64,000 nt of DNA from Patescibacteria group bacterium (GTDB lineage: Bacteria > Patescibacteriota > Patescibacteriia > XYB2-FULL-38-15). Location of the stretch: assembly GCA_041650995.1 (NCBI GenBank), contig JBAZJZ010000001.1, forward strand, positions 427,302 through 491,301, given 5' to 3'. Positions within the stretch are counted from its first letter, which is position 1; every line of letters begins with the position of its first letter. The position numbers and the translations under genes were made by a program. The notes under the pieces were generated by a model. That model worked only from the letters and a program-made list of their open reading frames with translations, was not told where the DNA came from and did not search any database. Shown one piece after another: positions 1 through 64,000 of the stretch.

Positions 1-318
1 GTTTTTGAACCGGGAAAATATTATTTAGTAAAAACAATGGAAAAAGTAAATTTGCCGGTCACTGTCTCCGGAATTATTTTTCCGCGCACAACTCTTTTCC
101 GCTCTGGATTGGGTCTTTTTAACGGCATTGTCCAGCCAGGCTATCAAGGCGAACTGACTTTTGGACTTTGCAATCTCGGAAAATCAAATATTAAAATTTC
201 TTTCGGCGCGCGAGTTGTCCACATTACTTTCCACGAAGTGCTGGGTGAAGGTAATCAATATCGCGGACAATGGCAAGGCGGTCGAGTCGCGACCGGCGGT
301 AAAGAAATGCAAGTATGA
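1..318 (+). CDS. dCTP deaminase/dUTPase-family protein, C-terminal part (5' end lies outside the window)
   Basis: The reading frame is open from base 1. The motif GIVQPGYQGELTF...YRGQWQGG resembles motif III and the C-terminal tail of dCTP deaminase/dUTPase. Confidence 0.5.
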   Translation, partial: VFEPGKYYLVKTMEKVNLPVTVSGIIFPRTTLFRSGLGLFNGIVQPGYQGELTFGLCNLGKSNIKISFGARVVHITFHEVLGEGNQYRGQWQGGRVATGGKEMQV

Positions 319-818
319 TAAAAATTAGAAAACACTTACGAAAAGACATCCCCTACCGTGTAAAATGGTTAAATAATCCCGAGGTAAACAAGTTTATTGG
401 CGATGAAATGGGGCAAAAGACAAATCTGAAAAAAGAAAAAGAGTGGTTTTCTAATTATCTGAAAGATAAAAACAAAAAATTCTTTACTATTTGTGATGAT
501 TCTAAGCCAATAGGCTTTATGGGATTATCACATATTAGCAAGTCAAATAAAAACGCAGATCTATTTATTGCTATTGGCGAAGATGACTATCGCGGCAAAG
601 GAATTGGAAATATCGCCATAAAATGGTTGACTGATTACGGATTCAAAAAATTAAAACTTCATAAAATCAACTTAGGTGTTGTTAAAGACAATCGCCATGC
701 GGTTAAAATATATAAATCTTTGGGCTTTGTTGTTGAGGGCGAGATGAAAGACGAAATTTTTTATAAAAGCAAATATCATGATTTTTTATCCATGGCAATT
801 TTTAACAGAAAAAAATAA
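315..818 (+). CDS. GNAT-family N-acetyltransferase
   Basis: 167 aa. Contains the acetyl-CoA binding-like segment YRGKGIGNIAIKWLTDYGF...NRHAVKIYKSLGF. Its start overlaps the stop of the preceding gene by 4 nt (ATGA). Confidence 0.6.
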   Translation: MIKIRKHLRKDIPYRVKWLNNPEVNKFIGDEMGQKTNLKKEKEWFSNYLKDKNKKFFTICDDSKPIGFMGLSHISKSNKNADLFIAIGEDDYRGKGIGNIAIKWLTDYGFKKLKLHKINLGVVKDNRHAVKIYKSLGFVVEGEMKDEIFYKSKYHDFLSMAIFNRKK

Positions 819-827
819 TCTAACTCT

Positions 828-1826
828 ATGGAAAAACACCCCGAATACCAATATTTAGATTTGCTCCAAGATATTTTGGATCACGGTTCGGATAAAAAAT
901 TATTTTTTACTCCGGAGGTTTTGGAGGAATATAAAAAGAAAGGCGAAGAGCCACCTTATATCCGTTCTGTTTTTGGCCGGCAAATCCGTTTTGATTTGAG
1001 AAAGGGTTTTCCGATTCTGACGACAAAGAAAGTTTTTTTCCGCGGAATCATTGAAGAATTAATTTGGTTTTTATCCGGCAGCACAAATGTTAAACCGCTC
1101 GTGGACAAAGACGTGCATATTTGGGATGAATGGGCTTGGAAAAGATATCATAAATATTGTTTGCAAAATAAACCCGAGGAAGATTTGACCCAGGAAAATT
1201 TTATAAAAAAAATTAAAGAACTGCCGGCGGACGATGAATTTGTAAAAAAATGGGGCGACCTGATTTGTGTTTACGGAAAAATGTGGCGACGCTGGCCGGC
1301 CTCGGACGGTCGCGAGATTGATCAACTCGGCTGGTGCATTCAAGGTTTGAAAGAAAAACCATTTAGAAAATCTTATGTTGTTTCCGCCTGGAATCCGGAT
1401 TTTATTTATGCCATGGCTTCAAAAGGCAACGCTAATGAAGTCCCGCCTTTTTGCCACACGATGTATCAATTCCAGGTCACGGGCGACGGCGTTTTGAACT
1501 TAGGATTATACCAACGAAGCGCTGATGTTTTTTTGGGCGTCCCGTTTAATATCACAAGTTACGCTCTCCTGCTTTTGATGGTCGCGCAAATTACCGGATT
1601 AAAACCCGGCGAATTTGTTCACACTTTTGGCGACGTGCATATTTATTCCAATCATTTTGATCAAGTCAAAGAACAAATAAGCCGTGAACCAAAACCGTGG
1701 CCGACAATGAAACTGAATCCTGAAATAAAAAATATTGATGATTTTAAATTTGAAGATTTTGAATTGCAAAATTACGAATCTCATCCGGCAATTAAAGCGG
1801 AAATCGCCAACATCGGCGGGTTCTAA
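828..1826 (+). CDS. thyA: thymidylate synthase
   Basis: Classic ThyA motifs: FFRGIIEELIWFLSGSTNV, SAWNP, VPPFCHTMYQFQV, YQRSADVFLGVPFNI. Confidence 0.9.
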   Translation: MEKHPEYQYLDLLQDILDHGSDKKLFFTPEVLEEYKKKGEEPPYIRSVFGRQIRFDLRKGFPILTTKKVFFRGIIEELIWFLSGSTNVKPLVDKDVHIWDEWAWKRYHKYCLQNKPEEDLTQENFIKKIKELPADDEFVKKWGDLICVYGKMWRRWPASDGREIDQLGWCIQGLKEKPFRKSYVVSAWNPDFIYAMASKGNANEVPPFCHTMYQFQVTGDGVLNLGLYQRSADVFLGVPFNITSYALLLLMVAQITGLKPGEFVHTFGDVHIYSNHFDQVKEQISREPKPWPTMKLNPEIKNIDDFKFEDFELQNYESHPAIKAEIANIGGF

Positions 1827-1831
1827 AAATT

Positions 1832-1852
1832 CCCCTCCTCTTTGAGGAGGGG
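1832..1852. repeat. CCCCTCCTC-TTT-GAGGAGGGG perfect hairpin followed by TTAGGG, a member of a recurring CCCCTC/GAGGGG hairpin family
   Basis: Perfect 9-bp inverted repeat immediately after the thyA stop codon. Related hairpins occur at 53135-53157 and 53251-53271. Confidence 0.5.
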
Positions 1853-1922
1853 TTAGGGATGGTGCGGATTTCAAAACCACCCCAGCCCCTCCTTGGAAAG
1901 GAGAGGAAAATATATTTAATCT

Positions 1923-2420
1923 ATGACTATCTCAGCCATCGCTGTCACAAACAAAAACCGCGCGATCGGTTTTAAAAATAAATTGCTCTGGAATCTTCCG
2001 CCCGACCTGGAACATTTTAAAAAAATCACTTCCGGCCACACAATAATTATGGGCGGCAATACTTTTGTCTCGCTCGGCCGTCCCCTTCCGAAACGCGTAA
2101 ATATTGTTATAACCAAAAATAAAAATTTTTCTGCGCCGGGATGTATTATTGTTTCTTCGCCAGAAGAAGCCTTAGAGCGCGCGAAGGCGGAAGAAGAAAA
2201 ATTTCCCACCAAGCAAAAAGAAGTTTTCGTAATCGGCGGCGCTTCAATTTATGCGCAAATGTTGCCGCATGTTGAAAAACTTTATTTGACTATCGTGGAC
2301 GATGAGCTTGCGGAAGCCGACACTTATTTTCCGGATTATTCTGCATTCAAAATCACAAGTGAATCCGAACCGCAAGAATATAACGGATTGAAATATAAAT
2401 TTATTGAATTAACGAGATAA
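1923..2420 (+). CDS. folA: dihydrofolate reductase
   Basis: 165 aa. IAVTNKNRAIGFKNKLLWNLPPDLEHFKKITSGHTIIMGGNTF...IVITKN matches the DHFR N-terminal signature. Confidence 0.85.
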   Translation: MTISAIAVTNKNRAIGFKNKLLWNLPPDLEHFKKITSGHTIIMGGNTFVSLGRPLPKRVNIVITKNKNFSAPGCIIVSSPEEALERAKAEEEKFPTKQKEVFVIGGASIYAQMLPHVEKLYLTIVDDELAEADTYFPDYSAFKITSESEPQEYNGLKYKFIELTR

Positions 2421-2428
2421 TTTTTAAA

Positions 2429-3010
2429 ATGAATAAATTTGTCGCTATAGTCGGGATGCCCGGCGCGGGAAAAAGCGAGGTGGCCGACGAACTCATCAAA
2501 CACGGCTACCAATACATCCGTTTTGGCCAAATCACTTTAGACGAAGTTAAAAAACGCGGCCTCGCACCGACAGAAGAAAATGAAAGGCCAATCCGCGAAG
2601 AGCTCCGAAAACAATACGGTCCGGGAGCATTTGCCACTTTGAATATTCCAAAATTTGATGAGGCATTAAAAATTGGCAATGTTGTTGGCGACGGACTTTA
2701 TAGCTGGTCTGAATATAAAATTTTAAAAGATAAATACAAAGAAAATTTAATTGTCATCGCGGTTTACGCGCCGCCAAAATTAAGATGTGAGAGATTAGCA
2801 AATCGAGCCGGGCGACACGGCGATGATCCAAAATTAAAATATCGCTCCTCCACTCCAGAATCTGCAAAAGCCCGCGACTACGCGGAAATTGAAAATATAG
2901 AAAAGGGAGGACCAATCGCCATGGCCGATTACACAATTATAAATATTGGAACGTTGGACGAACTTCGAACCCAAGCAGAAAAAATTTTGGAAGAAATAAA
3001 TAATTTTTAA
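2429..3010 (+). CDS. P-loop nucleoside/nucleotide kinase-family protein
   Basis: Walker A motif VGMPGAGKSEV at the N-terminus. It sits between folA and the tmk-like gene. Confidence 0.45.
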   Translation: MNKFVAIVGMPGAGKSEVADELIKHGYQYIRFGQITLDEVKKRGLAPTEENERPIREELRKQYGPGAFATLNIPKFDEALKIGNVVGDGLYSWSEYKILKDKYKENLIVIAVYAPPKLRCERLANRAGRHGDDPKLKYRSSTPESAKARDYAEIENIEKGGPIAMADYTIINIGTLDELRTQAEKILEEINNF

Positions 3011-3014
3011 AAAT

Positions 3015-3737
3015 ATGAAAAAGGGCGCCTTCGTTTTGGTCGATGGCATTGATGGCTCCGGCAAGGCGGCGATTATTAAATCTCTGGCTGCTTGGGCTGA
3101 AAATAAAAAATTGAAAATTTTGGATTTAAAAGATTATTGGAAAATAAAACACACTTTTCCGGAGCCGGAAGAAATTGCCGAATACGACGTAATAATTTCC
3201 GCCGAACCGACTTATTCCATGGTCGGCCAGGCAATCCGCGAAGAAATTGTCCGTGAAAACAACCGACAATATTCAGCCTGGACTACGGCTGAAGCTTTTT
3301 CTCTTGACCGCGAAATTTTATACCGCCGCGTAATTCTTCCAGCGCTGGAACAAGGAAAAATAATTTTTCAGGAACGCGGCGTCACAACTTCCATAATTTA
3401 CCAACCAATCCAAAAAGAATTCCTGGAACTTGAAAAAATTTTAGAATTGCCCGGAAACAAATTAGCGCTCGAATACCGGCCGGATTTAATTATCATCGCT
3501 CTTGTTGATCCGAAAGAAGCCGTGAAGCGGATTACTGAACGGGATAAAAAAGATTATTCAATTTTTGAAAAACTCCCCTTTTTGGAAAAAATCGCCGAAA
3601 GATTTGCCGCGCCGTGGTTTCGAAAGCTTATGGAAAAACACAGCAGTGAATTTGTTTATTTAAAGACAGATAAAACCGTTTATGATACAATAAAGGAAAC
3701 TACCGATATTTGGGAAAATTTTTTAAAAAAAATATAA
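3015..3737 (+). CDS. tmk: thymidylate (dTMP) kinase-like protein
   Basis: The N-terminal FVLVDGIDGSGKAA matches the Tmk P-loop (xEGxDGxGK). 240 aa. Confidence 0.55.
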   Translation: MKKGAFVLVDGIDGSGKAAIIKSLAAWAENKKLKILDLKDYWKIKHTFPEPEEIAEYDVIISAEPTYSMVGQAIREEIVRENNRQYSAWTTAEAFSLDREILYRRVILPALEQGKIIFQERGVTTSIIYQPIQKEFLELEKILELPGNKLALEYRPDLIIIALVDPKEAVKRITERDKKDYSIFEKLPFLEKIAERFAAPWFRKLMEKHSSEFVYLKTDKTVYDTIKETTDIWENFLKKI

Positions 3738-3773
3738 TTAATCGCGAATTTTTCTTAAAATCCGCCAAAAACT

Positions 3774-4499
3774 ATGCTTATCAAAGTCGCCGATCTAATA
3801 CGCGAAAGCTGGGCACTTTACAAAAATAATTTCGCCCTTTTCGCGAAAATTATTGCCTGGCTCCTTATTCCTTCCGTCATTTTATCTTTGTTGCCCTACT
3901 TCATTTCAAACCCCGTGGTTTTCATGGCGACAAACTTTCTTCTTTCGCTTGCCTCGTGGATGCTGAGTGTTTTAATTATGATTGCTTTAATTCTGGCAAT
4001 GGATGCTGTTCTCAAAAAAGAACCAGTTAATCTAAAAAATATTTATAATTTAAGTTATTCAAAAACTTTTTCCGGAATTATCATCTCCATTTTGGTTTCC
4101 CTCGCGGTCGGCTTTGGCACGCTCCTTTTAATCATCCCTGGCATAATTTTTTCCGTCTGGTTTTCTTTCAGTCTTTACATCTTAGTGCTGGAAAATAAAA
4201 AAGGAACTGAAGCTCTTTCCGCCAGCCGCCAATTGGTAAAAGGGAAATTTTGGCCGATTCTCTGGCGCTGGATTGCTCCAAATTTTGTCTACGGCATAAT
4301 TCTTCTCATCGTCATTCTTATTCCCGTTTATATAATTGATTTTGCCGTCGGCCAGCCAGGCGCAAGCTTCACCGCAACTTCAACATGGTGGTCAATGATT
4401 ATTGCCAATGTTATTCCTGTTTTTGCTGCCCCATTATTTTACGCATTGGGATTTATCCTCTATAACTCTGTTAAAAAAAGCGCGGCTCTGCCGCAATAA
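3774..4499 (+). CDS. polytopic membrane protein of unknown function
   Basis: 241 aa with at least six hydrophobic helices. No recognizable catalytic motif. Confidence 0.4.
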   Translation: MLIKVADLIRESWALYKNNFALFAKIIAWLLIPSVILSLLPYFISNPVVFMATNFLLSLASWMLSVLIMIALILAMDAVLKKEPVNLKNIYNLSYSKTFSGIIISILVSLAVGFGTLLLIIPGIIFSVWFSFSLYILVLENKKGTEALSASRQLVKGKFWPILWRWIAPNFVYGIILLIVILIPVYIIDFAVGQPGASFTATSTWWSMIIANVIPVFAAPLFYALGFILYNSVKKSAALPQ

Positions 4500-4529
4500 T
4501 AAATTGCGAAGCAATCTGATCTGAATTTT

Positions 4530-6074
4530 ATGCATCTGGTCCCGGTCATTGGACTTGAAATTCATGTCCAATTAAAAACAAAATCAAAAATGTTCTGCGG
4601 TTGCGACAATACCGGCGAAGATCAGCCGCCGAACACAACCGTCTGCCCTATTTGCATGGGTCATCCTGGCACGCTCCCCGTCATCAACGAGCAGGCGTTG
4701 GAGTGGGCCGGACTTATGGCCCTGGCTTTAAATTGTAAAATTCAAAAATCTTCAAAGTTTGACCGCAAACAATATTTTTATCCCGATCTGCCAAAGGGTT
4801 ACCAAATTTCCCAATATGACAAACCTGTATGCTTGGACGGTTTTTTGGAAATTGATATTCCGACCAAAGATGAAAAAAAACAACGGCCTTGGGCGAAGAT
4901 AAAAATAAACCGTGTTCATCTCGAAGAAGATGCCGCAAAAACATTCCATAGCGAAGATGGAAAAAATAGTCTTGTTGACTATAACCGTTCTGGCACGCCA
5001 CTTCTGGAAATTGTCACCGAGCCGGACATTGCCTCGCCCCTTGAAGCAAAAATTTTCATGCAGGAATTGCGGCTTATCGCCCGCTATCTTGGAATTTCCG
5101 ACGCGGATATGGAAAAAGGTCATCTCCGCTGCGATGCTAATATTTCTCTCCGAGAAGTTCTTGACGACCCAACCAAAGAAAAAAAATTAGTAAAACTTAA
5201 CGCAAAAACCGAAATTAAAAATTTAAATTCTTTCCGAGCGGTTGAACGCGCGCTGGAATACGAAATCAAAAGGCAAACCGAACTTTGGGAAAAAGGAAAA
5301 CCGCCGACCATTACCACAACTCGCGGCTGGAACGATGTAAAACAAATAACTATAGACCAACGCACGAAAGAAGCTGAAAACGATTATCGCTATTTCCCCG
5401 AACCAGACTTGCCTCCGCTTGATTTGAGTAAACTAGAAGAAAAAGTTAAAAGCAAACTTCCTGAACTGCCTCGCGCTAAAAAAATAAGATTTGTGTCTCA
5501 ATACGAATTTACTGACGAAGAAACAAAAATTTTGATTGAAGACAAAAAACTCGCTAACTACGCGGAAAATATCATTTCCGAACTGCAAGCATGGCTCCTT
5601 TCACTAGAAGGGATTGAAGGAACAGAGGAAGAAATCTGGGAAAAAAATAAACACAAACTTGTCCGTCTTGTCGCCGGATGGCTCATAAATAAACTCTGCG
5701 GATTAATGGCTGATAATAAAATTGATATACGCCGCCTAAAAATCACTCCGGAAAATTTTGCCGAGTTTATCACCATGATTTATCAAAATAAAATTTCCGG
5801 GCCGACAGCACTGAAAATTCTTGAAGAAATGATGCTAACAGGCGGAGATCCTTCGCAGATTATGGAAAGTAAAAATCTCGGCCAGATAAGCGACGCTGGC
5901 GAGATAGAAAAAATAATTGACGAACTTCTCACCGACCACCCCGAAGAAACTGTAGAATACAAACAAGGAAAAACCGCCCTGCTCCAATTCTTCATCGGCC
6001 AAGTAATGAAAAAAACCCAAGGCAAAGCTAATCCTAAAATCGCCGAAGAAATTATTAAAAAGAAACTCGGATAG
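4530..6074 (+). CDS. gatB: Asp-tRNA(Asn)/Glu-tRNA(Gln) amidotransferase subunit B
   Basis: MHLVPVIGLEIHVQLKTKSKMFCGC..., 514 aa. The family N-terminus is unmistakable. Confidence 0.9.
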   Translation: MHLVPVIGLEIHVQLKTKSKMFCGCDNTGEDQPPNTTVCPICMGHPGTLPVINEQALEWAGLMALALNCKIQKSSKFDRKQYFYPDLPKGYQISQYDKPVCLDGFLEIDIPTKDEKKQRPWAKIKINRVHLEEDAAKTFHSEDGKNSLVDYNRSGTPLLEIVTEPDIASPLEAKIFMQELRLIARYLGISDADMEKGHLRCDANISLREVLDDPTKEKKLVKLNAKTEIKNLNSFRAVERALEYEIKRQTELWEKGKPPTITTTRGWNDVKQITIDQRTKEAENDYRYFPEPDLPPLDLSKLEEKVKSKLPELPRAKKIRFVSQYEFTDEETKILIEDKKLANYAENIISELQAWLLSLEGIEGTEEEIWEKNKHKLVRLVAGWLINKLCGLMADNKIDIRRLKITPENFAEFITMIYQNKISGPTALKILEEMMLTGGDPSQIMESKNLGQISDAGEIEKIIDELLTDHPEETVEYKQGKTALLQFFIGQVMKKTQGKANPKIAEEIIKKKLG

Positions 6075-6085
6075 AAAATCAAAAA

Positions 6086-6114
6086 CTGCTCAAATTTCCT
6101 GGGCAGTTTTTGGT
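6086..6114 (+). terminator. rho-independent terminator after gatB
   Basis: Stem CTGCTCA...TGGGCAG followed by TTTTT. Confidence 0.4.
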
Positions 6115-6178
6115 CTTGCTATCCTCTCCGCGATTTCCGCGGAGGGTCCGAGCCCATGGCAAAGAAAGGAGGAACGCC

Positions 6179-6424
6179 ATGACTCGACATGCTGAAGAGG
6201 CGCGCGTTGGAGAGGAAGGTGACGTCCCAGAGTGCATCCACAAGAAGCCCTGGGCCAAATGCGCCTGTTGCCGGGGAAAATTCGGCATGCTGGTGATCGA
6301 CCTGGACATTTTGCTCAGTCGAAACCAGCCGCCGGAAGTCGTCGGCAATCTGGTGGCAGAAGGCATCCGGAGGATGCGACGCGGAAAGGAGGAACTGGAA
6401 AGACGTGGGGCAAGTCCCAAGTAG
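6179..6424 (+). CDS. small GC-rich hypothetical protein (81 aa) with a Cys cluster (PECIHKKPWAKCACCRGK)
   Basis: AAGGAGG lies 6 nt upstream of the ATG at 6179. The ORF sits in a ~58% GC island inside ~35% GC flanks. The ORF track's longer 6110 start lacks an RBS. Confidence 0.4.
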   Translation: MTRHAEEARVGEEGDVPECIHKKPWAKCACCRGKFGMLVIDLDILLSRNQPPEVVGNLVAEGIRRMRRGKEELERRGASPK

Positions 6425-6480
6425 AATAAAACACATGAGACCAAAAAGGGCGTTTTGCTTTAAGCACCACGCCCTTAATT

Positions 6481-7413
6481 TTATTTAATCCACTTTTTTA
6501 TTTTTTCTTCTATTTCTTTATAATTTTTTATCCACTTAATTCTTTTATCACGGCGAAACCAAGTCATCTGCCGCCTGGCATACGCATGCGTCCTATATTT
6601 TATTTTTTGAGCTGCTTCTACGAGATCTTGTTTGCCCAATAAGTATTCGCCAATTTCCTTATATCCAATCCCGCTCATGGACGGAAGATTTGGATTATAT
6701 TTTTTTAATAATTTTTTTGTTTCGTTAACCAAACCGTCTTTTATCATTTTCTCCACCCGCCGGTCAATGTTTTCATAAAGTTTTTGCCGCGGAACATTTA
6801 TTCCAATTTGTAAAACATCAAATAGCGGCTCACCCTTTTCTCGCAATTTGGAAAATTGTTTGCCAGTCGCAAGACATACTTCAAGGGCGCGAATTATTCT
6901 CCGCGGATTATTGGCGTCCACTGCCTCGGCCGCGCCAGGATCAAGTTTTAATAATTTTTTATACCATTTCGCGATAGCGCCGGGTTTTTTAATTTCTTTT
7001 TCAAATTGTGCTCGCAATTTTTTATTTGGCGGCACCGCCGGAATTTCCAAATTATCAACAATAGATTGAATATATAATCCGGTTCCCCCAACTAAAAACG
7101 GCACCTTGCCGCGCTTCAAAATATCTTTAATCGCCGCAAGCGCCTTCTTCTTATAATCCGCCAAAGTAAATTCTTCGTCAGGCTTTAACACATCAAGCAA
7201 ATAATGTTCCACGCCTTTTTTATCAATCACCTTTCCTGTCCCAACATTCATTCCTTGGTAAATCTGCCTTGAATCGGCATTTACAATTTCTCCCTTAAAT
7301 TTTTTCGCCAATTTCAAAGACAAGCCCGTCTTTCCCGACGCCGTCGGACCCAAAATTACTATCAGTTTTGGCAACTGGAGTCCCGCCTTTAGGCGGGGTT
7401 TAGATATTGACAT
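6481..7413 (-). CDS. miaA: tRNA dimethylallyltransferase
   Basis: ILGPTASGKTGLSLKLAKKF P-loop, 310 aa, typical MiaA. Confidence 0.9.
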   Translation of the reverse strand: MSISKPRLKAGLQLPKLIVILGPTASGKTGLSLKLAKKFKGEIVNADSRQIYQGMNVGTGKVIDKKGVEHYLLDVLKPDEEFTLADYKKKALAAIKDILKRGKVPFLVGGTGLYIQSIVDNLEIPAVPPNKKLRAQFEKEIKKPGAIAKWYKKLLKLDPGAAEAVDANNPRRIIRALEVCLATGKQFSKLREKGEPLFDVLQIGINVPRQKLYENIDRRVEKMIKDGLVNETKKLLKKYNPNLPSMSGIGYKEIGEYLLGKQDLVEAAQKIKYRTHAYARRQMTWFRRDKRIKWIKNYKEIEEKIKKWIK

Positions 7414-7459
7414 ATTATCTTTTTTATATTAACTTAAAGGCAGCAAAGGAGGAAAAATA

Positions 7460-7684
7460 ATGACCAAGAAGACTATCCGCATAGTCGCCGCAACATTATT
7501 CGGCTTACTGGCATTGACATTTGCCTGGGCTGCGGACAGCTACGGGGACGGACCATCCTTCAGCTCTCCACCGCCACTCGCCTACTTCGTGGTGTTCGGT
7601 GGCTTTTCTATCGCATGTCTGGTAATGGCCGTTTTGTTCATTTGCAAGCCGCCGCCCTGCATGAAAGATTCGCCAAGGGAGTAA
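7460..7684 (+). CDS. small GC-rich membrane protein (74 aa)
   Basis: AAAGGAGG RBS 7 nt upstream. Two hydrophobic helices. GC-rich codons, unlike the flanking genes. Confidence 0.35.
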   Translation: MTKKTIRIVAATLFGLLALTFAWAADSYGDGPSFSSPPPLAYFVVFGGFSIACLVMAVLFICKPPPCMKDSPRE

Positions 7685-7691
7685 CAAGGTC

Positions 7692-7895
7692 ATGAAAAAA
7701 CTCAAGGGTGTGGCCGGCGGGATTGGCTACCTCTTGCTCGCGCTGATTTTTCTCGCTGGTGCCGGAGGAATGGCGACCGTTCCCAATCTCGCGCTCGCCG
7801 AACGAGCGTTCATCGTCATCGTTACGATTATCGCGGTGGTTTGCCTCTTCGCAAAAGCCATCGGTGTGGTTCGTGACGCTTGGAAAAAAGAATAG
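7692..7895 (+). CDS. small GC-rich membrane protein (67 aa)
   Basis: Starts 8 nt after the previous small ORF. Two hydrophobic helices. It lies in the same GC-rich island. Confidence 0.35.
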   Translation: MKKLKGVAGGIGYLLLALIFLAGAGGMATVPNLALAERAFIVIVTIIAVVCLFAKAIGVVRDAWKKE

Positions 7896-7924
7896 GTAAG
7901 GCTCCACCTCAAACGGGCCATTTT

Positions 7925-9202
7925 TTATCCTTCCAAAATCCATTCAAACGCTTTTTTTATTTTAACATTAAAAATTTTTCCAATCATATTCTTCTTGCCG
8001 TTGAATCTCACTCTTTTCATTTCTAAAGAATTTCCAATGCACTTTCCGTTTTTATATTCATCTACTAATACCGACACGACTTTCCCGACATATTTCTGAT
8101 TTTTTTCAAAAACAATTTTCTCCATCAAATTCTGTAAAACATCCCGCCGCCGTTTTTTTTCGGCGCGCGGCACATCGTCCTTAAACTTCGCGGCCGCTGT
8201 TCCCTCTCGCGGCGAATATATCGCGAGATACGCAATATCAAAATCTGCTTTTTTATAAAGTTCCACCGTGTTTTGAAACGATTTTTTTGTTTCACCGGGA
8301 AAACCGACAATAATGTCTGTGCCAAGCGCGATGCCTAGCCTTTTTTTATTTATTTTTGCGACGAGTTTTAAATAATCTGCAGTAGTATAACTGCGATTCA
8401 TCTGTTTTAAAACTTTATCATCCCCGGCCTGAAGCGGCAGATGAAGATAATTTACCATTTTGGGCAAAGTCAGGGCGTCAATAACTTCATTTGTCATATC
8501 GCGCGGATGTGGCGCGGTAAAAAAGATTCGTTTAATTCCTCTTATTTGATTTACCTCCCAGAGTAATGCGGCAAAAGGATGTTTATATGGATTTTTTTTG
8601 GAAAAATTTTTAGTATCATCCGGCCAATAGGCATTTACGTTTTGCCCTAAAAGAGTTATTTCAAGACATCCCCTTTTTGCTAAATTTTTTATTTCCGCCA
8701 CCACCTCAACGACAGGCCGACTCACTTCCCTGCCTCGGACGTATGGCACGGCGCAATATGAACAAAAATTATTACAGCCGGTCATGATCGGAACAAACGC
8801 AGAAAATTTTGTTGAGTATCTTGGCTCAATTTTAAAATAATGCTCGTGCCAACTTTGGCAATAATTTTTAAACTTTTCTAAATCAATAATTTGTTTTAAA
8901 TCCAAAACTAAATCAAATTTATCAATAAATTTTTTCTTGTCCCGCGGCAAAATACAGCCGGTTAAAATTGTTTTAAAATTGGGATTAACATTTTTTATTT
9001 TACTTAATTCCCTCGCCCGGCCGTATAAGCGATCCACTGCCGCCTGACGAACAGAACATGCTACGAGCACGGCCAAATCAGCCTGCTTTTCGCTTCTAGC
9101 AGGCTTATAACCAATCTTTTCAAGCACAGCCGCCACTCGTTCCGAATCGGATTTATTCATCTGACAGCCGTAAGCAATAATGTGATATTTATTTTTTCCC
9201 AT
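7925..9202 (-). CDS. miaB: MiaB/RimO-family radical-SAM methylthiotransferase
   Basis: N-terminal MTTase domain YGCQMNKSDSE and the radical SAM Cys triad CNNFCSYCAVP. 425 aa. Confidence 0.8.
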   Translation of the reverse strand: MGKNKYHIIAYGCQMNKSDSERVAAVLEKIGYKPARSEKQADLAVLVACSVRQAAVDRLYGRARELSKIKNVNPNFKTILTGCILPRDKKKFIDKFDLVLDLKQIIDLEKFKNYCQSWHEHYFKIEPRYSTKFSAFVPIMTGCNNFCSYCAVPYVRGREVSRPVVEVVAEIKNLAKRGCLEITLLGQNVNAYWPDDTKNFSKKNPYKHPFAALLWEVNQIRGIKRIFFTAPHPRDMTNEVIDALTLPKMVNYLHLPLQAGDDKVLKQMNRSYTTADYLKLVAKINKKRLGIALGTDIIVGFPGETKKSFQNTVELYKKADFDIAYLAIYSPREGTAAAKFKDDVPRAEKKRRRDVLQNLMEKIVFEKNQKYVGKVVSVLVDEYKNGKCIGNSLEMKRVRFNGKKNMIGKIFNVKIKKAFEWILEG

Positions 9203-9292
9203 AGCAATACTTTAACAAAATCATTGATTATTGACAAACCCCACTTTTTTTGCTAAAATATTGATATTAATCCATTTTTATATTATAATTTT

Positions 9293-9457
9293 ATGTCAGA
9301 ATTCAAAAGAGGTTATGAAGAGCCGCGCCGCATTGAGCCCGGCGATTGCCGACATGGCAATAAAGAAGCTACTTGTCCGGAATGTTTAAAGGACATTGAG
9401 GCCGCTGCCGAATCTCTTAAAAGATCGCGAAAACCAAAAAACCCCGAAGAAAAATAA
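9293..9457 (+). CDS. possible small zinc-ribbon-like protein (54 aa), not in the supplied ORF track
   Basis: ATG at 9293. Cys pattern C-x8-C-x2-C. Followed by a hairpin plus T-run at 9481-9505. Weak call. Confidence 0.2.
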   Translation: MSEFKRGYEEPRRIEPGDCRHGNKEATCPECLKDIEAAAESLKRSRKPKNPEEK

Positions 9458-9510
9458 AAATATCAGAATACAAAAAACTAGACAGTCCAACCAGGGCTGT
9501 CTTTTTACTC

Positions 9511-9539
9511 TTGACAAATTTATGATATCATTGTAAGGT
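9511..9539 (+). promoter_or_regulatory. sigma70-like promoter (TTGACA, 17 bp spacer, TAAGGT) for the GC-rich ORF
   Basis: TTGACA at 9511-9516, TAAGGT at 9534-9539, and a GGAGGG RBS before the ATG at 9588. Confidence 0.4.
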
Positions 9540-9587
9540 GAGGGGTTCCCTGGAAGAAGTACGAGGAATTCCGAAAGGAGGGTAACC

Positions 9588-10007
9588 ATGGGCAAGGTAG
9601 TAAGCATCTTCGCCGATGGTCGACTCCATCGGCAATTCCTAGACCGAATCACGAGGCTTGACCTCGAGTACATGAATGGTAACCTTTACCTCAAGCTGAC
9701 TACCAGCGGTAACGAACTCCCCGGCGGGCTAGATGAGTGGCTGAGAAAATACGCGAGGTTTCTCTTCGTTGTAAATAACGGAGAAAAGATCTTCGTAGGA
9801 CGAAGCTCCGGCAGGACGAGCTTCACTGGCGATCCGGACAATGTCCGCTACGTGGGGATCGAATTCCGCGGCCCTAAAGGGGGAAGTGTGAATCTCCTCA
9901 AGGAGCATACGCTAGAAATCACCTTGGCAGCTGGCAAGGAGCAGAAGTCATTCACGGCTATCAAGGAGGGCAAGAAGGACACACCCGAGATTGAGATAAT
10001 CTCGTAG
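9588..10007 (+). CDS. GC-rich hypothetical protein (139 aa)
   Basis: RBS GGAGGG plus ATG. ~55% GC. A 139-codon open frame of this length is unlikely by chance. Flanked by its own promoter and terminator. Confidence 0.45.
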   Translation: MGKVVSIFADGRLHRQFLDRITRLDLEYMNGNLYLKLTTSGNELPGGLDEWLRKYARFLFVVNNGEKIFVGRSSGRTSFTGDPDNVRYVGIEFRGPKGGSVNLLKEHTLEITLAAGKEQKSFTAIKEGKKDTPEIEIIS

Positions 10008-10010
10008 GCG

Positions 10011-10050
10011 CATAGGACCGACGCCAAGAACCGCTTCGGTCCTCTTTTTA
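10011..10050 (+). terminator. rho-independent terminator
   Basis: GGACCGA...TCGGTCC stem followed by TCTTTTTATC. Confidence 0.5.
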
Positions 10051-10150
10051 TCTTATTATCTTATCCCCGCGATTTGCGAGGATTGACTATTCTCTTCAAA
10101 TACGCTATAATTTTATGTTAAAATTAAAGAATAATTCTTGATCAATTTAT

Positions 10151-11530
10151 ATGCCACGAATTCCAACGGCAGAAAAAATTTCCGGACCAGAAACAGAAAA
10201 AATTGCGACTCATATTGCACTAACTTCCGAAGCCTCAAAAAATCATCCCGATCGTAACGAGGATGCCGCCTTTGTTGACCCAGCACAAGAATTAGCTGGC
10301 ATTTTTGATGGCATGGGCGGTGGCTTAGACGGAAAACAGGCTAGCGAATTGGCGGCTAAAATCTCTTTTGAAGAACTATCTAAAGTTCCCGAAGGAGCTG
10401 ATGCGAAAAAATGGGAAACGGCTATCAAACGAGCCCTGGAAAAAACTCAGGAAGAAGTTATAAAATTAGGCAACCAACTATTTTTTGAACAACTGGATGA
10501 TCCATTTATTGAAGCAACTTATAGAGATAAACCTCAAGATAAAATTCAGGAATTAATTATAGAAAAAGGAAAATCCCCTGCCGGAACAACAGCTTCTATC
10601 GTAAAAATGATTGAGCGGCCAGACGGCGGCGCTGACTTGGTGTTTGGCCATACTGGCGACAGTAGAATTTATGTTTTGAAAAAAGGTGAAGAATTAAAAA
10701 AATTAACAAAAGACCAGGGAGCCCTTGAAGAGTCTGTTCAAAATAAATATATTACCCAAGAAGAAGCTGATTTTATTGATCAGGCAACTAGTAAAGAAGA
10801 AATAATTCAAAAGTTCGGACCAGAAAGAGGCAACACGGTAGCCTTTCTTTACAAAGATTTGAGAAGAGGTGTAAAGAGCGCCCTTGGACTTAGCGGAAGC
10901 GAATTCCAAACAGGTATTGAACACCTTGAACCCGGCGACCTAGCAATTGTTACTTCCGATGGTATTCATGATAATTTGACTGATAAGGAAATCCGAGCAG
11001 AAATAATTAAAGGCGGAACGCCCGAAGAAATTTCCGCGCGGCTAGTTAAAGCCGCCAGAAAACGTGTTGCCGGAAAAGTTTTAAGATCTAAGGAAGATGA
11101 TATGACTGCGCTGGTTATGGAAACTCCGGAAATTGTTGAAGCCGCCGAAGCGGTTGAAGAACCTGCCCTTTCCCCGGAACAAGCGGCAAAAATTGAGGAT
11201 GATTTAAGAAAACTTCAAGAGATGGCAAAATATCTTAAGAATTTATTGACCGTGGCTAAAACCATAGAAAAAGGCCTTAAGCCGATTACCAGCAAAAAAA
11301 GAGTTGAAGAAATTATGGGTCTGGGCGGAGCAAGAGGTGTTGAGGATGCTCTTTACACGACCGAGACGGAAATTCTTAAAGCAGAGCGCGACTTAGCCGG
11401 ACATAAAGGAGACATTGCGATCGTACGAGAAACTACCACAAAACTTCGCCAAACTCGAGAAGGAAGAGAAAGACAACTTAAGGCGCGAGACCAGGAAGAT
11501 ATCGAGCAAATAAAATCCAGGGTAGCATAA
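10151..11530 (+). CDS. PP2C-family Ser/Thr protein phosphatase with a C-terminal coiled-coil extension
   Basis: PP2C motifs FDGMGGG, GHTGDSRIYV and VTSDGIHDNL. The C-terminal ~150 aa are rich in charged residues. Confidence 0.6.
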   Translation: MPRIPTAEKISGPETEKIATHIALTSEASKNHPDRNEDAAFVDPAQELAGIFDGMGGGLDGKQASELAAKISFEELSKVPEGADAKKWETAIKRALEKTQEEVIKLGNQLFFEQLDDPFIEATYRDKPQDKIQELIIEKGKSPAGTTASIVKMIERPDGGADLVFGHTGDSRIYVLKKGEELKKLTKDQGALEESVQNKYITQEEADFIDQATSKEEIIQKFGPERGNTVAFLYKDLRRGVKSALGLSGSEFQTGIEHLEPGDLAIVTSDGIHDNLTDKEIRAEIIKGGTPEEISARLVKAARKRVAGKVLRSKEDDMTALVMETPEIVEAAEAVEEPALSPEQAAKIEDDLRKLQEMAKYLKNLLTVAKTIEKGLKPITSKKRVEEIMGLGGARGVEDALYTTETEILKAERDLAGHKGDIAIVRETTTKLRQTREGRERQLKARDQEDIEQIKSRVA

Positions 11531-11576
11531 ATATATTAAAAGACCCGCCTAACTTGGCGGGTCTTTTTTGATCTAC

Positions 11577-13343
<1,767 letters not shown>

Positions 13344-13470
13344 AAATAAAACTTTGTCTCCTCTGTTTACAAAGATTCTATAAATATAAATTTTATTATT
13401 ATCAAACGAGTGAGAGAAATGAAGTTGCTTTCATTTCCGAGCGAGCGCAGATAACAAAGGGCGAAGCCCT

Positions 13471-14652
13471 TTATTTAACAATAATACTCACATTATTCTT
13501 TATCTGCGGAACTTTTTTCACCCAAAAAGGTGAAAATTTTATGGTAATGCGCTCAATCTCCGGATAAATGGATAAATATTGAATTATTTTTTCTTTCGAA
13601 AGTCCGATAAATTTATCTTTGTCAAAAATCGAGCTGTCTGACTTTAGAGACATTTCTCCTGAAAGATGAACCATAATATTAGCTTCGCCGCTCGTAACAT
13701 TATATTTTTCCACTAAGAAAGTCATACCATTATAATCAACACTTGTCAATTCTTTATCAGCCGGAACTTTGGCTCCCAATTCTTGCCGCGCCAAACTCTC
13801 TAAATCTCGCTCATAAAAAGCTACTCCTACGACTTTCATTTTCAAATTAATGGTAAACTTATCGCCTGTCGCACCCGCCTTAAGATCGCTGCGTTTTTCG
13901 GAAATTTCTTTTATCACTACTTTACCAAAGATTTCTCCGGCCGAAGGCATTTCCTCTTTTAAACCCTCCATCACTTGCGTTGAAAGAGTTTGAGTCAAAT
14001 CGTTATAGGCATTATCTAAATCAGCTTGTGCAACAAACCGCTCTTCATGTTCTCCACCATGCATTGGGGAAAAGCTCTGAGCATAAATTTTATCCTGCAG
14101 CCCCTCCCAAAGTCCCGGAATAATAAATTTTGTGGGCCCGAGTTTCGCAGCAGCCTCCGAGGGAGTATCGGCATAAACTTCCACATTCTCTACTTTACCC
14201 CCGGCTGGAACGCTAACTCTATTTTTTAAACGATACAAAATTCCTTCCGGAGATAAAAGACGCGTCGTAGCCACAAGAGGCTGATCTTTGTTGTAATTAT
14301 TAAAAATTGTAACGGTTCCACCGACATCCCCTTGGACTTTTTTTATTCCAGTAGTTGGATATTCCTGACTACCCGAAACATTAGCTTCCTTCACTTTTCC
14401 TGAAATGGTAGCGGCACCCGGCACGGCAACTGATGGTTCGGCCGGATTTTGGATAGCGACTTCTTTCAAATCCGCGATAAAATCTGCGCTAACCGGCTCT
14501 TTGGCAACAGTCACCGCGATTTCCGCTCTACTCAAAACAAAATACGCCGCGAGAATTACCAAAATACTTGTCAGGGCCACAAAAATAAAAGCGATTCTCC
14601 GATAAAAACTAACTGGCGCTTCGTGTTTCCGCGATGTTTTACTTTTTGCCAT
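13471..14652 (-). CDS. membrane-anchored hypothetical protein
   Basis: N-terminal transmembrane helix IAFIFVALTSILVILAAYFVL followed by a ~350-aa extracytoplasmic region. Confidence 0.4.
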   Translation of the reverse strand: MAKSKTSRKHEAPVSFYRRIAFIFVALTSILVILAAYFVLSRAEIAVTVAKEPVSADFIADLKEVAIQNPAEPSVAVPGAATISGKVKEANVSGSQEYPTTGIKKVQGDVGGTVTIFNNYNKDQPLVATTRLLSPEGILYRLKNRVSVPAGGKVENVEVYADTPSEAAAKLGPTKFIIPGLWEGLQDKIYAQSFSPMHGGEHEERFVAQADLDNAYNDLTQTLSTQVMEGLKEEMPSAGEIFGKVVIKEISEKRSDLKAGATGDKFTINLKMKVVGVAFYERDLESLARQELGAKVPADKELTSVDYNGMTFLVEKYNVTSGEANIMVHLSGEMSLKSDSSIFDKDKFIGLSKEKIIQYLSIYPEIERITIKFSPFWVKKVPQIKNNVSIIVK

Positions 14653-14676
14653 ATTACCTCCTTAAAATATTTTAAT

Positions 14677-16131
14677 CTATTTAATTTCTCCGTCTATCTC
14701 ATTCAACTCATTTTTCTTTTTGAGCCATCTTCTGGTTCCAAAAAGAATCGTTAACCCAAATAAAATTCCTATTGGAAAAGATAAATACGGATTTTTTGCC
14801 GACAAGAAACTGACGCGCACGGTGGTTGGGACTTTTTTCACAGTATTATTCTCACCATCAGTAACATTTAAAATTACAAGATAAGTCCCTGACTTTCCGT
14901 ACGAGTGTTGCACCTCACTGCCAGCCGCGGCTTTACTGTCTCCCAAATCCCAGTTATAACTTAAATTCTGCTCACCGGAATTATCCCTGACTTTAAAAAT
15001 AAAAGTATTCCAACTTAATTTAACAGAATCAACAAAAATATTTTCCAAATCCGCGCTCTGCTCCGACAAATTATCGCTTCCCGCCTGATTTGTCTCAAAC
15101 GCATTTTCATCCTCGTCTCCAGACGTAGCGCTTTCATCCTGATTCAATGGCGCAGCGTCATCTCCATCTTTTGTGCCATCCTGATCAGTATCTGGATTTT
15201 TAGGATCTGTGCCAATCTTGGCCTCATCAACGTCGCTCACCCCGTCATTATCATCATCGCTGTCACAGGCGTCACCAATTCCATCTTTATCAAAATCCGC
15301 CTGAGAAGCATTCGCTATCTTTTTACAATTATCACGACCATCGGGAACACCGTCCCCGTCAGTATCAGCCGGAGACGAAGAACCGCCTGAACTTGGAGGT
15401 GGCGTACTGTTATCCACCGAATCACAAACGTCGCCGACTCCGTCATGATCTTTATCGGCTTGATTTGAATTAACGGTTTTTGGACAATTATCTTGGCCAT
15501 CTAAAATTCCGTCATCGTCAGTATCTGGATCAAGCGGATTGGTGCCAATCTCCTGCTCTTTAACATCTGTTAAGCCATCGTTATCGTCATCCGCGTCGCA
15601 AGCATTACCGACTTTATCGCCATCAAAATCAGCTTGGTCAAAATTTGCTAAATTTGGACAATTATCATTTTTATCAATTACTCCGTCTCCATCAGTATCC
15701 TTTTCCGGATGAAACATTCCCGTCAGGGCAGAATCATTGGCCGGATTTTCATCTGCTATTGGTTGATTCTCTTTATTAACTCTAGTAATATCAACTCTGA
15801 TGTTAAAACTACCTTCGGGTACGACAAAATTTACAAAGACCTCGTCACTGACTCCATAAGCCCGTATTGAAACAACCTGTGAGGAACCTATCAACTGAGA
15901 CCCAGTATAAAAAGAAGCATATCCGGGAATATCATACTTACCATAGTTCTTGATGGCGGCGTAAAGAGTAATTGTCTGACCCGCGATTAAATTTGATTCT
16001 GAGAAAAAAATGTCATTCGAGCTGATCCCCATATCGTAATTCAGCGTTTGCGCTCCAACGCCCTTAGGAAGAAACGCGATAACACAAATAATAACCCCTA
16101 AAAAAACGCTTTTCGTGAGGAAATTTTTCAT
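14677..16131 (-). CDS. secreted protein with thrombospondin-type-3-like Ca-binding Asp repeats and a C-terminal membrane anchor
   Basis: Signal peptide. Repeated DxDxDGxxDxxDNCP motifs: [39 protein letters not shown]. Ig/PKD-like C-terminal domain and a terminal hydrophobic helix. Confidence 0.5.
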
Positions 16132-16228
16132 ATTTTTAAATTATATATATTAAGCTCCTTTCTGGAGCAAATATTAGTTTAACACGTTACTTAATTATAC
16201 AGGAAAATAGAATTTTGGGCAAAATCCA

Positions 16229-19200
16229 TTAACCATTTAAAATTTGCACATTTCCCTTGCCAATCACTCCTTCCAGCGCCTCGCGGCATTCGTCGCTTGG
16301 AAGAACAGCATAATCGGTTTGAATTTTTTTCCGGCCATCAGGACTTAAAACCGATAACAAAACTTTGTGGTCGCCCTTGAAACGAAAAAAAACGTCTTTT
16401 AATTTCTGCGTTGTTTCCACTCCTAATGAATTTATCCTGATACACACGGCTTTAGGTAAAATTTCAGACGAAGAGGTGTCTATCGGTGAGGAACCACTAT
16501 TTTGAATTTTTGGCGCGTCATTTCCTTCCGCAAATGAAGATGAATGATAAAATTTTCCATTTGTCTGACCCGCGCTTTTTACTATTTTTTCAATGTTATC
16601 CTTATTAATTTCTTTCACGTCTTCACAAATCAATTTCATTTCCCCGTCCTTATCGGACAATCTGCCACTCGCGAGAATTATTCGGCCCGATTGGAAAATG
16701 TCATTCATGTTTTTTAAAGTTTTAGGGAAAACTAAAAGTTCGGTCGAGCCTCCAACATCTTCAATTTTAGCAAAAAGCATTGGTTCGCCGCTTCGCGTAA
16801 TAACTTTTTTTACCTCATTAATCACTCCTGCGATTTTTATTTTTGTATTGGGCGGACACTGGCACAGTCTGGAACACGGCACGGCAATTTCCCGAAGACT
16901 TCCGGCAAACTCCGTTAAAGGATGCTCGCTAATGTAAAGGCCAATGTGTTCTTTTTCCCAAGAAAGTTTTTCTTCTTTTGTCGCGTCAGGAGCCGGCTCG
17001 AGGCGAAGTGTCGGAACGCCCGACGTTGTGGCCATAATGCCAAACAAACTGGTCTGTTGGCTTGCAGCCTCGCGGCCCAAATCTTTCGTAAAATCGAGCA
17101 ATCTATCCGAATTATGAAGCATCTGGTTTCTTTCACCAAAACGATCAAGCGCCCCGCATTTTATCAAACTTTCCAAGGATTTTTTATTTAAATCTTTTGT
17201 CTGAACTCTTGTTAAAAAATCTTCTAAATTTTTATACGCCCCGTTCGCTTTTCTTTCGTGAATAATTATTTTAACAATATTTTCCCCGACATTTTTAACA
17301 GCCAAAAGCCCAAAGCGGATACGCGGCTGGCCTTCGGCTAATGATGCGGCCACGACCGTAAAAGTGGAAAAGCTTTCATTAATATCCGGCGGCAAAACTT
17401 CAATCTTCATTTGTTTGCATTCTTCAACTAAAACGGCAATACGTTCAATGTCACCTTGGTCTGAGGTTAAAAGCGAGGCCATAAATTCGGTCGGATAGTT
17501 TGCTTTGAAATACGCCGTTTCGTAAGCGATTCTCGCGTAGCAGGCGGCGTGCGACCGGTTGAATCCATAACCAGCAAAAGGTTCGATAAAAGCGAAAACA
17601 TTTTCCGCTGTTTCTTTACTAATATTATTTTTTATACAACCATTAATAAATTTTTCTTTTTGCTCGCCCAAAAGTTTGGCGATTTTTTTACCGACGGCTT
17701 TACGCAAAATATCCGCTTCACCCAAAGTGAAACCGGCCAAATCGCGGGCAATCTGCAAAATCTGTTCCTGATAAACGGCGATGCCATGAGTTGTTGAGAG
17801 AATAGGCTCTAGTTTCGGATGAAGATATTTTATTTTTTTGTTGGAATTTTTCCCGGCAATAAAACTCGGAATCCAGTCCATCGGCCCTGGCCGATAAAGC
17901 GCGACCATGGCAATAATATCTTCAAAAATTGTCGGCTTCAATTCACGCAAATACCTTTTCATCCCCGAAGATTCAAGTTGAAAAACGCCGGTTGTATCCC
18001 CTTTTCTCAAAAGCGCGAATGTTTTTTCATCTTGGAGCGGAATTGATTCTATGTTAATTTTTTGCCCATGAATTTTTTCAACAATCCCCAGTGTATTTTC
18101 TAAAATCGTTAAATTTTTCAAACCCAAGAAGTCCATTTTTAGTAAACCTAAATCCTCAATCGGATGCAGGGAATATTGCGAAACTATGGTTTGGTCGCCG
18201 CTTGAAGCAAATTGCAATGGCGTGTGATAATCAAGCGGATTTTTGGTAATCACAACACCACAGGCGTGAGTTGAAGCATGGCGCGCCACTCCTTCCAATT
18301 TTCTTGCCGTGTCGATTAATTTTTTTGCTCCTTCGTCTTTATCGTATAATTCCTTAAATTCTAAAATATTTTTCAGGGCTTCATCCAGGGTGAACATCAT
18401 CGGAATCAACTTTGCCACCTGATCACAAAAACTGTAAGGAAAATCAAGCACGCGCCCCACGTCGCGAATCGCCGCGCGCGCAGCCATGGTTCCAAAAGTT
18501 ATAATTTGAGCCACGTGATCGCGTCCATATTTTCCTTCTACGTATTGAATTACCTCGCCTCGGCGAGTGTCGGTAAAATCTAAATCAATATCAGGCATGC
18601 TGATTCTTTCCGGATTTAAAAATCTTTCAAAAAGCAAATTATAAGTCAATGGATCAATATTTGTAATATTTGTTAAATATGAAACAATCGAGCCGGCTGC
18701 GCTACCGCGGCCCGGACCGACGACAATGCCGCTCGATTTCGCCCAATTAACAAAATCTTGAACAATCAAAAAATACGAAGCAAAACCGGTTTTATCAATC
18801 ACCGATAATTCATAATTTAATCGTTCCATAACTTTTCCTGCATCTACATTTCCAACCCCATCTTTCACTTTATATTCTCCATCAACCTTTATAATGCCAT
18901 ATCTTTTTTCTAATCCCTTTTCGCATAATTCCCGAAGATAAACATTCGCCGTTTTCCCGTCCGGAACTTCAAAATACGGCAACATTATTTTTCCAAGTTC
19001 CAATTCCACGTTGCACATCTCGGCAATTTTTACAGTGTTAGAAATCGCTTCCGGCACATCTTTAAAATCATTCTCCATCTGTTCCGACGGTCTCATTGAA
19101 TAATCTTCGCCCAGCATGCACATTCTGTCTTTCTCGCTGATCTTTCTTTTGGTTTGAAGACAAAGTAAAACATCCTGCGCTTCGGCATCTTCCGAGTTTA

Positions 19201-19825
19201 AATAATGAATATCGTTTGTCGCGACAAGCGGCACGCCTAATTTTTTAGAAAAATTTATTAATTCGCGATTTATAATCCCCTGCTCCTGGCTTGACGGATG
19301 ATGTTGCAGCTCTAAGAAAAAATTTTCCGGACCAAAGAGATTTTGATATTTTAAAATTAATTCTTTAGTTTTTTCTAAATCGCCGTTTAAAACCGATGCC
19401 GGAACTTCTCCCTGAATACAAGCGGAAAGCGCGATCAATCCTTCATGATATTTTTCCAAAACTTCCCAATCAATTCTCGGTTTATAATAAAAACCTTCCA
19501 AGTGAGCGATGGTGGTTATTTTGATCAAGTTTTGATAGCCTATATTATTTTTCGCGAGAAGTACGAGGTGATACGGCCGCTCGTCAATTCTTGCCCGTTT
19601 ATTTTGTCGGCCATTACGCGCGAGATACGCCTCCACTCCCAAAATAGGTTTGATCCCCGCCGCTCGGCATTTTTGATAAAATTCAACCACGCCATACATC
19701 ACTCCGTGATCGGTAAGGGCAAGCGCCGGCATATTGTCCGCCTTGGCCTTGGCAATCAAATCATCTAATTTTGCCAAACCATCGAGCAGGCTATAATGGC
19801 TGTGAGTGTGGAGATGGACAAACAT
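16229..19825 (-). CDS. dnaE: DNA polymerase III alpha subunit
   Basis: PHP domain MFVHLHTHSHYSLLDG, 1198 aa, conserved polymerase core. Confidence 0.95.
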   Translation of the reverse strand: MFVHLHTHSHYSLLDGLAKLDDLIAKAKADNMPALALTDHGVMYGVVEFYQKCRAAGIKPILGVEAYLARNGRQNKRARIDERPYHLVLLAKNNIGYQNLIKITTIAHLEGFYYKPRIDWEVLEKYHEGLIALSACIQGEVPASVLNGDLEKTKELILKYQNLFGPENFFLELQHHPSSQEQGIINRELINFSKKLGVPLVATNDIHYLNSEDAEAQDVLLCLQTKRKISEKDRMCMLGEDYSMRPSEQMENDFKDVPEAISNTVKIAEMCNVELELGKIMLPYFEVPDGKTANVYLRELCEKGLEKRYGIIKVDGEYKVKDGVGNVDAGKVMERLNYELSVIDKTGFASYFLIVQDFVNWAKSSGIVVGPGRGSAAGSIVSYLTNITNIDPLTYNLLFERFLNPERISMPDIDLDFTDTRRGEVIQYVEGKYGRDHVAQIITFGTMAARAAIRDVGRVLDFPYSFCDQVAKLIPMMFTLDEALKNILEFKELYDKDEGAKKLIDTARKLEGVARHASTHACGVVITKNPLDYHTPLQFASSGDQTIVSQYSLHPIEDLGLLKMDFLGLKNLTILENTLGIVEKIHGQKINIESIPLQDEKTFALLRKGDTTGVFQLESSGMKRYLRELKPTIFEDIIAMVALYRPGPMDWIPSFIAGKNSNKKIKYLHPKLEPILSTTHGIAVYQEQILQIARDLAGFTLGEADILRKAVGKKIAKLLGEQKEKFINGCIKNNISKETAENVFAFIEPFAGYGFNRSHAACYARIAYETAYFKANYPTEFMASLLTSDQGDIERIAVLVEECKQMKIEVLPPDINESFSTFTVVAASLAEGQPRIRFGLLAVKNVGENIVKIIIHERKANGAYKNLEDFLTRVQTKDLNKKSLESLIKCGALDRFGERNQMLHNSDRLLDFTKDLGREAASQQTSLFGIMATTSGVPTLRLEPAPDATKEEKLSWEKEHIGLYISEHPLTEFAGSLREIAVPCSRLCQCPPNTKIKIAGVINEVKKVITRSGEPMLFAKIEDVGGSTELLVFPKTLKNMNDIFQSGRIILASGRLSDKDGEMKLICEDVKEINKDNIEKIVKSAGQTNGKFYHSSSFAEGNDAPKIQNSGSSPIDTSSSEILPKAVCIRINSLGVETTQKLKDVFFRFKGDHKVLLSVLSPDGRKKIQTDYAVLPSDECREALEGVIGKGNVQILNG

Positions 19826-19828
19826 ATA

Positions 19829-20491
19829 TTACAAACTATCTATTTCTCTTTTTAAATTTTTCCTCGCCCGTTGTTCTAACTCTTTTCCCGCTTCTTCCGT
19901 AAAATATATTCTTGGTGTGTTTAAAAAATTTTCTAAAATTTTTCTTCTGCCCTCTCTGTACTGATCATCCGGAACCCACGCGTATTCTTGACGAATTTTT
20001 TTAGCATAGCTGTCATATTCGTCATCACTTGACCCGAGTATCGCCAAATCTCCATCCAAAAAAATTTCTGAATCTGGGTCATCCCCGATCAATTTATGAT
20101 TTGCAGTCGCCCTGATCAACGCTATTACGTGATTTGTGATTTCTCCCGAGACGCCTAACGATTTGAGATAATCTTCCGCATACTTAGCGCTTTGTTCTTC
20201 ATTATCCTTTGCTCTGGTATCATACACAACATCATGAAGCCATGCCGCTAATTTAAGACCCCGCGCGTCTTTTATTTTTTGTTCAAATTTTTCTAAAAAA
20301 ACTAAAAAATTCTTAATGTGTTCAAGATTATGATAAGCACGATCTTCGGACTCATATTTTTCAACAATTTTTCCGAATAACTCCAACGCTGATTCTCTTT
20401 TATCAATATCAAACATCTCACAAAAATCGTATCGTAGGGTTTCTAATTCCATTTTTTCTTTGCCATCTGAAATTTCAGAAGAACGCAACAT
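19829..20491 (-). CDS. HD-domain phosphohydrolase-family protein
   Basis: H...HD motif: HNLEHIKN ... AAWLHDVVYD. Confidence 0.6.
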   Translation of the reverse strand: MLRSSEISDGKEKMELETLRYDFCEMFDIDKRESALELFGKIVEKYESEDRAYHNLEHIKNFLVFLEKFEQKIKDARGLKLAAWLHDVVYDTRAKDNEEQSAKYAEDYLKSLGVSGEITNHVIALIRATANHKLIGDDPDSEIFLDGDLAILGSSDDEYDSYAKKIRQEYAWVPDDQYREGRRKILENFLNTPRIYFTEEAGKELEQRARKNLKREIDSL

Positions 20492-20525
20492 AAAATTTTA
20501 TTTATAAAACTCAAAAGTCAAAATT

Positions 20526-20582
20526 CCCCCTTACATTATAAAAAAACTAAATAGGAATTTTGACTTTAAATTCTTTGTCTTC
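20526..20582. promoter_or_regulatory. perfect 13-bp inverted repeat AAGTCAAAATTCC(27 nt)GGAATTTTGACTT
   Basis: Seen directly in the intergenic region between the HD-domain gene and the DUF948-like gene, both on the minus strand. Confidence 0.4.
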
Positions 20583-20597
20583 TATTCTTTATCTTTT

Positions 20598-20879
20598 CTA
20601 CTTCCGGGATTTTTTCTTTCGCTCACCAACAAACTCAACCATTTTTTCTACCGCCTTACCAATCAACCCGAGATACGCTGAAGTATTTTCAAATTTTTCT
20701 TTTATCCTTTCCACTGTCTGGCTGATTTTTTCCATTTTTTCGCGAAAGCTCGTGATTACTTTATTGGCTTGCCGCAGCATCATTATAACATAATAAAGCA
20801 TCCACGAAAGAAAAATCGTCAGCCATAAAACTGAAAAAGCAAGAACTACGTAAAGAAGATCCTTACTAGTTTCTATCAT
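20598..20879 (-). CDS. small membrane protein (DUF948-like: N-terminal TM plus coiled coil)
   Basis: 93 aa. One N-terminal TM helix followed by a charged helical tail. Confidence 0.35.
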   Translation of the reverse strand: MIETSKDLLYVVLAFSVLWLTIFLSWMLYYVIMMLRQANKVITSFREKMEKISQTVERIKEKFENTSAYLGLIGKAVEKMVEFVGERKKKSRK

Positions 20880-20915
20880 ATTTCCTCCTATAAATTAATT
20901 ATTTAAATTATATAA

Positions 20916-23342
20916 TTAACTCCTTAATTTCGCGCCGAACCGCTGCTCCAATTTTTTGATAATTTTCTGTTCTATATTTTTCGCTTCTTCAAGTTTCAAC
21001 GTCCGCTCGTCCGAACGATAAACAATTCTGAAAGCCAAGCTCTTTTTTCCTGGCTCCATTCCCCTGCCTTCATAAACATCAAAAAGTTTTACTTCTTTTA
21101 CTAATCTGTTTTCTGTCTCAAAAATATTTTTTAAAACATCATCCCAAACCGTTTTCCCGGACACCAAAATAGCCAGATCAAGCTCAATCGACGGATACTT
21201 TGGAACTGGTTCGTAGGCTGCTTCTTCTTTACATAATTTTACCAGTTCTTTAAAATTAATGCCAAAAATTCCAACCCTATGTCGCACGCCCGAAGCCTGC
21301 TGCACTTGCGGCGCGAGTTCTGTTACGATGCCAAGGGTTTTTCCGCCCGCCATGATTTTTACGGTTCTCGCGGCATTTGCCCACATTGGAACATCTTTTT
21401 GCCAAATCTCAAATTTATAAGCGACATGCAGGGTATCGAAAATTTCTGCGGCTGCGGTCTTTGCATCATAAAATGGTGTCTCGTTATTTTTCATCAAAAT
21501 CATCCCGACCAAAGATTCGTCTTGTTGCGGCAGGCGCAGGGCGCCTTTCCCATCTTTCTTTAATTCCCCTAATTCGCGAAAGAAAATTTTTCCGAGCTCA
21601 AAAATTTTCACCTCATCAACAAAATGCTGATTAGCCGAAATGTTCCCGACAAGTCCAGGAACCAAACTCTGCCGCAGATGTGTCAAATTTTTATTAATAG
21701 AATTTTTTAACCTAATATGCTCGGCCGGATTAAATCCAAACTTTTTTAAAACTTTTTCTTCAGTAAAAGAATAATTATAGACTTCAGTCATCCGAAGCCC
21801 GTTCGCCAAAATATTTTTTACTACTCGCTCCGCTTTTCGCGCGCGATTTTCTTCCGGCGCTGCCACGGCTGCTTCCGGCATTTTTACAGAAATATTTTCA
21901 TAACCATAAACGCGCGCCACTTCTTCAACTAAATCGTCGGCAATAGCAATGTCTTTTGTCGCTCGCCAAGTGGGAATTTTAACATTCAAAACTTTTCCAA
22001 CCCTTTTTACTCCAAAGCCCAAAGATTTCAAGATGTTTACTACTTTTGCCGGCGGTATGATCTCGCCGATTTTTTTATCCAAATAATCAAAACTTAATTT
22101 TATCGGACCCTGATTTAATTTAAAATTCTTTACGTCAACAATTTTTCCGATTTTTGCCCCAGGTATAACTTTAAGAATAAGCTCGAGTACCCGCGCCATT
22201 CCCAACTCTGCCAAATTCGGATCTAATCCTTTTTCAAAACGAATCGACGCCTCTGTCCGAAGCCCGAGTTTCATTGAAGTTTTTCTGACACTGATAAAAT
22301 AAAAATCCGCCGATTCCAAAATAATTTTTGAAGTTTTTTCATTGACCTCAGAATTTTGTCCACCCATCACTCCGGCAAGGGCTATTGCTTTTTTATTATC
22401 CGCGATTACAAGCATTGATTTATCAAGTTTTCTTTGCGCGCCATCGAGCGTCACGAAGTTCTCTCCCTCTTTTGCCTCGCGCACCACGATTGTTTTTTGT
22501 TTCGCATCGCCGATTTTATCAAAATCAAAAGCATGGAGCGGCTGGCCAAATTCCAACATCACATAATTTGTAATATCAACAATATTATTTATGGAACGAA
22601 CGCCGACCGATTCCAATCTGGCGGATAGCCACGTGGGTGACGGCCCGATTTTTATATTTTCCACCACCGCGCCGAGATATCGAGGACATAATTTTTTATT
22701 CAAAACCTTAACTTCAAATTTTACGGCCGGCTTAGAAAAACCTTTAGATTTTTTTATTTTATATTCTTTAAATTTTTGCCCAAGAATTGCCGCGACTTCC
22801 CGCGCCAAACCATAATGCCCCCAAAGATCTGAGCGATGCGAAAGAGATTTATTATCAATTTCATAAATTACATCTTTCAAGGGCATTAATTCGCTCACTT
22901 TTGTTCCGACTTTAGCCGCAGTATTTAAAACCAAAATGCCTGAATGGGACAAACCCAAACCTATTTCATCTTCAGAACAAATCATTCCTTCCGACATTAT
23001 TCCGCGCACTTCCCGCCGCTCGAGCATCAAGCCGTTGGGCAAAGTTACGCCCGGCAGAGCGACAACGACTTTTTGCCCGGCCGCGACGTTTGGCGCGCCG
23101 CAAACAATTGTTAAAATTTTTTCGTTGCCAATATCAACTTTCGTCACGGAAAGCCGGTCGGCATTCGGATGTTTTTCACGAGTTTTAACAAAACCCACGA
23201 CTAATTTATCCAAAACTTCACCACGCTTTTCTATTCCTTCAATTTCCGTTGTGGTCAACATCAATTTTGACGCCAAAATTTCCGGCGTGACGCCTTTGGG
23301 AATATTTACAAAATCTTTTAGCCAATTAAGTGATATTTTCAT
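20916..23342 (-). CDS. pheT: phenylalanyl-tRNA synthetase beta subunit
   Basis: MKISLNWLKDFVNI N-terminus, 808 aa. Confidence 0.95.
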   Translation of the reverse strand: MKISLNWLKDFVNIPKGVTPEILASKLMLTTTEIEGIEKRGEVLDKLVVGFVKTREKHPNADRLSVTKVDIGNEKILTIVCGAPNVAAGQKVVVALPGVTLPNGLMLERREVRGIMSEGMICSEDEIGLGLSHSGILVLNTAAKVGTKVSELMPLKDVIYEIDNKSLSHRSDLWGHYGLAREVAAILGQKFKEYKIKKSKGFSKPAVKFEVKVLNKKLCPRYLGAVVENIKIGPSPTWLSARLESVGVRSINNIVDITNYVMLEFGQPLHAFDFDKIGDAKQKTIVVREAKEGENFVTLDGAQRKLDKSMLVIADNKKAIALAGVMGGQNSEVNEKTSKIILESADFYFISVRKTSMKLGLRTEASIRFEKGLDPNLAELGMARVLELILKVIPGAKIGKIVDVKNFKLNQGPIKLSFDYLDKKIGEIIPPAKVVNILKSLGFGVKRVGKVLNVKIPTWRATKDIAIADDLVEEVARVYGYENISVKMPEAAVAAPEENRARKAERVVKNILANGLRMTEVYNYSFTEEKVLKKFGFNPAEHIRLKNSINKNLTHLRQSLVPGLVGNISANQHFVDEVKIFELGKIFFRELGELKKDGKGALRLPQQDESLVGMILMKNNETPFYDAKTAAAEIFDTLHVAYKFEIWQKDVPMWANAARTVKIMAGGKTLGIVTELAPQVQQASGVRHRVGIFGINFKELVKLCKEEAAYEPVPKYPSIELDLAILVSGKTVWDDVLKNIFETENRLVKEVKLFDVYEGRGMEPGKKSLAFRIVYRSDERTLKLEEAKNIEQKIIKKLEQRFGAKLRS

Positions 23343-23353
23343 ACCTTATAACA

Positions 23354-23430
23354 ACTAATTACTTAATTACTAATTACCTAATTATACTTTTTTATCAGTA
23401 AGTACTCGGGTAATTGAGTAATTGGTAAAT
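23354..23430. repeat. (TAATTAC)n palindromic intergenic element, copy 1
   Basis: TAATTACTTAATTACTAATTACCTAATTA ... GGTAATTGAGTAATTGGTAA. The arms are inverted, built from TAATTAC-like units. The core GGTAATTGAGTAATT is shared with copies at 28588-28657 and 63614-63694. Confidence 0.55.
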
Positions 23431-23434
23431 AAAA

Positions 23435-24460
23435 TCAAAATTGTTGCAAAAATCTAATATCTCCTCCGCAAAATAGTCTGACATCATCAATGCCATATTT
23501 TAACATCGCAAGCCGTGTCAATCCAAAACCGAAAGCAAAACCGCTCCATTTTTCCGGATTTATTCCGCCCGCCTTCAAAACATTGGGATGGATTAGACCG
23601 GCGCCGAAAATTTCAAGCCATCCGGTATTTTTACAAAGCCGGCAACCTTTTCCATGGCAGAGAAAACAAGTTACCTCGCCGTTTACGCCCGGCTCGACAA
23701 AAGGGAAATATTTTGGCCTAAGCCGAACGCGCGTGTCTTTTCCATATAATTTTTGGGCTGTCACTTCAAGAATCGCTTTTAAATTTGCGAAGGAAATAGT
23801 TTTATCAATCATAAATCCTTCCAATTGATAAAAAGTGTGCTCGTGACGAGCGTCGGTCGCCTCGTTTCTAAAGCACCGGCCGGGCACAATCGCCCGAAGC
23901 GGCGCGCCATATTTTTCCATAGCCCTGACTTGCATCGGCGAAGTCTGCGTACGCATTAAAAGTCCCTCTCCTTCAACATAAAAAGTATCTTGCATTTCTC
24001 GCGCTGGATGCCATGCGGGAATATTTAACGCCTCAAAATTATAATACTCAGACTCAAGTTCCGGCCCGTCTAAAACCATAAAACCCATTGAAGAAAAAAT
24101 ATCTTCCAGCTCATATTGAACTTTTGAAACTGGATTTAAGTGTCCAGAGCCGTTACTTAACTTAGAAGCGGTCACATCAATCCAATCTTTTTCATCTACC
24201 GCTCCTATTCCTTTTCCACTAAATGTTTTTTTTACTCGCCCGATTTCGCTCGCGAGTGCCTGCTTAACTTGGTTTGCAAGATCGCCGGCTTTCCCCCGCT
24301 CTTCCGTTGGTAATTCGCCGACTGTCCGCAGAATTTTAGTCAACTCCCCTTTTCGGCCAAGATATTTAATTTCAAAATTTTGCAGTTGATTTTCTCCGCT
24401 GATTTTTTTAATTTCATCCAACGCTTTTGTTTTCAATTGTTGAAGTTGTTCCTGCAACAT
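23435..24460 (-). CDS. pheS: phenylalanyl-tRNA synthetase alpha subunit
   Basis: Class II motifs, 341 aa, directly upstream of pheT. Confidence 0.95.
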   Translation of the reverse strand: MLQEQLQQLKTKALDEIKKISGENQLQNFEIKYLGRKGELTKILRTVGELPTEERGKAGDLANQVKQALASEIGRVKKTFSGKGIGAVDEKDWIDVTASKLSNGSGHLNPVSKVQYELEDIFSSMGFMVLDGPELESEYYNFEALNIPAWHPAREMQDTFYVEGEGLLMRTQTSPMQVRAMEKYGAPLRAIVPGRCFRNEATDARHEHTFYQLEGFMIDKTISFANLKAILEVTAQKLYGKDTRVRLRPKYFPFVEPGVNGEVTCFLCHGKGCRLCKNTGWLEIFGAGLIHPNVLKAGGINPEKWSGFAFGFGLTRLAMLKYGIDDVRLFCGGDIRFLQQF

Positions 24461-24464
24461 AAAG

Positions 24465-25574
24465 TTAATTTATAATTTTATCCCACAATCCCACAAATTT
24501 ATCGCTAAATTTTATAACGTCGCGATAAGTAACGAGCAAAACTAAAAGCATTAAAAGACCAAATCCGATATTGTGAACCAAATTTTCAATTTTTTGACTA
24601 ACCGGTTTACGGCGAATTTTTTCAATCAGAAGGAAAAGTAATCTTCCGCCATCCAACGCCGGGAAAGGTAAAAAATTTATCACTGCCAAATTTATGGAAA
24701 GCAATGCCGTGAATTGCAGAAGATAAATTATTCCCATTCTTGCCACTTGTCCGGTCAAAACGGCAATGCCAACCGGGCCGGAAAGATCAACGGAAACTTT
24801 TTGCGTGACAATTAAATTTTTAATTAATTCATAAAAAGCGACAGCTACTTCGCCGGTAAATAAAACCGCGCTTTCTGCTCCTTTCCATAAAGACAAATAC
24901 CAAGGATACGAAACAATTCCAGTTTTTAAGAGCCCCACGCCAATGCCGCCGCGCCCAGTTTCGATCAAAAATGTTGGGCTAATTTCCTTATCAATTTTCT
25001 GGCTGTCTCTTTCCAGCACAAATTTTATTGGCACATCAATTTTTCCGGCAAGATAATTTTGCATAGATTCTACATCTTCCACTTTCTGACCATCTATTTC
25101 TAAAATTGTGTCTCCAGGGAAGATCCCCACTTCCGCCGCCGGCGTTTCTTCCAAAACCTGAACAACCTGGACTCTGGCGTCGCGGATTCTGGCATAGCCA
25201 TTTTCTCCATTAATAACCTGCGGCAAACCAATCATAAAACCGATTGATAAAAGAACCGCAGCTAAAACAAAATTCATCAAAACTCCGGCACTTAAAATTA
25301 CCGCGCGCCGCCAAATTTTTTTATGGGAAAAACTGTCTTCGTCTTCTTTATTTTCACCATCTTCACCTTTAATTTTTACAAAACCTCCAAGCGGTATCCA
25401 GTTTATGGAATAAATTGTTTCTCCTTTTTTTATTCCAAAAATACGCGGTGGAAATCCAAAACCAAACTCTTCAACTTTCACGCCGTTTTTTCTCGCGGCG
25501 ACAAAATGGCCGAGTTCGTGAACGAATACGAGAAGGCCGAGAATTAGAACGAAAACGATTATGGTGATAAGCAT
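24465..25574 (-). CDS. rseP: RseP-like site-2 metalloprotease (M50) with a PDZ domain
   Basis: HELGHF zinc motif in the first TM segment, polytopic, 369 aa. Confidence 0.8.
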   Translation of the reverse strand: MLITIIVFVLILGLLVFVHELGHFVAARKNGVKVEEFGFGFPPRIFGIKKGETIYSINWIPLGGFVKIKGEDGENKEDEDSFSHKKIWRRAVILSAGVLMNFVLAAVLLSIGFMIGLPQVINGENGYARIRDARVQVVQVLEETPAAEVGIFPGDTILEIDGQKVEDVESMQNYLAGKIDVPIKFVLERDSQKIDKEISPTFLIETGRGGIGVGLLKTGIVSYPWYLSLWKGAESAVLFTGEVAVAFYELIKNLIVTQKVSVDLSGPVGIAVLTGQVARMGIIYLLQFTALLSINLAVINFLPFPALDGGRLLFLLIEKIRRKPVSQKIENLVHNIGFGLLMLLVLLVTYRDVIKFSDKFVGLWDKIIN

Positions 25575-25589
25575 AGTTAATTTAAATTT

Positions 25590-25725
25590 TTATCTTTATA
25601 AAATCCAAATGTCAAAATCCAAATTTCAAATCAATGACTAAAATTCAAATGACTAAAAATTGTTTTGGGTTTTGGATTTTGGATTTGATTTGACATTTGA
25701 GCTTTGGGTTTGGGATTTCATTATT
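25590..25725. promoter_or_regulatory. imperfect long palindrome built from AAATCCAAA / TTTGGATTT and CAAATGTCAAA / TTTGACATTTG units, likely the rseP promoter region or a murI terminator
   Basis: Both arms contain TTGACA-like hexamers. On the minus strand TTGACA is followed 17 bp later by TATAAA, upstream of the rseP start. Confidence 0.35.
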
Positions 25726-26522
25726 TATCCCACTTCCGCCCTCTCAAACTTCACCACTTTCCCGAGTAACTTTTCCGCAATCCGCGGCACCTGTGCCGTA
25801 AGATCAGAAACAAAAAATTTATGATCCCCATCTTTTCCTAAACTCTTTTCCACACTATCATTTTTGATCAAAAATTTTTTCAGTTCGTGGACAACTTCCT
25901 CGGCGGAATCAACTAACTTAACTTTTCGGCCAATTCTCGTTTTAATAATATTTTTCAAAACTGGATAATGAGTGCAACCTAAAATCAAAGTATCAATTTG
26001 TTTGTTCTTGAGAGGCTGAAGATATTTTCTAACAATTTTTTTTGTTTCCGGCTGATTAAGCCAAGCTTCCTCAACCAATGGCACGAGCAACGGACAAGCC
26101 TGACTTTCTACTTGAATATTTATATTTTCTTTTTTTATCATTGCCTCATAAACGCCGCTTGAAATTGTGGCTCGCGTACCAATAACTCCGGCTTTCCCGC
26201 GCGTAGCAGAAATTGCCGCCCGAACCGCCGGCATAATCACTTCAAAAACCGGAACATTTAATTCTTTTCTTAAAATTTCCGCGGCGAAAGCTGAAGCGGT
26301 ATTGCAGGCGATAACAATTATCTTCGCACCATGATCCAACAAAAATTTTGCGTCTTCGCGCGCGTATTTTATAATTGTCTCTTTGCTTTTCGTACCATAC
26401 GGCGTTCGCGCGGTATCACCGAAATAAATAATTTTGTAATCTGGTAATTCTTTAAAAATTTCCCGAACGACTGTCAACCCGCCAACCCCTGAATCAAAAA
26501 TGCCAATCATATTATTTGCCAA
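25725..26522 (-). CDS. murI: glutamate racemase
   Basis: IGIFDSGVGGLTVV and ACNTAS motifs, 265 aa. Confidence 0.85.
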   Translation of the reverse strand: MANNMIGIFDSGVGGLTVVREIFKELPDYKIIYFGDTARTPYGTKSKETIIKYAREDAKFLLDHGAKIIVIACNTASAFAAEILRKELNVPVFEVIMPAVRAAISATRGKAGVIGTRATISSGVYEAMIKKENINIQVESQACPLLVPLVEEAWLNQPETKKIVRKYLQPLKNKQIDTLILGCTHYPVLKNIIKTRIGRKVKLVDSAEEVVHELKKFLIKNDSVEKSLGKDGDHKFFVSDLTAQVPRIAEKLLGKVVKFERAEVG

Positions 26523-27861
26523 TAATCTCCGTTAATTCCTTTTTCTTTTCCTCCATTAATTCTTTTGTTTTTGCTTCTAAATTCAATCTTAATAATGGCT
26601 CAGTATTTGACGGCCGAACATTAAACCACCAATCGGAAAAATCAAGGCGAACACCATCGAGATGAGATATTTCGCTCGCTGCCGCACCATATTTTTCTTC
26701 TAATTCTTTCATTTTTCTCGTCTTATCTCTAACTTCAAAATTTATTTCTCCAGAATGATAATATCGCGAAAGCGGCGCGACAATTTCCGAAAAACTTTTT
26801 CCAGACTGGCTGATAATTTCCAATAATTTAAGCATTGTCAAATCGCCAGATTCCACATTATAAAAATCCCGATAATAAAAATGGGAAGAAAATTCTCCGG
26901 CAAAAAACGCGCCATTATCCCACATCTGTTTTTTAATCAAAGCATGCCCAACGCGGCACATTTCCGCCCGACCGCCCGTATTCTCTACTTCTTCGCGGAC
27001 CACCAAGCTTGAACGCACATCATAAAGAACCAATTCACCTGGATTTTTTTGAAGCAACTCCCGAGCAATTAAAGCCAGAATTAAATCGGCGCGAACTGTT
27101 TCTCCTTTTTCATCAACAAAACCAATTCGATCCGCGTCACCGTCAATCGCCACACCCATGTCCGCGCCCTCCTCCAAAACTTTCTTTTTTAAATCAACCA
27201 AAGTTTCTTCTTTCAACGGATTCGCTTCATGATTCGGAAAACTTCCATCCAATTCAAAATATAACGGAATTATTTTACACGGAATTTTTTTAAAAATTTC
27301 TGGCAATGGAATCACACCAACGGCGTTCGCGGTATCAACTACAATTTTTAAAGGTTTAATTTTTTCCGCATCAACTAAACTTAAAACTTTTTTAACATAA
27401 GCGTCTAAAATTTCTTTTTTAGCTATTTTACCGCGAGTGGCGGCCTCGGGAAATTTTCCTTCTATCACCATTTTTTTAAGCTCGGCCATGCCCGTGTTTT
27501 CGCCAATTGGCAGGGCATTCTCATAACACAACTTTAAACCATTATAATCTTTAGGATTATGTGAAGCAGTCACCATAATCCCCGCTTCATGTTCCTTATA
27601 TTCAGCCACGGCGAAATTCAGCATTGGCGTCGTAACAAGGCCAATGTTAATGGCATCTGCCCCTTGTTCGGTAACGCCCTTCATAACCGCTTGGATCAAA
27701 GAATCTGACGAAAAACGGGCATCATGACCAACTACTATTGTTTTAGCGCCGGTAATTACGACCATCGCCCGTCCCACAAGATAAGCAGTTTCTTCATTTA
27801 AATCCCGTGGATAGACTCCACGGATATCGTAAGCCTTAAAAATTGATGAATTTATGGACAT
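26512..27861 (-). CDS. phosphoglucosamine mutase / phosphomannomutase-family protein
   Basis: Active-site loop GIMVTASHNPKDYNGLK. Four-domain alpha-D-phosphohexomutase architecture. Confidence 0.7.
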   Translation of the reverse strand: MSINSSIFKAYDIRGVYPRDLNEETAYLVGRAMVVITGAKTIVVGHDARFSSDSLIQAVMKGVTEQGADAINIGLVTTPMLNFAVAEYKEHEAGIMVTASHNPKDYNGLKLCYENALPIGENTGMAELKKMVIEGKFPEAATRGKIAKKEILDAYVKKVLSLVDAEKIKPLKIVVDTANAVGVIPLPEIFKKIPCKIIPLYFELDGSFPNHEANPLKEETLVDLKKKVLEEGADMGVAIDGDADRIGFVDEKGETVRADLILALIARELLQKNPGELVLYDVRSSLVVREEVENTGGRAEMCRVGHALIKKQMWDNGAFFAGEFSSHFYYRDFYNVESGDLTMLKLLEIISQSGKSFSEIVAPLSRYYHSGEINFEVRDKTRKMKELEEKYGAAASEISHLDGVRLDFSDWWFNVRPSNTEPLLRLNLEAKTKELMEEKKKELTEIIGK

Positions 27862-28005
27862 AAAACAACTTCAAAGATAACTTTGACTTTTGTGTTTTTT
27901 CATTATATAATAATAAAGGAATTAAGACAAATTTAACTTGCGACGCCGAACTTTCAACTTACGAATTTTCGTTAGTTGTTTGTCGCCAGTCGTTTATTGT
28001 AAACT

Positions 28006-28569
28006 ATGGCTATTTACTGGGTAATCTTGGGTGTCCTGGGCCTAATCGTCGTTTGGCTCATCGCCACTTACAACGGACTAATTACTCTCCGAAACCGCAC
28101 GGATGAAGCCTGGTCTGACATTGATGTCCAATTAAAACGCCGCTATGACTTGATTCCAAATCTTGTGGAAACAGTCAAGGGATATGCTGGACACGAAAAA
28201 GAAGTTTTTGAAAAAGTAACTTTGGCCCGCGCCGCGGCTATTAACGCGGAAAAAAGCGGAAACCCGGCCGAGATCGCGAAAACGGAAAATATGCTCGCCG
28301 GAACATTAAAAACACTTTTTGCCGTAGCGGAAAATTATCCCGATCTCAAAGCTTCGCAAAATTTCTTGCAACTGCAAGATGAGCTTTCCGATACGGAAAA
28401 TAAAGTCCAGGCCGCTCGCCGCTTTTACAACGGCAATGTCCGCGACTTCAATATCAAACTAGAAAAATTCCCGACCAACATGATTGCCGGTATATTTGGT
28501 TTCAAATCAAAACAATTTTTTGAAATAGAAGAGGCGGCGCAAAGAGAAGCAGTAAAAGTCAGTTTCTAG
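28006..28569 (+). CDS. lemA: LemA-family membrane protein
   Basis: N-terminal TM then [33 protein letters not shown], the LemA signature. Confidence 0.8.
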
Positions 28570-28587
28570 CTCCGCGACGAAAGCAAT

Positions 28588-28657
28588 AAATTACTCAATT
28601 ACTCAATTACCAAATTATTTGATGGTAATTAAGTAACTAATAGTAACTGGGTAATTA
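28588..28657. repeat. (TAATTAC)n palindromic intergenic element, copy 2
   Basis: AATTACTCAATTACTCAATTACC ... GGTAATTAAGTAACTAATAGTAACTGGGTAATTAC, between lemA and htpX. Confidence 0.55.
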
Positions 28658-28678
28658 CAGCCCCTACTGTTTTTAATT

Positions 28679-29575
28679 ATGTACAAACAGATTGTTTCTA
28701 ATAAGCGAAAATCATTTTTGTTAATCGCGTTTTTTGTTATTTTTGTCGTTTTTCTTGGTTGGATTTTCGGACAATTTACCGGCGACTCGTATGGAGTATT
28801 AATCTTAGCTTTAATAATTTCTCTTACGATGGCGCTCATAAGTTTTTATAGCGGCGATAAAGTCGCGCTCTGGACGGCCGGGGCGAAAGGCCCAATCCAG
28901 AAAATCGATAACCCTTACGTTTATCGATTAGTAGAAAATCTCTGCATAACCGCGGGCCTCCCGACGCCCAAAATTTATCTAATCCCCGATCCGGCGCCTA
29001 ATGCATTTGCCACCGGCCGCGACCCGAAACACGCTTCCATCGCCCTAACTACCGGATTGATTGAACGGCTGGAAAATGAAGAGCTAGAGGGAGTTATTGC
29101 CCACGAACTTTCTCATATTAAAAATTATGATATCCGCCTGATGATGATTGTGATTGTTTTAGTTGGAATCGTGGCCCTTCTCTCCAACTGGCTACTGCGA
29201 TTTCGTTTTTTGGGAGGAAGGCGCGATGATCGCGAAGGTAGCGGACAAATTGGCGTGATATTACTTTTAGCCGGCATTGTCCTCGCCATTCTTTCGCCAC
29301 TCATCTCTAAATTAATTCAGCTTGCAGTTTCAAGAAAACGGGAATTTTTGGCCGATGCCGATGGTGCTCTTTTAACGCGTTACCCCGAAGGGCTTGCCAG
29401 AGCTTTAGAAAAAATTTCCGTGTATACCGAGCCAATGGCAAGAGCCAACGACGCCACAGCCCACCTCTATATTTCAAATCCTTTTGGGGGGAGAAAAAAT
29501 AAATTTTTTCATAAATTATTTTCTACTCATCCTCCGGCTGAAGAAAGGATCAAGGCACTACGCACGATGGCGTAA
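28679..29575 (+). CDS. htpX: HtpX-family M48 membrane zinc protease
   Basis: HELSHIKNYD HExxH motif, N-terminal TMs, 298 aa. Confidence 0.85.
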   Translation: MYKQIVSNKRKSFLLIAFFVIFVVFLGWIFGQFTGDSYGVLILALIISLTMALISFYSGDKVALWTAGAKGPIQKIDNPYVYRLVENLCITAGLPTPKIYLIPDPAPNAFATGRDPKHASIALTTGLIERLENEELEGVIAHELSHIKNYDIRLMMIVIVLVGIVALLSNWLLRFRFLGGRRDDREGSGQIGVILLLAGIVLAILSPLISKLIQLAVSRKREFLADADGALLTRYPEGLARALEKISVYTEPMARANDATAHLYISNPFGGRKNKFFHKLFSTHPPAEERIKALRTMA

Positions 29576-29617
29576 TTAATTTTTAATTTTACATTTTTAA
29601 TTTTTAACTTTCATAAT

Positions 29618-30865
29618 ATGGATTGGAAAAAAATTTTAGTTGTTGTACTTTTTGTCAGTATCACGCTGGGTATGGGCATTCTTATGTATTATGTTTTTTT
29701 CCGGCCGACTCCGCCGCTTACAAACGTCCCCATTACCAATGAAGCTGTCACGCCCGGCGGGCTCGGCCGCGCGCTGGAAGGTCCCCCAACACCGGTTGAG
29801 GTTTCTGCCACTCCAACTCAAATTTTGGCCCCATCTCTTACCCCTCCGCCACAATTGCCATCAGAAATTTCCCGAGTGGCCAAAGGCGACATAACATGGG
29901 TTGGCACCCTAGTTAATAAACCCATCTCCAACGCCAAACTGGCTTCAAACGGAAAAGATGTTGCTTACTATGATACCGCTGACGGAAAATTTTACCGCGT
30001 TGATGAAAACGGAAATGCCGTCAAACTGTCTGATAAAATTTTTCAAAATGTGGAAAAAGTAAGTTGGGCGCCGACAACTGATAAAGCAATCTTGGAATTT
30101 CCTGACGGAGCAAATATCCTTTATGATTTTACTTCCGAAAAACAATTCACTCTTCCGCAACACTGGGAAGATTTTAGTTTTTCTCCCGATGGAACTCAGA
30201 TTGCCGGAAAAAGCATGGGCATTGACCCTGATAATCGTTGGCTTTTTATTTCCGACCCTGACGGTACGGGAATAAAAGCCATTGAACCTTTAGGCAATAA
30301 CGCGAATAAAGTTGAGGTAAATTGGTCTCCTAATAATCAAGTTATCGCCACTTCTCGCACCGGCCAAGCAATGGGCTTTGAACGCCAACAAATTCTTTTA
30401 GTTGGGAAAAATCATGAAAATTTCCCAGGTCTTACTGTTGAGGGTCAAGGATTTCAGTCGCAGTGGTCTAAAACCGGCGATCGCCTTCTTTATTCCGTTT
30501 ATAATTCCGCGTCAGATTACAAACCGGTTCTCTGGCTCGTCGGCGCGCAGGGAGATAATATCGGATCAGGCAGAAGAAGCCTTTCGGTTAACACCTGGGC
30601 TGACAAATGCACTTTTGCTGACAATGAAACTGTTTACTGTGCTGTGCCACAAGCAATGGAAACTGGCGCCGGATTTCAACCAGATCTTTTTAGCTCTGTC
30701 CCTGATTCATTTTATAAAATAGATTTATCAACAGGACTCAGAAGTCTTGTCGCTGTTCCTTATGGATCTTTTACCGCGGAAAACGTCGCGGTTACCTCCG
30801 ACGGCCGATATTTAACTTTTACCAACAGTCAGACCGGGCGGCTGGAACGTATCCAATTGCAATAA
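29618..30865 (+). CDS. membrane-anchored beta-propeller (PD40/TolB-like repeat) protein
   Basis: Signal anchor. Repeated FSPDGTQIAGKS and WSPNNQVIATS blades. Confidence 0.4.
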   Translation: MDWKKILVVVLFVSITLGMGILMYYVFFRPTPPLTNVPITNEAVTPGGLGRALEGPPTPVEVSATPTQILAPSLTPPPQLPSEISRVAKGDITWVGTLVNKPISNAKLASNGKDVAYYDTADGKFYRVDENGNAVKLSDKIFQNVEKVSWAPTTDKAILEFPDGANILYDFTSEKQFTLPQHWEDFSFSPDGTQIAGKSMGIDPDNRWLFISDPDGTGIKAIEPLGNNANKVEVNWSPNNQVIATSRTGQAMGFERQQILLVGKNHENFPGLTVEGQGFQSQWSKTGDRLLYSVYNSASDYKPVLWLVGAQGDNIGSGRRSLSVNTWADKCTFADNETVYCAVPQAMETGAGFQPDLFSSVPDSFYKIDLSTGLRSLVAVPYGSFTAENVAVTSDGRYLTFTNSQTGRLERIQLQ

Positions 30866-30898
30866 ATAAAATACCTTAAATACATTTTTAAAATAATT

Positions 30899-33142
30899 AT
30901 GAAAAAAACAAAACGCCAAGATTTTTATCGCGTTCTCCTGATATTTTTTTCTTTCGCGTTTTTATTTTTTTCTAATCCTGTTTCAGCAAAAGAAGTCCCC
31001 TGCGAATACATCCCAAGGGACAGCAGCGGAAAAATCATTTACTTTGAGGGTACTGACGCCAACCACCAACCATGGAGTAGAGAAATGGAGGAAGCAGAAT
31101 GTTTGGCAAAATGCAGTAGTGAGTCGCCTACCGGCTTAAAATTCGACTGCGCTGGAGGGTGGAGCGGCGGCTTATTCGAAAAACCAACTGGCTGTGATCC
31201 TGCTCGCACAACATGCGGCCCGGTTATTAATCCAATTCTAACAGTTAATTGCAAATTTACACCAAGAAGACCAGACGGCTCAACGCTTGATGACGCCTGG
31301 GAGAGACTAACTCCTTCAGAGAGTGAATGCCGAAGTCTTTGTGCTGATAGTACAGTGCTCTGCTCAGTCACTTGCGGCACAATTATGGACACTCTCTGCT
31401 GCGACGAAACAAAAACAACTTGTGAAGCGACAGCTATTGCAGCGACCACCTCTTCGACCACTTCCCCCTATCAATTTGACTCCATAACTCCAAGTCTAGA
31501 AATTCCCCTGCCCACCCTTCCGAGTTTTTCTGAATTCACAGATCTGACTCTTCAGGGAGAGGCACCAAACAGATATCTCTGGATTCCTTGGATTGGCCAA
31601 TACATTGCTGCAATTTATAAATACGCGATTGGAATAGTAGGAGTTTTAGCTGGGATTATGATTGTAGTTGGAGGTCTTCTCTGGCTAACAGCCGGGGGGT
31701 CGGCTGAAAGAGTTTCCACGGCAAAAAGCTTTATTGAAAGTTCTTTGGTTGGCTTGGTTATTGCCCTGACTTCCTACATGTTGCTTTATGTCATAAACCC
31801 TAATTTGGTGGGGTTTGAGTCGTTGAAGGTAAAGTATGTTGAAAGGGTAACGCCCGAAGCGGGCGGAGGAGGAATGGAAGCAAGGGGTGAAATCACCTCA
31901 GGTGGTGCGGGATCTGCCCAGGCCTTCAGAGCTATAAGCTGCGATGGACTCGCAGAAAGCGGCGAAGAATTTGAAGCTTTTTTCACTTCTTATTATGTTC
32001 CTGCTCCTTACGGTAATCCTTCTGGTTATACAGGCATCGCTTCAAATGAAAGTACAGGTGCCCCTTTAAACGACTCTATGAAAGATTTCTTCTGCGCCGT
32101 GGCAATGGAGTGTTCTTGCCCCAATGGTGAGAAAGATCAATCATATAAATGTTACGCAAAAAGTGGCGTATTCGCCAAAGGCGGCGCGAGAAACGGCTGG
32201 TGGCCATGCAAAGCTTTTTCTCGAGATACAAGCTATTGCGGAACAAGCGATACTCTGCCTGACGGACAGCTTCGCCACCGTCCGGGAGAAACTGTTGCTG
32301 CGGATTGCAACTGCACTTCCCATCGCTCTGGCGACTGCAAAATTGAAATAACTTTACGAAATGGCAGTAAAAAAATATTACAAATTACCGATACGGGATC
32401 AGGTATTAGAGGCAGGCGATTTGATTTTTTCACTACCATCGGTGGGGAAAAATTAAGTGGTGTTTTTAAAGTAAAATTTCTGCCCGGATGCACTCCAGCC
32501 GGAGAATATGGCGTCCCCCGTGGCAGTGCTTGCACTTTTGCGGCGCCTCCTCCCGGTCCGCTTGGCCCCCAACCAGCCAGTGCGACGAGCACGACTAGTG
32601 AAGGAAAAATTGCTGTTATTGGCGATTCAATAACAGCTGATGGCACTCAATATCAAAGTTACCTGCGATCCAACTGCGTAGGAAAAACCATGGAAATTTT
32701 CGCGCAAGTGGGTCAACAAACTTCTTGGATGCTCGAACAATTTAGAAACAATGTTAAAGGCAAAGGATTTGACGGATTAATTATCCTGGGCGGAGTTAAT
32801 GATTTATCTAGCGGAAGAACTTCTTCTCAAATTCAAACTAATTTAAATGCTATTTATTCTGAAGCTAAAACAGACGGAATAAAAGTAACTGCTGTCACGG
32901 TCTTACCATGGAAAGACTATTCGAGATGGGATACCACCAAACAGACAAATACTGAAGCACTTAATCGCTGGATTCTCGGTTCGTCAGCTGACGTGAAGGT
33001 TAACGCCTATGCTGAATTCGGAGATTCAAGCGATTCGGCAAAACTAAAAAGTATTTATGATCCTGGAGATCATTTGCATCCTAACGCCGCTGGTTCAAGA
33101 AAATTGGGTGAAATCATTGTTAACGCAGGAGCCTGCAGGTGA
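30899..33142 (+). CDS. secreted multidomain protein: Cys-rich N-domain, VirB2/TrbC-like TM hairpin, 3D (MltA-like) domain, SGNH/GDSL hydrolase
   Basis: Signal peptide ...VSA|KE. TM hairpin IVGVLAGIMIVVGGLLWLTAGGSAERVSTAKSFIESSLVGLVIALTSYMLLYVI. 3D-domain-like PGETVAAD...ITDTGSGIRGRRFDFFT. SGNH blocks GDSITADG, GGVNDL and DHLHP. Confidence 0.6.
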   Translation: MKKTKRQDFYRVLLIFFSFAFLFFSNPVSAKEVPCEYIPRDSSGKIIYFEGTDANHQPWSREMEEAECLAKCSSESPTGLKFDCAGGWSGGLFEKPTGCDPARTTCGPVINPILTVNCKFTPRRPDGSTLDDAWERLTPSESECRSLCADSTVLCSVTCGTIMDTLCCDETKTTCEATAIAATTSSTTSPYQFDSITPSLEIPLPTLPSFSEFTDLTLQGEAPNRYLWIPWIGQYIAAIYKYAIGIVGVLAGIMIVVGGLLWLTAGGSAERVSTAKSFIESSLVGLVIALTSYMLLYVINPNLVGFESLKVKYVERVTPEAGGGGMEARGEITSGGAGSAQAFRAISCDGLAESGEEFEAFFTSYYVPAPYGNPSGYTGIASNESTGAPLNDSMKDFFCAVAMECSCPNGEKDQSYKCYAKSGVFAKGGARNGWWPCKAFSRDTSYCGTSDTLPDGQLRHRPGETVAADCNCTSHRSGDCKIEITLRNGSKKILQITDTGSGIRGRRFDFFTTIGGEKLSGVFKVKFLPGCTPAGEYGVPRGSACTFAAPPPGPLGPQPASATSTTSEGKIAVIGDSITADGTQYQSYLRSNCVGKTMEIFAQVGQQTSWMLEQFRNNVKGKGFDGLIILGGVNDLSSGRTSSQIQTNLNAIYSEAKTDGIKVTAVTVLPWKDYSRWDTTKQTNTEALNRWILGSSADVKVNAYAEFGDSSDSAKLKSIYDPGDHLHPNAAGSRKLGEIIVNAGACR
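30991..31845 (+). repeat. 855-bp perfect direct repeat, copy A, shared 5' module of the tandem paralogs
   Basis: Repeat ends compared base by base. The encoded 285 aa and the antisense ORFs 31039-31461 and 33294-33716 are identical to copy B. Confidence 0.85.
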
Positions 33143-33159
33143 GAGATTAAATTAAAAAT

Positions 33160-34863
33160 ATGATAAAATACCGCCGCAAAATTTTCCTGCTTATTTTTTT
33201 AATTCCTTTTTTATTTATATTTTTTTATGAGACAACTTCAGCGGTAGAAGTCCCCTGCGAATACATCCCAAGGGACAGCAGCGGAAAAATCATTTACTTT
33301 GAGGGTACTGACGCCAACCACCAACCATGGAGTAGAGAAATGGAGGAAGCAGAATGTTTGGCAAAATGCAGTAGTGAGTCGCCTACCGGCTTAAAATTCG
33401 ACTGCGCTGGAGGGTGGAGCGGCGGCTTATTCGAAAAACCAACTGGCTGTGATCCTGCTCGCACAACATGCGGCCCGGTTATTAATCCAATTCTAACAGT
33501 TAATTGCAAATTTACACCAAGAAGACCAGACGGCTCAACGCTTGATGACGCCTGGGAGAGACTAACTCCTTCAGAGAGTGAATGCCGAAGTCTTTGTGCT
33601 GATAGTACAGTGCTCTGCTCAGTCACTTGCGGCACAATTATGGACACTCTCTGCTGCGACGAAACAAAAACAACTTGTGAAGCGACAGCTATTGCAGCGA
33701 CCACCTCTTCGACCACTTCCCCCTATCAATTTGACTCCATAACTCCAAGTCTAGAAATTCCCCTGCCCACCCTTCCGAGTTTTTCTGAATTCACAGATCT
33801 GACTCTTCAGGGAGAGGCACCAAACAGATATCTCTGGATTCCTTGGATTGGCCAATACATTGCTGCAATTTATAAATACGCGATTGGAATAGTAGGAGTT
33901 TTAGCTGGGATTATGATTGTAGTTGGAGGTCTTCTCTGGCTAACAGCCGGGGGGTCGGCTGAAAGAGTTTCCACGGCAAAAAGCTTTATTGAAAGTTCTT
34001 TGGTTGGCTTGGTTATTGCCCTGACTTCCTACATGTTGCTTTATGTCATAAACCCTAATTTGGTGGGGTTTGAGTCGTTGAAGGTAAAGTATGTTGAAAG
34101 AATCCCTACCAACGAAATTGTAAGTAACCTTTTAAGTACAACTGAGACTTTCACGGGAGATCCTGAGTCGAATAGACCTGCCCCGCAATCGTTTCCTGAC
34201 TGCCCAATTGACCTTAGCGCCCCCCATGTCGAAGGCGAGGGACCGAATAATCCTCGCGCACAAGAATTTAAACAAAAAATAATGACTGTAATAACAGGGG
34301 TAACCCCAAGAGAGAAAGTTGTGCAACTTGCCCAAGCAGCTTTAAAATGCGGAGTAACACTCGGAAGCTGTGGAAAATTTAGTGAAAATATTAATGCTCT
34401 AGCCGGAATCTCCGGTAGAGGAAGTTCTCTTCATGAAATTACTGGAGATCAAATGAAATTCTTATGTAAACTAAATTGTGGGGATCGTCCTGGCGTAAGT
34501 AATATTTGTGTTTCCCCCAGAGAAGCTCCTTGTCTTTCCGAAGCTAGAAGCATTCCGACCGCAGAAAAGAAAAAAACCGTCTACGATAAATTAAAAAATG
34601 AAATCTCGGGAAGTAGGGGTTGCGCCACAACATGGCCGGACTGCTGGGCAAACGATTTAGAGATAGGCGATTCATTTGTGATTTTCAACGCTAATTCCGA
34701 TCCGCCAGGCAATCATACAGCAATTTTCTTAGGGTGGGCTTCTGAGGGAAAGGCATACACGATTAATGGTGCCGCCGGAAGAGTTCCGTGGGAACATGCT
34801 TGGTGTATAAAAAGTACCTGTCCTAACCCATATCCTCTCGTAAGGGTTTATAAAGCTCAATAA
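33160..34863 (+). CDS. secreted paralog: same Cys-rich N-domain and TM hairpin, different C-terminal CHAP/NlpC-P60-like domain
   Basis: The N-terminal 310 aa are identical to the upstream gene except the signal peptide. The C-terminus has candidate catalytic Cys (GSCGKF) and His (GNHTAIFLGW), typical spacing for CHAP-type amidases/peptidases. Confidence 0.5.
   Translation: MIKYRRKIFLLIFLIPFLFIFFYETTSAVEVPCEYIPRDSSGKIIYFEGTDANHQPWSREMEEAECLAKCSSESPTGLKFDCAGGWSGGLFEKPTGCDPARTTCGPVINPILTVNCKFTPRRPDGSTLDDAWERLTPSESECRSLCADSTVLCSVTCGTIMDTLCCDETKTTCEATAIAATTSSTTSPYQFDSITPSLEIPLPTLPSFSEFTDLTLQGEAPNRYLWIPWIGQYIAAIYKYAIGIVGVLAGIMIVVGGLLWLTAGGSAERVSTAKSFIESSLVGLVIALTSYMLLYVINPNLVGFESLKVKYVERIPTNEIVSNLLSTTETFTGDPESNRPAPQSFPDCPIDLSAPHVEGEGPNNPRAQEFKQKIMTVITGVTPREKVVQLAQAALKCGVTLGSCGKFSENINALAGISGRGSSLHEITGDQMKFLCKLNCGDRPGVSNICVSPREAPCLSEARSIPTAEKKKTVYDKLKNEISGSRGCATTWPDCWANDLEIGDSFVIFNANSDPPGNHTAIFLGWASEGKAYTINGAAGRVPWEHAWCIKSTCPNPYPLVRVYKAQ
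33246..34100 (+). repeat. 855-bp perfect direct repeat, copy B
   Basis: Identical to 30991-31845. Divergence begins right after GTTGAAAG. Confidence 0.85.
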
Positions 34864-34882
34864 ATCTTACTAAAATAAAAGG

Positions 34883-36265
34883 ATGCCCATAAAATCTCTA
34901 ATTTACGAGTGTTCCAAATGCGGAGCTCAATCCACTAAGTGGGCTGGGCGGTGTTTGGAATGCGGTGCATGGGGAACCTTGGCGGAAGTAATGAAATCTG
35001 AAAACCAGAAAACACGAGAATCGGAAAAAATGCCAATGGGCAGAGTTATCAATTTTAATGAGGTTACGGGAAAAGATTTTGCGCGGATTAAAACCGGCAT
35101 TAATGAACTGGATCAAGTTTTGGGCGGCGGGATTGTTCCTGGATCGCTCATACTTCTAGGCGGCGAACCGGGAATCGGAAAATCTACGCTTGTGGCGCAA
35201 ATGGCTGCGGTCGCAAAAAATGGAAACACTCTTTATGTTTCCGGCGAAGAATCTGCCGAACAAATAAAAATGCGTCTGGACCGACTAGCGTTAAAAACTA
35301 GTTCACTCCAATTTTTGGGTGAAACAAATATTGATATGATTTGCCGAACTATAGAAAAATTAAAACCTGTCATGGCGATAATTGATTCAATCCAAACAAT
35401 GGCCACTCCCGATCTTCCTTCCGAGGCTGGCAGTGTAAATCAAGTCCGCGCCTGCACCGTAAAACTTCTTGAAGTCGCCAAAAAAAATAATATTCCGATT
35501 TTCATAATTGGCCATGTTACGAAAGAAGGCCAAGTCGCCGGACCAAAAACTTTAGAACACTTGGTTGATACTGTCCTCTATCTTGAAGGCGATCGCTTTC
35601 ATGCTTACAGGCTACTGCGCACCGTAAAAAATAGATTTGGCGGAACAGACGAAGTGGGAATTTTTGAAATGCAATCGGGCGGTCTCCAGGAAGTTAAAAA
35701 TCCGTCGGCAATTTTTCTTGAAGAACGTGACGAGGAAATCGCCGGCTCGGCCACGACTTGCGTCATTGAAGGTTCGCGGCCATTGCTCGTTGAAATTCAA
35801 TCGCTTGTTTCCCGCACGTATTTTGGATATCCGCAACGCCGTTCCGGCGGTTTTGATTTAAACCGGCTGCAGTTACTTCTCGCGGTTTTAGGAAAAAGAG
35901 CGGGAATAAATTTGGGGACGCACGACGTTCATTTAAATGTCGCTGGAGGCTACAAAATCCAGGAACCGGCCTGCGATTTAGCCGTCGTGCTCGCTGTGGC
36001 ATCAGCTTTTAAAAACAAACCTCTTCCGCGCGAAATGCTCGCTTTTGGCGAAGTTGGTTTGGGAGGTGAAGTCCGCGCTGCCGGCCAAATTGAAAAAAGA
36101 ATAAATGAGGCGGAAAAAATGGGATTTAAAGAAATTCTGGCGCCGAATTTTAAACAGCCGGTTAAAGGACAAATAAAAATTACAAAAATAAAAAATATCG
36201 CCGAAGCAATAAGATATCTTCATCTTGAAGGAAAAAACACTGAAGAAAAAAATGAAGAAAATTAA
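34883..36265 (+). CDS. radA: DNA repair protein RadA/Sms
   Basis: N-terminal zinc ribbon CSKCGAQSTKWAGRCLECGAWGT, Walker A GGEPGIGKST, KNRFG motif, Lon-like C-domain. Confidence 0.9.
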   Translation: MPIKSLIYECSKCGAQSTKWAGRCLECGAWGTLAEVMKSENQKTRESEKMPMGRVINFNEVTGKDFARIKTGINELDQVLGGGIVPGSLILLGGEPGIGKSTLVAQMAAVAKNGNTLYVSGEESAEQIKMRLDRLALKTSSLQFLGETNIDMICRTIEKLKPVMAIIDSIQTMATPDLPSEAGSVNQVRACTVKLLEVAKKNNIPIFIIGHVTKEGQVAGPKTLEHLVDTVLYLEGDRFHAYRLLRTVKNRFGGTDEVGIFEMQSGGLQEVKNPSAIFLEERDEEIAGSATTCVIEGSRPLLVEIQSLVSRTYFGYPQRRSGGFDLNRLQLLLAVLGKRAGINLGTHDVHLNVAGGYKIQEPACDLAVVLAVASAFKNKPLPREMLAFGEVGLGGEVRAAGQIEKRINEAEKMGFKEILAPNFKQPVKGQIKITKIKNIAEAIRYLHLEGKNTEEKNEEN

Positions 36266-36845
36266 AAAAGATTTTTATAATAGAAAAACATTAAAAGTTG
36301 CCCGGGAAATCCTGGGTAAATTTTTAGTTATAAAAATTGACAATAAAATAATCGCCGGAAAAATTGTGGAAACCGAGGGCTATGTCGGACCGAGTGATTT
36401 AGCTTCACACGCCTCCCGAGGAAAAACAGCCCGCACCGCACCGATGTTTGGCCCTCCCGGCCATGCTTATATTTATTTGGTTTACGGATTAAATTATTGT
36501 TTTAACATCGTCACGGAAAAAGAAAATTACCCGGCCGCGGTTTTAATCCGCGCCATAGAGCCGGCAGAGGGTATTGATTTAATGAAAAAAAACCGCAAGA
36601 TAAATACTCCTACTTTTAATTTAACTAACGGCCCGGGAAAACTTTGCCAGGCATTTAAAATTGATAAAACATTAAACGCGCTAGATCTTACCAAAAATAT
36701 TTTATGGATTGAAGACCGCGGCGTAAAATTAAAAAAATCTGAAATTTTTTCTGCGAAAAGAATCGGCGTAGATTACGCCGGAAAATATAAAAATAAACCC
36801 TGGAGGTTTTATATCAAGGGCAACCCATTTGTCTCGAAAATATAA
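36225..36845 (+). CDS. mpg: DNA-3-methyladenine glycosylase (Mpg/AAG family)
   Basis: KTLKVAREILGKFLV...IVETEGY...FGPPGHAYIYLVYG motifs. The start is ambiguous between 36225 and 36252 and overlaps the radA 3' end. Confidence 0.7.
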   Translation: MKEKTLKKKMKKIKKDFYNRKTLKVAREILGKFLVIKIDNKIIAGKIVETEGYVGPSDLASHASRGKTARTAPMFGPPGHAYIYLVYGLNYCFNIVTEKENYPAAVLIRAIEPAEGIDLMKKNRKINTPTFNLTNGPGKLCQAFKIDKTLNALDLTKNILWIEDRGVKLKKSEIFSAKRIGVDYAGKYKNKPWRFYIKGNPFVSKI

Positions 36846-36846
36846 A

Positions 36847-38895
36847 CTATTCCAGATGAACTTTTTCTAAAAAATTACCTAATTTATCACGAAGGTCCGG
36901 ATATTTCACCAAATCCGGATCTTTTTTTATAAAATTTTCCGCCGCCGCCTTAGCTTCTTTTATAATCGCGTAATCCGTGAGTGTCGCGATTTGTAAGTCC
37001 GGCATCCCCGATTGCCTAACCCCCCAAACTTCTCCAGGACCGCGAAATTCTAAATCTTTCTCTGCCAGGGCAAACCCATCATTACAAGTCGTCATTACGA
37101 GTAATCTTCTAGCTGCTTCTTCACTATCACTATCCGAAAATAAAAAACAATATGACTGGAAATCTGAACGGCCTACTCTCCCCCGAAACTGGTGCAATTG
37201 GGCCAGGCCAAATCGCTCGGCCCCCTCAATCATCATAATTGTCGCGTTTGGAACATCAACACCCACTTCCACAACCGACGTGGAAACCAAAATATTTATT
37301 TTATTTTCTAAAAATTCTCTCATTGTTTTTTCTTTATCTTCTGATTTCATTTTTCCGTGCAAAAGACCTATTTTCAATTCCGGAAAAATTTCCTGGCTCA
37401 ACTTTTTATATTCTTCCTTCGCTGATTTAACTCCTAACTTGTCGGATTGATCAATTAACGGACAAATCACAAAAACTTGCCGACTATCTTTTATTTCTTT
37501 TCTGATAAAATTGTAAGCCGCGTTTCTTTTTTCCGGAGACACAACTTTAGTCAAAATTTTCTTTCGTCCAACTGGCAATTCCTTTATGACTGAAACATCC
37601 AAGTCGCCGTAAAAAACTAAAGACATTGTTCTTGGAATCGGCGTAGCGGTCATGGAAAGGAAGTGCGGACTTTCTTTATCGCCTTTCAGGGCTTGCCGCT
37701 GTTTTACGCCAAAACGGTGCTGTTCATCAACAATCGCCAAACCTAACTTATCAATTTTAACATCATCTTGAATCAACGCGTGCGTGCCGATAATAAGATC
37801 TGAATTATTAATAATAAATTCCGTATCATTATTTTTTTCTGTCTCACAATTTATTTTCTTTTCACTACGAGTTACCAAACCAATTTTTAAATTACTAAAC
37901 AATTTACAAAAAGTATTAAAATGCTGTTTCGCTAAAATTTCCGTCGGGGCCATTAAAATTGTCCTGTACCCGTTTAGAAAAACATTCAAAATAGCTATTG
38001 CCGCCACCACCGTTTTACCAGAACCAACGTCCCCTTCCAAAAGACGATTCATCGGCTTCCCCGCCCCCATATCCTGTAAAATTTCCCAAGCGGCCTGGCG
38101 TTGACCATTAGTTAATTTAAAGGGCAGGCCCGCAGTAAATTTTTTTGTTTTTTCCTCCTGGAAAGAAATCCTCGGCGCTACACTTTTTTGTAAATTATTT
38201 TTTAGCAATAAATTTTGCAGCTGGACTAAAAACAATTCGTTGAATTTAAGACGATGGCGGGCAGCCTTTACCAGATCAACACTTTCCGGAAAATGAATCT
38301 GCTTCAAAGTCCGATTTAAATCAATCAGCCTAAATTCCTTTCTAATTTCCGCGGGCAGCCAATCACGAATCTTAAGGGCCAATGGCGCGATTAATTTAAC
38401 TAAAAATCTTAATTGCTTATTGGTTAAATTTTCCGTTGTGCCATAAACCGGAACAATTCTCGCCGTATGAATCGCCTCCCCAACCGCTCCAACTTTTTCG
38501 TATGATGGAGAAGTTAAGTGTATTCCAAAACGATCAAAATCAACCTTGCCCGACAAAAATATTTCATCTCCCACTTTCAAAATTTTTGTGAGAAATGGCT
38601 GGTTAAACCAAACAACTTTAATTGACCCCGAATTATCAGAAACCAGGGCTTCGGTAATATTTTTTCTTTTATGAAAGCTTCTCGTATTTTTTATTAACTC
38701 CACTGTCCCCCGACAAGTCCCCGCTGAACCATAAGTCATCTGGCTGATCGGCAAAATTTTACTCCAATCTTCATACCGGAAAGGAAAATAAAAAAGAAGG
38801 TCTTCGGCAGTTCGGAGACCTAAATTTTGTAATTTTTTTGATGTCGCCTTTCCAACCCGTAGCAGATTCTCCACTGGCGTTTCCAGGGTAATCAT
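36847..38895 (-). CDS. recG: ATP-dependent DNA helicase RecG
   Basis: Wedge domain, DEAD-like helicase motifs GDVGSGKT and DEQHRFG, 682 aa. Confidence 0.9.
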   Translation of the reverse strand: MITLETPVENLLRVGKATSKKLQNLGLRTAEDLLFYFPFRYEDWSKILPISQMTYGSAGTCRGTVELIKNTRSFHKRKNITEALVSDNSGSIKVVWFNQPFLTKILKVGDEIFLSGKVDFDRFGIHLTSPSYEKVGAVGEAIHTARIVPVYGTTENLTNKQLRFLVKLIAPLALKIRDWLPAEIRKEFRLIDLNRTLKQIHFPESVDLVKAARHRLKFNELFLVQLQNLLLKNNLQKSVAPRISFQEEKTKKFTAGLPFKLTNGQRQAAWEILQDMGAGKPMNRLLEGDVGSGKTVVAAIAILNVFLNGYRTILMAPTEILAKQHFNTFCKLFSNLKIGLVTRSEKKINCETEKNNDTEFIINNSDLIIGTHALIQDDVKIDKLGLAIVDEQHRFGVKQRQALKGDKESPHFLSMTATPIPRTMSLVFYGDLDVSVIKELPVGRKKILTKVVSPEKRNAAYNFIRKEIKDSRQVFVICPLIDQSDKLGVKSAKEEYKKLSQEIFPELKIGLLHGKMKSEDKEKTMREFLENKINILVSTSVVEVGVDVPNATIMMIEGAERFGLAQLHQFRGRVGRSDFQSYCFLFSDSDSEEAARRLLVMTTCNDGFALAEKDLEFRGPGEVWGVRQSGMPDLQIATLTDYAIIKEAKAAAENFIKKDPDLVKYPDLRDKLGNFLEKVHLE

Positions 38896-38938
38896 TTTTA
38901 TAATCCTTTTTAATTCAGATTAGTTCTATGCGCCCGCG

Positions 38939-39010
38939 AGGAATCGAACCTCGATCACAAGCTCCGCAAGCTTGTACTCTATCCGTTGAGCTACGGGCGC
39001 AAAAAAATAA
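38939..39010 (-). tRNA. tRNA-Arg (anticodon read as GCG)
   Basis: Cloverleaf folded manually: acceptor GCGCCCG/CGGGCGC, anticodon stem CAAGC/GCTTG, loop TTGCGGA, T-loop TTCGATT. Confidence 0.6.
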
Positions 39011-39216
39011 TCTCAACTAAACAAAATGCCTTTATCTATTTAAACAAAAAAGATGATTTTTGTCCATCACATACAAAATCTGGTTTTTAGCGCTACGTTC
39101 ATTGGATCTTACAAAAATTTCACTGGACCCTACGGACAATTTACTTAGAACCAAATTTTGTACGTGATCCAATCAAAGAACGAGCCGCCAAGGCTCGTCT
39201 TTTAGTTTAAATGCAA

Positions 39217-39711
39217 TTAAATTTTTAAAAATCTTTCGTATTCCTCGGATAATGGTTCGCGCTCTTCATCCAAATTTTCCGCCAGATACTTTAAAAGAAT
39301 TTCTCTTACTCTGACTGGATTTTGGTTGTTGAGAGGAATTGATAATCTCGACCTCAAACCTTTTAAGTTAAAATACAAATTTTTTACTTCCGGCGGTTCG
39401 TAAATAATGTAAAAACAAACAAAATCTTTCCAAGTATGAAATTTTTTTCCGACGCCAATCCCCTTTTCAGAAATATTAAAATCGATTTCCATCGGCTCCT
39501 CGCGCGCCCGAATAAAAATAATTACCGCTGCTAAAATCAAAATAACCGCAAAAAGAAAATCTAACGTATAAATAGCGTACAACAAAAGCAACGCAAGCAC
39601 TATCCCCGCCCAAAGATACCAGTGACGACCTCTTTCGTGCTTAGTGTATTCGGGTATTTTCCACCCGGCTAAAATTGCACCATATTCTACATTTTTTGTT
39701 TCTTCGGACAT
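39217..39711 (-). CDS. membrane protein of unknown function
   Basis: 164 aa with two central TM helices. Confidence 0.4.
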   Translation of the reverse strand: MSEETKNVEYGAILAGWKIPEYTKHERGRHWYLWAGIVLALLLLYAIYTLDFLFAVILILAAVIIFIRAREEPMEIDFNISEKGIGVGKKFHTWKDFVCFYIIYEPPEVKNLYFNLKGLRSRLSIPLNNQNPVRVREILLKYLAENLDEEREPLSEEYERFLKI

Positions 39712-39744
39712 ATTTTTATCAGCTAATCAAAATAAAACAGAAAA

Positions 39745-39764
39745 CGGAGAGGGAGGGATTCGAA
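39745..39764 (-). other. orphan duplicate of the 3' terminal 20 nt of tRNA-Ser(GCT) (tRNA 3' fragment)
   Basis: CGGAGAGGGAGGGATTCGAA plus the preceding AAAA are identical to 39866-39885 and the flank of the intact tRNA ~120 bp away. The upstream part does not fold as a tRNA. Confidence 0.6.
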
Positions 39765-39865
39765 GGCCCCTCGGTGCGCAAGCGCCCATAAAGGACTTGC
39801 GGGGCGCGGTTTCTTCCCGATCCCTCAGGTTTTTTGAAATCTGCCTGAAGACAAATTTCAAAAAA

Positions 39866-39956
39866 CGGAGAGGGAGGGATTCGAACCCTCGATACGGACT
39901 TTCGACCGTATAACGGTTTAGCAAACCGCTGCCTTCAGCCGCTCGGCCACCTCTCC
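39866..39956 (-). tRNA. tRNA-Ser(GCT)
   Basis: Acceptor GGAGAGG, anticodon loop TTGCTAA, long variable arm, T-loop TTCGAAT. Confidence 0.8.
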
Positions 39957-39967
39957 ACTTCAAGGCA

Positions 39968-40057
39968 TGGCGGAGAGGGTGAGATTCGAACTCACGGTCC
40001 CCTTGCGAGGACTCCGGTTTTCAAGACCGGTGCAATAGTCCACTCTGCCACCTCTCC
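39968..40057 (-). tRNA. tRNA-Ser(TGA) with genomically encoded CCA
   Basis: Acceptor GGAGAGG, anticodon loop CTTGAAA, long variable arm, 3' ...CCTCTCCGCCA. Confidence 0.8.
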
Positions 40058-40098
40058 ATACCAGATGGGATCAATTTATCATCTTTTTCTTAAAATGT

Positions 40099-40818
40099 CT
40101 ATCCCTTTGCCAACGCTAAACCCAAGACTTCTCTTGCCCCGACGTTTTTCAAAACCCTCGCGCATGCTTCCATGGTCGCACCGGTTGTAAAGACATCATC
40201 TATTAAAATGATTTTTTGATTTAAAATTTTTGATATATCAACCGCTAAAAAAGCTTCTCTCATATTTTCTTTTCTCCCAGCCCCATCCAAACTAACCTGC
40301 GACGCGGTCAGCCTAGAACGCGCTATAACATCTTTTTCCACGGAGCAACCAAAATATTCTGAAATTTTTAAAGCAAGCAATTCGGACTGGTTAAATCCTC
40401 TTTCCAGTAATCTTTTTTTGTGCAAAGGAATCGGTGTAATAAAATCAGGTTTCCCCACCTGCCCCTCAACTTTTTTCAATTCTCTAAATAAAAGTGCGCC
40501 AATCGGCAGAGCTAACTCTTCCACAAATCTATATTTCATCCCATGAATCAAATTTTTTATAACCCCGTTATTGTAAGAATAGAGAGTAATAATTTTATCT
40601 AAATTTTCACCACGAGTAAAATGTATGTCTGGCATTATTTTTTCAAAACAACTTTCACAGAGCCACTCTCCTTCTCTCCCGCAACCCAAACACTCGATCG
40701 GAAAAATAATATCAAAAATAAACTTTTTGACTCGAGCCAATCCAAAAATCATTTCCCCTCCACGGATTGTTAAAATTATTAACCAACAATTATTGCTGCA
40801 CCCATTTTGCTTCGTCAA
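40099..40818 (-). CDS. comFC: ComF-family protein (zinc finger plus phosphoribosyltransferase domain)
   Basis: CLGC...C..C N-terminal Cys pairs. PRTase motif IILIDDVFTTGATM. Confidence 0.7.
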   Translation of the reverse strand: MTKQNGCSNNCWLIILTIRGGEMIFGLARVKKFIFDIIFPIECLGCGREGEWLCESCFEKIMPDIHFTRGENLDKIITLYSYNNGVIKNLIHGMKYRFVEELALPIGALLFRELKKVEGQVGKPDFITPIPLHKKRLLERGFNQSELLALKISEYFGCSVEKDVIARSRLTASQVSLDGAGRKENMREAFLAVDISKILNQKIILIDDVFTTGATMEACARVLKNVGAREVLGLALAKG

Positions 40819-41413
40819 CCTTCCATTCGCCGTTCACTTTTTTAAAAATCAATTCCAAATCTTCATAATTTATAGTTGAGCTGTCCGCCATGCTTCCGGA
40901 CGATTCTCGACGCTGAGTCCCGACCGTAATTTCTGCCATGCCAGACCCTTCGTCAATTGATACTATATTTACGGAAATAGCTTTGGTGGTTATTCCAAAA
41001 TAAGCTGAGCTATCGCCGGATGATATTTTATTCTGTTGTATAAAATTATCTGTTTCGACCCACATCTTTTCTGTCATTAAAGATTCCAAATCCAGAAGAT
41101 TTTCAAAATTTCCCTGATTTGAGTAACTGCCGTATCTTTCTGCAAAAGCTGCGGCTAGACGCGAGATGGACGATCTTAATTTTTCTTCTGCGGAAGCCTC
41201 CGGGACGGTAGCGCTAACAGTCGTGCTATTGGGCAACGCAATCGGCGGTAAGGCCACAACATTGACATTCGTTTTTGTTGTCGGAGATTGCGGCGCGAAA
41301 TTTTCTCTTAAAAAAAGCCAATAAAATAAAGCTAAAATAACTAAAATGCCAACAATCACAATTAAAATTTTTTGTTTCCGAGACATAATATTTTTATAAT
41401 TAACAGTTATCAA
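40790..41413 (-). CDS. membrane-anchored secreted protein of unknown function (T4SS-operon associated)
   Basis: N-terminal TM helix. The last gene of the minus-strand operon, downstream of the virB4-like gene. Confidence 0.35.
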   Translation of the reverse strand: MITVNYKNIMSRKQKILIVIVGILVILALFYWLFLRENFAPQSPTTKTNVNVVALPPIALPNSTTVSATVPEASAEEKLRSSISRLAAAFAERYGSYSNQGNFENLLDLESLMTEKMWVETDNFIQQNKISSGDSSAYFGITTKAISVNIVSIDEGSGMAEITVGTQRRESSGSMADSSTINYEDLELIFKKVNGEWKVDEAKWVQQ

Positions 41414-41426
41414 TTAAGAAACATCC

Positions 41427-43340
41427 TTATTTGCCTTCTGTGGCCATTTTTTCATCAAATTCTTTTTTTGCGGCTTCAATTTCCAGAAGTTGCCTTGGAT
41501 CGGAAGTAATCAATTGATCCTCGGAATATGAAGCAACTACTTTAATTGCCGCGTGTTTGGCGCCAGCAAAGAAAATCCCTTCTCCAACTCCACACTCCAG
41601 AAGCAGATATTTTTCTCCTTGAGTTAATAAAAAGGTTTTTTGTATCAAATCAATGGAAGCTGGAGATTGTTTCAGGAGTAATTGAAGGGACGAGTTTGTC
41701 ACAATCGCCTGACCGTACGGCGAAGTCAAAAAGTCGTTGACGTCTTGGGTAATAGTCGTAACTCCTAAATAATATTTGCGGCAACGCTTAACCAAGGCAA
41801 AAATAAATTTCGCGCTGTCTTCGTGCTGCATCAGCCACCAGGCCTCATCAACCACAAGAACTCTCTTCTTTCTTTCTGAACGGACGACATTCCAAATAAA
41901 ATTGACGACGTTGTAAATAGCGATCGGCCGCAATTCATCTTCTAAATCGCGCACGGAAAAAATTACTAAAGGATTTTTAACGTCGATCGTGGTGGGCGAA
42001 TTTAAGAGACCGGAAAAAGTTCCTTCGGTAAATTTTCTAAGCCGTTCAACCAAGCTTTCCGCGCCAGTCATACCTTCTAAAATATTTTGCAAATCTTTCA
42101 TTACCGGCGGATCAATTCCCATTTTTAAATCCGTATCGGCCGTAATATCTTTTTTCGCGTAAGTTTCAATTAAAGCCCGATCTAAAATAGAATCTTCTTC
42201 CGGAGAAAAAATAAGTCTGCCGCCTTCGCCCGGCCGCGCAAGCATTAACCGCAAAAGACCTTTTAGGGTAATCACCGCGCTTCTGATAATATCTTCCGCG
42301 CTCACCTCTTCTCCAACCGGCCGCGGCAAATCAAATGGATTAATTTTTGATTCCGAAGCCAGGGAAATATTGACATAAGCCCCGCCCACCGCGTCGGAAA
42401 GATGTTTATATTCCATTTCCGGATCAATGACAAGGACCTCCACGCCCATCATCAAGGAGCGCAGTACTTCTAGTTTGATGGCATAACTTTTACCCGCGCC
42501 GGAAGTGGCGAATACCACGGCATTGGCATTTTGCAAAGAAAATCTATCAAACAAAATTAGACTGTTATTGTGACGGTTTATTCCGTAAAGAATTCCATTA
42601 TCAGAAGTCAGCTCCGCCGACATAAAGGGGAAAGACGAAGCAATCGGCGACGAATTCATGTTAAAGGTAATCATTAATTCGTCATTGCCGAGTGGCAGAG
42701 TTGAATTAAATCCTTGTTCCGCCTGATAAAAAACTCGTTTGGTGTAAATTAATTTTGAACCGAAGATTGATTCAATTTCTTCGGAAACTTTGTCCAATTC
42801 TTCTTTGCTCCCGGCATAAATTGTGACGTAAAGAGCAAATTGGAAAAAATGTTCAATTCCCTGTGTTAAATCGTCGCGTAATTGTTCAATGTCCCGAAGC
42901 GCCGTTTCGCGTAATGGATCGCGCGGCGCGCCTTTTTCGGCGTCGGATAAAATTTGCGCTTCAAGCGCTCCGGCTTTCTTCTTTAATTGTTTCAAAATTA
43001 TTTCTGCCTTAACCGGGTAAAAAAACATTCCCACGTCAACGGTCGTATTTAAATTAATAATCGGCGTAAACCAACCAACGCTGATATAACGAGGATAAGT
43101 AATAACAAATATAGTCCTGACGAATTTATCGCCAAGTAAAATGTGCGACGACTCCACTTTCATTGATGCCGGAGCGATCAAATCCTGGACAGATACAACG
43201 CCCTTACGGTAAATTCTTTCTTCTTCCAGGACGATTTTTTCTTCTTCTAAGCGACGCTTCTGCTCTTCTGGAGAAACGGGCGGCGGCGCGGCAGTTTTTT
43301 TCCGCTGAATTGCTGCGGCTGGTTTAAAAGCCATGATCAA
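41427..43340 (-). CDS. virB4: VirB4/TraC/TrsE-family type IV secretion ATPase
   Basis: Walker A VVFATSGAGKSYAIK and Walker B KRVLVVDEAWWLM with family-typical spacing. 637 aa. Confidence 0.8.
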   Translation of the reverse strand: MIMAFKPAAAIQRKKTAAPPPVSPEEQKRRLEEEKIVLEEERIYRKGVVSVQDLIAPASMKVESSHILLGDKFVRTIFVITYPRYISVGWFTPIINLNTTVDVGMFFYPVKAEIILKQLKKKAGALEAQILSDAEKGAPRDPLRETALRDIEQLRDDLTQGIEHFFQFALYVTIYAGSKEELDKVSEEIESIFGSKLIYTKRVFYQAEQGFNSTLPLGNDELMITFNMNSSPIASSFPFMSAELTSDNGILYGINRHNNSLILFDRFSLQNANAVVFATSGAGKSYAIKLEVLRSLMMGVEVLVIDPEMEYKHLSDAVGGAYVNISLASESKINPFDLPRPVGEEVSAEDIIRSAVITLKGLLRLMLARPGEGGRLIFSPEEDSILDRALIETYAKKDITADTDLKMGIDPPVMKDLQNILEGMTGAESLVERLRKFTEGTFSGLLNSPTTIDVKNPLVIFSVRDLEDELRPIAIYNVVNFIWNVVRSERKKRVLVVDEAWWLMQHEDSAKFIFALVKRCRKYYLGVTTITQDVNDFLTSPYGQAIVTNSSLQLLLKQSPASIDLIQKTFLLTQGEKYLLLECGVGEGIFFAGAKHAAIKVVASYSEDQLITSDPRQLLEIEAAKKEFDEKMATEGK

Positions 43341-43359
43341 TTAGATAGTTATTAATTTA

Positions 43360-44037
43360 TTATTCCACTTGGATTTTATCCACATCCGCTAATTTTTCCG
43401 TCTCGGCAAGCTCTGGATTATAAATATTATAATAAAGTTCAATCAAGCTCTGCGTGTCCAATATAACGGAAGTGAGGCCCATCCCTGAAAGCAACATCTG
43501 GACATGTTCAACGCGGGCAAAAAGATCTCTCCGACGACGTTTAAAGGTTTCCGAACCAAGGCGCAAAACCGCACCCGGTCGCAAAACCTCACTAAACCTT
43601 GACCAGAATCCTTTTCTTTTATCTGATAGCGGATCGTATGGAACGGTAACATAAAAACGTTTACTCATAATATCACCCATTTCCACTAACTCTCTAACAT
43701 ATTCACGATAATCGGCAATTTGAATTTTGAGTAATTCATTTGTCTGTTCTTTTTCCGCTTGCTTTAATTTTTCTAAATATCCGTCAATATTTAACTTTCT
43801 TGATTGAATAACAATCTGCAAGGGAAATTCCAGGGCGTTTAAAAAAGAAACATACGCCGCAATAATGGCGTTCTGTTCATCTTCCGACTTTAAGGCAAAA
43901 TTGATACTTGAAACTAAAAGCACGGCGCGCAGGGTTCCGTCTTTCAAAATAACGCTGTCTTCTCTGATTTCAGCGATGTCGAGACGCGCGCGGCTTGCTA
44001 CCCCCGCTTTCGCCCCGGCAAGTTTTTTCGACTGCAT
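43360..44037 (-). CDS. hypothetical protein in the T4SS-like operon
   Basis: 225 aa, no TM. Operon context only. Confidence 0.3.
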   Translation of the reverse strand: MQSKKLAGAKAGVASRARLDIAEIREDSVILKDGTLRAVLLVSSINFALKSEDEQNAIIAAYVSFLNALEFPLQIVIQSRKLNIDGYLEKLKQAEKEQTNELLKIQIADYREYVRELVEMGDIMSKRFYVTVPYDPLSDKRKGFWSRFSEVLRPGAVLRLGSETFKRRRRDLFARVEHVQMLLSGMGLTSVILDTQSLIELYYNIYNPELAETEKLADVDKIQVE

Positions 44038-44045
44038 AAAATAAT

Positions 44046-44471
44046 TTATTCGCCTTTATATACTCCGCCCGTATTTACAATTAATGATAATTCCGCCAAT
44101 TTTGTAGCCACCATGCGTTCTTTAACCGGCCTCGGTGGGATTATTTTAACTTCTTCTTTTTTTAAAAATTGCCTCAGTTCGTCTGCAGTTGATTCTTTAT
44201 TCCAAACTCTTAATTTGGGTCGGCGCGTAGTTTGGATAAGATTTAGAAGAAAAAAATGAAATGGCTGGCCATTAACTTTAATGAAAGCCAATACTATGCC
44301 TAACCCAAAAACAGGAATACCGAAAGCTAAAAAATAAAAAAAAGTAAGAAGTTTATAGGCAATAAATAAAATAATCGTTACGGCTAAAAGAATGATAAAC
44401 TGACGGGAAGTAATTGGCCCGATTATTTTATCTTCCACGTCAATAAATTGAGGGATGACAAACTGCTGCAT
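44046..44471 (-). CDS. small two-TM protein, PrgI/VirB3-like by position and topology
   Basis: 141 aa. VIPQFIDVEDKIIGPITSRQFIILLAVTIILF is followed by a second TM. Directly upstream of virB4, as VirB3-like genes usually are. Confidence 0.35.
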   Translation of the reverse strand: MQQFVIPQFIDVEDKIIGPITSRQFIILLAVTIILFIAYKLLTFFYFLAFGIPVFGLGIVLAFIKVNGQPFHFFLLNLIQTTRRPKLRVWNKESTADELRQFLKKEEVKIIPPRPVKERMVATKLAELSLIVNTGGVYKGE

Positions 44472-44556
44472 ACATTACCTTGCCACATTGTTAACAATTT
44501 AATCATTTAGCAATTTAACAATGTGTTTACTATTAACTTTATTATATCATTTTTCT

Positions 44557-46167
44557 TTAATACCTCAAAGCGCGGTTTAGCTCCATTATCGCCTTATATT
44601 CTTCAACAGTAAGTATCAGTTGACCCGCTGCCTGACGACTGGAAATGATCTTATCCACAGGCAATCCTTTTTGCAGACTTTCACGGCCAATTTCAAGATA
44701 AATTTTATTAACTTCCGATTCTTGCCAGGCCTTAATGCCAGCTATTCTTTTAGCAAACGTTTCTCTTTCCAGAAGCTCTATTTTCTCCTTAACTTTCGCC
44801 GCGGCTAAAACAGGGTCGGGAGAAAGCCGTCTCCAATCAACTAAAGTCATCTCTCGAAGTTCTTCGACGGGGCCAACAAGTTTCGGCACGTATTTTACGT
44901 CATCAAGCCGCGGCCGATTATCTCTTGGAGGGATTGGCCTTCGCATCTGCTGTTGCGGAGAAACGGGTTTAAAAATCTGAAGCGGTTTTGGTTTTTCTTC
45001 TTCTGGCAAATCAAACGGTGTTTTTGATGGACGAGGAGATATACCCAACGATTCTTTTTGAGTAGAAGGCGGCGCGGGGAGGTTTTCCGCAATAGACGGC
45101 GGAGGAGCTTTGGATATTTTAGGAAGCTCTCCGACCGCTTTTACCTGCACGCCAATGGGCGGCGCGACTAACTCTTCTGGCACTTCCATGGACGGCGGCG
45201 ATGCCTTTCTTGTAATTTCCCGCCAGCGGACATCCATTTTATTTTTTATTTCATTAATTGTTTTTTCTTTAACCTCTCCTAATTTTATTTTCTCTTCATC
45301 TGTGGCTATTTTTATTTTCTGAAGCTCTGTTTCTTTTATCTTATCTCCCAATTGCTGAAATCTCTTGCGCGCCAAAACGAGAATTTTTTCCACTTCCCCT
45401 GACGTCAACGGAATTCCTGCCGGACCAGCCGCTCCACTCAAAGTTTCTTTAGTTTCAAAACCGTCGCGAATATCTTTAAAATGAGTCAATAAAATTCTTT
45501 CCAATTTTTGACGCGCTTCCTCGGATAACGACACTCCGCTCGCCGCAATAATTTCTTTAATAATTTTATTTGTTTCAGCTGGTTTGGTGCCAAGAGAAAT
45601 TTTTGGCAATCTATCTTTCGCCGCTAAAATTTCCGCCTCATCGGTTGGGGAAAAAACAAATTCCGCCACTCCGGGCGGCAAAGCCGACATTGGCTTCTTG
45701 GCTGGCTCCGGGACCCTTTCTTTGATCATGCCCCTTGCCGGCAATGGCTCTCTCCCGGCGGGAATGCGTTTTTTCTCCGCTTCGACCGACGTTGATTCTC
45801 GCGGTTTTACAGTTCCAATTAATTTAATAACCAAGTCTGCCTGCTCTGGTAAAATTCCGAGTCCTCCTTGATCAACTTGCTTCGCTAACGCGCTTTTAGT
45901 TTCAAATTTATCTCGAATGTCTCTCGAGTACGCTTCAACAATTTCCGTAAATCTTTCTTTTAAATCTTCTGCCAAAACAAGGCCACTCTTCCCTAAAACT
46001 TCCTCTGCCAATTTTGATACTGGCACCGCGGCTCGAGCTTTTGGCTTTTCCGCCAAATCATAAAGTTTGCCGCCTCGTAAAATTTTAAACTTGCCGGTTG
46101 GGTCTTTAATGATAATTTCATCTCCAAAATCGGCCATGCCAAAATATTTAATTTTTATTAACTCCAA
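44557..46167 (-). CDS. hypothetical Pro/Lys-rich protein in the T4SS-like operon
   Basis: 536 aa, low complexity. Operon context only. Confidence 0.35.
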   Translation of the reverse strand: MELIKIKYFGMADFGDEIIIKDPTGKFKILRGGKLYDLAEKPKARAAVPVSKLAEEVLGKSGLVLAEDLKERFTEIVEAYSRDIRDKFETKSALAKQVDQGGLGILPEQADLVIKLIGTVKPRESTSVEAEKKRIPAGREPLPARGMIKERVPEPAKKPMSALPPGVAEFVFSPTDEAEILAAKDRLPKISLGTKPAETNKIIKEIIAASGVSLSEEARQKLERILLTHFKDIRDGFETKETLSGAAGPAGIPLTSGEVEKILVLARKRFQQLGDKIKETELQKIKIATDEEKIKLGEVKEKTINEIKNKMDVRWREITRKASPPSMEVPEELVAPPIGVQVKAVGELPKISKAPPPSIAENLPAPPSTQKESLGISPRPSKTPFDLPEEEKPKPLQIFKPVSPQQQMRRPIPPRDNRPRLDDVKYVPKLVGPVEELREMTLVDWRRLSPDPVLAAAKVKEKIELLERETFAKRIAGIKAWQESEVNKIYLEIGRESLQKGLPVDKIISSRQAAGQLILTVEEYKAIMELNRALRY

Positions 46168-47426
46168 TCAAATTCTTTTTTCTCCAAATCGAAGTAAACT
46201 ATTCCTTGATATTTTTCTCCCGCTCCTTTTTTAGCCAAAGCATTAAAAATTTGCATGCCGAGGCGGCCTGAATCGTCATTTGTCATTCCCGCGACATCCT
46301 TTAGGAGATATTGCAAAAGAACGCTCACGTATTGCGCCGCCCGCGGATTTGTTTTAAAACCACTCAACTCCGAGGACCGACCCATTTTTTTAAGATAGGA
46401 GGTCACCATCTCGCCAAACCTTTTATCATCCAATAATTTTTCCAACTTTCCTTCTTCAGCTAAAACTTTTAAAATCGCTGCGAGCTGGATTCGATTCGCC
46501 GCCCGCCCAGGACCGGGAATAGCGTGAAGTAGGGCGTCAACCATTTTTTTAAAATCTCCGCCCGTGGCTTTCTGAATTTTTTTCATTTCCGCTGCAATTT
46601 TTTTCTCTTCTGTTTCATTTCCCCTATATTTAGCTTGAACCTCATCTTTAATATCAGTCGTAGTTTCAATGCTCTGGAGCTCAACGACTTTATCTCTTAT
46701 TTCTTTTCCAATTCTCTCGGTTATCCCCTCTTCATAAGCGTCAAGCGCGCCGTCCACTTCAAAAATCATTACTTCCTCCATTCCCCCGAACTCGATGGAT
46801 GATTCTTTTGTTTTTTCGTAAAATTTTAAAAGATAATCAACCTTGCGCCGGTCTTCTTCACTCAATTTTTTTGTGTTCGCGCTATTGATTAAATATTGCG
46901 ATAATTGCACAATTTCCACTTTTCCCGAACCCAAAGTCTGGCGAGCGTCCGCTAACCAAGCTTTTATTGTTCCCTTAACTTCCGCGCCACCCAAAACAAC
47001 CCCGCTACCAGTCAAAGATTCTTCATTGGCGGAAAACGCCGCGCCAATTTTCTTTTTAAAATTATCTCTATCTTCAAATTTTGCTATAGCTATTAATTTC
47101 GTTTTTATTTTTCTCCAAAGATCATAATCAGGAATTTCAAAAATTAAAGTAAAATTTTCTTGCAAAAGATTAATTATTTCCTCCGCATCAAGCGTTGGAA
47201 GGGCGATAAACTTTGCTTTTATAAATACTTCTTGATAAGTCAATTCATCCTCCGGCTGCTCTATTGCGCTCGATGATAAATTTTTTTCCAAAAAATCAAC
47301 CAAAGCCCGCGCTTCACGAACCAAATCAAAAGTGATAGCCCGCTCCGCGCGCCATTTTATTGCTTCAAGAATTTTTGGACTATTGAAATCAATCATAAAA
47401 AAAATTATTTTTGCACTTCCTGCCAA
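46158..47426 (-). CDS. hypothetical protein in the T4SS-like operon
   Basis: 422 aa. Its ends overlap the neighbouring genes, which suggests translational coupling. Confidence 0.35.
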   Translation of the reverse strand: MAGSAKIIFFMIDFNSPKILEAIKWRAERAITFDLVREARALVDFLEKNLSSSAIEQPEDELTYQEVFIKAKFIALPTLDAEEIINLLQENFTLIFEIPDYDLWRKIKTKLIAIAKFEDRDNFKKKIGAAFSANEESLTGSGVVLGGAEVKGTIKAWLADARQTLGSGKVEIVQLSQYLINSANTKKLSEEDRRKVDYLLKFYEKTKESSIEFGGMEEVMIFEVDGALDAYEEGITERIGKEIRDKVVELQSIETTTDIKDEVQAKYRGNETEEKKIAAEMKKIQKATGGDFKKMVDALLHAIPGPGRAANRIQLAAILKVLAEEGKLEKLLDDKRFGEMVTSYLKKMGRSSELSGFKTNPRAAQYVSVLLQYLLKDVAGMTNDDSGRLGMQIFNALAKKGAGEKYQGIVYFDLEKKEFDWS

Positions 47427-48490
47427 ACTTCATCCGCTCCTTCCGGTTTATTTTTTATTTCATCAAGATATTTTTTGAGAGCCGCGACAAATGATTCAGA
47501 CAAACCCAAGCTCACTAATTCTTTCTCAGATTTTGCTAAAACCGCCGCGGCAGCAGGATTAAAATTATTTTGCGCTAATTGTTTTTCAAAAACTTTGGCG
47601 TGAAGCGTGAGAATTAATTTTCCCTCCAAGCCAAGCTTAAAATCGCCCGCGGCCAAATTTCCTTTTTCGCGCGGCGTAAAATATCCGTAAGCAGCCGGGC
47701 CAAAATGCCGCGCCGCGACTTCCGGTCTAATTTTTTGAACTACCCAAAGCACGGCGGCCAAATGATCTTTCTCTTCAAGCTCATGCCAAATTCTCGCTTT
47801 TCTCCCGACAGAAAAAGCTAATGCCCAATTATTTTGATTCGCGGCAAGCGAAGAAATTTCCTGCTCTAAAGCATAAACTTTTTGCTGAAATAATAAATTA
47901 TCATAAGCTTTTTCACCCGAAATCGGTCGGTCGCCAATAATCATTTCATTAAAAAATTGATGCATGCCCGAAACACTCGACGGATAACCGTAGAAATTTA
48001 AAATTCCTCCCATATCTCCTGTCACAGCGATTTTTTTCAATACCGCGCCGACTCCGGCCAAATCGTTTTTTGCCAAAAATGATTTTAAATTTTCCAAAAG
48101 TTCTTCTGTCTTTGTTCCAGAAATTGTTTTATCTGCTCTCGCTTCGTTTTCTCTTCTTGCTACATCTTCTTCAATTAAAATCGGGGCGATGGCCGCCATT
48201 GTTTCCTCCCATTCTTTTTCCGCTGTTTCTTTTTGTTTTTTAGCTTCGTCTTTCCGACGCGCCAGCTCCGCCTTTCTTTCCTCCTCATTCATTTTCAAAA
48301 TTTTCAGTTGCTCCTCGGCCAAAGCCGCTTCTTCTTCTGTTTTTTTCAGTTCTGCGGTAACTTCTGCTTCTGACATTTTTTCAAATATCTTTGCTTCTTC
48401 CAAAACTTTTGTAAAAAAATCTCTCTCCTTTCCCGGAGGTAGAGATTTAATTTGGTCTTCCATTTCTTTAATTGTGTTTATACCAGCCAT
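47405..48490 (-). CDS. hypothetical coiled-coil protein in the T4SS-like operon
   Basis: 361 aa, charged N-terminal coiled coil. Confidence 0.35.
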   Translation of the reverse strand: MAGINTIKEMEDQIKSLPPGKERDFFTKVLEEAKIFEKMSEAEVTAELKKTEEEAALAEEQLKILKMNEEERKAELARRKDEAKKQKETAEKEWEETMAAIAPILIEEDVARRENEARADKTISGTKTEELLENLKSFLAKNDLAGVGAVLKKIAVTGDMGGILNFYGYPSSVSGMHQFFNEMIIGDRPISGEKAYDNLLFQQKVYALEQEISSLAANQNNWALAFSVGRKARIWHELEEKDHLAAVLWVVQKIRPEVAARHFGPAAYGYFTPREKGNLAAGDFKLGLEGKLILTLHAKVFEKQLAQNNFNPAAAAVLAKSEKELVSLGLSESFVAALKKYLDEIKNKPEGADEVWQEVQK

Positions 48491-48495
48491 ATTTT

Positions 48496-51039
48496 TTACG
48501 AAGTTTGGACCTTGGCGGCTTTAGCTGCCTTAATCCTCTCAAACTCAGCAATTGCCGCCTCTGGACCCTGCTTTTTCCAGACCTCTCCCAGTTTATCGTA
48601 GTTATTAAAATCCTTCTCCTTTATTAGCTCTGCCATTTTTTGAGATAAACTTTTTTCTAAAGTAGATTCGGCACTCTTGACTGCTTGTTCTAACTGCTGT
48701 TTATATGATTTTCCAAAAAATTCCTGCGCCCCCTTAACCTTTTCTGCACCAGCCGCTTGCTCAATAGACTTTAATTCTACATCAATGTTTTGAATAACCT
48801 GTTGATCTTGTTTAATATCAACATCAATCTCTTTTTGTCTTGTTTCTAAATCAAACTTTTTATCTCGTTCAGCCGGCGTTAAAAATCCACCAGGAGCAGA
48901 CGCTTTTTCTATTAATTTATTCAACTCAAGCTGGTTATTTTTCTTCTCATTAGACAATCGAGAAATGCTCTTTTCTGCGTCGTCCCTATCCGATCTTGCC
49001 GCGTCGCGCGCCGCATCCGGATTTTCCAACCTCAACTTAACTTTTTCCAAATTACTTGCGTCGATTTTCAACTTATCTTCCAATTTTCCTTTTTCCAAAA
49101 TCCACTGGCCTTCCAATTTTTGAGCGGCGCTAACTCCGCCCTTTTCCTTGAAAAATTTTTCTAAACCCTTCCTCTCCTTATCAACATCAATATCTGATAA
49201 ATTTTGATTATATAATTCTTGATATCTTTGCTGCCTCTCTTCTGGCGTCATCGGCGTCTTTTTTTCTTCCTCGGCAACTTGCATTTCTGCGCGCTCATTC
49301 GCTAAATCTTTCCTCAATGCAGCATCGCTCATACCCTGCCTTTCACGAGATTTGGCAATACCTTGAATTCCTCTCTCTAATCCAAACACATCTGCCTCTC
49401 CCCGCCTGACTTTAAGTTCCAATCCATCCCTTTCCGCAATCTGCCCGGCCGCCTGCCTCTCGCCAATCGCTGCTTCAGTTCTCTGTTTTAATCTTTCCGC
49501 CTGCAACGGATCAACCGACCGCATTTCCGAAGCCGCCGCGCCGGCCAAACTATCCGCCGCGCGCCGCACTTTTCCCTGCGCTTCTTTGCCGCCCAAAGTC
49601 GCTTTAGCCATTTCCCATCTGCTCATTTTGGAAGCGGCTCGCGGATCAATAACCGAAGCCAAAAACGCCCGGCCGCCGGCCATACGCTCGGCAGTTTTTG
49701 CCATACCTTCTGCTTCGCGCATCGCGGAAATATTTTTTCTTCTCTTTGCCCTTGCCTCTTTTCTCCGCTCGGAAAAAGGCAACGCCACGCCGGTTTTGGC
49801 ATATGTAAGTTCTGAAACCTGACCCGCGCCAAATTTTGCCGCGCCTTTTGTCCCACGCCAGGCCAAACCAACTCCGCCTTTTGCCCCTCTCCAGGCTGTT
49901 CTAAACGGGGCAGTCCCCGCTCTTCTTAATCCCGACAAAGCCGCGCCAGCCGCGCCAGAGCCAATAATCCCTAACTTTTGTGTAAACATTAAACCAACTA
50001 AAAGCATCGTCACTCCAACCACAAGCGATGATAAATTATTATATTTTCCAATGTCACCCAAACCATTGGCCGCGTCCAGCGCCGTGGAATCAACTCCTAT
50101 TTCTGTATTAGCCGTTCCCCCGCCGGCCACAATCAAGGCCAACCAAATAAAAAAAGCTAAAATCGGCCCAGAAATTACATATTTAGAAAATTCATCCCAC
50201 CATTGTTTGGCATATTGCTGGCCTTGCGGAAAAGAAGCCAAAAGATATGCCAAAGGCGAGAGCACTATTAGGGTCCAAAGAATAACAATTCTCGCCACAA
50301 GCACAACCATCAAAACTCCTACGGTTATAGTCGCGATTAGAACGACAATCAAGGCTAAAAAAGCTGTACCCACCAAATCCCACTGCTGGTCAGCCGCACC
50401 CGCCTCATTAGCAAGGGTCTCAAAACTAAACATCTGATTAATGCCGAGTGCCTGAAAAAAATTCGCCCCGGCCGCGGCCTGAAAAGCATTCACAAAAGTC
50501 AGCATGATGACTTGCGCGAAATCGATGATAATGCCGCAAATTGTTTTGCTGAAGTTAATTAAAACTGCCATCAACAAAAGTTTTGGCAGTAATTTTTTGT
50601 ATGAATATGCTTCAACCCGCAAAATTGTGGCAATGGAAATTACAAGTAAAATCAAAATGAAAAACATATTGGCCAGGTCGCGAACAATTACCCAGCCGGT
50701 GACGACCGCCGTGGCATCCAAAAAATTATTATACGCCGCCACTTGAACCAACATTCCCACTACCCAAGTAAAAAGTTTACCCAAAAGTTTAGCTAATCCG
50801 CCAAGCAGATTGATCATTATTATATCAAAACTGGCAATGGCGTTTTGAATGCCCTCTGAAACTTCTGAAATACCCCAAATTGCAAGTGCTCCCGCTCCAA
50901 CCCAGCCAAGCGCTCTGGCAGCCCCTGCTTCTGCCGGTTTAGAAAAACTGAAAAGGCCAAAAAGCAAGATCCCTGCGAATCCGACCAATACTAAAATTGT
51001 CACCAAGACTCTTCTTTTTGGGCTAAAAAATTCAAACAT
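48496..51039 (-). CDS. VirB6/TrbL-like polytopic membrane protein with a long C-terminal coiled-coil tail
   Basis: At least 7 TM helices in the first ~350 aa, then a Gly/Ala-rich linker and a ~400-aa charged coiled coil. This is the architecture of VirB6-like proteins in Gram-positive-type T4SS. Confidence 0.5.
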   Translation of the reverse strand: MFEFFSPKRRVLVTILVLVGFAGILLFGLFSFSKPAEAGAARALGWVGAGALAIWGISEVSEGIQNAIASFDIIMINLLGGLAKLLGKLFTWVVGMLVQVAAYNNFLDATAVVTGWVIVRDLANMFFILILLVISIATILRVEAYSYKKLLPKLLLMAVLINFSKTICGIIIDFAQVIMLTFVNAFQAAAGANFFQALGINQMFSFETLANEAGAADQQWDLVGTAFLALIVVLIATITVGVLMVVLVARIVILWTLIVLSPLAYLLASFPQGQQYAKQWWDEFSKYVISGPILAFFIWLALIVAGGGTANTEIGVDSTALDAANGLGDIGKYNNLSSLVVGVTMLLVGLMFTQKLGIIGSGAAGAALSGLRRAGTAPFRTAWRGAKGGVGLAWRGTKGAAKFGAGQVSELTYAKTGVALPFSERRKEARAKRRKNISAMREAEGMAKTAERMAGGRAFLASVIDPRAASKMSRWEMAKATLGGKEAQGKVRRAADSLAGAAASEMRSVDPLQAERLKQRTEAAIGERQAAGQIAERDGLELKVRRGEADVFGLERGIQGIAKSRERQGMSDAALRKDLANERAEMQVAEEEKKTPMTPEERQQRYQELYNQNLSDIDVDKERKGLEKFFKEKGGVSAAQKLEGQWILEKGKLEDKLKIDASNLEKVKLRLENPDAARDAARSDRDDAEKSISRLSNEKKNNQLELNKLIEKASAPGGFLTPAERDKKFDLETRQKEIDVDIKQDQQVIQNIDVELKSIEQAAGAEKVKGAQEFFGKSYKQQLEQAVKSAESTLEKSLSQKMAELIKEKDFNNYDKLGEVWKKQGPEAAIAEFERIKAAKAAKVQTS

Positions 51040-51106
51040 AATTAGTCTGTTGTTCTTTTACTTCTTCTTTGTAATATTATACTACAAAAATTGATGCAAG
51101 CCAAAT

Positions 51107-51745
51107 TTAACTTACAATAAACATCACAATCGCCGCTATAAAAAGAAATCCCGAAAATAATCCTAAAAATGAACACCCGATGGAAATAAACACTCCGGCA
51201 AGAAAACCTGAGGCTTTTTTTGCGACCTTAGCCGCCTCTGCCGCTTTTTCCGAAACATCAAGCATTCCTTTTCCTCCGCCCCCTCCGGCTTTGGCAATTT
51301 TTTTCTCTTCTTTTTTAGCTTTCTTTTCCATCGCTTCTCCGGCCATAATAGTTGCCTGCGAGGCCATTGAAGAAAAAATTCCGATAATGACGATAACAAT
51401 GCCGATTAATAAAAGCGGCAAACCAAAAATCAAACCGATTATGGATATTCCGGCTCCCGCGCCAAAAGAAATAAGAATTCCGCCAATCCGCCGCAAAAGA
51501 AAAGACGCCCCTTTCCCTACCTCTCCGGCCTTTTGAATCCCTTGCCCGATTTTTTTCTCCGCCGCGGCTTGAGCTTTTTTGCCTGAGAGCGATGCCTGCG
51601 CCACCTGTTCATCTTCGGGCGATTCTAACGTTTCCGGCTCTTCGTCCAGCTCCTCCTCCGGCGCTTCTTCATCCGGCTGATTCGACGAAGCAACTTGCGC
51701 CTGGCGCAGTTCATTTTGAAAATCTTGTTCTTCGAAATTTGCCAT
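51107..51745 (-). CDS. small acidic/lysine-rich membrane protein, first gene of the T4SS-like operon
   Basis: The true start MANFEEQDF is at 51745. The ORF track's longer 51107-52402 ORF is an antisense read-through of the lipoprotein gene. Three TM segments. Confidence 0.4.
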   Translation of the reverse strand: MANFEEQDFQNELRQAQVASSNQPDEEAPEEELDEEPETLESPEDEQVAQASLSGKKAQAAAEKKIGQGIQKAGEVGKGASFLLRRIGGILISFGAGAGISIIGLIFGLPLLLIGIVIVIIGIFSSMASQATIMAGEAMEKKAKKEEKKIAKAGGGGGKGMLDVSEKAAEAAKVAKKASGFLAGVFISIGCSFLGLFSGFLFIAAIVMFIVS

Positions 51746-51843
51746 GGGAAAGGGATAAGTAAAAATTGTCTGCGATGATTTCCGCAAACTTTGAATTATT
51801 TTATTATAACACAAAAACTCCCGATTTGGGAGGTTAACATTCC

Positions 51844-51965
51844 TTGACAAAACCTTGAAAATAAGGTATATTAAAAGGTGTTTTAAAGCTTGGGCGAAAG
51901 GGCGTAAATAGCGCTTTTTCGCTTGGGCTGTATAGCCCCAGACACGGAATGAGCCGTGTTTGAAA
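51844..51965 (+). promoter_or_regulatory. canonical sigma70 promoter (TTGACA, 17 bp spacer, TATATT) plus conserved structured leader, copy 1
   Basis: TTGACA at 51844-51849 and TATATT at 51867-51872. The ~95-nt transcribed block is near-identical to 53287-53408 and contains hairpins such as CACGGAATGAGCCGTG. Confidence 0.6.
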
Positions 51966-52027
51966 CAAAAAAATCCGCCGAAGAGGCGGGAAAGAAGAAT
52001 CCGCCAGAGGCGGAGGAGGGATTGACA

Positions 52028-52494
52028 ATGAAGAAGTTCTGGATGGTGACGATGATCGCGATCCTGTTCGGTCTCACGACGACCGGCTGCCCGGACGGTG
52101 ACGACGACTACGACACGGATGCGGACATGGACTCCGACAGCGATGCCGGCTCCGACGCGGACGCCGAGACCGACACGGCCGAGGACGGCACGACGGACGA
52201 GACCGCCGACTGCCCGAGCGTGGCTGGCGAGTGGGCGTTGACATACCACAGTGATGCGACGGGTTTCGATGAGCACTACATCCTCACGCTCGAACAGAGC
52301 GGCTGCTCCTTGAGTGGCTACGACGATGATGGCGGTGCGTTCTCCGGCACCGTCAACGAAGACGGCTCTCTCTCTGGCGCGATTACGGTGGTACCCGTAC
52401 ACTGACTGGCAATCTCGTGAGTCCTCCTCGACTGGAGGGAAACTGGACTTCTACGGGGGGTGGATACGGCCAATGGTGGGCCGATCGCCAGTAA
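52028..52494 (+). pseudogene. GC-rich acidic lipoprotein, copy 1, frameshifted near 52385-52395
   Basis: GGAGG RBS, MKKFWMVTMIAILFGLTTTGC lipobox-like signal, poly-Asp linker. Homology to copy 2 (…TGNFTQTPPRMEGLW…WWADPQ*) continues in the +2 frame (…TGNLVSPPRLEGNW…WWADRQ*) after a premature stop. Confidence 0.55.
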
Positions 52495-52501
52495 TGCCAA
52501 A

Positions 52502-52542
52502 GCCCCGCAAACTGCAAAGTGCAGAATGCGGGGCGTTTTTTT
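52502..52542. terminator. bidirectional rho-independent terminator between lipoprotein copy 1 and the orphan cassette
   Basis: GCCCCGCA...TGCGGGGC stem followed by GTTTTTTTA. Confidence 0.55.
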
Positions 52543-52558
52543 ATCTGAAAATATTTTA

Positions 52559-53186
52559 TTATTTCGGCACAACTATGACACGGCCAGCGAAGGATGTCCA
52601 GTGCGGTTGGACATCACCGATGTCACAATCACTCAGATAACACCCTCTTCCCGTCCCCGTACAATCTCCATTACACCACCCCCAGTTGTCAGTAAGCTGA
52701 ACTCTTGGTTTGAAGACGCAGCAGGAGCCGTTGCCGGCAATAGCGCCATCTACGTTTTCAGGGCAAACTGCGGCGAAACAGTTGGAGTCTGAATCAGAAA
52801 CACAGGCGCGGACAGTACTCGCGGCGTTAGAAGGGCATTTATAAGTATGGGTAAAGTAGAAATAATCATCAGTGCAGGCACGATCTTCGGAATGGGCAAA
52901 ATCTGAGTTATCACAGGCATCTTTGCCAAGATGGTTTTTGTAGCGAGCGTTTCTTGTTCCGGCGATATCGCTATCATCATTCCAGTCGACTTGAACGGAT
53001 CTGATCGGACCGGTATCTTTATCGGCCGTGCCGAAGAATTGCATGGTGGCGACGTATTGGCCGCCGTAACTAACGACATTTTTAGGTTCTGTAGCACCGG
53101 ATGCGGTAAAGCCAAAGCCGGAGATAAAAATTTTCCCTCGCCCCTTGGGGGAGAGGGTTAGGGTGAGGGGTTCCGTAAGACGACCG
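52559..53186 (-). pseudogene. orphan C-terminal cassette homologous to the last ~200 aa of the giant protein
   Basis: Encodes ISGFGFTASGATEPKNVVSYGGQYVATMQFFGTADK...CPSNAASTVRACVSDSDSNCFAAVCPENVDGAI...CCVFKPRVQLTDNWGWCNG...VIVVPK. It aligns with the giant protein C-terminus, including identical stretches of 32 aa and 19 aa. Homology extends upstream of the annotated ATG to an in-frame stop at 53186-53188. No N-terminal region, signal peptide or promoter is present. Confidence 0.65.
53135..53157. repeat. CCCTCGCCCC-TTG-GGGGAGAGGG hairpin followed by TTAGGG, related to the 1832-1852 hairpin
   Basis: Same architecture and same TTAGGG tail as the hairpin after thyA. Confidence 0.45.
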
Positions 53187-53250
53187 TTATCTTTTTGGGA
53201 TATAATGATATATAATGAAGAAAAGGGATACTTTCATAACTCCCCTTAAT

Positions 53251-53271
53251 CCCCTCTTACCTTAAGAGGGG
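53251..53271. repeat. CCCCTCTTA-CC-TTAAGAGGGG hairpin
   Basis: Near-perfect inverted repeat just upstream of promoter copy 2. Confidence 0.45.
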
Positions 53272-53286
53272 AAACGTCAACGGGTC

Positions 53287-53408
53287 TTGACAAAACCTTG
53301 AAAATATAGTATATTAAAAGGTGTTTTAAAGCTTGGACGAAAGGGCGTAAATAACGCTTTTTCGCTTGGGCTTTATAGCCCCAGACACGGAATGAGCCGT
53401 GTTTGAAA
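53287..53408 (+). promoter_or_regulatory. canonical sigma70 promoter (TTGACA, 17 bp spacer, TATATT) plus conserved structured leader, copy 2
   Basis: TTGACA at 53287-53292 and TATATT at 53310-53315. Only a few substitutions relative to copy 1 over ~122 nt. The downstream leader diverges and forms a long CCTGAGC...GCTCAGG hairpin before the RBS. Confidence 0.6.
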
Positions 53409-53492
53409 ACAAGGGTGTTATTCCCTGAGCGACGCGCAAGCGGAGTCGAAGGGAGGCCTTCGACAAGCTCAGGCCATAACTGGAGGAAAGTC

Positions 53493-53963
53493 ATGACGAA
53501 GTTCTGGATGGTGGCGATGATCACGATCCTGTTCGGTCTCACGACCGGCTGCCCCGACGGGGACGACGACTACGACGCGGAAATGGACGCCGACAGCGAT
53601 GCCGGCTCCGACGCGGACGCGGACGCCGATCCCGACACGGCCGAGGACGGCACGACGGACGAGAGCACGGCCTGCCCGAACATCGCCGGCGACTGGGCGC
53701 TGACGTACCGGAACGACTTGGGTTACGAAGGATACTACACCCTCACGCTCGAGCAGGACGGATGTCTTGTGATTGGGTTGGATGACCTTTGCGAGTACTC
53801 CGGCACCATTTCGGAGAGTGGCTACGTTTCACTTTTCCGAGATTGTGCTGCTTCCGATCGTACGATCACCGGCAACTTCACCCAGACCCCCCCCCGCATG
53901 GAAGGATTGTGGGATGAATCGGAGGGAACTTCCCACGGCACATGGTGGGCTGATCCCCAGTGA
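53493..53963 (+). CDS. GC-rich acidic lipoprotein, copy 2, intact
   Basis: GGAGG RBS. MTKFWMVAMITILFGLTTGC lipoprotein-like signal. Asp-rich linker DGDDDYDAEMDADSDAGSDADADADPD, then a ~100-aa Cys-containing domain. Confidence 0.6.
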   Translation: MTKFWMVAMITILFGLTTGCPDGDDDYDAEMDADSDAGSDADADADPDTAEDGTTDESTACPNIAGDWALTYRNDLGYEGYYTLTLEQDGCLVIGLDDLCEYSGTISESGYVSLFRDCAASDRTITGNFTQTPPRMEGLWDESEGTSHGTWWADPQ

Positions 53964-53970
53964 ACCGAAA

Positions 53971-54023
53971 CCGGCGACGCGAACTTGAACACCTGTTCAG
54001 GTTTGCGTCGCCGGATTTTTTTT
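53971..54023. terminator. strong bidirectional terminator between lipoprotein copy 2 and the giant gene
   Basis: 10-bp stem CCGGCGACGC...GCGTCGCCGG followed by ATTTTTTTT. Confidence 0.6.
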
Positions 54024-54044
54024 CTTTTCGTAAATTTTTTTCTA

Positions 54045-57000
54045 TTACCTGGGTACTACAATGACCTTGCCGGAAAAATATGTCCAATGATTTATACCCG
54101 ATTCTCCTTCCCGCTCTGGAGAGCACTCTGAATCATAACACCCATTCACTCTTCCAGTACAACTCCCATTACACCAACCCCAGTTGTCAGTAAGCTGCAC
54201 TCTTGGTTTGAAGACGCAGCAGGAACCATTGCCGGGGATAGCGCCATCTACGTTTTCAGGGCAAACCGCGGCGAAACAATTGGAGTCTGAATCAGAAACA
54301 CAGGCGCGGACAGTGCTCGCGGCGTTAGAAGGACAGTTATAAATATTTGTAAAGTAGAAATGGTCTTCAGTGCAAGCGCCGGTTGAATGGGCAAAGTCTC
54401 TATTATCACAACCTTCCCGGCCAAGATGGTTTTTGTAGCGGCCAGTGGTGGTGCTTGAAGTGCCCGGACCGGCGTTCCAGTCTACAACCACCTTGGTGAT
54501 AGGACCCGCGTTTTTATCGGCTGTACCGAAGAACTGCATAACAGCGTAAAGCTCTCCGCCATAGCCGACGACGTTTACTGGTTCGCTGGCGCCGGACGGA
54601 GTTAAACCCGTGCCGTCTATCCCGTTTACGGAAATCCCTTGAATTAAATTAGGCCCTTCCTCCATTAAAGGTTTGCACTTGTCGCCCTGGCAGTCGGTGA
54701 TGGGCCAAATTTGTGGCGGAGAGGGCCACGCAGTTACACCAGCCGGTAACGCTCCGCTCTTTGAAGTATCTGTAATATCGGCTGGCGGAACATCGGAGCC
54801 TGAATAAACGGCCGTTAAACTATCCCACGTAAATAATCCGTAACGTTTGGCGAAAAGCTGCCTGATTCTTTCGTGTGCCGCTCGGCTTGTTTCTTTTTCA
54901 ACGCTGCCAGCCGGCTCGCTCCCCGCCTGGACACAAACGCCGCTAATACAATCAAAATTACGGCACTCTTCATGAGTGGTACACTGACGCGGCAAAGCCG
55001 TTCCTCCAATTGTTTTACACTCGCCAATTGGCGCTGAAGGGCTATAACCGGCAATAAAATTACATTCTCTTACCAAATCACCAGTAAAATCTGAATCAGC
55101 TAAAGGCGTGCTTGCCTGACAATAACCTCTGCCCGTGCTTCCACCAAAGACGCATGGACCCATGGCTCCGCATTCTGCGTCATCAGCACACGATTTATGA
55201 CACTGGACATTGCCGCAAATCCAATTACGCGTGCAATCTTCCGCCACCCTGCATGACGTTCCTCCTGCTGCCGGAGAACGATAGACGGAAGTGTAAGACC
55301 TATCTTCATTTGGCACAGTCAAACCAACACCTTCTTCCGGATACTTTGTAAAGCCAGACGCCGGGCAACTTAAATCAGGATTTGTTAAACTAATTGTCAA
55401 ATTATCTGTATCCTTTCGGCAAGTAGGAATAGTTAAGAAATCATTTAACGGGTCGCTGCTGGACGCGCCAAAAGGTCGGGGCTCTACATCATAAAAATAG
55501 CCAAGCAAAGATTGATACGGATCGGCGACCACTGGGTGTCCGCCATCTTGCCAGATCCTGTCAGTCCACGCCTTATTTGCGTCTCTATCACTCGTGCCCG
55601 CGACTTGATAAAAAACCTTGCAACCAATGAACGGGTCTGAATGACTGGCGTATTTGCGGTATCCGGCCCCCTCTTCAACGCCGCCTTCTCGGCGACAATC
55701 TTTAAACTGATCAAAAGTCTCGCGTAAATTATCAACATAATAAACTTCTAAACCATTGCTATTTATGCGATCTGCAGCGCGAGTTAAATTACAGCTTGAA
55801 TCATCTGGCCGCTTTGAATTTTTTGGCACGCAACGATACGGACAATCATTATCTCCTATATCTTCTTCACACCATCCTTCGTATTCGCAATGAGTTATTA
55901 AAGCAAAATCATTTACCGGATCACATTGTGTTATGTTTTTAGCGCAAGCTCCTAGAGCTTCGCCTCGTTCAGCATGGCAATAGCAATCTTCTCCTCCGAC
56001 ACAACCGCTATATCCTCCTAATTCCGCACATTCACGATCATCTTCACTATCAAAACCAACCGGACTTAAATTTCTAAAAACACCGGCCTCTAAACAATAA
56101 TATTTATTTCCCAACGGGAACCCTGCTGTTTCATAATTATTATATAAATCTGGCATGCCGGGAATTTGATCCATTGGATACCAAGTAAGACAGGCCAACT
56201 GATCCGGCTTCCCGTTAATTGAAGTTGATGTATCGCGTTCTAAACAAAATCCACTCCAGCCAAGAACAACATCTATTTTTTCAGCGGAATAACATTTGCC
56301 ATCGCCCAGGCACTCACTATCATCGGCACAAGTTTTACCCGGCTCTTTTCCGCCTACACAAATACTTGGCAAAGAAACGTTATCTTTATCAAAATATTTT
56401 GTTAACGCGCCACTACCATAGCTCGCTTTCTTGTATGAACATTCACAATCTTCCCCATTTTCGCAAATATTCGCGCCGCTAAACCCGGGTTGTTTACTCA
56501 AGGGCGACCAATTCTTTACTACGCTATTTGGAAAAGGAGATGATTGTTCCGGATAAGCGCGGCAGGAAATTTTTTCCGCGTTTTCCTCGGTCATCGCCAG
56601 AAGCGCGCCTGGCGCGAATGGATCACCGCGAAAATTAGTTATACAAATATTGTTGAAGCATTTACCATTATCACCGCATCGTGAACCATTTGTCTCGCTA
56701 GCGCAAAATCCCGGAGGATGCGTGGCACAAGAAATAACGCTACCAGCGGCGTCAAAACAGCGATCGTCAACAAAACCCAAGGTCTGGACTGGACTTTCTT
56801 CTGTGCCAATATTTACCGCGCGCAAATCAAATGCCTGATATTGGTTATAAATTGAATCGCCCGAATAATCCATTCCCTTGAAAGTAACGTCACGAGAAAC
56901 ATACAAATCTTTACTTAAAATCTTGCGCGAGGTTTCCGGCGTAAAATTGGAATCAGTACATTGCGCCGTAGCCTGTCCTACTTTTGCGTATTGTCGGCAA

Positions 57001-60000
57001 GATGTAACCGTATTGCACAAAACTTTCTGTCGTCCGGTTTGCGGATCAAAAGTTGAAGTCGTGCCAGAGCACGTCAGCCATTCCCCGCAAACGCGATCGC
57101 GGCGGACTTGGATAAGAGTGTTAGAGTCGTTCGGGTTAACAGCGATACGTTGTGGCCCGCCAGATGTATAAATAGAAGTTTGCCCCCTGTAAGTTATCCT
57201 GCACTCCGGGGCTGGTGAGCCTATCGGACAAGAAATTTGAACAACTCTCTGTCCTCCTAAATCAAAAGTGCTTAAACATCTCCAACCCGACGCGCCAGGC
57301 CTTGGTGCCGGATCGCCTGGGCAATCGGCGTCTGTATTGCAAGTGACACCCGAGATTTCATACGTATCCAAACTTGATCCCCTGATTGAGCCATTGACAC
57401 AAAGCTTACAATTTTGTTTTGTGCAATCAATCGGCGCGACTAACCCGCCCGGATCACCCGTTTTCTTTTCCGAGCTTAAATATGTCGCGTTGGCATTGTA
57501 AGTCAACTGCGGATTGCTTGTATCATTAAACAGAGCACAACCAGTTTTTTGCGAAGCCATGCCATTACAGTTCCCTGAACTGATTTTGTCATTCTTAATA
57601 TAATAATATGCCGCGCCTAGAGGGTCATCTGAAGTATCGGCCGGATCAACAAATTTTGTGCACCGGTCAGCCTGCGGAATACACTCGCCTACCCAACCGG
57701 AGTACGGGCAGGATCGTTTGTTATAAGAAACTGTGCAAGTTGTTCCGGTCTTGCCGGTAGCCCCGGCTGTACCAACAGTGCAAGCGCAACCCGCGGTATT
57801 CTGGCAAACGTAAGGCAGGCTGCAATTTGCGTCGCCATTTTTCCAAATATTGTAATACCCGCCGCTGAAATTCGCCGGATCGCAAGGTTCAAGCGGATTG
57901 CTTCCCTTTTTAAACCATCCGGAAACGTTTTGTCCGCTGACCGTCACATTATCTTTCCATTCACAAAGCCGAACGCCCGGATCTTTAAAATACATTTTTC
58001 CGCCGTCGGTCGTGGTGTATTCTTCACAGGACAAAAACCCGACTTGACAGAGAATTCTTCCCGTCGGGGAATTATAAAGCGCCGGATTGGCCAAGAGATT
58101 GACGGTATCATACTGCGGTTTGCCGTCATCCCCCACCTTCACGTTTCCGGCGGCGTCCAAGGTCGGCGAACCAAATTCAGCGCAACCTTTATTTTGCGCG
58201 GCGCATTTATATTCGTCGTTTACCACGATGTATGCGTAGGAATCCGTCGGAATCGTAACATTGTCGGACAATCTTTCTTCTTCCGAAAGAGCCGGCTCGC
58301 TGTCATTTTCCGTATTGAAAGTTTCCGCGGTCGCCGAGGTGTTATTATTAGTTTTTAATAATTTCGCGCAGCCGGCAGCGTCGGGCGAACAAAGCCTTGA
58401 AAAAGATTTTAGATAATGCAAACCATTCGCGCGATCATAATAACTTGCGCAGCCAAGCTGGGCTTGTGGCAAAAGCGCGGAAATAATACACTCACTGCGG
58501 TCTGAACTCCACGAACCCCCGGCAGTAGCGCAATCTCCTTGATCAGCAATTGAAAAATCAACCGCAAAAGACCGATCACAGGAAGCTGGCGTATTCCATG
58601 AATTTTTAACCACGTAAATATACGACTGAATTTCTCTCAAAATAATATTATCAATATAAACTGGGGTTGTTCCGCCCACCGAGGCAATCCGCAAAGTTTC
58701 ACCTCCGCCGGCAACACTCCAATCAACATAAACCGGACCGAGCGAGAAATATCGCCAGTCAAAAGAAAGATTTGTCGGACTCTTGGTCGCTGAACTAAAT
58801 TCTTTGCCGGAAGACGTGGCGCCCAAAAATTTAATATCTAATCTGCTATTTCCTTTAGCCCAGAAAGATAAGGTGTAAAGGCCATTCTGTCTAACCGCGG
58901 AGCCCAAATTTTTATCTAGTGTTCCCGTAGCGCCAAAGGATAAGGACTTCCCGCCGACAACAAGCGATTCAGAACTTATAACCGGCAAATCTGCTTCGTC
59001 CCAGTTGGCTATTGAAGAATCATCAAAATTATCATTTAAAATCACTGCCGTATTTGCTCCGGCATTGCCGCGATAAGCTCGGCAACCAACTGCTTCGTTT
59101 GAACAAGTACGAGACTCGGGCAAATAAACATTGTAAGCACACTCACTTTTTACCGCATCCCATCTTCCGCCCGAAGTTCCGCAATCAGCCGTGCTGGAAA
59201 TTGTTTTGCGGTACGGGTGGCAATCGTCCGTCATGATAATTGTTTTTGAATACAACCTATAATGTTTCAATCCGGCAGAATCGTAAAATTCACGGCAATC
59301 AGGATTAATTAAAGAATCTGCCTTGGTGCAAAGACCAACAAATGAAGCGCTGTCGCAAGTTAAACCGTCCGAGAGAAGCGCGGTGCATGGAGGAACTCCG
59401 CCACTCGGATCGCTATCCGGGGTCGTGGCTCCGCCCATCTTCAAATTCCAAGTTTTCAATTGATAACCGGTTGTGTCGCTTCCTTCCCAGGTGTAGAAAG
59501 CCGCTCCTGTCGCGCCGGGTTTTTCGCAGCGGCGAATCACGCTGAAATTTGCCACGGCTTCGTTTTCCAAACTCGTGAACTGATCGCAGCCAACGTCCGC
59601 GGCGTTACAAGTTCTGCCTGTCGTCGGGATAAAATAAACCGGGAATTTATCTTGTTCAAAATCAGTCGCGACTTGTTTAAATGTTTGATAGCCAACGCAT
59701 TCGGCCGGGCAATAATCATCCGGATAACTGGCTACGCCCGGGACAGACGGGTCGCCGTTTGTCGGACGGAATTCGTCACAACCCACGTCTTTTTCTTCGC
59801 AGGCTTTGGCGTAATTTTGGCATTGTTCGGCGTCGTTTGTTTTATTCAAGGCACCGGTTGAAGTGTAGTCATAACAAGAGTAATAATCTGGCGCGGCTTT
59901 CAAATAAAGCGCTTCGCCGGTTCTTCCCCAGCCTTCGTGGTATTGCGAAGCAAAAAATCCCTCTTCAAGTTGCACGGCGTCAATCAAACATGGAGCAGAT

Positions 60001-62390
60001 GGGGACATTGAGGCATTGTAAAAAGCGATACTGACTGTTGTCGCCGTATCTCCACTTGGAAATGAATGAGTAACCTGATATCTCTGCCACGACGTTTCCG
60101 AAGGTGCTGGAGTATTTCTTGCAGTGATCGTTCCGCCAAAATCAAACGTGCTGGACGCAGCGCAACCTTTGGCATAAAGGGAAAGAGTAAAAGTTCTGCC
60201 GCCGCGCTCCTTATCCAATCGAACCGTTTGACCGATGACTCCGCTTGCCTTTATTGCGGTTCGGCCGAAATAGGTGTCCGAAGCAGCTTCCGCGTTTGGA
60301 TCGCCGTACACCCCCCAAGGAATTGGCCAAGAAGCAAATTCATCTTTAACACCATCACCAGCCGTTCCGGTAAAATTTTCAAAACTGCTGTTACTAACTA
60401 AATTTAATTTTGTATCCGACGTTGTCCGTAAAAATTCATTACAACCCGGCTCGTCGCATTGAGTAATATTTTTATTAAAGAAAATTCTGTCTGATCGGCG
60501 GGCCGCGGTTCCCGAACCAGTAAGCGTATCTTGCCAGAGCCAGTCGTCCCCGACTTTTGATTGTCGAGTTGAATACCAACGGCAGCCAATGTCATCGGCA
60601 TTGCAAGGCGGACCATAATCAACCGTGTTTGTGACATAAGAAACATTTTGCCCGTCGCTTCGTTTTAAAAGCTTACAAGTATCGTATTGCGCATCACACT
60701 TATCTCCGTCCAGCCGCCAGATATTTTTTTCTCTGGTGCAATAACCCCAGCCGCCTTCGCAATTTCCTTGGTCATCTTCAGCAATACAAGTCGGTGAATC
60801 AACACATGTTTCCTGGCGGAAACTGTTTTCCGTGGTTTGAAGCAACGGCCCATAAACCCGCGCGCGGCATTGCTCGGCCGGCGCTTTCAAAATCCAGTCT
60901 GGATCAATTAAATGACAATACGGATGCTCAGTATCGGCTTTACCTTCTGGATAAGCCGGATCGGTATAATTACAATCATGAAACCGATCAACTACTTCTT
61001 TTAAACTTACGGGTTCGCTGCTTGTTTGACTTTGCGCGGCAATTTCCCAACCAATGGAAATAATTCTCGCCTTTCTTAATTTAACGAGATTGCTATAGCA
61101 ATAGCCATAAGTGTAACAATTTGGATCCTGATTTTTTGCTGTGTTTGAAGGAGGAAATAGTGGCCACTCGCCGTGCAAATATTCCTGTTTGATCGCCTCG
61201 CTAATCGTGAGCGCCTCTCCGGTTTGCGCCTGCCGGACCGCGGCTTCAAATTTTCCATCCATCACGCAATTATTTGTGCCTTTAAATTTTTCAGGACAAA
61301 CAATAAAATCAGATAAGATATCGTAAGTGCCGCCTTCTTTAATTTGCGGCACAAGCAAATCGGCAAAAGCCAGCTCCGCGGCACGCCGTCCGCCCCAGGC
61401 TGTTCCCTCTTTTGAGGTCGCGTCCTCACCCTTCGGAAAAAGATCCGCCAGAGAATACATCCCTTTACTAAAAATATTCTCCATTGTTTTGGAAAGCAGG
61501 GTACTTACAAAAGTTGATACCATCACCGAAAGTATTCCCTGTGCCCCAGCCGAGAGCGCCTGGCCAGAAAGACTCCACTTTAATTGTTCCGCGTCAACCG
61601 GACCCTCAGTTTGAATTTCCGAAGTTTGGCGAATAACTTCCGCCGGAGTTTTTACTTTTCCGCTGATAAGTTCTGATGAAGGTAAAAAACCTTGCCCTTC
61701 TTCTCTGGTTAAGGCTGCCGTATCAGAAGCGCTTCTTTCCGCATTGAATGCTCCGACATACGCGCTCATTGCTAAATCAAGATCCGTGCCTGCTCCGTAA
61801 CCAATTTGAAACTGCGAAGCTGCTTCCCGTAAAAAATCTTCTGTTTGCACTTCAGCGATAAATGACTCCCAGTTTGAACGAATCGACGACCATTCGCAAG
61901 TTGGTGGCGGCAATCCGTCCGCGTATGTTTGGGCTAACTGCAGCTGAAGAGCAAGTCCCAGTCTCGGATTTGGCGGAGCGCAAAAATTAACACCAACCAT
62001 TTCGCCAAAACTTCCGATAAATTCACCTGCCGCGTCTAAAGCGGCGTTACCTAAATAATCTCCCCAACCTTCAGTGGAAAAAAGCGGCATCTGTCCGCCC
62101 CCGCCGGAAGCCAGACTAACAGCCAAATCATACGATAATTTTTGCATGAAGCGCGAGGCGGCGTTAATCAAAGCCATTGTTCCCGCATTCACTACCAGAA
62201 CTTTCAAAAAATCTTTTATGTTTTTAATTGTTGTTTGGGCGCCAGTTACCGGGTCGGAAACAACCATTTGCGCCTCGGCCGGACGAGCATATAAAAAGAC
62301 GCCGGAAACAACCTGGGTCAAAATAAAACAAATCAAAACCGCGCTAACAGTCCATTTTTTTACTTTATAATTTCTCTGGATAACAGACAT
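54045..62390 (-). CDS. giant (2781 aa) cysteine-rich secreted protein, putative surface adhesin-like protein
   Basis: Single uninterrupted ORF. Signal peptide ending ARPAEA|QM. More than 150 Cys, many Trp/Gly/Asp, no recognizable enzymatic motif. The C-terminal ~200 aa are homologous to the orphan cassette at 52559-53186. Confidence 0.75.
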   Translation of the reverse strand: MSVIQRNYKVKKWTVSAVLICFILTQVVSGVFLYARPAEAQMVVSDPVTGAQTTIKNIKDFLKVLVVNAGTMALINAASRFMQKLSYDLAVSLASGGGGQMPLFSTEGWGDYLGNAALDAAGEFIGSFGEMVGVNFCAPPNPRLGLALQLQLAQTYADGLPPPTCEWSSIRSNWESFIAEVQTEDFLREAASQFQIGYGAGTDLDLAMSAYVGAFNAERSASDTAALTREEGQGFLPSSELISGKVKTPAEVIRQTSEIQTEGPVDAEQLKWSLSGQALSAGAQGILSVMVSTFVSTLLSKTMENIFSKGMYSLADLFPKGEDATSKEGTAWGGRRAAELAFADLLVPQIKEGGTYDILSDFIVCPEKFKGTNNCVMDGKFEAAVRQAQTGEALTISEAIKQEYLHGEWPLFPPSNTAKNQDPNCYTYGYCYSNLVKLRKARIISIGWEIAAQSQTSSEPVSLKEVVDRFHDCNYTDPAYPEGKADTEHPYCHLIDPDWILKAPAEQCRARVYGPLLQTTENSFRQETCVDSPTCIAEDDQGNCEGGWGYCTREKNIWRLDGDKCDAQYDTCKLLKRSDGQNVSYVTNTVDYGPPCNADDIGCRWYSTRQSKVGDDWLWQDTLTGSGTAARRSDRIFFNKNITQCDEPGCNEFLRTTSDTKLNLVSNSSFENFTGTAGDGVKDEFASWPIPWGVYGDPNAEAASDTYFGRTAIKASGVIGQTVRLDKERGGRTFTLSLYAKGCAASSTFDFGGTITARNTPAPSETSWQRYQVTHSFPSGDTATTVSIAFYNASMSPSAPCLIDAVQLEEGFFASQYHEGWGRTGEALYLKAAPDYYSCYDYTSTGALNKTNDAEQCQNYAKACEEKDVGCDEFRPTNGDPSVPGVASYPDDYCPAECVGYQTFKQVATDFEQDKFPVYFIPTTGRTCNAADVGCDQFTSLENEAVANFSVIRRCEKPGATGAAFYTWEGSDTTGYQLKTWNLKMGGATTPDSDPSGGVPPCTALLSDGLTCDSASFVGLCTKADSLINPDCREFYDSAGLKHYRLYSKTIIMTDDCHPYRKTISSTADCGTSGGRWDAVKSECAYNVYLPESRTCSNEAVGCRAYRGNAGANTAVILNDNFDDSSIANWDEADLPVISSESLVVGGKSLSFGATGTLDKNLGSAVRQNGLYTLSFWAKGNSRLDIKFLGATSSGKEFSSATKSPTNLSFDWRYFSLGPVYVDWSVAGGGETLRIASVGGTTPVYIDNIILREIQSYIYVVKNSWNTPASCDRSFAVDFSIADQGDCATAGGSWSSDRSECIISALLPQAQLGCASYYDRANGLHYLKSFSRLCSPDAAGCAKLLKTNNNTSATAETFNTENDSEPALSEEERLSDNVTIPTDSYAYIVVNDEYKCAAQNKGCAEFGSPTLDAAGNVKVGDDGKPQYDTVNLLANPALYNSPTGRILCQVGFLSCEEYTTTDGGKMYFKDPGVRLCEWKDNVTVSGQNVSGWFKKGSNPLEPCDPANFSGGYYNIWKNGDANCSLPYVCQNTAGCACTVGTAGATGKTGTTCTVSYNKRSCPYSGWVGECIPQADRCTKFVDPADTSDDPLGAAYYYIKNDKISSGNCNGMASQKTGCALFNDTSNPQLTYNANATYLSSEKKTGDPGGLVAPIDCTKQNCKLCVNGSIRGSSLDTYEISGVTCNTDADCPGDPAPRPGASGWRCLSTFDLGGQRVVQISCPIGSPAPECRITYRGQTSIYTSGGPQRIAVNPNDSNTLIQVRRDRVCGEWLTCSGTTSTFDPQTGRQKVLCNTVTSCRQYAKVGQATAQCTDSNFTPETSRKILSKDLYVSRDVTFKGMDYSGDSIYNQYQAFDLRAVNIGTEESPVQTLGFVDDRCFDAAGSVISCATHPPGFCASETNGSRCGDNGKCFNNICITNFRGDPFAPGALLAMTEENAEKISCRAYPEQSSPFPNSVVKNWSPLSKQPGFSGANICENGEDCECSYKKASYGSGALTKYFDKDNVSLPSICVGGKEPGKTCADDSECLGDGKCYSAEKIDVVLGWSGFCLERDTSTSINGKPDQLACLTWYPMDQIPGMPDLYNNYETAGFPLGNKYYCLEAGVFRNLSPVGFDSEDDRECAELGGYSGCVGGEDCYCHAERGEALGACAKNITQCDPVNDFALITHCEYEGWCEEDIGDNDCPYRCVPKNSKRPDDSSCNLTRAADRINSNGLEVYYVDNLRETFDQFKDCRREGGVEEGAGYRKYASHSDPFIGCKVFYQVAGTSDRDANKAWTDRIWQDGGHPVVADPYQSLLGYFYDVEPRPFGASSSDPLNDFLTIPTCRKDTDNLTISLTNPDLSCPASGFTKYPEEGVGLTVPNEDRSYTSVYRSPAAGGTSCRVAEDCTRNWICGNVQCHKSCADDAECGAMGPCVFGGSTGRGYCQASTPLADSDFTGDLVRECNFIAGYSPSAPIGECKTIGGTALPRQCTTHEECRNFDCISGVCVQAGSEPAGSVEKETSRAAHERIRQLFAKRYGLFTWDSLTAVYSGSDVPPADITDTSKSGALPAGVTAWPSPPQIWPITDCQGDKCKPLMEEGPNLIQGISVNGIDGTGLTPSGASEPVNVVGYGGELYAVMQFFGTADKNAGPITKVVVDWNAGPGTSSTTTGRYKNHLGREGCDNRDFAHSTGACTEDHFYFTNIYNCPSNAASTVRACVSDSDSNCFAAVCPENVDGAIPGNGSCCVFKPRVQLTDNWGWCNGSCTGRVNGCYDSECSPEREGESGINHWTYFSGKVIVVPR

Positions 62391-62410
62391 AACTGAAGAT
62401 GAATTATGAA

Positions 62411-62800
62411 TCAGGAATTATGAATTATGGTTTTTGATTTTTTGATTAAACCGTTAGTAATTTTATTCACCTTAATGGTCTGTTCGGCAATTCTATTAAA
62501 ATCTGCTCCGGCAATATAACCAATATCTCTGGCCACTAATAATTGATTCTGAATTTCCGTTAAAGAGCCAAGCGCCATTGAATAAAATTGTAATTTTTCT
62601 TTGAAGGACTGCCTACTAAATCCTTCGGCAATATTTGATGTAAAAGAAATTCCCGCGCGGCGCAGTTGATTTGTCAAACAAAATAATTCCTCCCTGGGAA
62701 ATATCTTCGTCAATTTGTAAATGTCCAAAACTAATTTATGTCCTTCTTTCCACGCATCGAGGTCGGTAAAAGATTTTATCTTCCCTGATTCCTGATTCAT
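62411..62800 (-). CDS. four-helix-bundle protein (TIGR02436-like, the family often found in 23S rRNA intervening sequences)
   Basis: Signature FPREELFCLTNQLRRAGISFTSNIAEGFSRQS...MALGSLTEIQNQLLVARDIGYI. Confidence 0.8.
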   Translation of the reverse strand: MNQESGKIKSFTDLDAWKEGHKLVLDIYKLTKIFPREELFCLTNQLRRAGISFTSNIAEGFSRQSFKEKLQFYSMALGSLTEIQNQLLVARDIGYIAGADFNRIAEQTIKVNKITNGLIKKSKTIIHNS

Positions 62801-62805
62801 AATTC

Positions 62806-63567
62806 CTAATTCCCCTTATTCACCGTCTCTTCAAAAATTTTCATCAAAGTTGCGTCATCAACGCTATTTAAAGTTGCATCGTCAACTCCGGCCTGCCGTA
62901 AAAGTTCTCGGAGTTGGGACGGCGTCATCTCGCTAATGTTAACATTTGTTGGCAATGTGGAATTCGTGTTTGTATTGCTTGGTACTACCGCCCCGCCTGA
63001 TTCGCGGAGGGTTTCGTTATAAAGTTCTAAAAGAGTTTTATCATCAAGTTTATTCAAAGTTGCGTCATCAACTCCGGCCTGCCGCAGGGCGTCGCGCACT
63101 TCTTCCGCCGTGGCTGTTCCGGCTAATAATCCTCCCAATTCTTCCTCAACGGGCGGCGTGACTATTGGCTCGGCTTTTGCCGCCCCCTCCTCTCCGGCCT
63201 TGGAGCAAATTTTCCCCGCCGGGCAATTCGGATCGTTTCCTGAAGAAATTTCTTCTTTATCAGAAAACCCGTCTGAATCAGAATCGGCTAAATATGAACT
63301 CGTTCCATAAATATAGATTTCATCATAATCGGTTAATCCATCTCCATCTGTATCGGTCTCTTTCATGGCGGCCAATTTTTCCGCGTCTGCTTCAAGCTGC
63401 GATTTCCATAACCCTATATCTTGGCCGTATCTGGCGAAAGGGGCGCGCAAATATTTGGGATATTGCCAAATTATTCCTAGAACAGCAATCACGCATAAAA
63501 TCACCAAAATCGTCACCCCAATTTTGATTCGGCGTTCTTTTTCGGGTTCATTTTTTATTCCTTCCAT
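62806..63567 (-). CDS. membrane-anchored protein with thrombospondin-type-3-like Ca-binding repeats and two ~35-aa LRQAGVDDATLN repeats
   Basis: N-terminal TM helix. DTDGDGLTDYDE and DSDSDGFSDKEE motifs. Duplicated motif LRQAGVDDATLNKLDDKTLLELYNETL / LRQAGVDDATLNSVDDATLMKIFEETV. Confidence 0.45.
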   Translation of the reverse strand: MEGIKNEPEKERRIKIGVTILVILCVIAVLGIIWQYPKYLRAPFARYGQDIGLWKSQLEADAEKLAAMKETDTDGDGLTDYDEIYIYGTSSYLADSDSDGFSDKEEISSGNDPNCPAGKICSKAGEEGAAKAEPIVTPPVEEELGGLLAGTATAEEVRDALRQAGVDDATLNKLDDKTLLELYNETLRESGGAVVPSNTNTNSTLPTNVNISEMTPSQLRELLRQAGVDDATLNSVDDATLMKIFEETVNKGN

Positions 63568-63613
63568 ACTTTAATATAGTATAGCATAAAAGAAATACAC
63601 AATCAAAATCAAA

Positions 63614-63694
63614 TAATTACCTAATTACCAATTACTTAATTACCAAATTTGACACGCTATTTAGCAATTGGTAATTGAGTAATTTAGTAATTAA
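63614..63694. repeat. (TAATTAC)n palindromic intergenic element, copy 3
   Basis: AATTACCTAATTACCAATTACTTAATTACC ... GGTAATTGAGTAATTTAGTAATTAAG, between the rsmA-like gene and the TSP3-repeat gene. Confidence 0.55.
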
Positions 63695-64000
63695 GCGCTT
63701 GAACCAGCTTTACCCAATTATCCACACCCAAATCCTGGGCGCGTACTCGTTCATCGAAACCCAAATTGACTAAAACTTCTTTAATTTTTTTATTCGACAA
63801 CCGCAAACCCCCGGCTAAATTATTTTGCAGCTGCTTGCGCCGCGAAGAAAAACCAATTTTAGCCAGACGAAAAAATTTTTCCGGGGCAATTTCTTTTTTA
63901 TTTCTTTCGTAAATATTTTTTATGTTAGAAATTTTTATAATCGCCGAATCAACTTCCGGTTCCGGCCAAAAAGCGCGTCTAGGAACAATGTCCACAATTT
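63684..64000 (-). CDS. rsmA: 16S rRNA (adenine1518/1519-N6)-dimethyltransferase, C-terminal part (5' end outside the window)
   Basis: C-terminal KsgA/RsmA segment AFWPEPEVDSAIIKI...RAQDLGVDNWVKLVQALN. The reading frame is open to the window edge. Confidence 0.6.
   Translation of the reverse strand, partial: IVDIVPRRAFWPEPEVDSAIIKISNIKNIYERNKKEIAPEKFFRLAKIGFSSRRKQLQNNLAGGLRLSNKKIKEVLVNLGFDERVRAQDLGVDNWVKLVQALNY

Follow-up and report, generated by a model that had tools for sequence, protein, structure and literature searches.

In the 64,000-nucleotide stretch of Patescibacteria DNA analysed here (the window), two lipoprotein genes are each preceded by a nearly identical block. We consider, with somewhat better than even confidence, that this block consists of a strong sigma-70-type promoter followed by a conserved, structured 5' leader of the lipoprotein mRNA, the leader being a new cis-acting element of the 5' UTR that serves mRNA stability, mRNA processing or the binding of a factor, and possibly a two-state switch. 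The points in favour of this explanation are conservation, strand specificity, compensatory changes, and the presence of a promoter, an exposed SD sequence and a terminator. The leader RNA is known so far only from a narrow clade of Patescibacteria (Falkowbacteria and relatives).

The duplicated promoter-leader block and its predicted fold

The block is a 123-nt direct repeat (51843-51965 and 53286-53408) with 118 identical bases (96%), and a shuffling test of the repeat sub-blocks gave 0 matches expected by chance (100 shuffles). The TTGACA-17-TATATT promoters of both copies match the consensus at 11 of 12 positions, a level reached by six sites in the 64 kb window (Table 1). The duplicated block, with its shared hexamers and 17-bp spacers, that had been described in an earlier note on this DNA is therefore real. 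The predicted transcription start sites, placed from the -10 position alone, lie near 51877 and 53320. The promoter was present upstream of all the 13 lipoprotein-homologue versions that had enough upstream DNA.

Table 1. Features of the two promoter-leader blocks and the surrounding locus (window coordinates)
Feature	Position	Strand	Remarks
Promoter, copy 1	51844..51872	+	-35 TTGACA 51844-51849; 17-bp spacer; -10 TATATT 51867-51872
Core structured leader, copy 1	51877..51962	+	fold z = -6.4; covariance-model match 100 bits
P1, copy 1 (weak closing helix)	51877-51882 with 51934-51938	+	
Long hairpin, copy 1 (P2a + P2b)	5' arm 51887-51905; loop 51906-51910; 3' arm 51911-51929	+	
P2', copy 1 (alternative small hairpin)	51925-51929 with 51934-51938	+	
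P3, copy 1	51939-51947 with 51954-51962	+	
Leader from P3 to ATG, copy 1	51963..52027	+	A-rich linker 51963-51974; P4 hairpins 51975-51989 and 52000-52014; SD GGAGGG 52015-52020; ATG 52028
Lipoprotein gene, copy 1	52028..52495	+	frameshifted; (TC)4 run 52367-52375; frame 0 stop at 52405
Terminator-like hairpin and T run after lipoprotein copy 1	52503..52542	+	read directly from the sequence
Truncated duplicate of giant gene 3' end, unit 1	52559..53125	-	81-88% identical to 54045-~54620
Promoter, copy 2	53287..53315	+	-35 53287-53292; -10 53310-53315
Core structured leader, copy 2	53320..53405	+	fold z = -7.1; covariance-model match 100.6 bits
Long hairpin, copy 2	53330-53372	+	A.C mismatch at 53337
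P2', copy 2	53368-53372 with 53377-53381	+	
P3, copy 2	53382-53390 with 53397-53405	+	
Copy-2-specific 3' leader part	53406..53492	+	composite GC-rich hairpin 53425-53472 (inner stem 53445-53464); SD GGAGGA 53482-53487; ATG 53493
Lipoprotein gene, copy 2	53493..53963	+	intact, 156 aa; lipobox, acidic linker, predicted 8-stranded beta-barrel
Strong terminator hairpin between lipoprotein and giant genes	53971..54014	+	20-bp stem and T run
Convergent giant gene	54045..62390	-	2781 aa; downstream neighbour in every relative

The repeat block belongs to a segmental duplication, each unit of which (~1.45-1.5 kb) also contains the lipoprotein gene, a terminator and the convergent giant gene's 3' end. 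The coding parts of the units are 78-94% identical, compared with 96% in the promoter-leader block, and so the leader is far better conserved than the coding sequence between the two window copies. The leader-lipoprotein cassette was duplicated in this genome and, independently, in one other genome.

Five bases differ between the copies. Two of them are in the promoter spacer (51864 and 51865) and one (51930) falls within the small-hairpin loop. The other two affect the long hairpin: the G to A change at 51894 produces an A.C mismatch in the 5' arm, where A is the state in most relatives, and that at 51911 turns the loop-closing U.G pair into U-A. The proposal that the substitutions lie outside obvious stems thus holds only roughly, being right for the spacer and the small-hairpin loop but not for the positions 51894 and 51911. 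The observation that the leaders diverge 3' of the block was borne out, as these parts are unalignable and form different GC-rich hairpins ahead of the RBS.

The + strand RNA of either copy folded far better than the shuffled controls, none of the 200 shuffles being as stable (z-scores in Table 1), so that the refuting outcome named in the earlier note, a structure no better than shuffles, did not occur. The several stem-loops claimed for the transcribed block were also predicted (P2a/P2b, P2' and P3). The minus strand folds were weaker (z = -3.7 and -4.3). As the long hairpin uses six G.U pairs, it can form only in the + strand RNA.

Conservation and covariation in relatives

Using a regex scan and a covariance model (68-123 bits), we found the leader in 14 of 15 distinct versions of the lipoprotein homologue, and so its conservation extends beyond the duplication, on which the earlier note had made its reading depend. 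The family alignment contains 14 sequences, all from metagenomes; protein-based sampling of the JGI metagenomes contributed at least five loci. The upstream regions of the homologues could be aligned from the -35 element through P3, with unalignable flanks on either side. The covariance model found two copies in the window and one or two per relative, and nothing else scored above 24 bits, whether in the rest of the 64 kb window, in chance loci or on the opposite strand. When 185,579 species genomes were scanned, they yielded three true matches, all in Patescibacteria, one per genome and each at the lipoprotein locus, together with four matches by chance. The viral contigs had no leader match, apart from one chance 18-mer. 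A repeat or mobile element that has spread through the genomes was rejected on the basis of the single match per genome at the lipoprotein locus only.

In the family as a whole, the mean identity of the leader core (0.72) is close to that of the coding sequence at the nucleotide level (0.75); the rule that the leader is far more conserved than the coding sequence was accordingly rejected. The leader is non-coding and is as conserved as the coding sequence, while the proteins average about 60% identity. Conserved primary sequence was observed in the leader (ACGAAAG / CUUUUUCG), and the sequence of P2b is conserved beyond pairing needs. In the homologue L031 the promoter, P3 and P4 are retained and the long hairpin is different; the conserved P2 sequence is therefore dispensable in at least one lineage. 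With the transcription start sites predicted from the -10 element, one type of leader (type S; the window copies, L010b, L015 and L029) starts inside P1, and the other (type L) has about 11-14 unpaired nucleotides ahead of the first helix.

The conserved hairpins of the family are P2b, P2' and P3, to which the RBS-proximal P4 is added. Two structural models were compared with the alignment. Both have about 90% of the cells paired versus 27-55% for the slid controls, and 0 of 500 shuffles match this. Compensatory changes, for which a check had been proposed, were seen in P3 and P2'. In P3, seven of nine pairs changed on both sides. P2' (GGGCU/AGCCC) is 94% paired and shows double changes from GC to AU and from UA to CG (2 of 500 shuffles), although these events may trace to two or three lineages only. 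P2a is paired in 100% of the cells and was picked independently by RNAalifold. P1 is paired in only 71% of the cells, partly because L009, L012 and L029 are offset by one base in the alignment, and was rejected as a solid helix. P1 and P2a do not covary beyond the shuffles because their 3' strand hardly varies, and the closed fold described below, and hence a switch, is therefore argued from pairing conservation and energy alone.

P2a and P2' are mutually exclusive, as they have the segment UGGGC(U) in common. In the closed state this segment pairs upstream with the 5' strand to form P2a (and P1), and the result is a long hairpin with hardly any interruption (19 bp in the window copies). In the open state it pairs downstream with AGCCC to form P2', and the 5' strand is left free. 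The predicted energies of the closed and open folds are -7.2 to +2.8 kcal/mol apart across the versions; for the two window copies, the prediction favours the closed state with the long hairpin by 4-5 kcal/mol.

Class and possible functions of the leader

We searched Rfam 15 with covariance models. The whole window at the gathering threshold gave only three tRNAs, the leader region at E<=10 gave only weak, unrelated sub-threshold matches, and six variant loci at E<=0.1 gave no match. The statement that the leader matches no known riboswitch consensus is in agreement with this, since no relevant family was returned. We also looked for an aptamer-type conserved multi-helix junction or internal loop and found none in the domain, which is a single extended hairpin. 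Neither an intrinsic terminator nor an SD-sequestering helix that could serve as an expression platform was found, and P2'/P2a have no visible link to the SD sequence. In all versions the SD sequence, GGAGG(G/A), is 7-10 nt from the ATG and directly 3' of P4, of which all relatives have an equivalent. It stays single-stranded in the folds predicted for 15 leaders, in which sequestration by P4 was looked for and not seen. The terminator scan found no + strand terminator-like site between promoter and ATG in either window copy. P3 is followed by GAAA/AAAA without a U run, its U's being within the stem, and was rejected as an attenuator or terminator for want of a U tail. A leader peptide was also rejected, as GUG/AUG mini-ORFs in some versions are replaced by immediate stops in others. 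From the predicted folds we infer that the leader probably neither gates transcription termination nor hides the RBS. A classical riboswitch or attenuator is unlikely.

The earlier reading of the block as a cis-regulatory RNA, either riboswitch-like or an sRNA, thus stands for a transcribed, structured and conserved leader. It is weakened for a riboswitch-like element (no junction, conserved loop or platform) and for a separate sRNA, as the element has its own promoter but no terminator of its own ahead of the lipoprotein ORF.

Most likely, the leader would determine how stable the strongly expressed, monocistronic lipoprotein mRNA is or how it is processed, and/or it would be a docking site for a trans-acting factor (protein or RNase). 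The closed fold with P2a (and P1) would bury the 5' end and the open fold with P2' would free the 5' strand, so that the element may be a two-state switch exposing or protecting the 5' end. As expected of a stabiliser, a strong RBS is near a structured element, with GGAGG(G/A) directly after P4. However, the roughly 11-14 unpaired nucleotides predicted at the 5' end would be poor for 5'-end protection, and this counts against a stabiliser in the type-L leaders. The primary-sequence conservation also exceeds the need of a plain stabiliser, which hints at a specific partner.

An RNA-binding protein, for example CsrA, could bind the P2b sequence and/or the A(A/C)GG of the P3 loop together with the SD sequence, and the leader would then be an operator for translation or stability. 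The conservation of P2b beyond pairing needs is in line with this, and so are the A(A/C)GG of the P3 loop region in all versions, the ACGGA(U/A) in nine of 14 and the GGA in the SD sequence; moreover, a study of ultra-small prokaryotes from groundwater reports csrA among their highly expressed genes (PMC9938205). On the other hand, GGA is missing from the P3 loop in five of the 14 versions, no csrA was found in the locus regions examined (small parts of the genomes), and no candidate RNA-binding protein is encoded next to the locus, which leaves this reading unlikely. Cutting of the long hairpin by RNase III or another endonuclease, whereby P3 would become a new protective 5' hairpin or a stable ~60-90-nt 5'-UTR sRNA would be released, seems quite unlikely to us. 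An RNase III substrate has about 20 bp or more of double-stranded RNA, and the leader has a comparable length (19 contiguous pairs and a closing helix for the window copies, and roughly 20-30 bp with interruptions for the relatives), with P3 directly downstream and a strong promoter of its own. However, RNase III sites usually have little primary-sequence conservation, for which the leader is atypical, and neither a terminator delimiting an independent sRNA nor an evident trans target was found. A CPR-specific two-state RNA switch goes beyond these readings: both folds would be under selection, and their balance would be shifted by a trans-acting signal, be it temperature, a small molecule, a nuclease or another protein. 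This would tune the amount of a surface beta-barrel lipoprotein acting together with the giant surface protein and with the T4SS-linked machinery that these episymbionts presumably use on their hosts. We give this elaboration quite a low probability.

A small-molecule riboswitch, in which P2a, P2b and the loops form the aptamer and the ligand chooses between P2a and P2' to alter lipoprotein expression, would account for two exclusive, conserved pairings of similar energy in a 5'-UTR element tied to one gene family, and in the absence of an Rfam match it would be an orphan class. We nevertheless hold it to be very unlikely. Besides the lack of a multi-helix junction and of an expression platform (P3 without U tail, SD free in both folds), the 2x2 internal loop is variable in sequence and fully paired in window copy 1, insertions of 50-75 nt are accommodated in the apical loop (L002, L015 and L032), and the regulated product, an exported beta-barrel lipoprotein, offers no metabolic ligand clue. 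The 3' leader part of copy 2 resembles the apical insertion in L002 and L032. It is highly improbable that the block has no RNA function, that is, that the copies are 96% identical because they were recently duplicated or converted, and that the relatives share the block through a DNA element (promoter and operator palindrome) or the recent horizontal spread of a cassette. The block is indeed part of a segmental duplication, the lipoprotein genes are foreign-looking in composition (GC3 about 0.8), the leader modules look mosaic between loci (L010b has two P3-type hairpins), and an inverted repeat, GTCAA-N6-TTGAC, overlaps the -35 element of copy 2. However, the helices need G.U pairs, with a strand asymmetry of about 100 bits against at most 24 bits, compensatory changes maintain the pairing of P3 and P2', and the flanks are unalignable while the leader matches the conservation of the coding sequence.

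For the preferred reading, a cis-acting leader element, the following systems offer comparisons. The established 5' mRNA stabilisers named in the reference list of PMC3997798 comprise 5' stem-loops, 5'-terminal base pairing and SD-like elements: ompA and 5'-terminal stem-loops (Bouvet & Belasco 1992; Arnold, Yu & Belasco 1998), the aprE leader stem-loop (Hambraeus 2002) and the cryIIIA STAB-SD (Agaisse & Lereclus 1996). Like the E. coli ompA 5' UTR, the present leader is long, belongs to an envelope-protein mRNA that is presumably abundant and runs from a hairpin through a single-stranded A/U-rich part to a second hairpin and an exposed RBS; in the window copies a helix begins at the predicted 5' end or close to it. 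It has no sequence or Rfam relationship to ompA, and its primary sequence is far more conserved; it has the alternative of P2' versus P2a, and the 5' ends of type L are predicted to be single-stranded. With aprE and STAB-SD it shares a monoderm-type organism and a 5' stem-loop with strong purine-rich SD-like sequences (GGCGGAG... then GGAGG) just before the start codon. Those elements are short and have no covarying family, whereas the present leader is linked to a single gene and carries three additional conserved hairpins.

Phage T7 R1.1 and the rnc and pnp leaders are RNase III-processed leader hairpins. They resemble the present leader in that interrupted double-stranded RNA of about 20 bp or more lies close to the mRNA 5' end and is followed by a second hairpin, and differ in the sequence conservation noted above; cleavage of the present leader is hypothetical. 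As in the orphan cis-regulatory motifs and riboswitch candidates curated in Rfam, one gene family, covarying stems, conserved sequence and exclusive helices come together. Unlike them, the leader has no Rfam 15 family and no conserved junction or loop or recognisable platform, and is very narrow in distribution (3 of 185,579 species genomes).

Patescibacterial genomes are tiny and encode few recognisable regulators, and to our knowledge hardly any regulatory RNAs have been described from them. A conserved, covarying leader on a surface-lipoprotein gene, by a giant surface-protein gene and often by a T4SS cluster, would be a concrete post-transcriptional control point, in a locus that is probably important for life attached to a host. 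The leader could readily be proposed as a new Rfam family, and the covariance model can be used for annotation. Its importance would grow if the two conserved, exclusive folds proved to be a genuine switch; for the present, it adds one to the orphan structured leaders of narrow distribution.

Genes of the locus

The convergent giant gene is the only neighbour of the cassette that is kept in every relative. The upstream neighbour varies and can be T4SS genes, an Lcl_C protein, sugar-modifying enzymes or an AP endonuclease; synteny thus does not back the suggested coordination with the T4SS promoter. An Avd-like gene, together with the duplication of the giant gene's 3' end, had prompted the idea of a diversity-generating retroelement, which was rejected: the mismatches between 52637-52879 and 54135-54377 span all base types, and no reverse transcriptase was found among the called genes of the locus. 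The hairpin that follows the first lipoprotein gene was not listed by the terminator scan, probably for its long loop. In the NCBI annotation, this frameshifted gene copy is given as a 125-aa product (P0026).

The duplicated promoter and leader

The two near-identical promoter and leader blocks pointed out in an earlier note on this DNA, each preceding a lipoprotein gene, are real and form a 123-nt direct repeat with 118 bases identical. Sub-blocks of 27–30 nt did not recur in shuffled windows. A TTGACA-17-TATATT promoter, matching the consensus at 11 of 12 positions, marks the exact start of each block, and only six sites in the 64 kb window reach that quality. The block is the best-conserved piece of a ∼1.45–1.5 kb segmental duplication; each unit combines it with the lipoprotein gene, a terminator and the 3′ end of the giant gene, a convergent gene of 2781 aa. 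The coding parts of the two units are only 78–94% identical, the regions 5′ of the −35 hexamers are unrelated, and the stretches from block to start codon could not be aligned. Five differences separate the two copies, of which two are in the promoter spacer.

From the predicted start, the plus-strand RNA forms a 19-bp hairpin with six G.U pairs, followed by a 9-bp hairpin. As the long helix needs the G.U pairs, it is possible in the plus-strand RNA only, and the fold of the reverse strand was much weaker (z = −3.7 and −4.3). The earlier proposal of a structured cis-regulatory leader stands up to shuffled controls (plus strand z = −6.4 and −7.1; 0/200 shuffles as good), and the block is also conserved beyond this duplication, being present in 14 of the 15 distinct versions compared.

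Coordinates of features in the window and in loci from relatives (L numbers)
Locus	Position (strand)	Feature
Window	51843–51965	Copy 1, promoter and leader; predicted start about 51877
Window	51894	Copy difference, A.C mismatch in long hairpin
Window	51911	Copy difference, closing pair U.G to U-A
Window	51930	Copy difference, hairpin loop
Window	51975–51989, 52000–52014	P4 hairpins
Window	52028–52495	Lipoprotein gene, copy 1
Window	52367–52375	(TC)4 run
Window	52405	Stop in frame 0 of copy 1
Window	52559–53125 (−)	Truncated duplicate of the giant gene's 3′-terminal ∼190 codons (81–88% identical), with a 161-aa ORF from an internal Met
Window	53135–53170, 53242–53271	REP-like palindromes rich in G/C (CCCCTCTTACCTTAAGAGGGG type), lying after duplication unit 1 and before copy-2 promoter
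Window	53199–53216	Extended −10-like sequence
Window	53276–53291	Inverted repeat GTCAA-N6-TTGAC over copy-2 −35
Window	53286–53408	Copy 2, promoter and leader; predicted start about 53320
Window	53420–53480	Copy-2 pre-SD hairpin
Window	53493–53963	Intact lipoprotein gene
Window	54045..62390 (−)	Giant gene
Window	62411–62800 (−)	23S_rRNA_IVP/bAvd-like four-helix-bundle protein (Pfam E = 1e-33), immediately upstream of giant gene
L002	4787–4850	Apical insertion
L010	3596–5241	Two tandem paralogues
L015	5660–5725	REP-like element related to the CCCCTCTTACCTTAAGAGGGG type, same place
L015	5795–5875	Apical insertion
L031	74–285	Promoter, P3, P4 and SD with a long hairpin of different sequence, which includes a REP-like CCCCCUCUC...GGGGG element
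L032	3140–4558	Two adjacent paralogues
L032	3229–3320	Apical insertion

Distribution and gene neighbourhood

The intact lipoprotein has about 30 homologues, one from Candidatus Falkowbacteria. We compared the DNA around twelve homologue proteins and five loci from a metagenome scan. The promoter was present upstream of every homologue with sufficient upstream DNA (13 versions); at L029 and L033 the contig end cuts in and the promoters are not fully readable. The exception for the RNA block, L031, keeps the promoter, P3, P4 and SD, with a long hairpin of different sequence. Mean family identity at the nucleotide level was 0.72 for the leader core versus 0.75 for the coding sequence, and the sequences flanking the core could not be aligned across the family.

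With a covariance model trained on 13 leaders, the 14 versions scored 68–123 bits and opposite-strand sequence no more than 24 bits; neither the window nor unrelated loci gave any further match. Scanning one genome per species (185,579 species) with a pattern gave three true hits, all in Patescibacteria, one per genome and at the lipoprotein locus, as well as four chance matches in unrelated phyla. The element was in none of the viral contigs searched, and Rfam 15 contained no family matching the window region or its variants. The leader is a real, previously uncatalogued family of structured, probably cis-acting 5′ leader RNAs of narrow distribution. Patescibacteria MAGs share their locus of T4SS, leader-lipoprotein and giant gene with OZ246416.1 (886 kb; L007/L022), whose title, 'uncultured Gammaproteobacteria bacterium', is probably a mislabelling.

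In every case the downstream neighbour of the cassette is a gene of about 2750–2900 codons in tail-to-tail orientation. What lies upstream differs between loci (T4SS genes in the window, L002, L007 and L015; other genes in L003, L010 and L012), and therefore the suggested coordination with the T4SS promoter finds no support in synteny. The Patescibacteria T4SS has already been described (PMC12102498); the words promoter and intergenic are absent from that paper, and its sole lipoprotein mention is VirB7. Independent paralogue expansions were observed in other genomes: each of the L010 paralogues has a separate promoter and leader, of type L in one case and type S in the other, and the P3 loop is the same in both; at L032 one leader precedes the first gene and none the second.

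Besides a lipobox and an acidic disordered linker, the lipoprotein has a confidently predicted up-and-down beta-barrel of 8 strands, with only weak fold matches to calycin, avidin, GrlR and Cap15. In every member, the gene has a GC of 0.60–0.65 and a GC3 of 0.73–0.83, in loci of GC 0.42–0.54; promoter and leader are host-like in composition. Copy 1 runs out of frame past the (TC)4 run, where the final beta-strands of the family continue in frame +2 as far as 52495, and is annotated by NCBI as a 125-aa product. This frameshift could mean that copy 1 is a pseudogene, that the tract is prone to slippage or that the assembly is wrong here.

Helices and alternative folds of the leader

Leader elements in 5′ to 3′ order, from promoter to ATG
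Element	Sequence or form	Variation
P1	Closing helix GGCU/AGCC, weak	Window: GGUGUU/AGCCCC
Internal loop	One side A-rich, other U-rich	
P2a	CCCA/UGGG	Window: CUUG/UGGG, wobble-paired
2x2 loop		All paired in window copy 1
P2b	CGAAAGGGCG/CGCUUUUUCG	
Apical loop	UAAAAUA	L002, L015, L032: instead a 50–75-nt insertion
P3	Hairpin, 8–10 bp	
Linker	A-rich	
P4	GC-rich hairpins, one or two	
SD	GGAGG, 7–10 nt 5′ of ATG	

The GGGC(U) segment can alternatively pair downstream with AGCCC, giving a small hairpin, P2′, that is mutually exclusive with P2a and P1. Type S leaders (window, L010b, which is one of the two leaders at L010, L015 and L029) do not have the ∼11 nt found in type L between start site and P1.

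Both the closed model (P1+P2a+P2b+P3; 89.7% of cells paired, slid controls 27–54%) and the open model (P2′+P2b+P3; 92.0%, slid controls 31–55%) were matched by 0/500 shuffles. P3 had 86.5% of cells paired, both-side changes in 7/9 pairs and at least five sequence variants. P2′ alone had 94% paired and double changes at two positions (2/500 shuffles), namely GC to AU (L010b, L033) and UA to CG (L003, L028), the second of these positions showing a U.G intermediate in L032. P2a was 100% paired with only one-sided, wobble-mediated changes, and P1 was weak (71%). Together these two were not above shuffles because their 3′ strand is nearly invariant; against slid controls, 86% were paired versus at most 59%.

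RNAalifold, run independently, picked P2a+P2b+P3. On constrained folding, the closed fold was 4–7 kcal/mol lower than the open one in type S leaders, and the closed-open difference was −4.3 to +2.8 kcal/mol in type L. In L003 and L028, where the 3′ partner has changed, the 5′ strand and the middle strand have both changed to match. The P2b, P2′ and P3 hairpins are well supported; that the RNA also adopts a second, closed conformation is plausible, though unproven. If true, two-state behaviour would make the family of greater interest.

The copy-2 pre-SD hairpin resembles the apical insertions, sharing ...GAGCGA...AAGCGG...GACAAGCTC... with them; these may be one small palindromic mobile element at differing leader positions.

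Possible modes of action

The lipoprotein gene is monocistronic, with a strong promoter, a conserved, strand-specific and covarying leader, an exposed strong RBS and a strong terminator. P3 was rejected as an intrinsic terminator, since its U's are within the stem and A's follow, and SD masking because the SD is free in predicted folds. Small ORFs are not conserved across versions, which disposes of a leader peptide. A ligand-binding aptamer is disfavoured by the lack of a conserved junction or loop for a ligand and by the large insertions tolerated in the apical loop. We also rejected a DGR template/variable repeat, despite the Avd-like gene 5′ of the giant gene; neither a reverse transcriptase nor a repeat pair with adenine-specific differences turned up at the locus.

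We infer a cis effect of the leader on the fate of its mRNA, through stability, processing or factor binding, and not via termination or RBS masking. Its layout is comparable to the ompA 5′ UTR, the aprE leader and STAB-SD, cited as established 5′ stabilisers in PMC3997798. For the window copies, closed folding places the start of the helix at the predicted 5′ end; speculatively, this fold would protect that end against 5′-end-dependent decay, and the open fold would leave it exposed. The unusual primary-sequence conservation of P2b suggests a specific partner. Judged from sequence motifs, CsrA is a candidate, with the P3 loop (GGA or A(A/C)GG) and the SD as putative binding sites, and csrA is expressed in groundwater ultra-small cells (PMC9938205); however, the P3 loops misfit in 5/14. 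RNase III processing of the long hairpin would be another option.

On the minus strand, the P4 hairpins and the A-rich linker's complement that follows them give intrinsic-terminator scores, and most relatives have a similar pattern; antisense read-through coming out of the giant gene could be halted here before it reaches the T4SS operon. The inverted repeat over the copy-2 −35, with imperfect versions (GCCAA, GTTAA) at the same place in other leaders, may be an operator. An extended −10-like sequence (TGCTATAAT or GATATAAT) ∼30–90 nt 5′ of the −35 at many loci (the window, L002, L003, L010, L012 and L028) hints at a second, tandem promoter.
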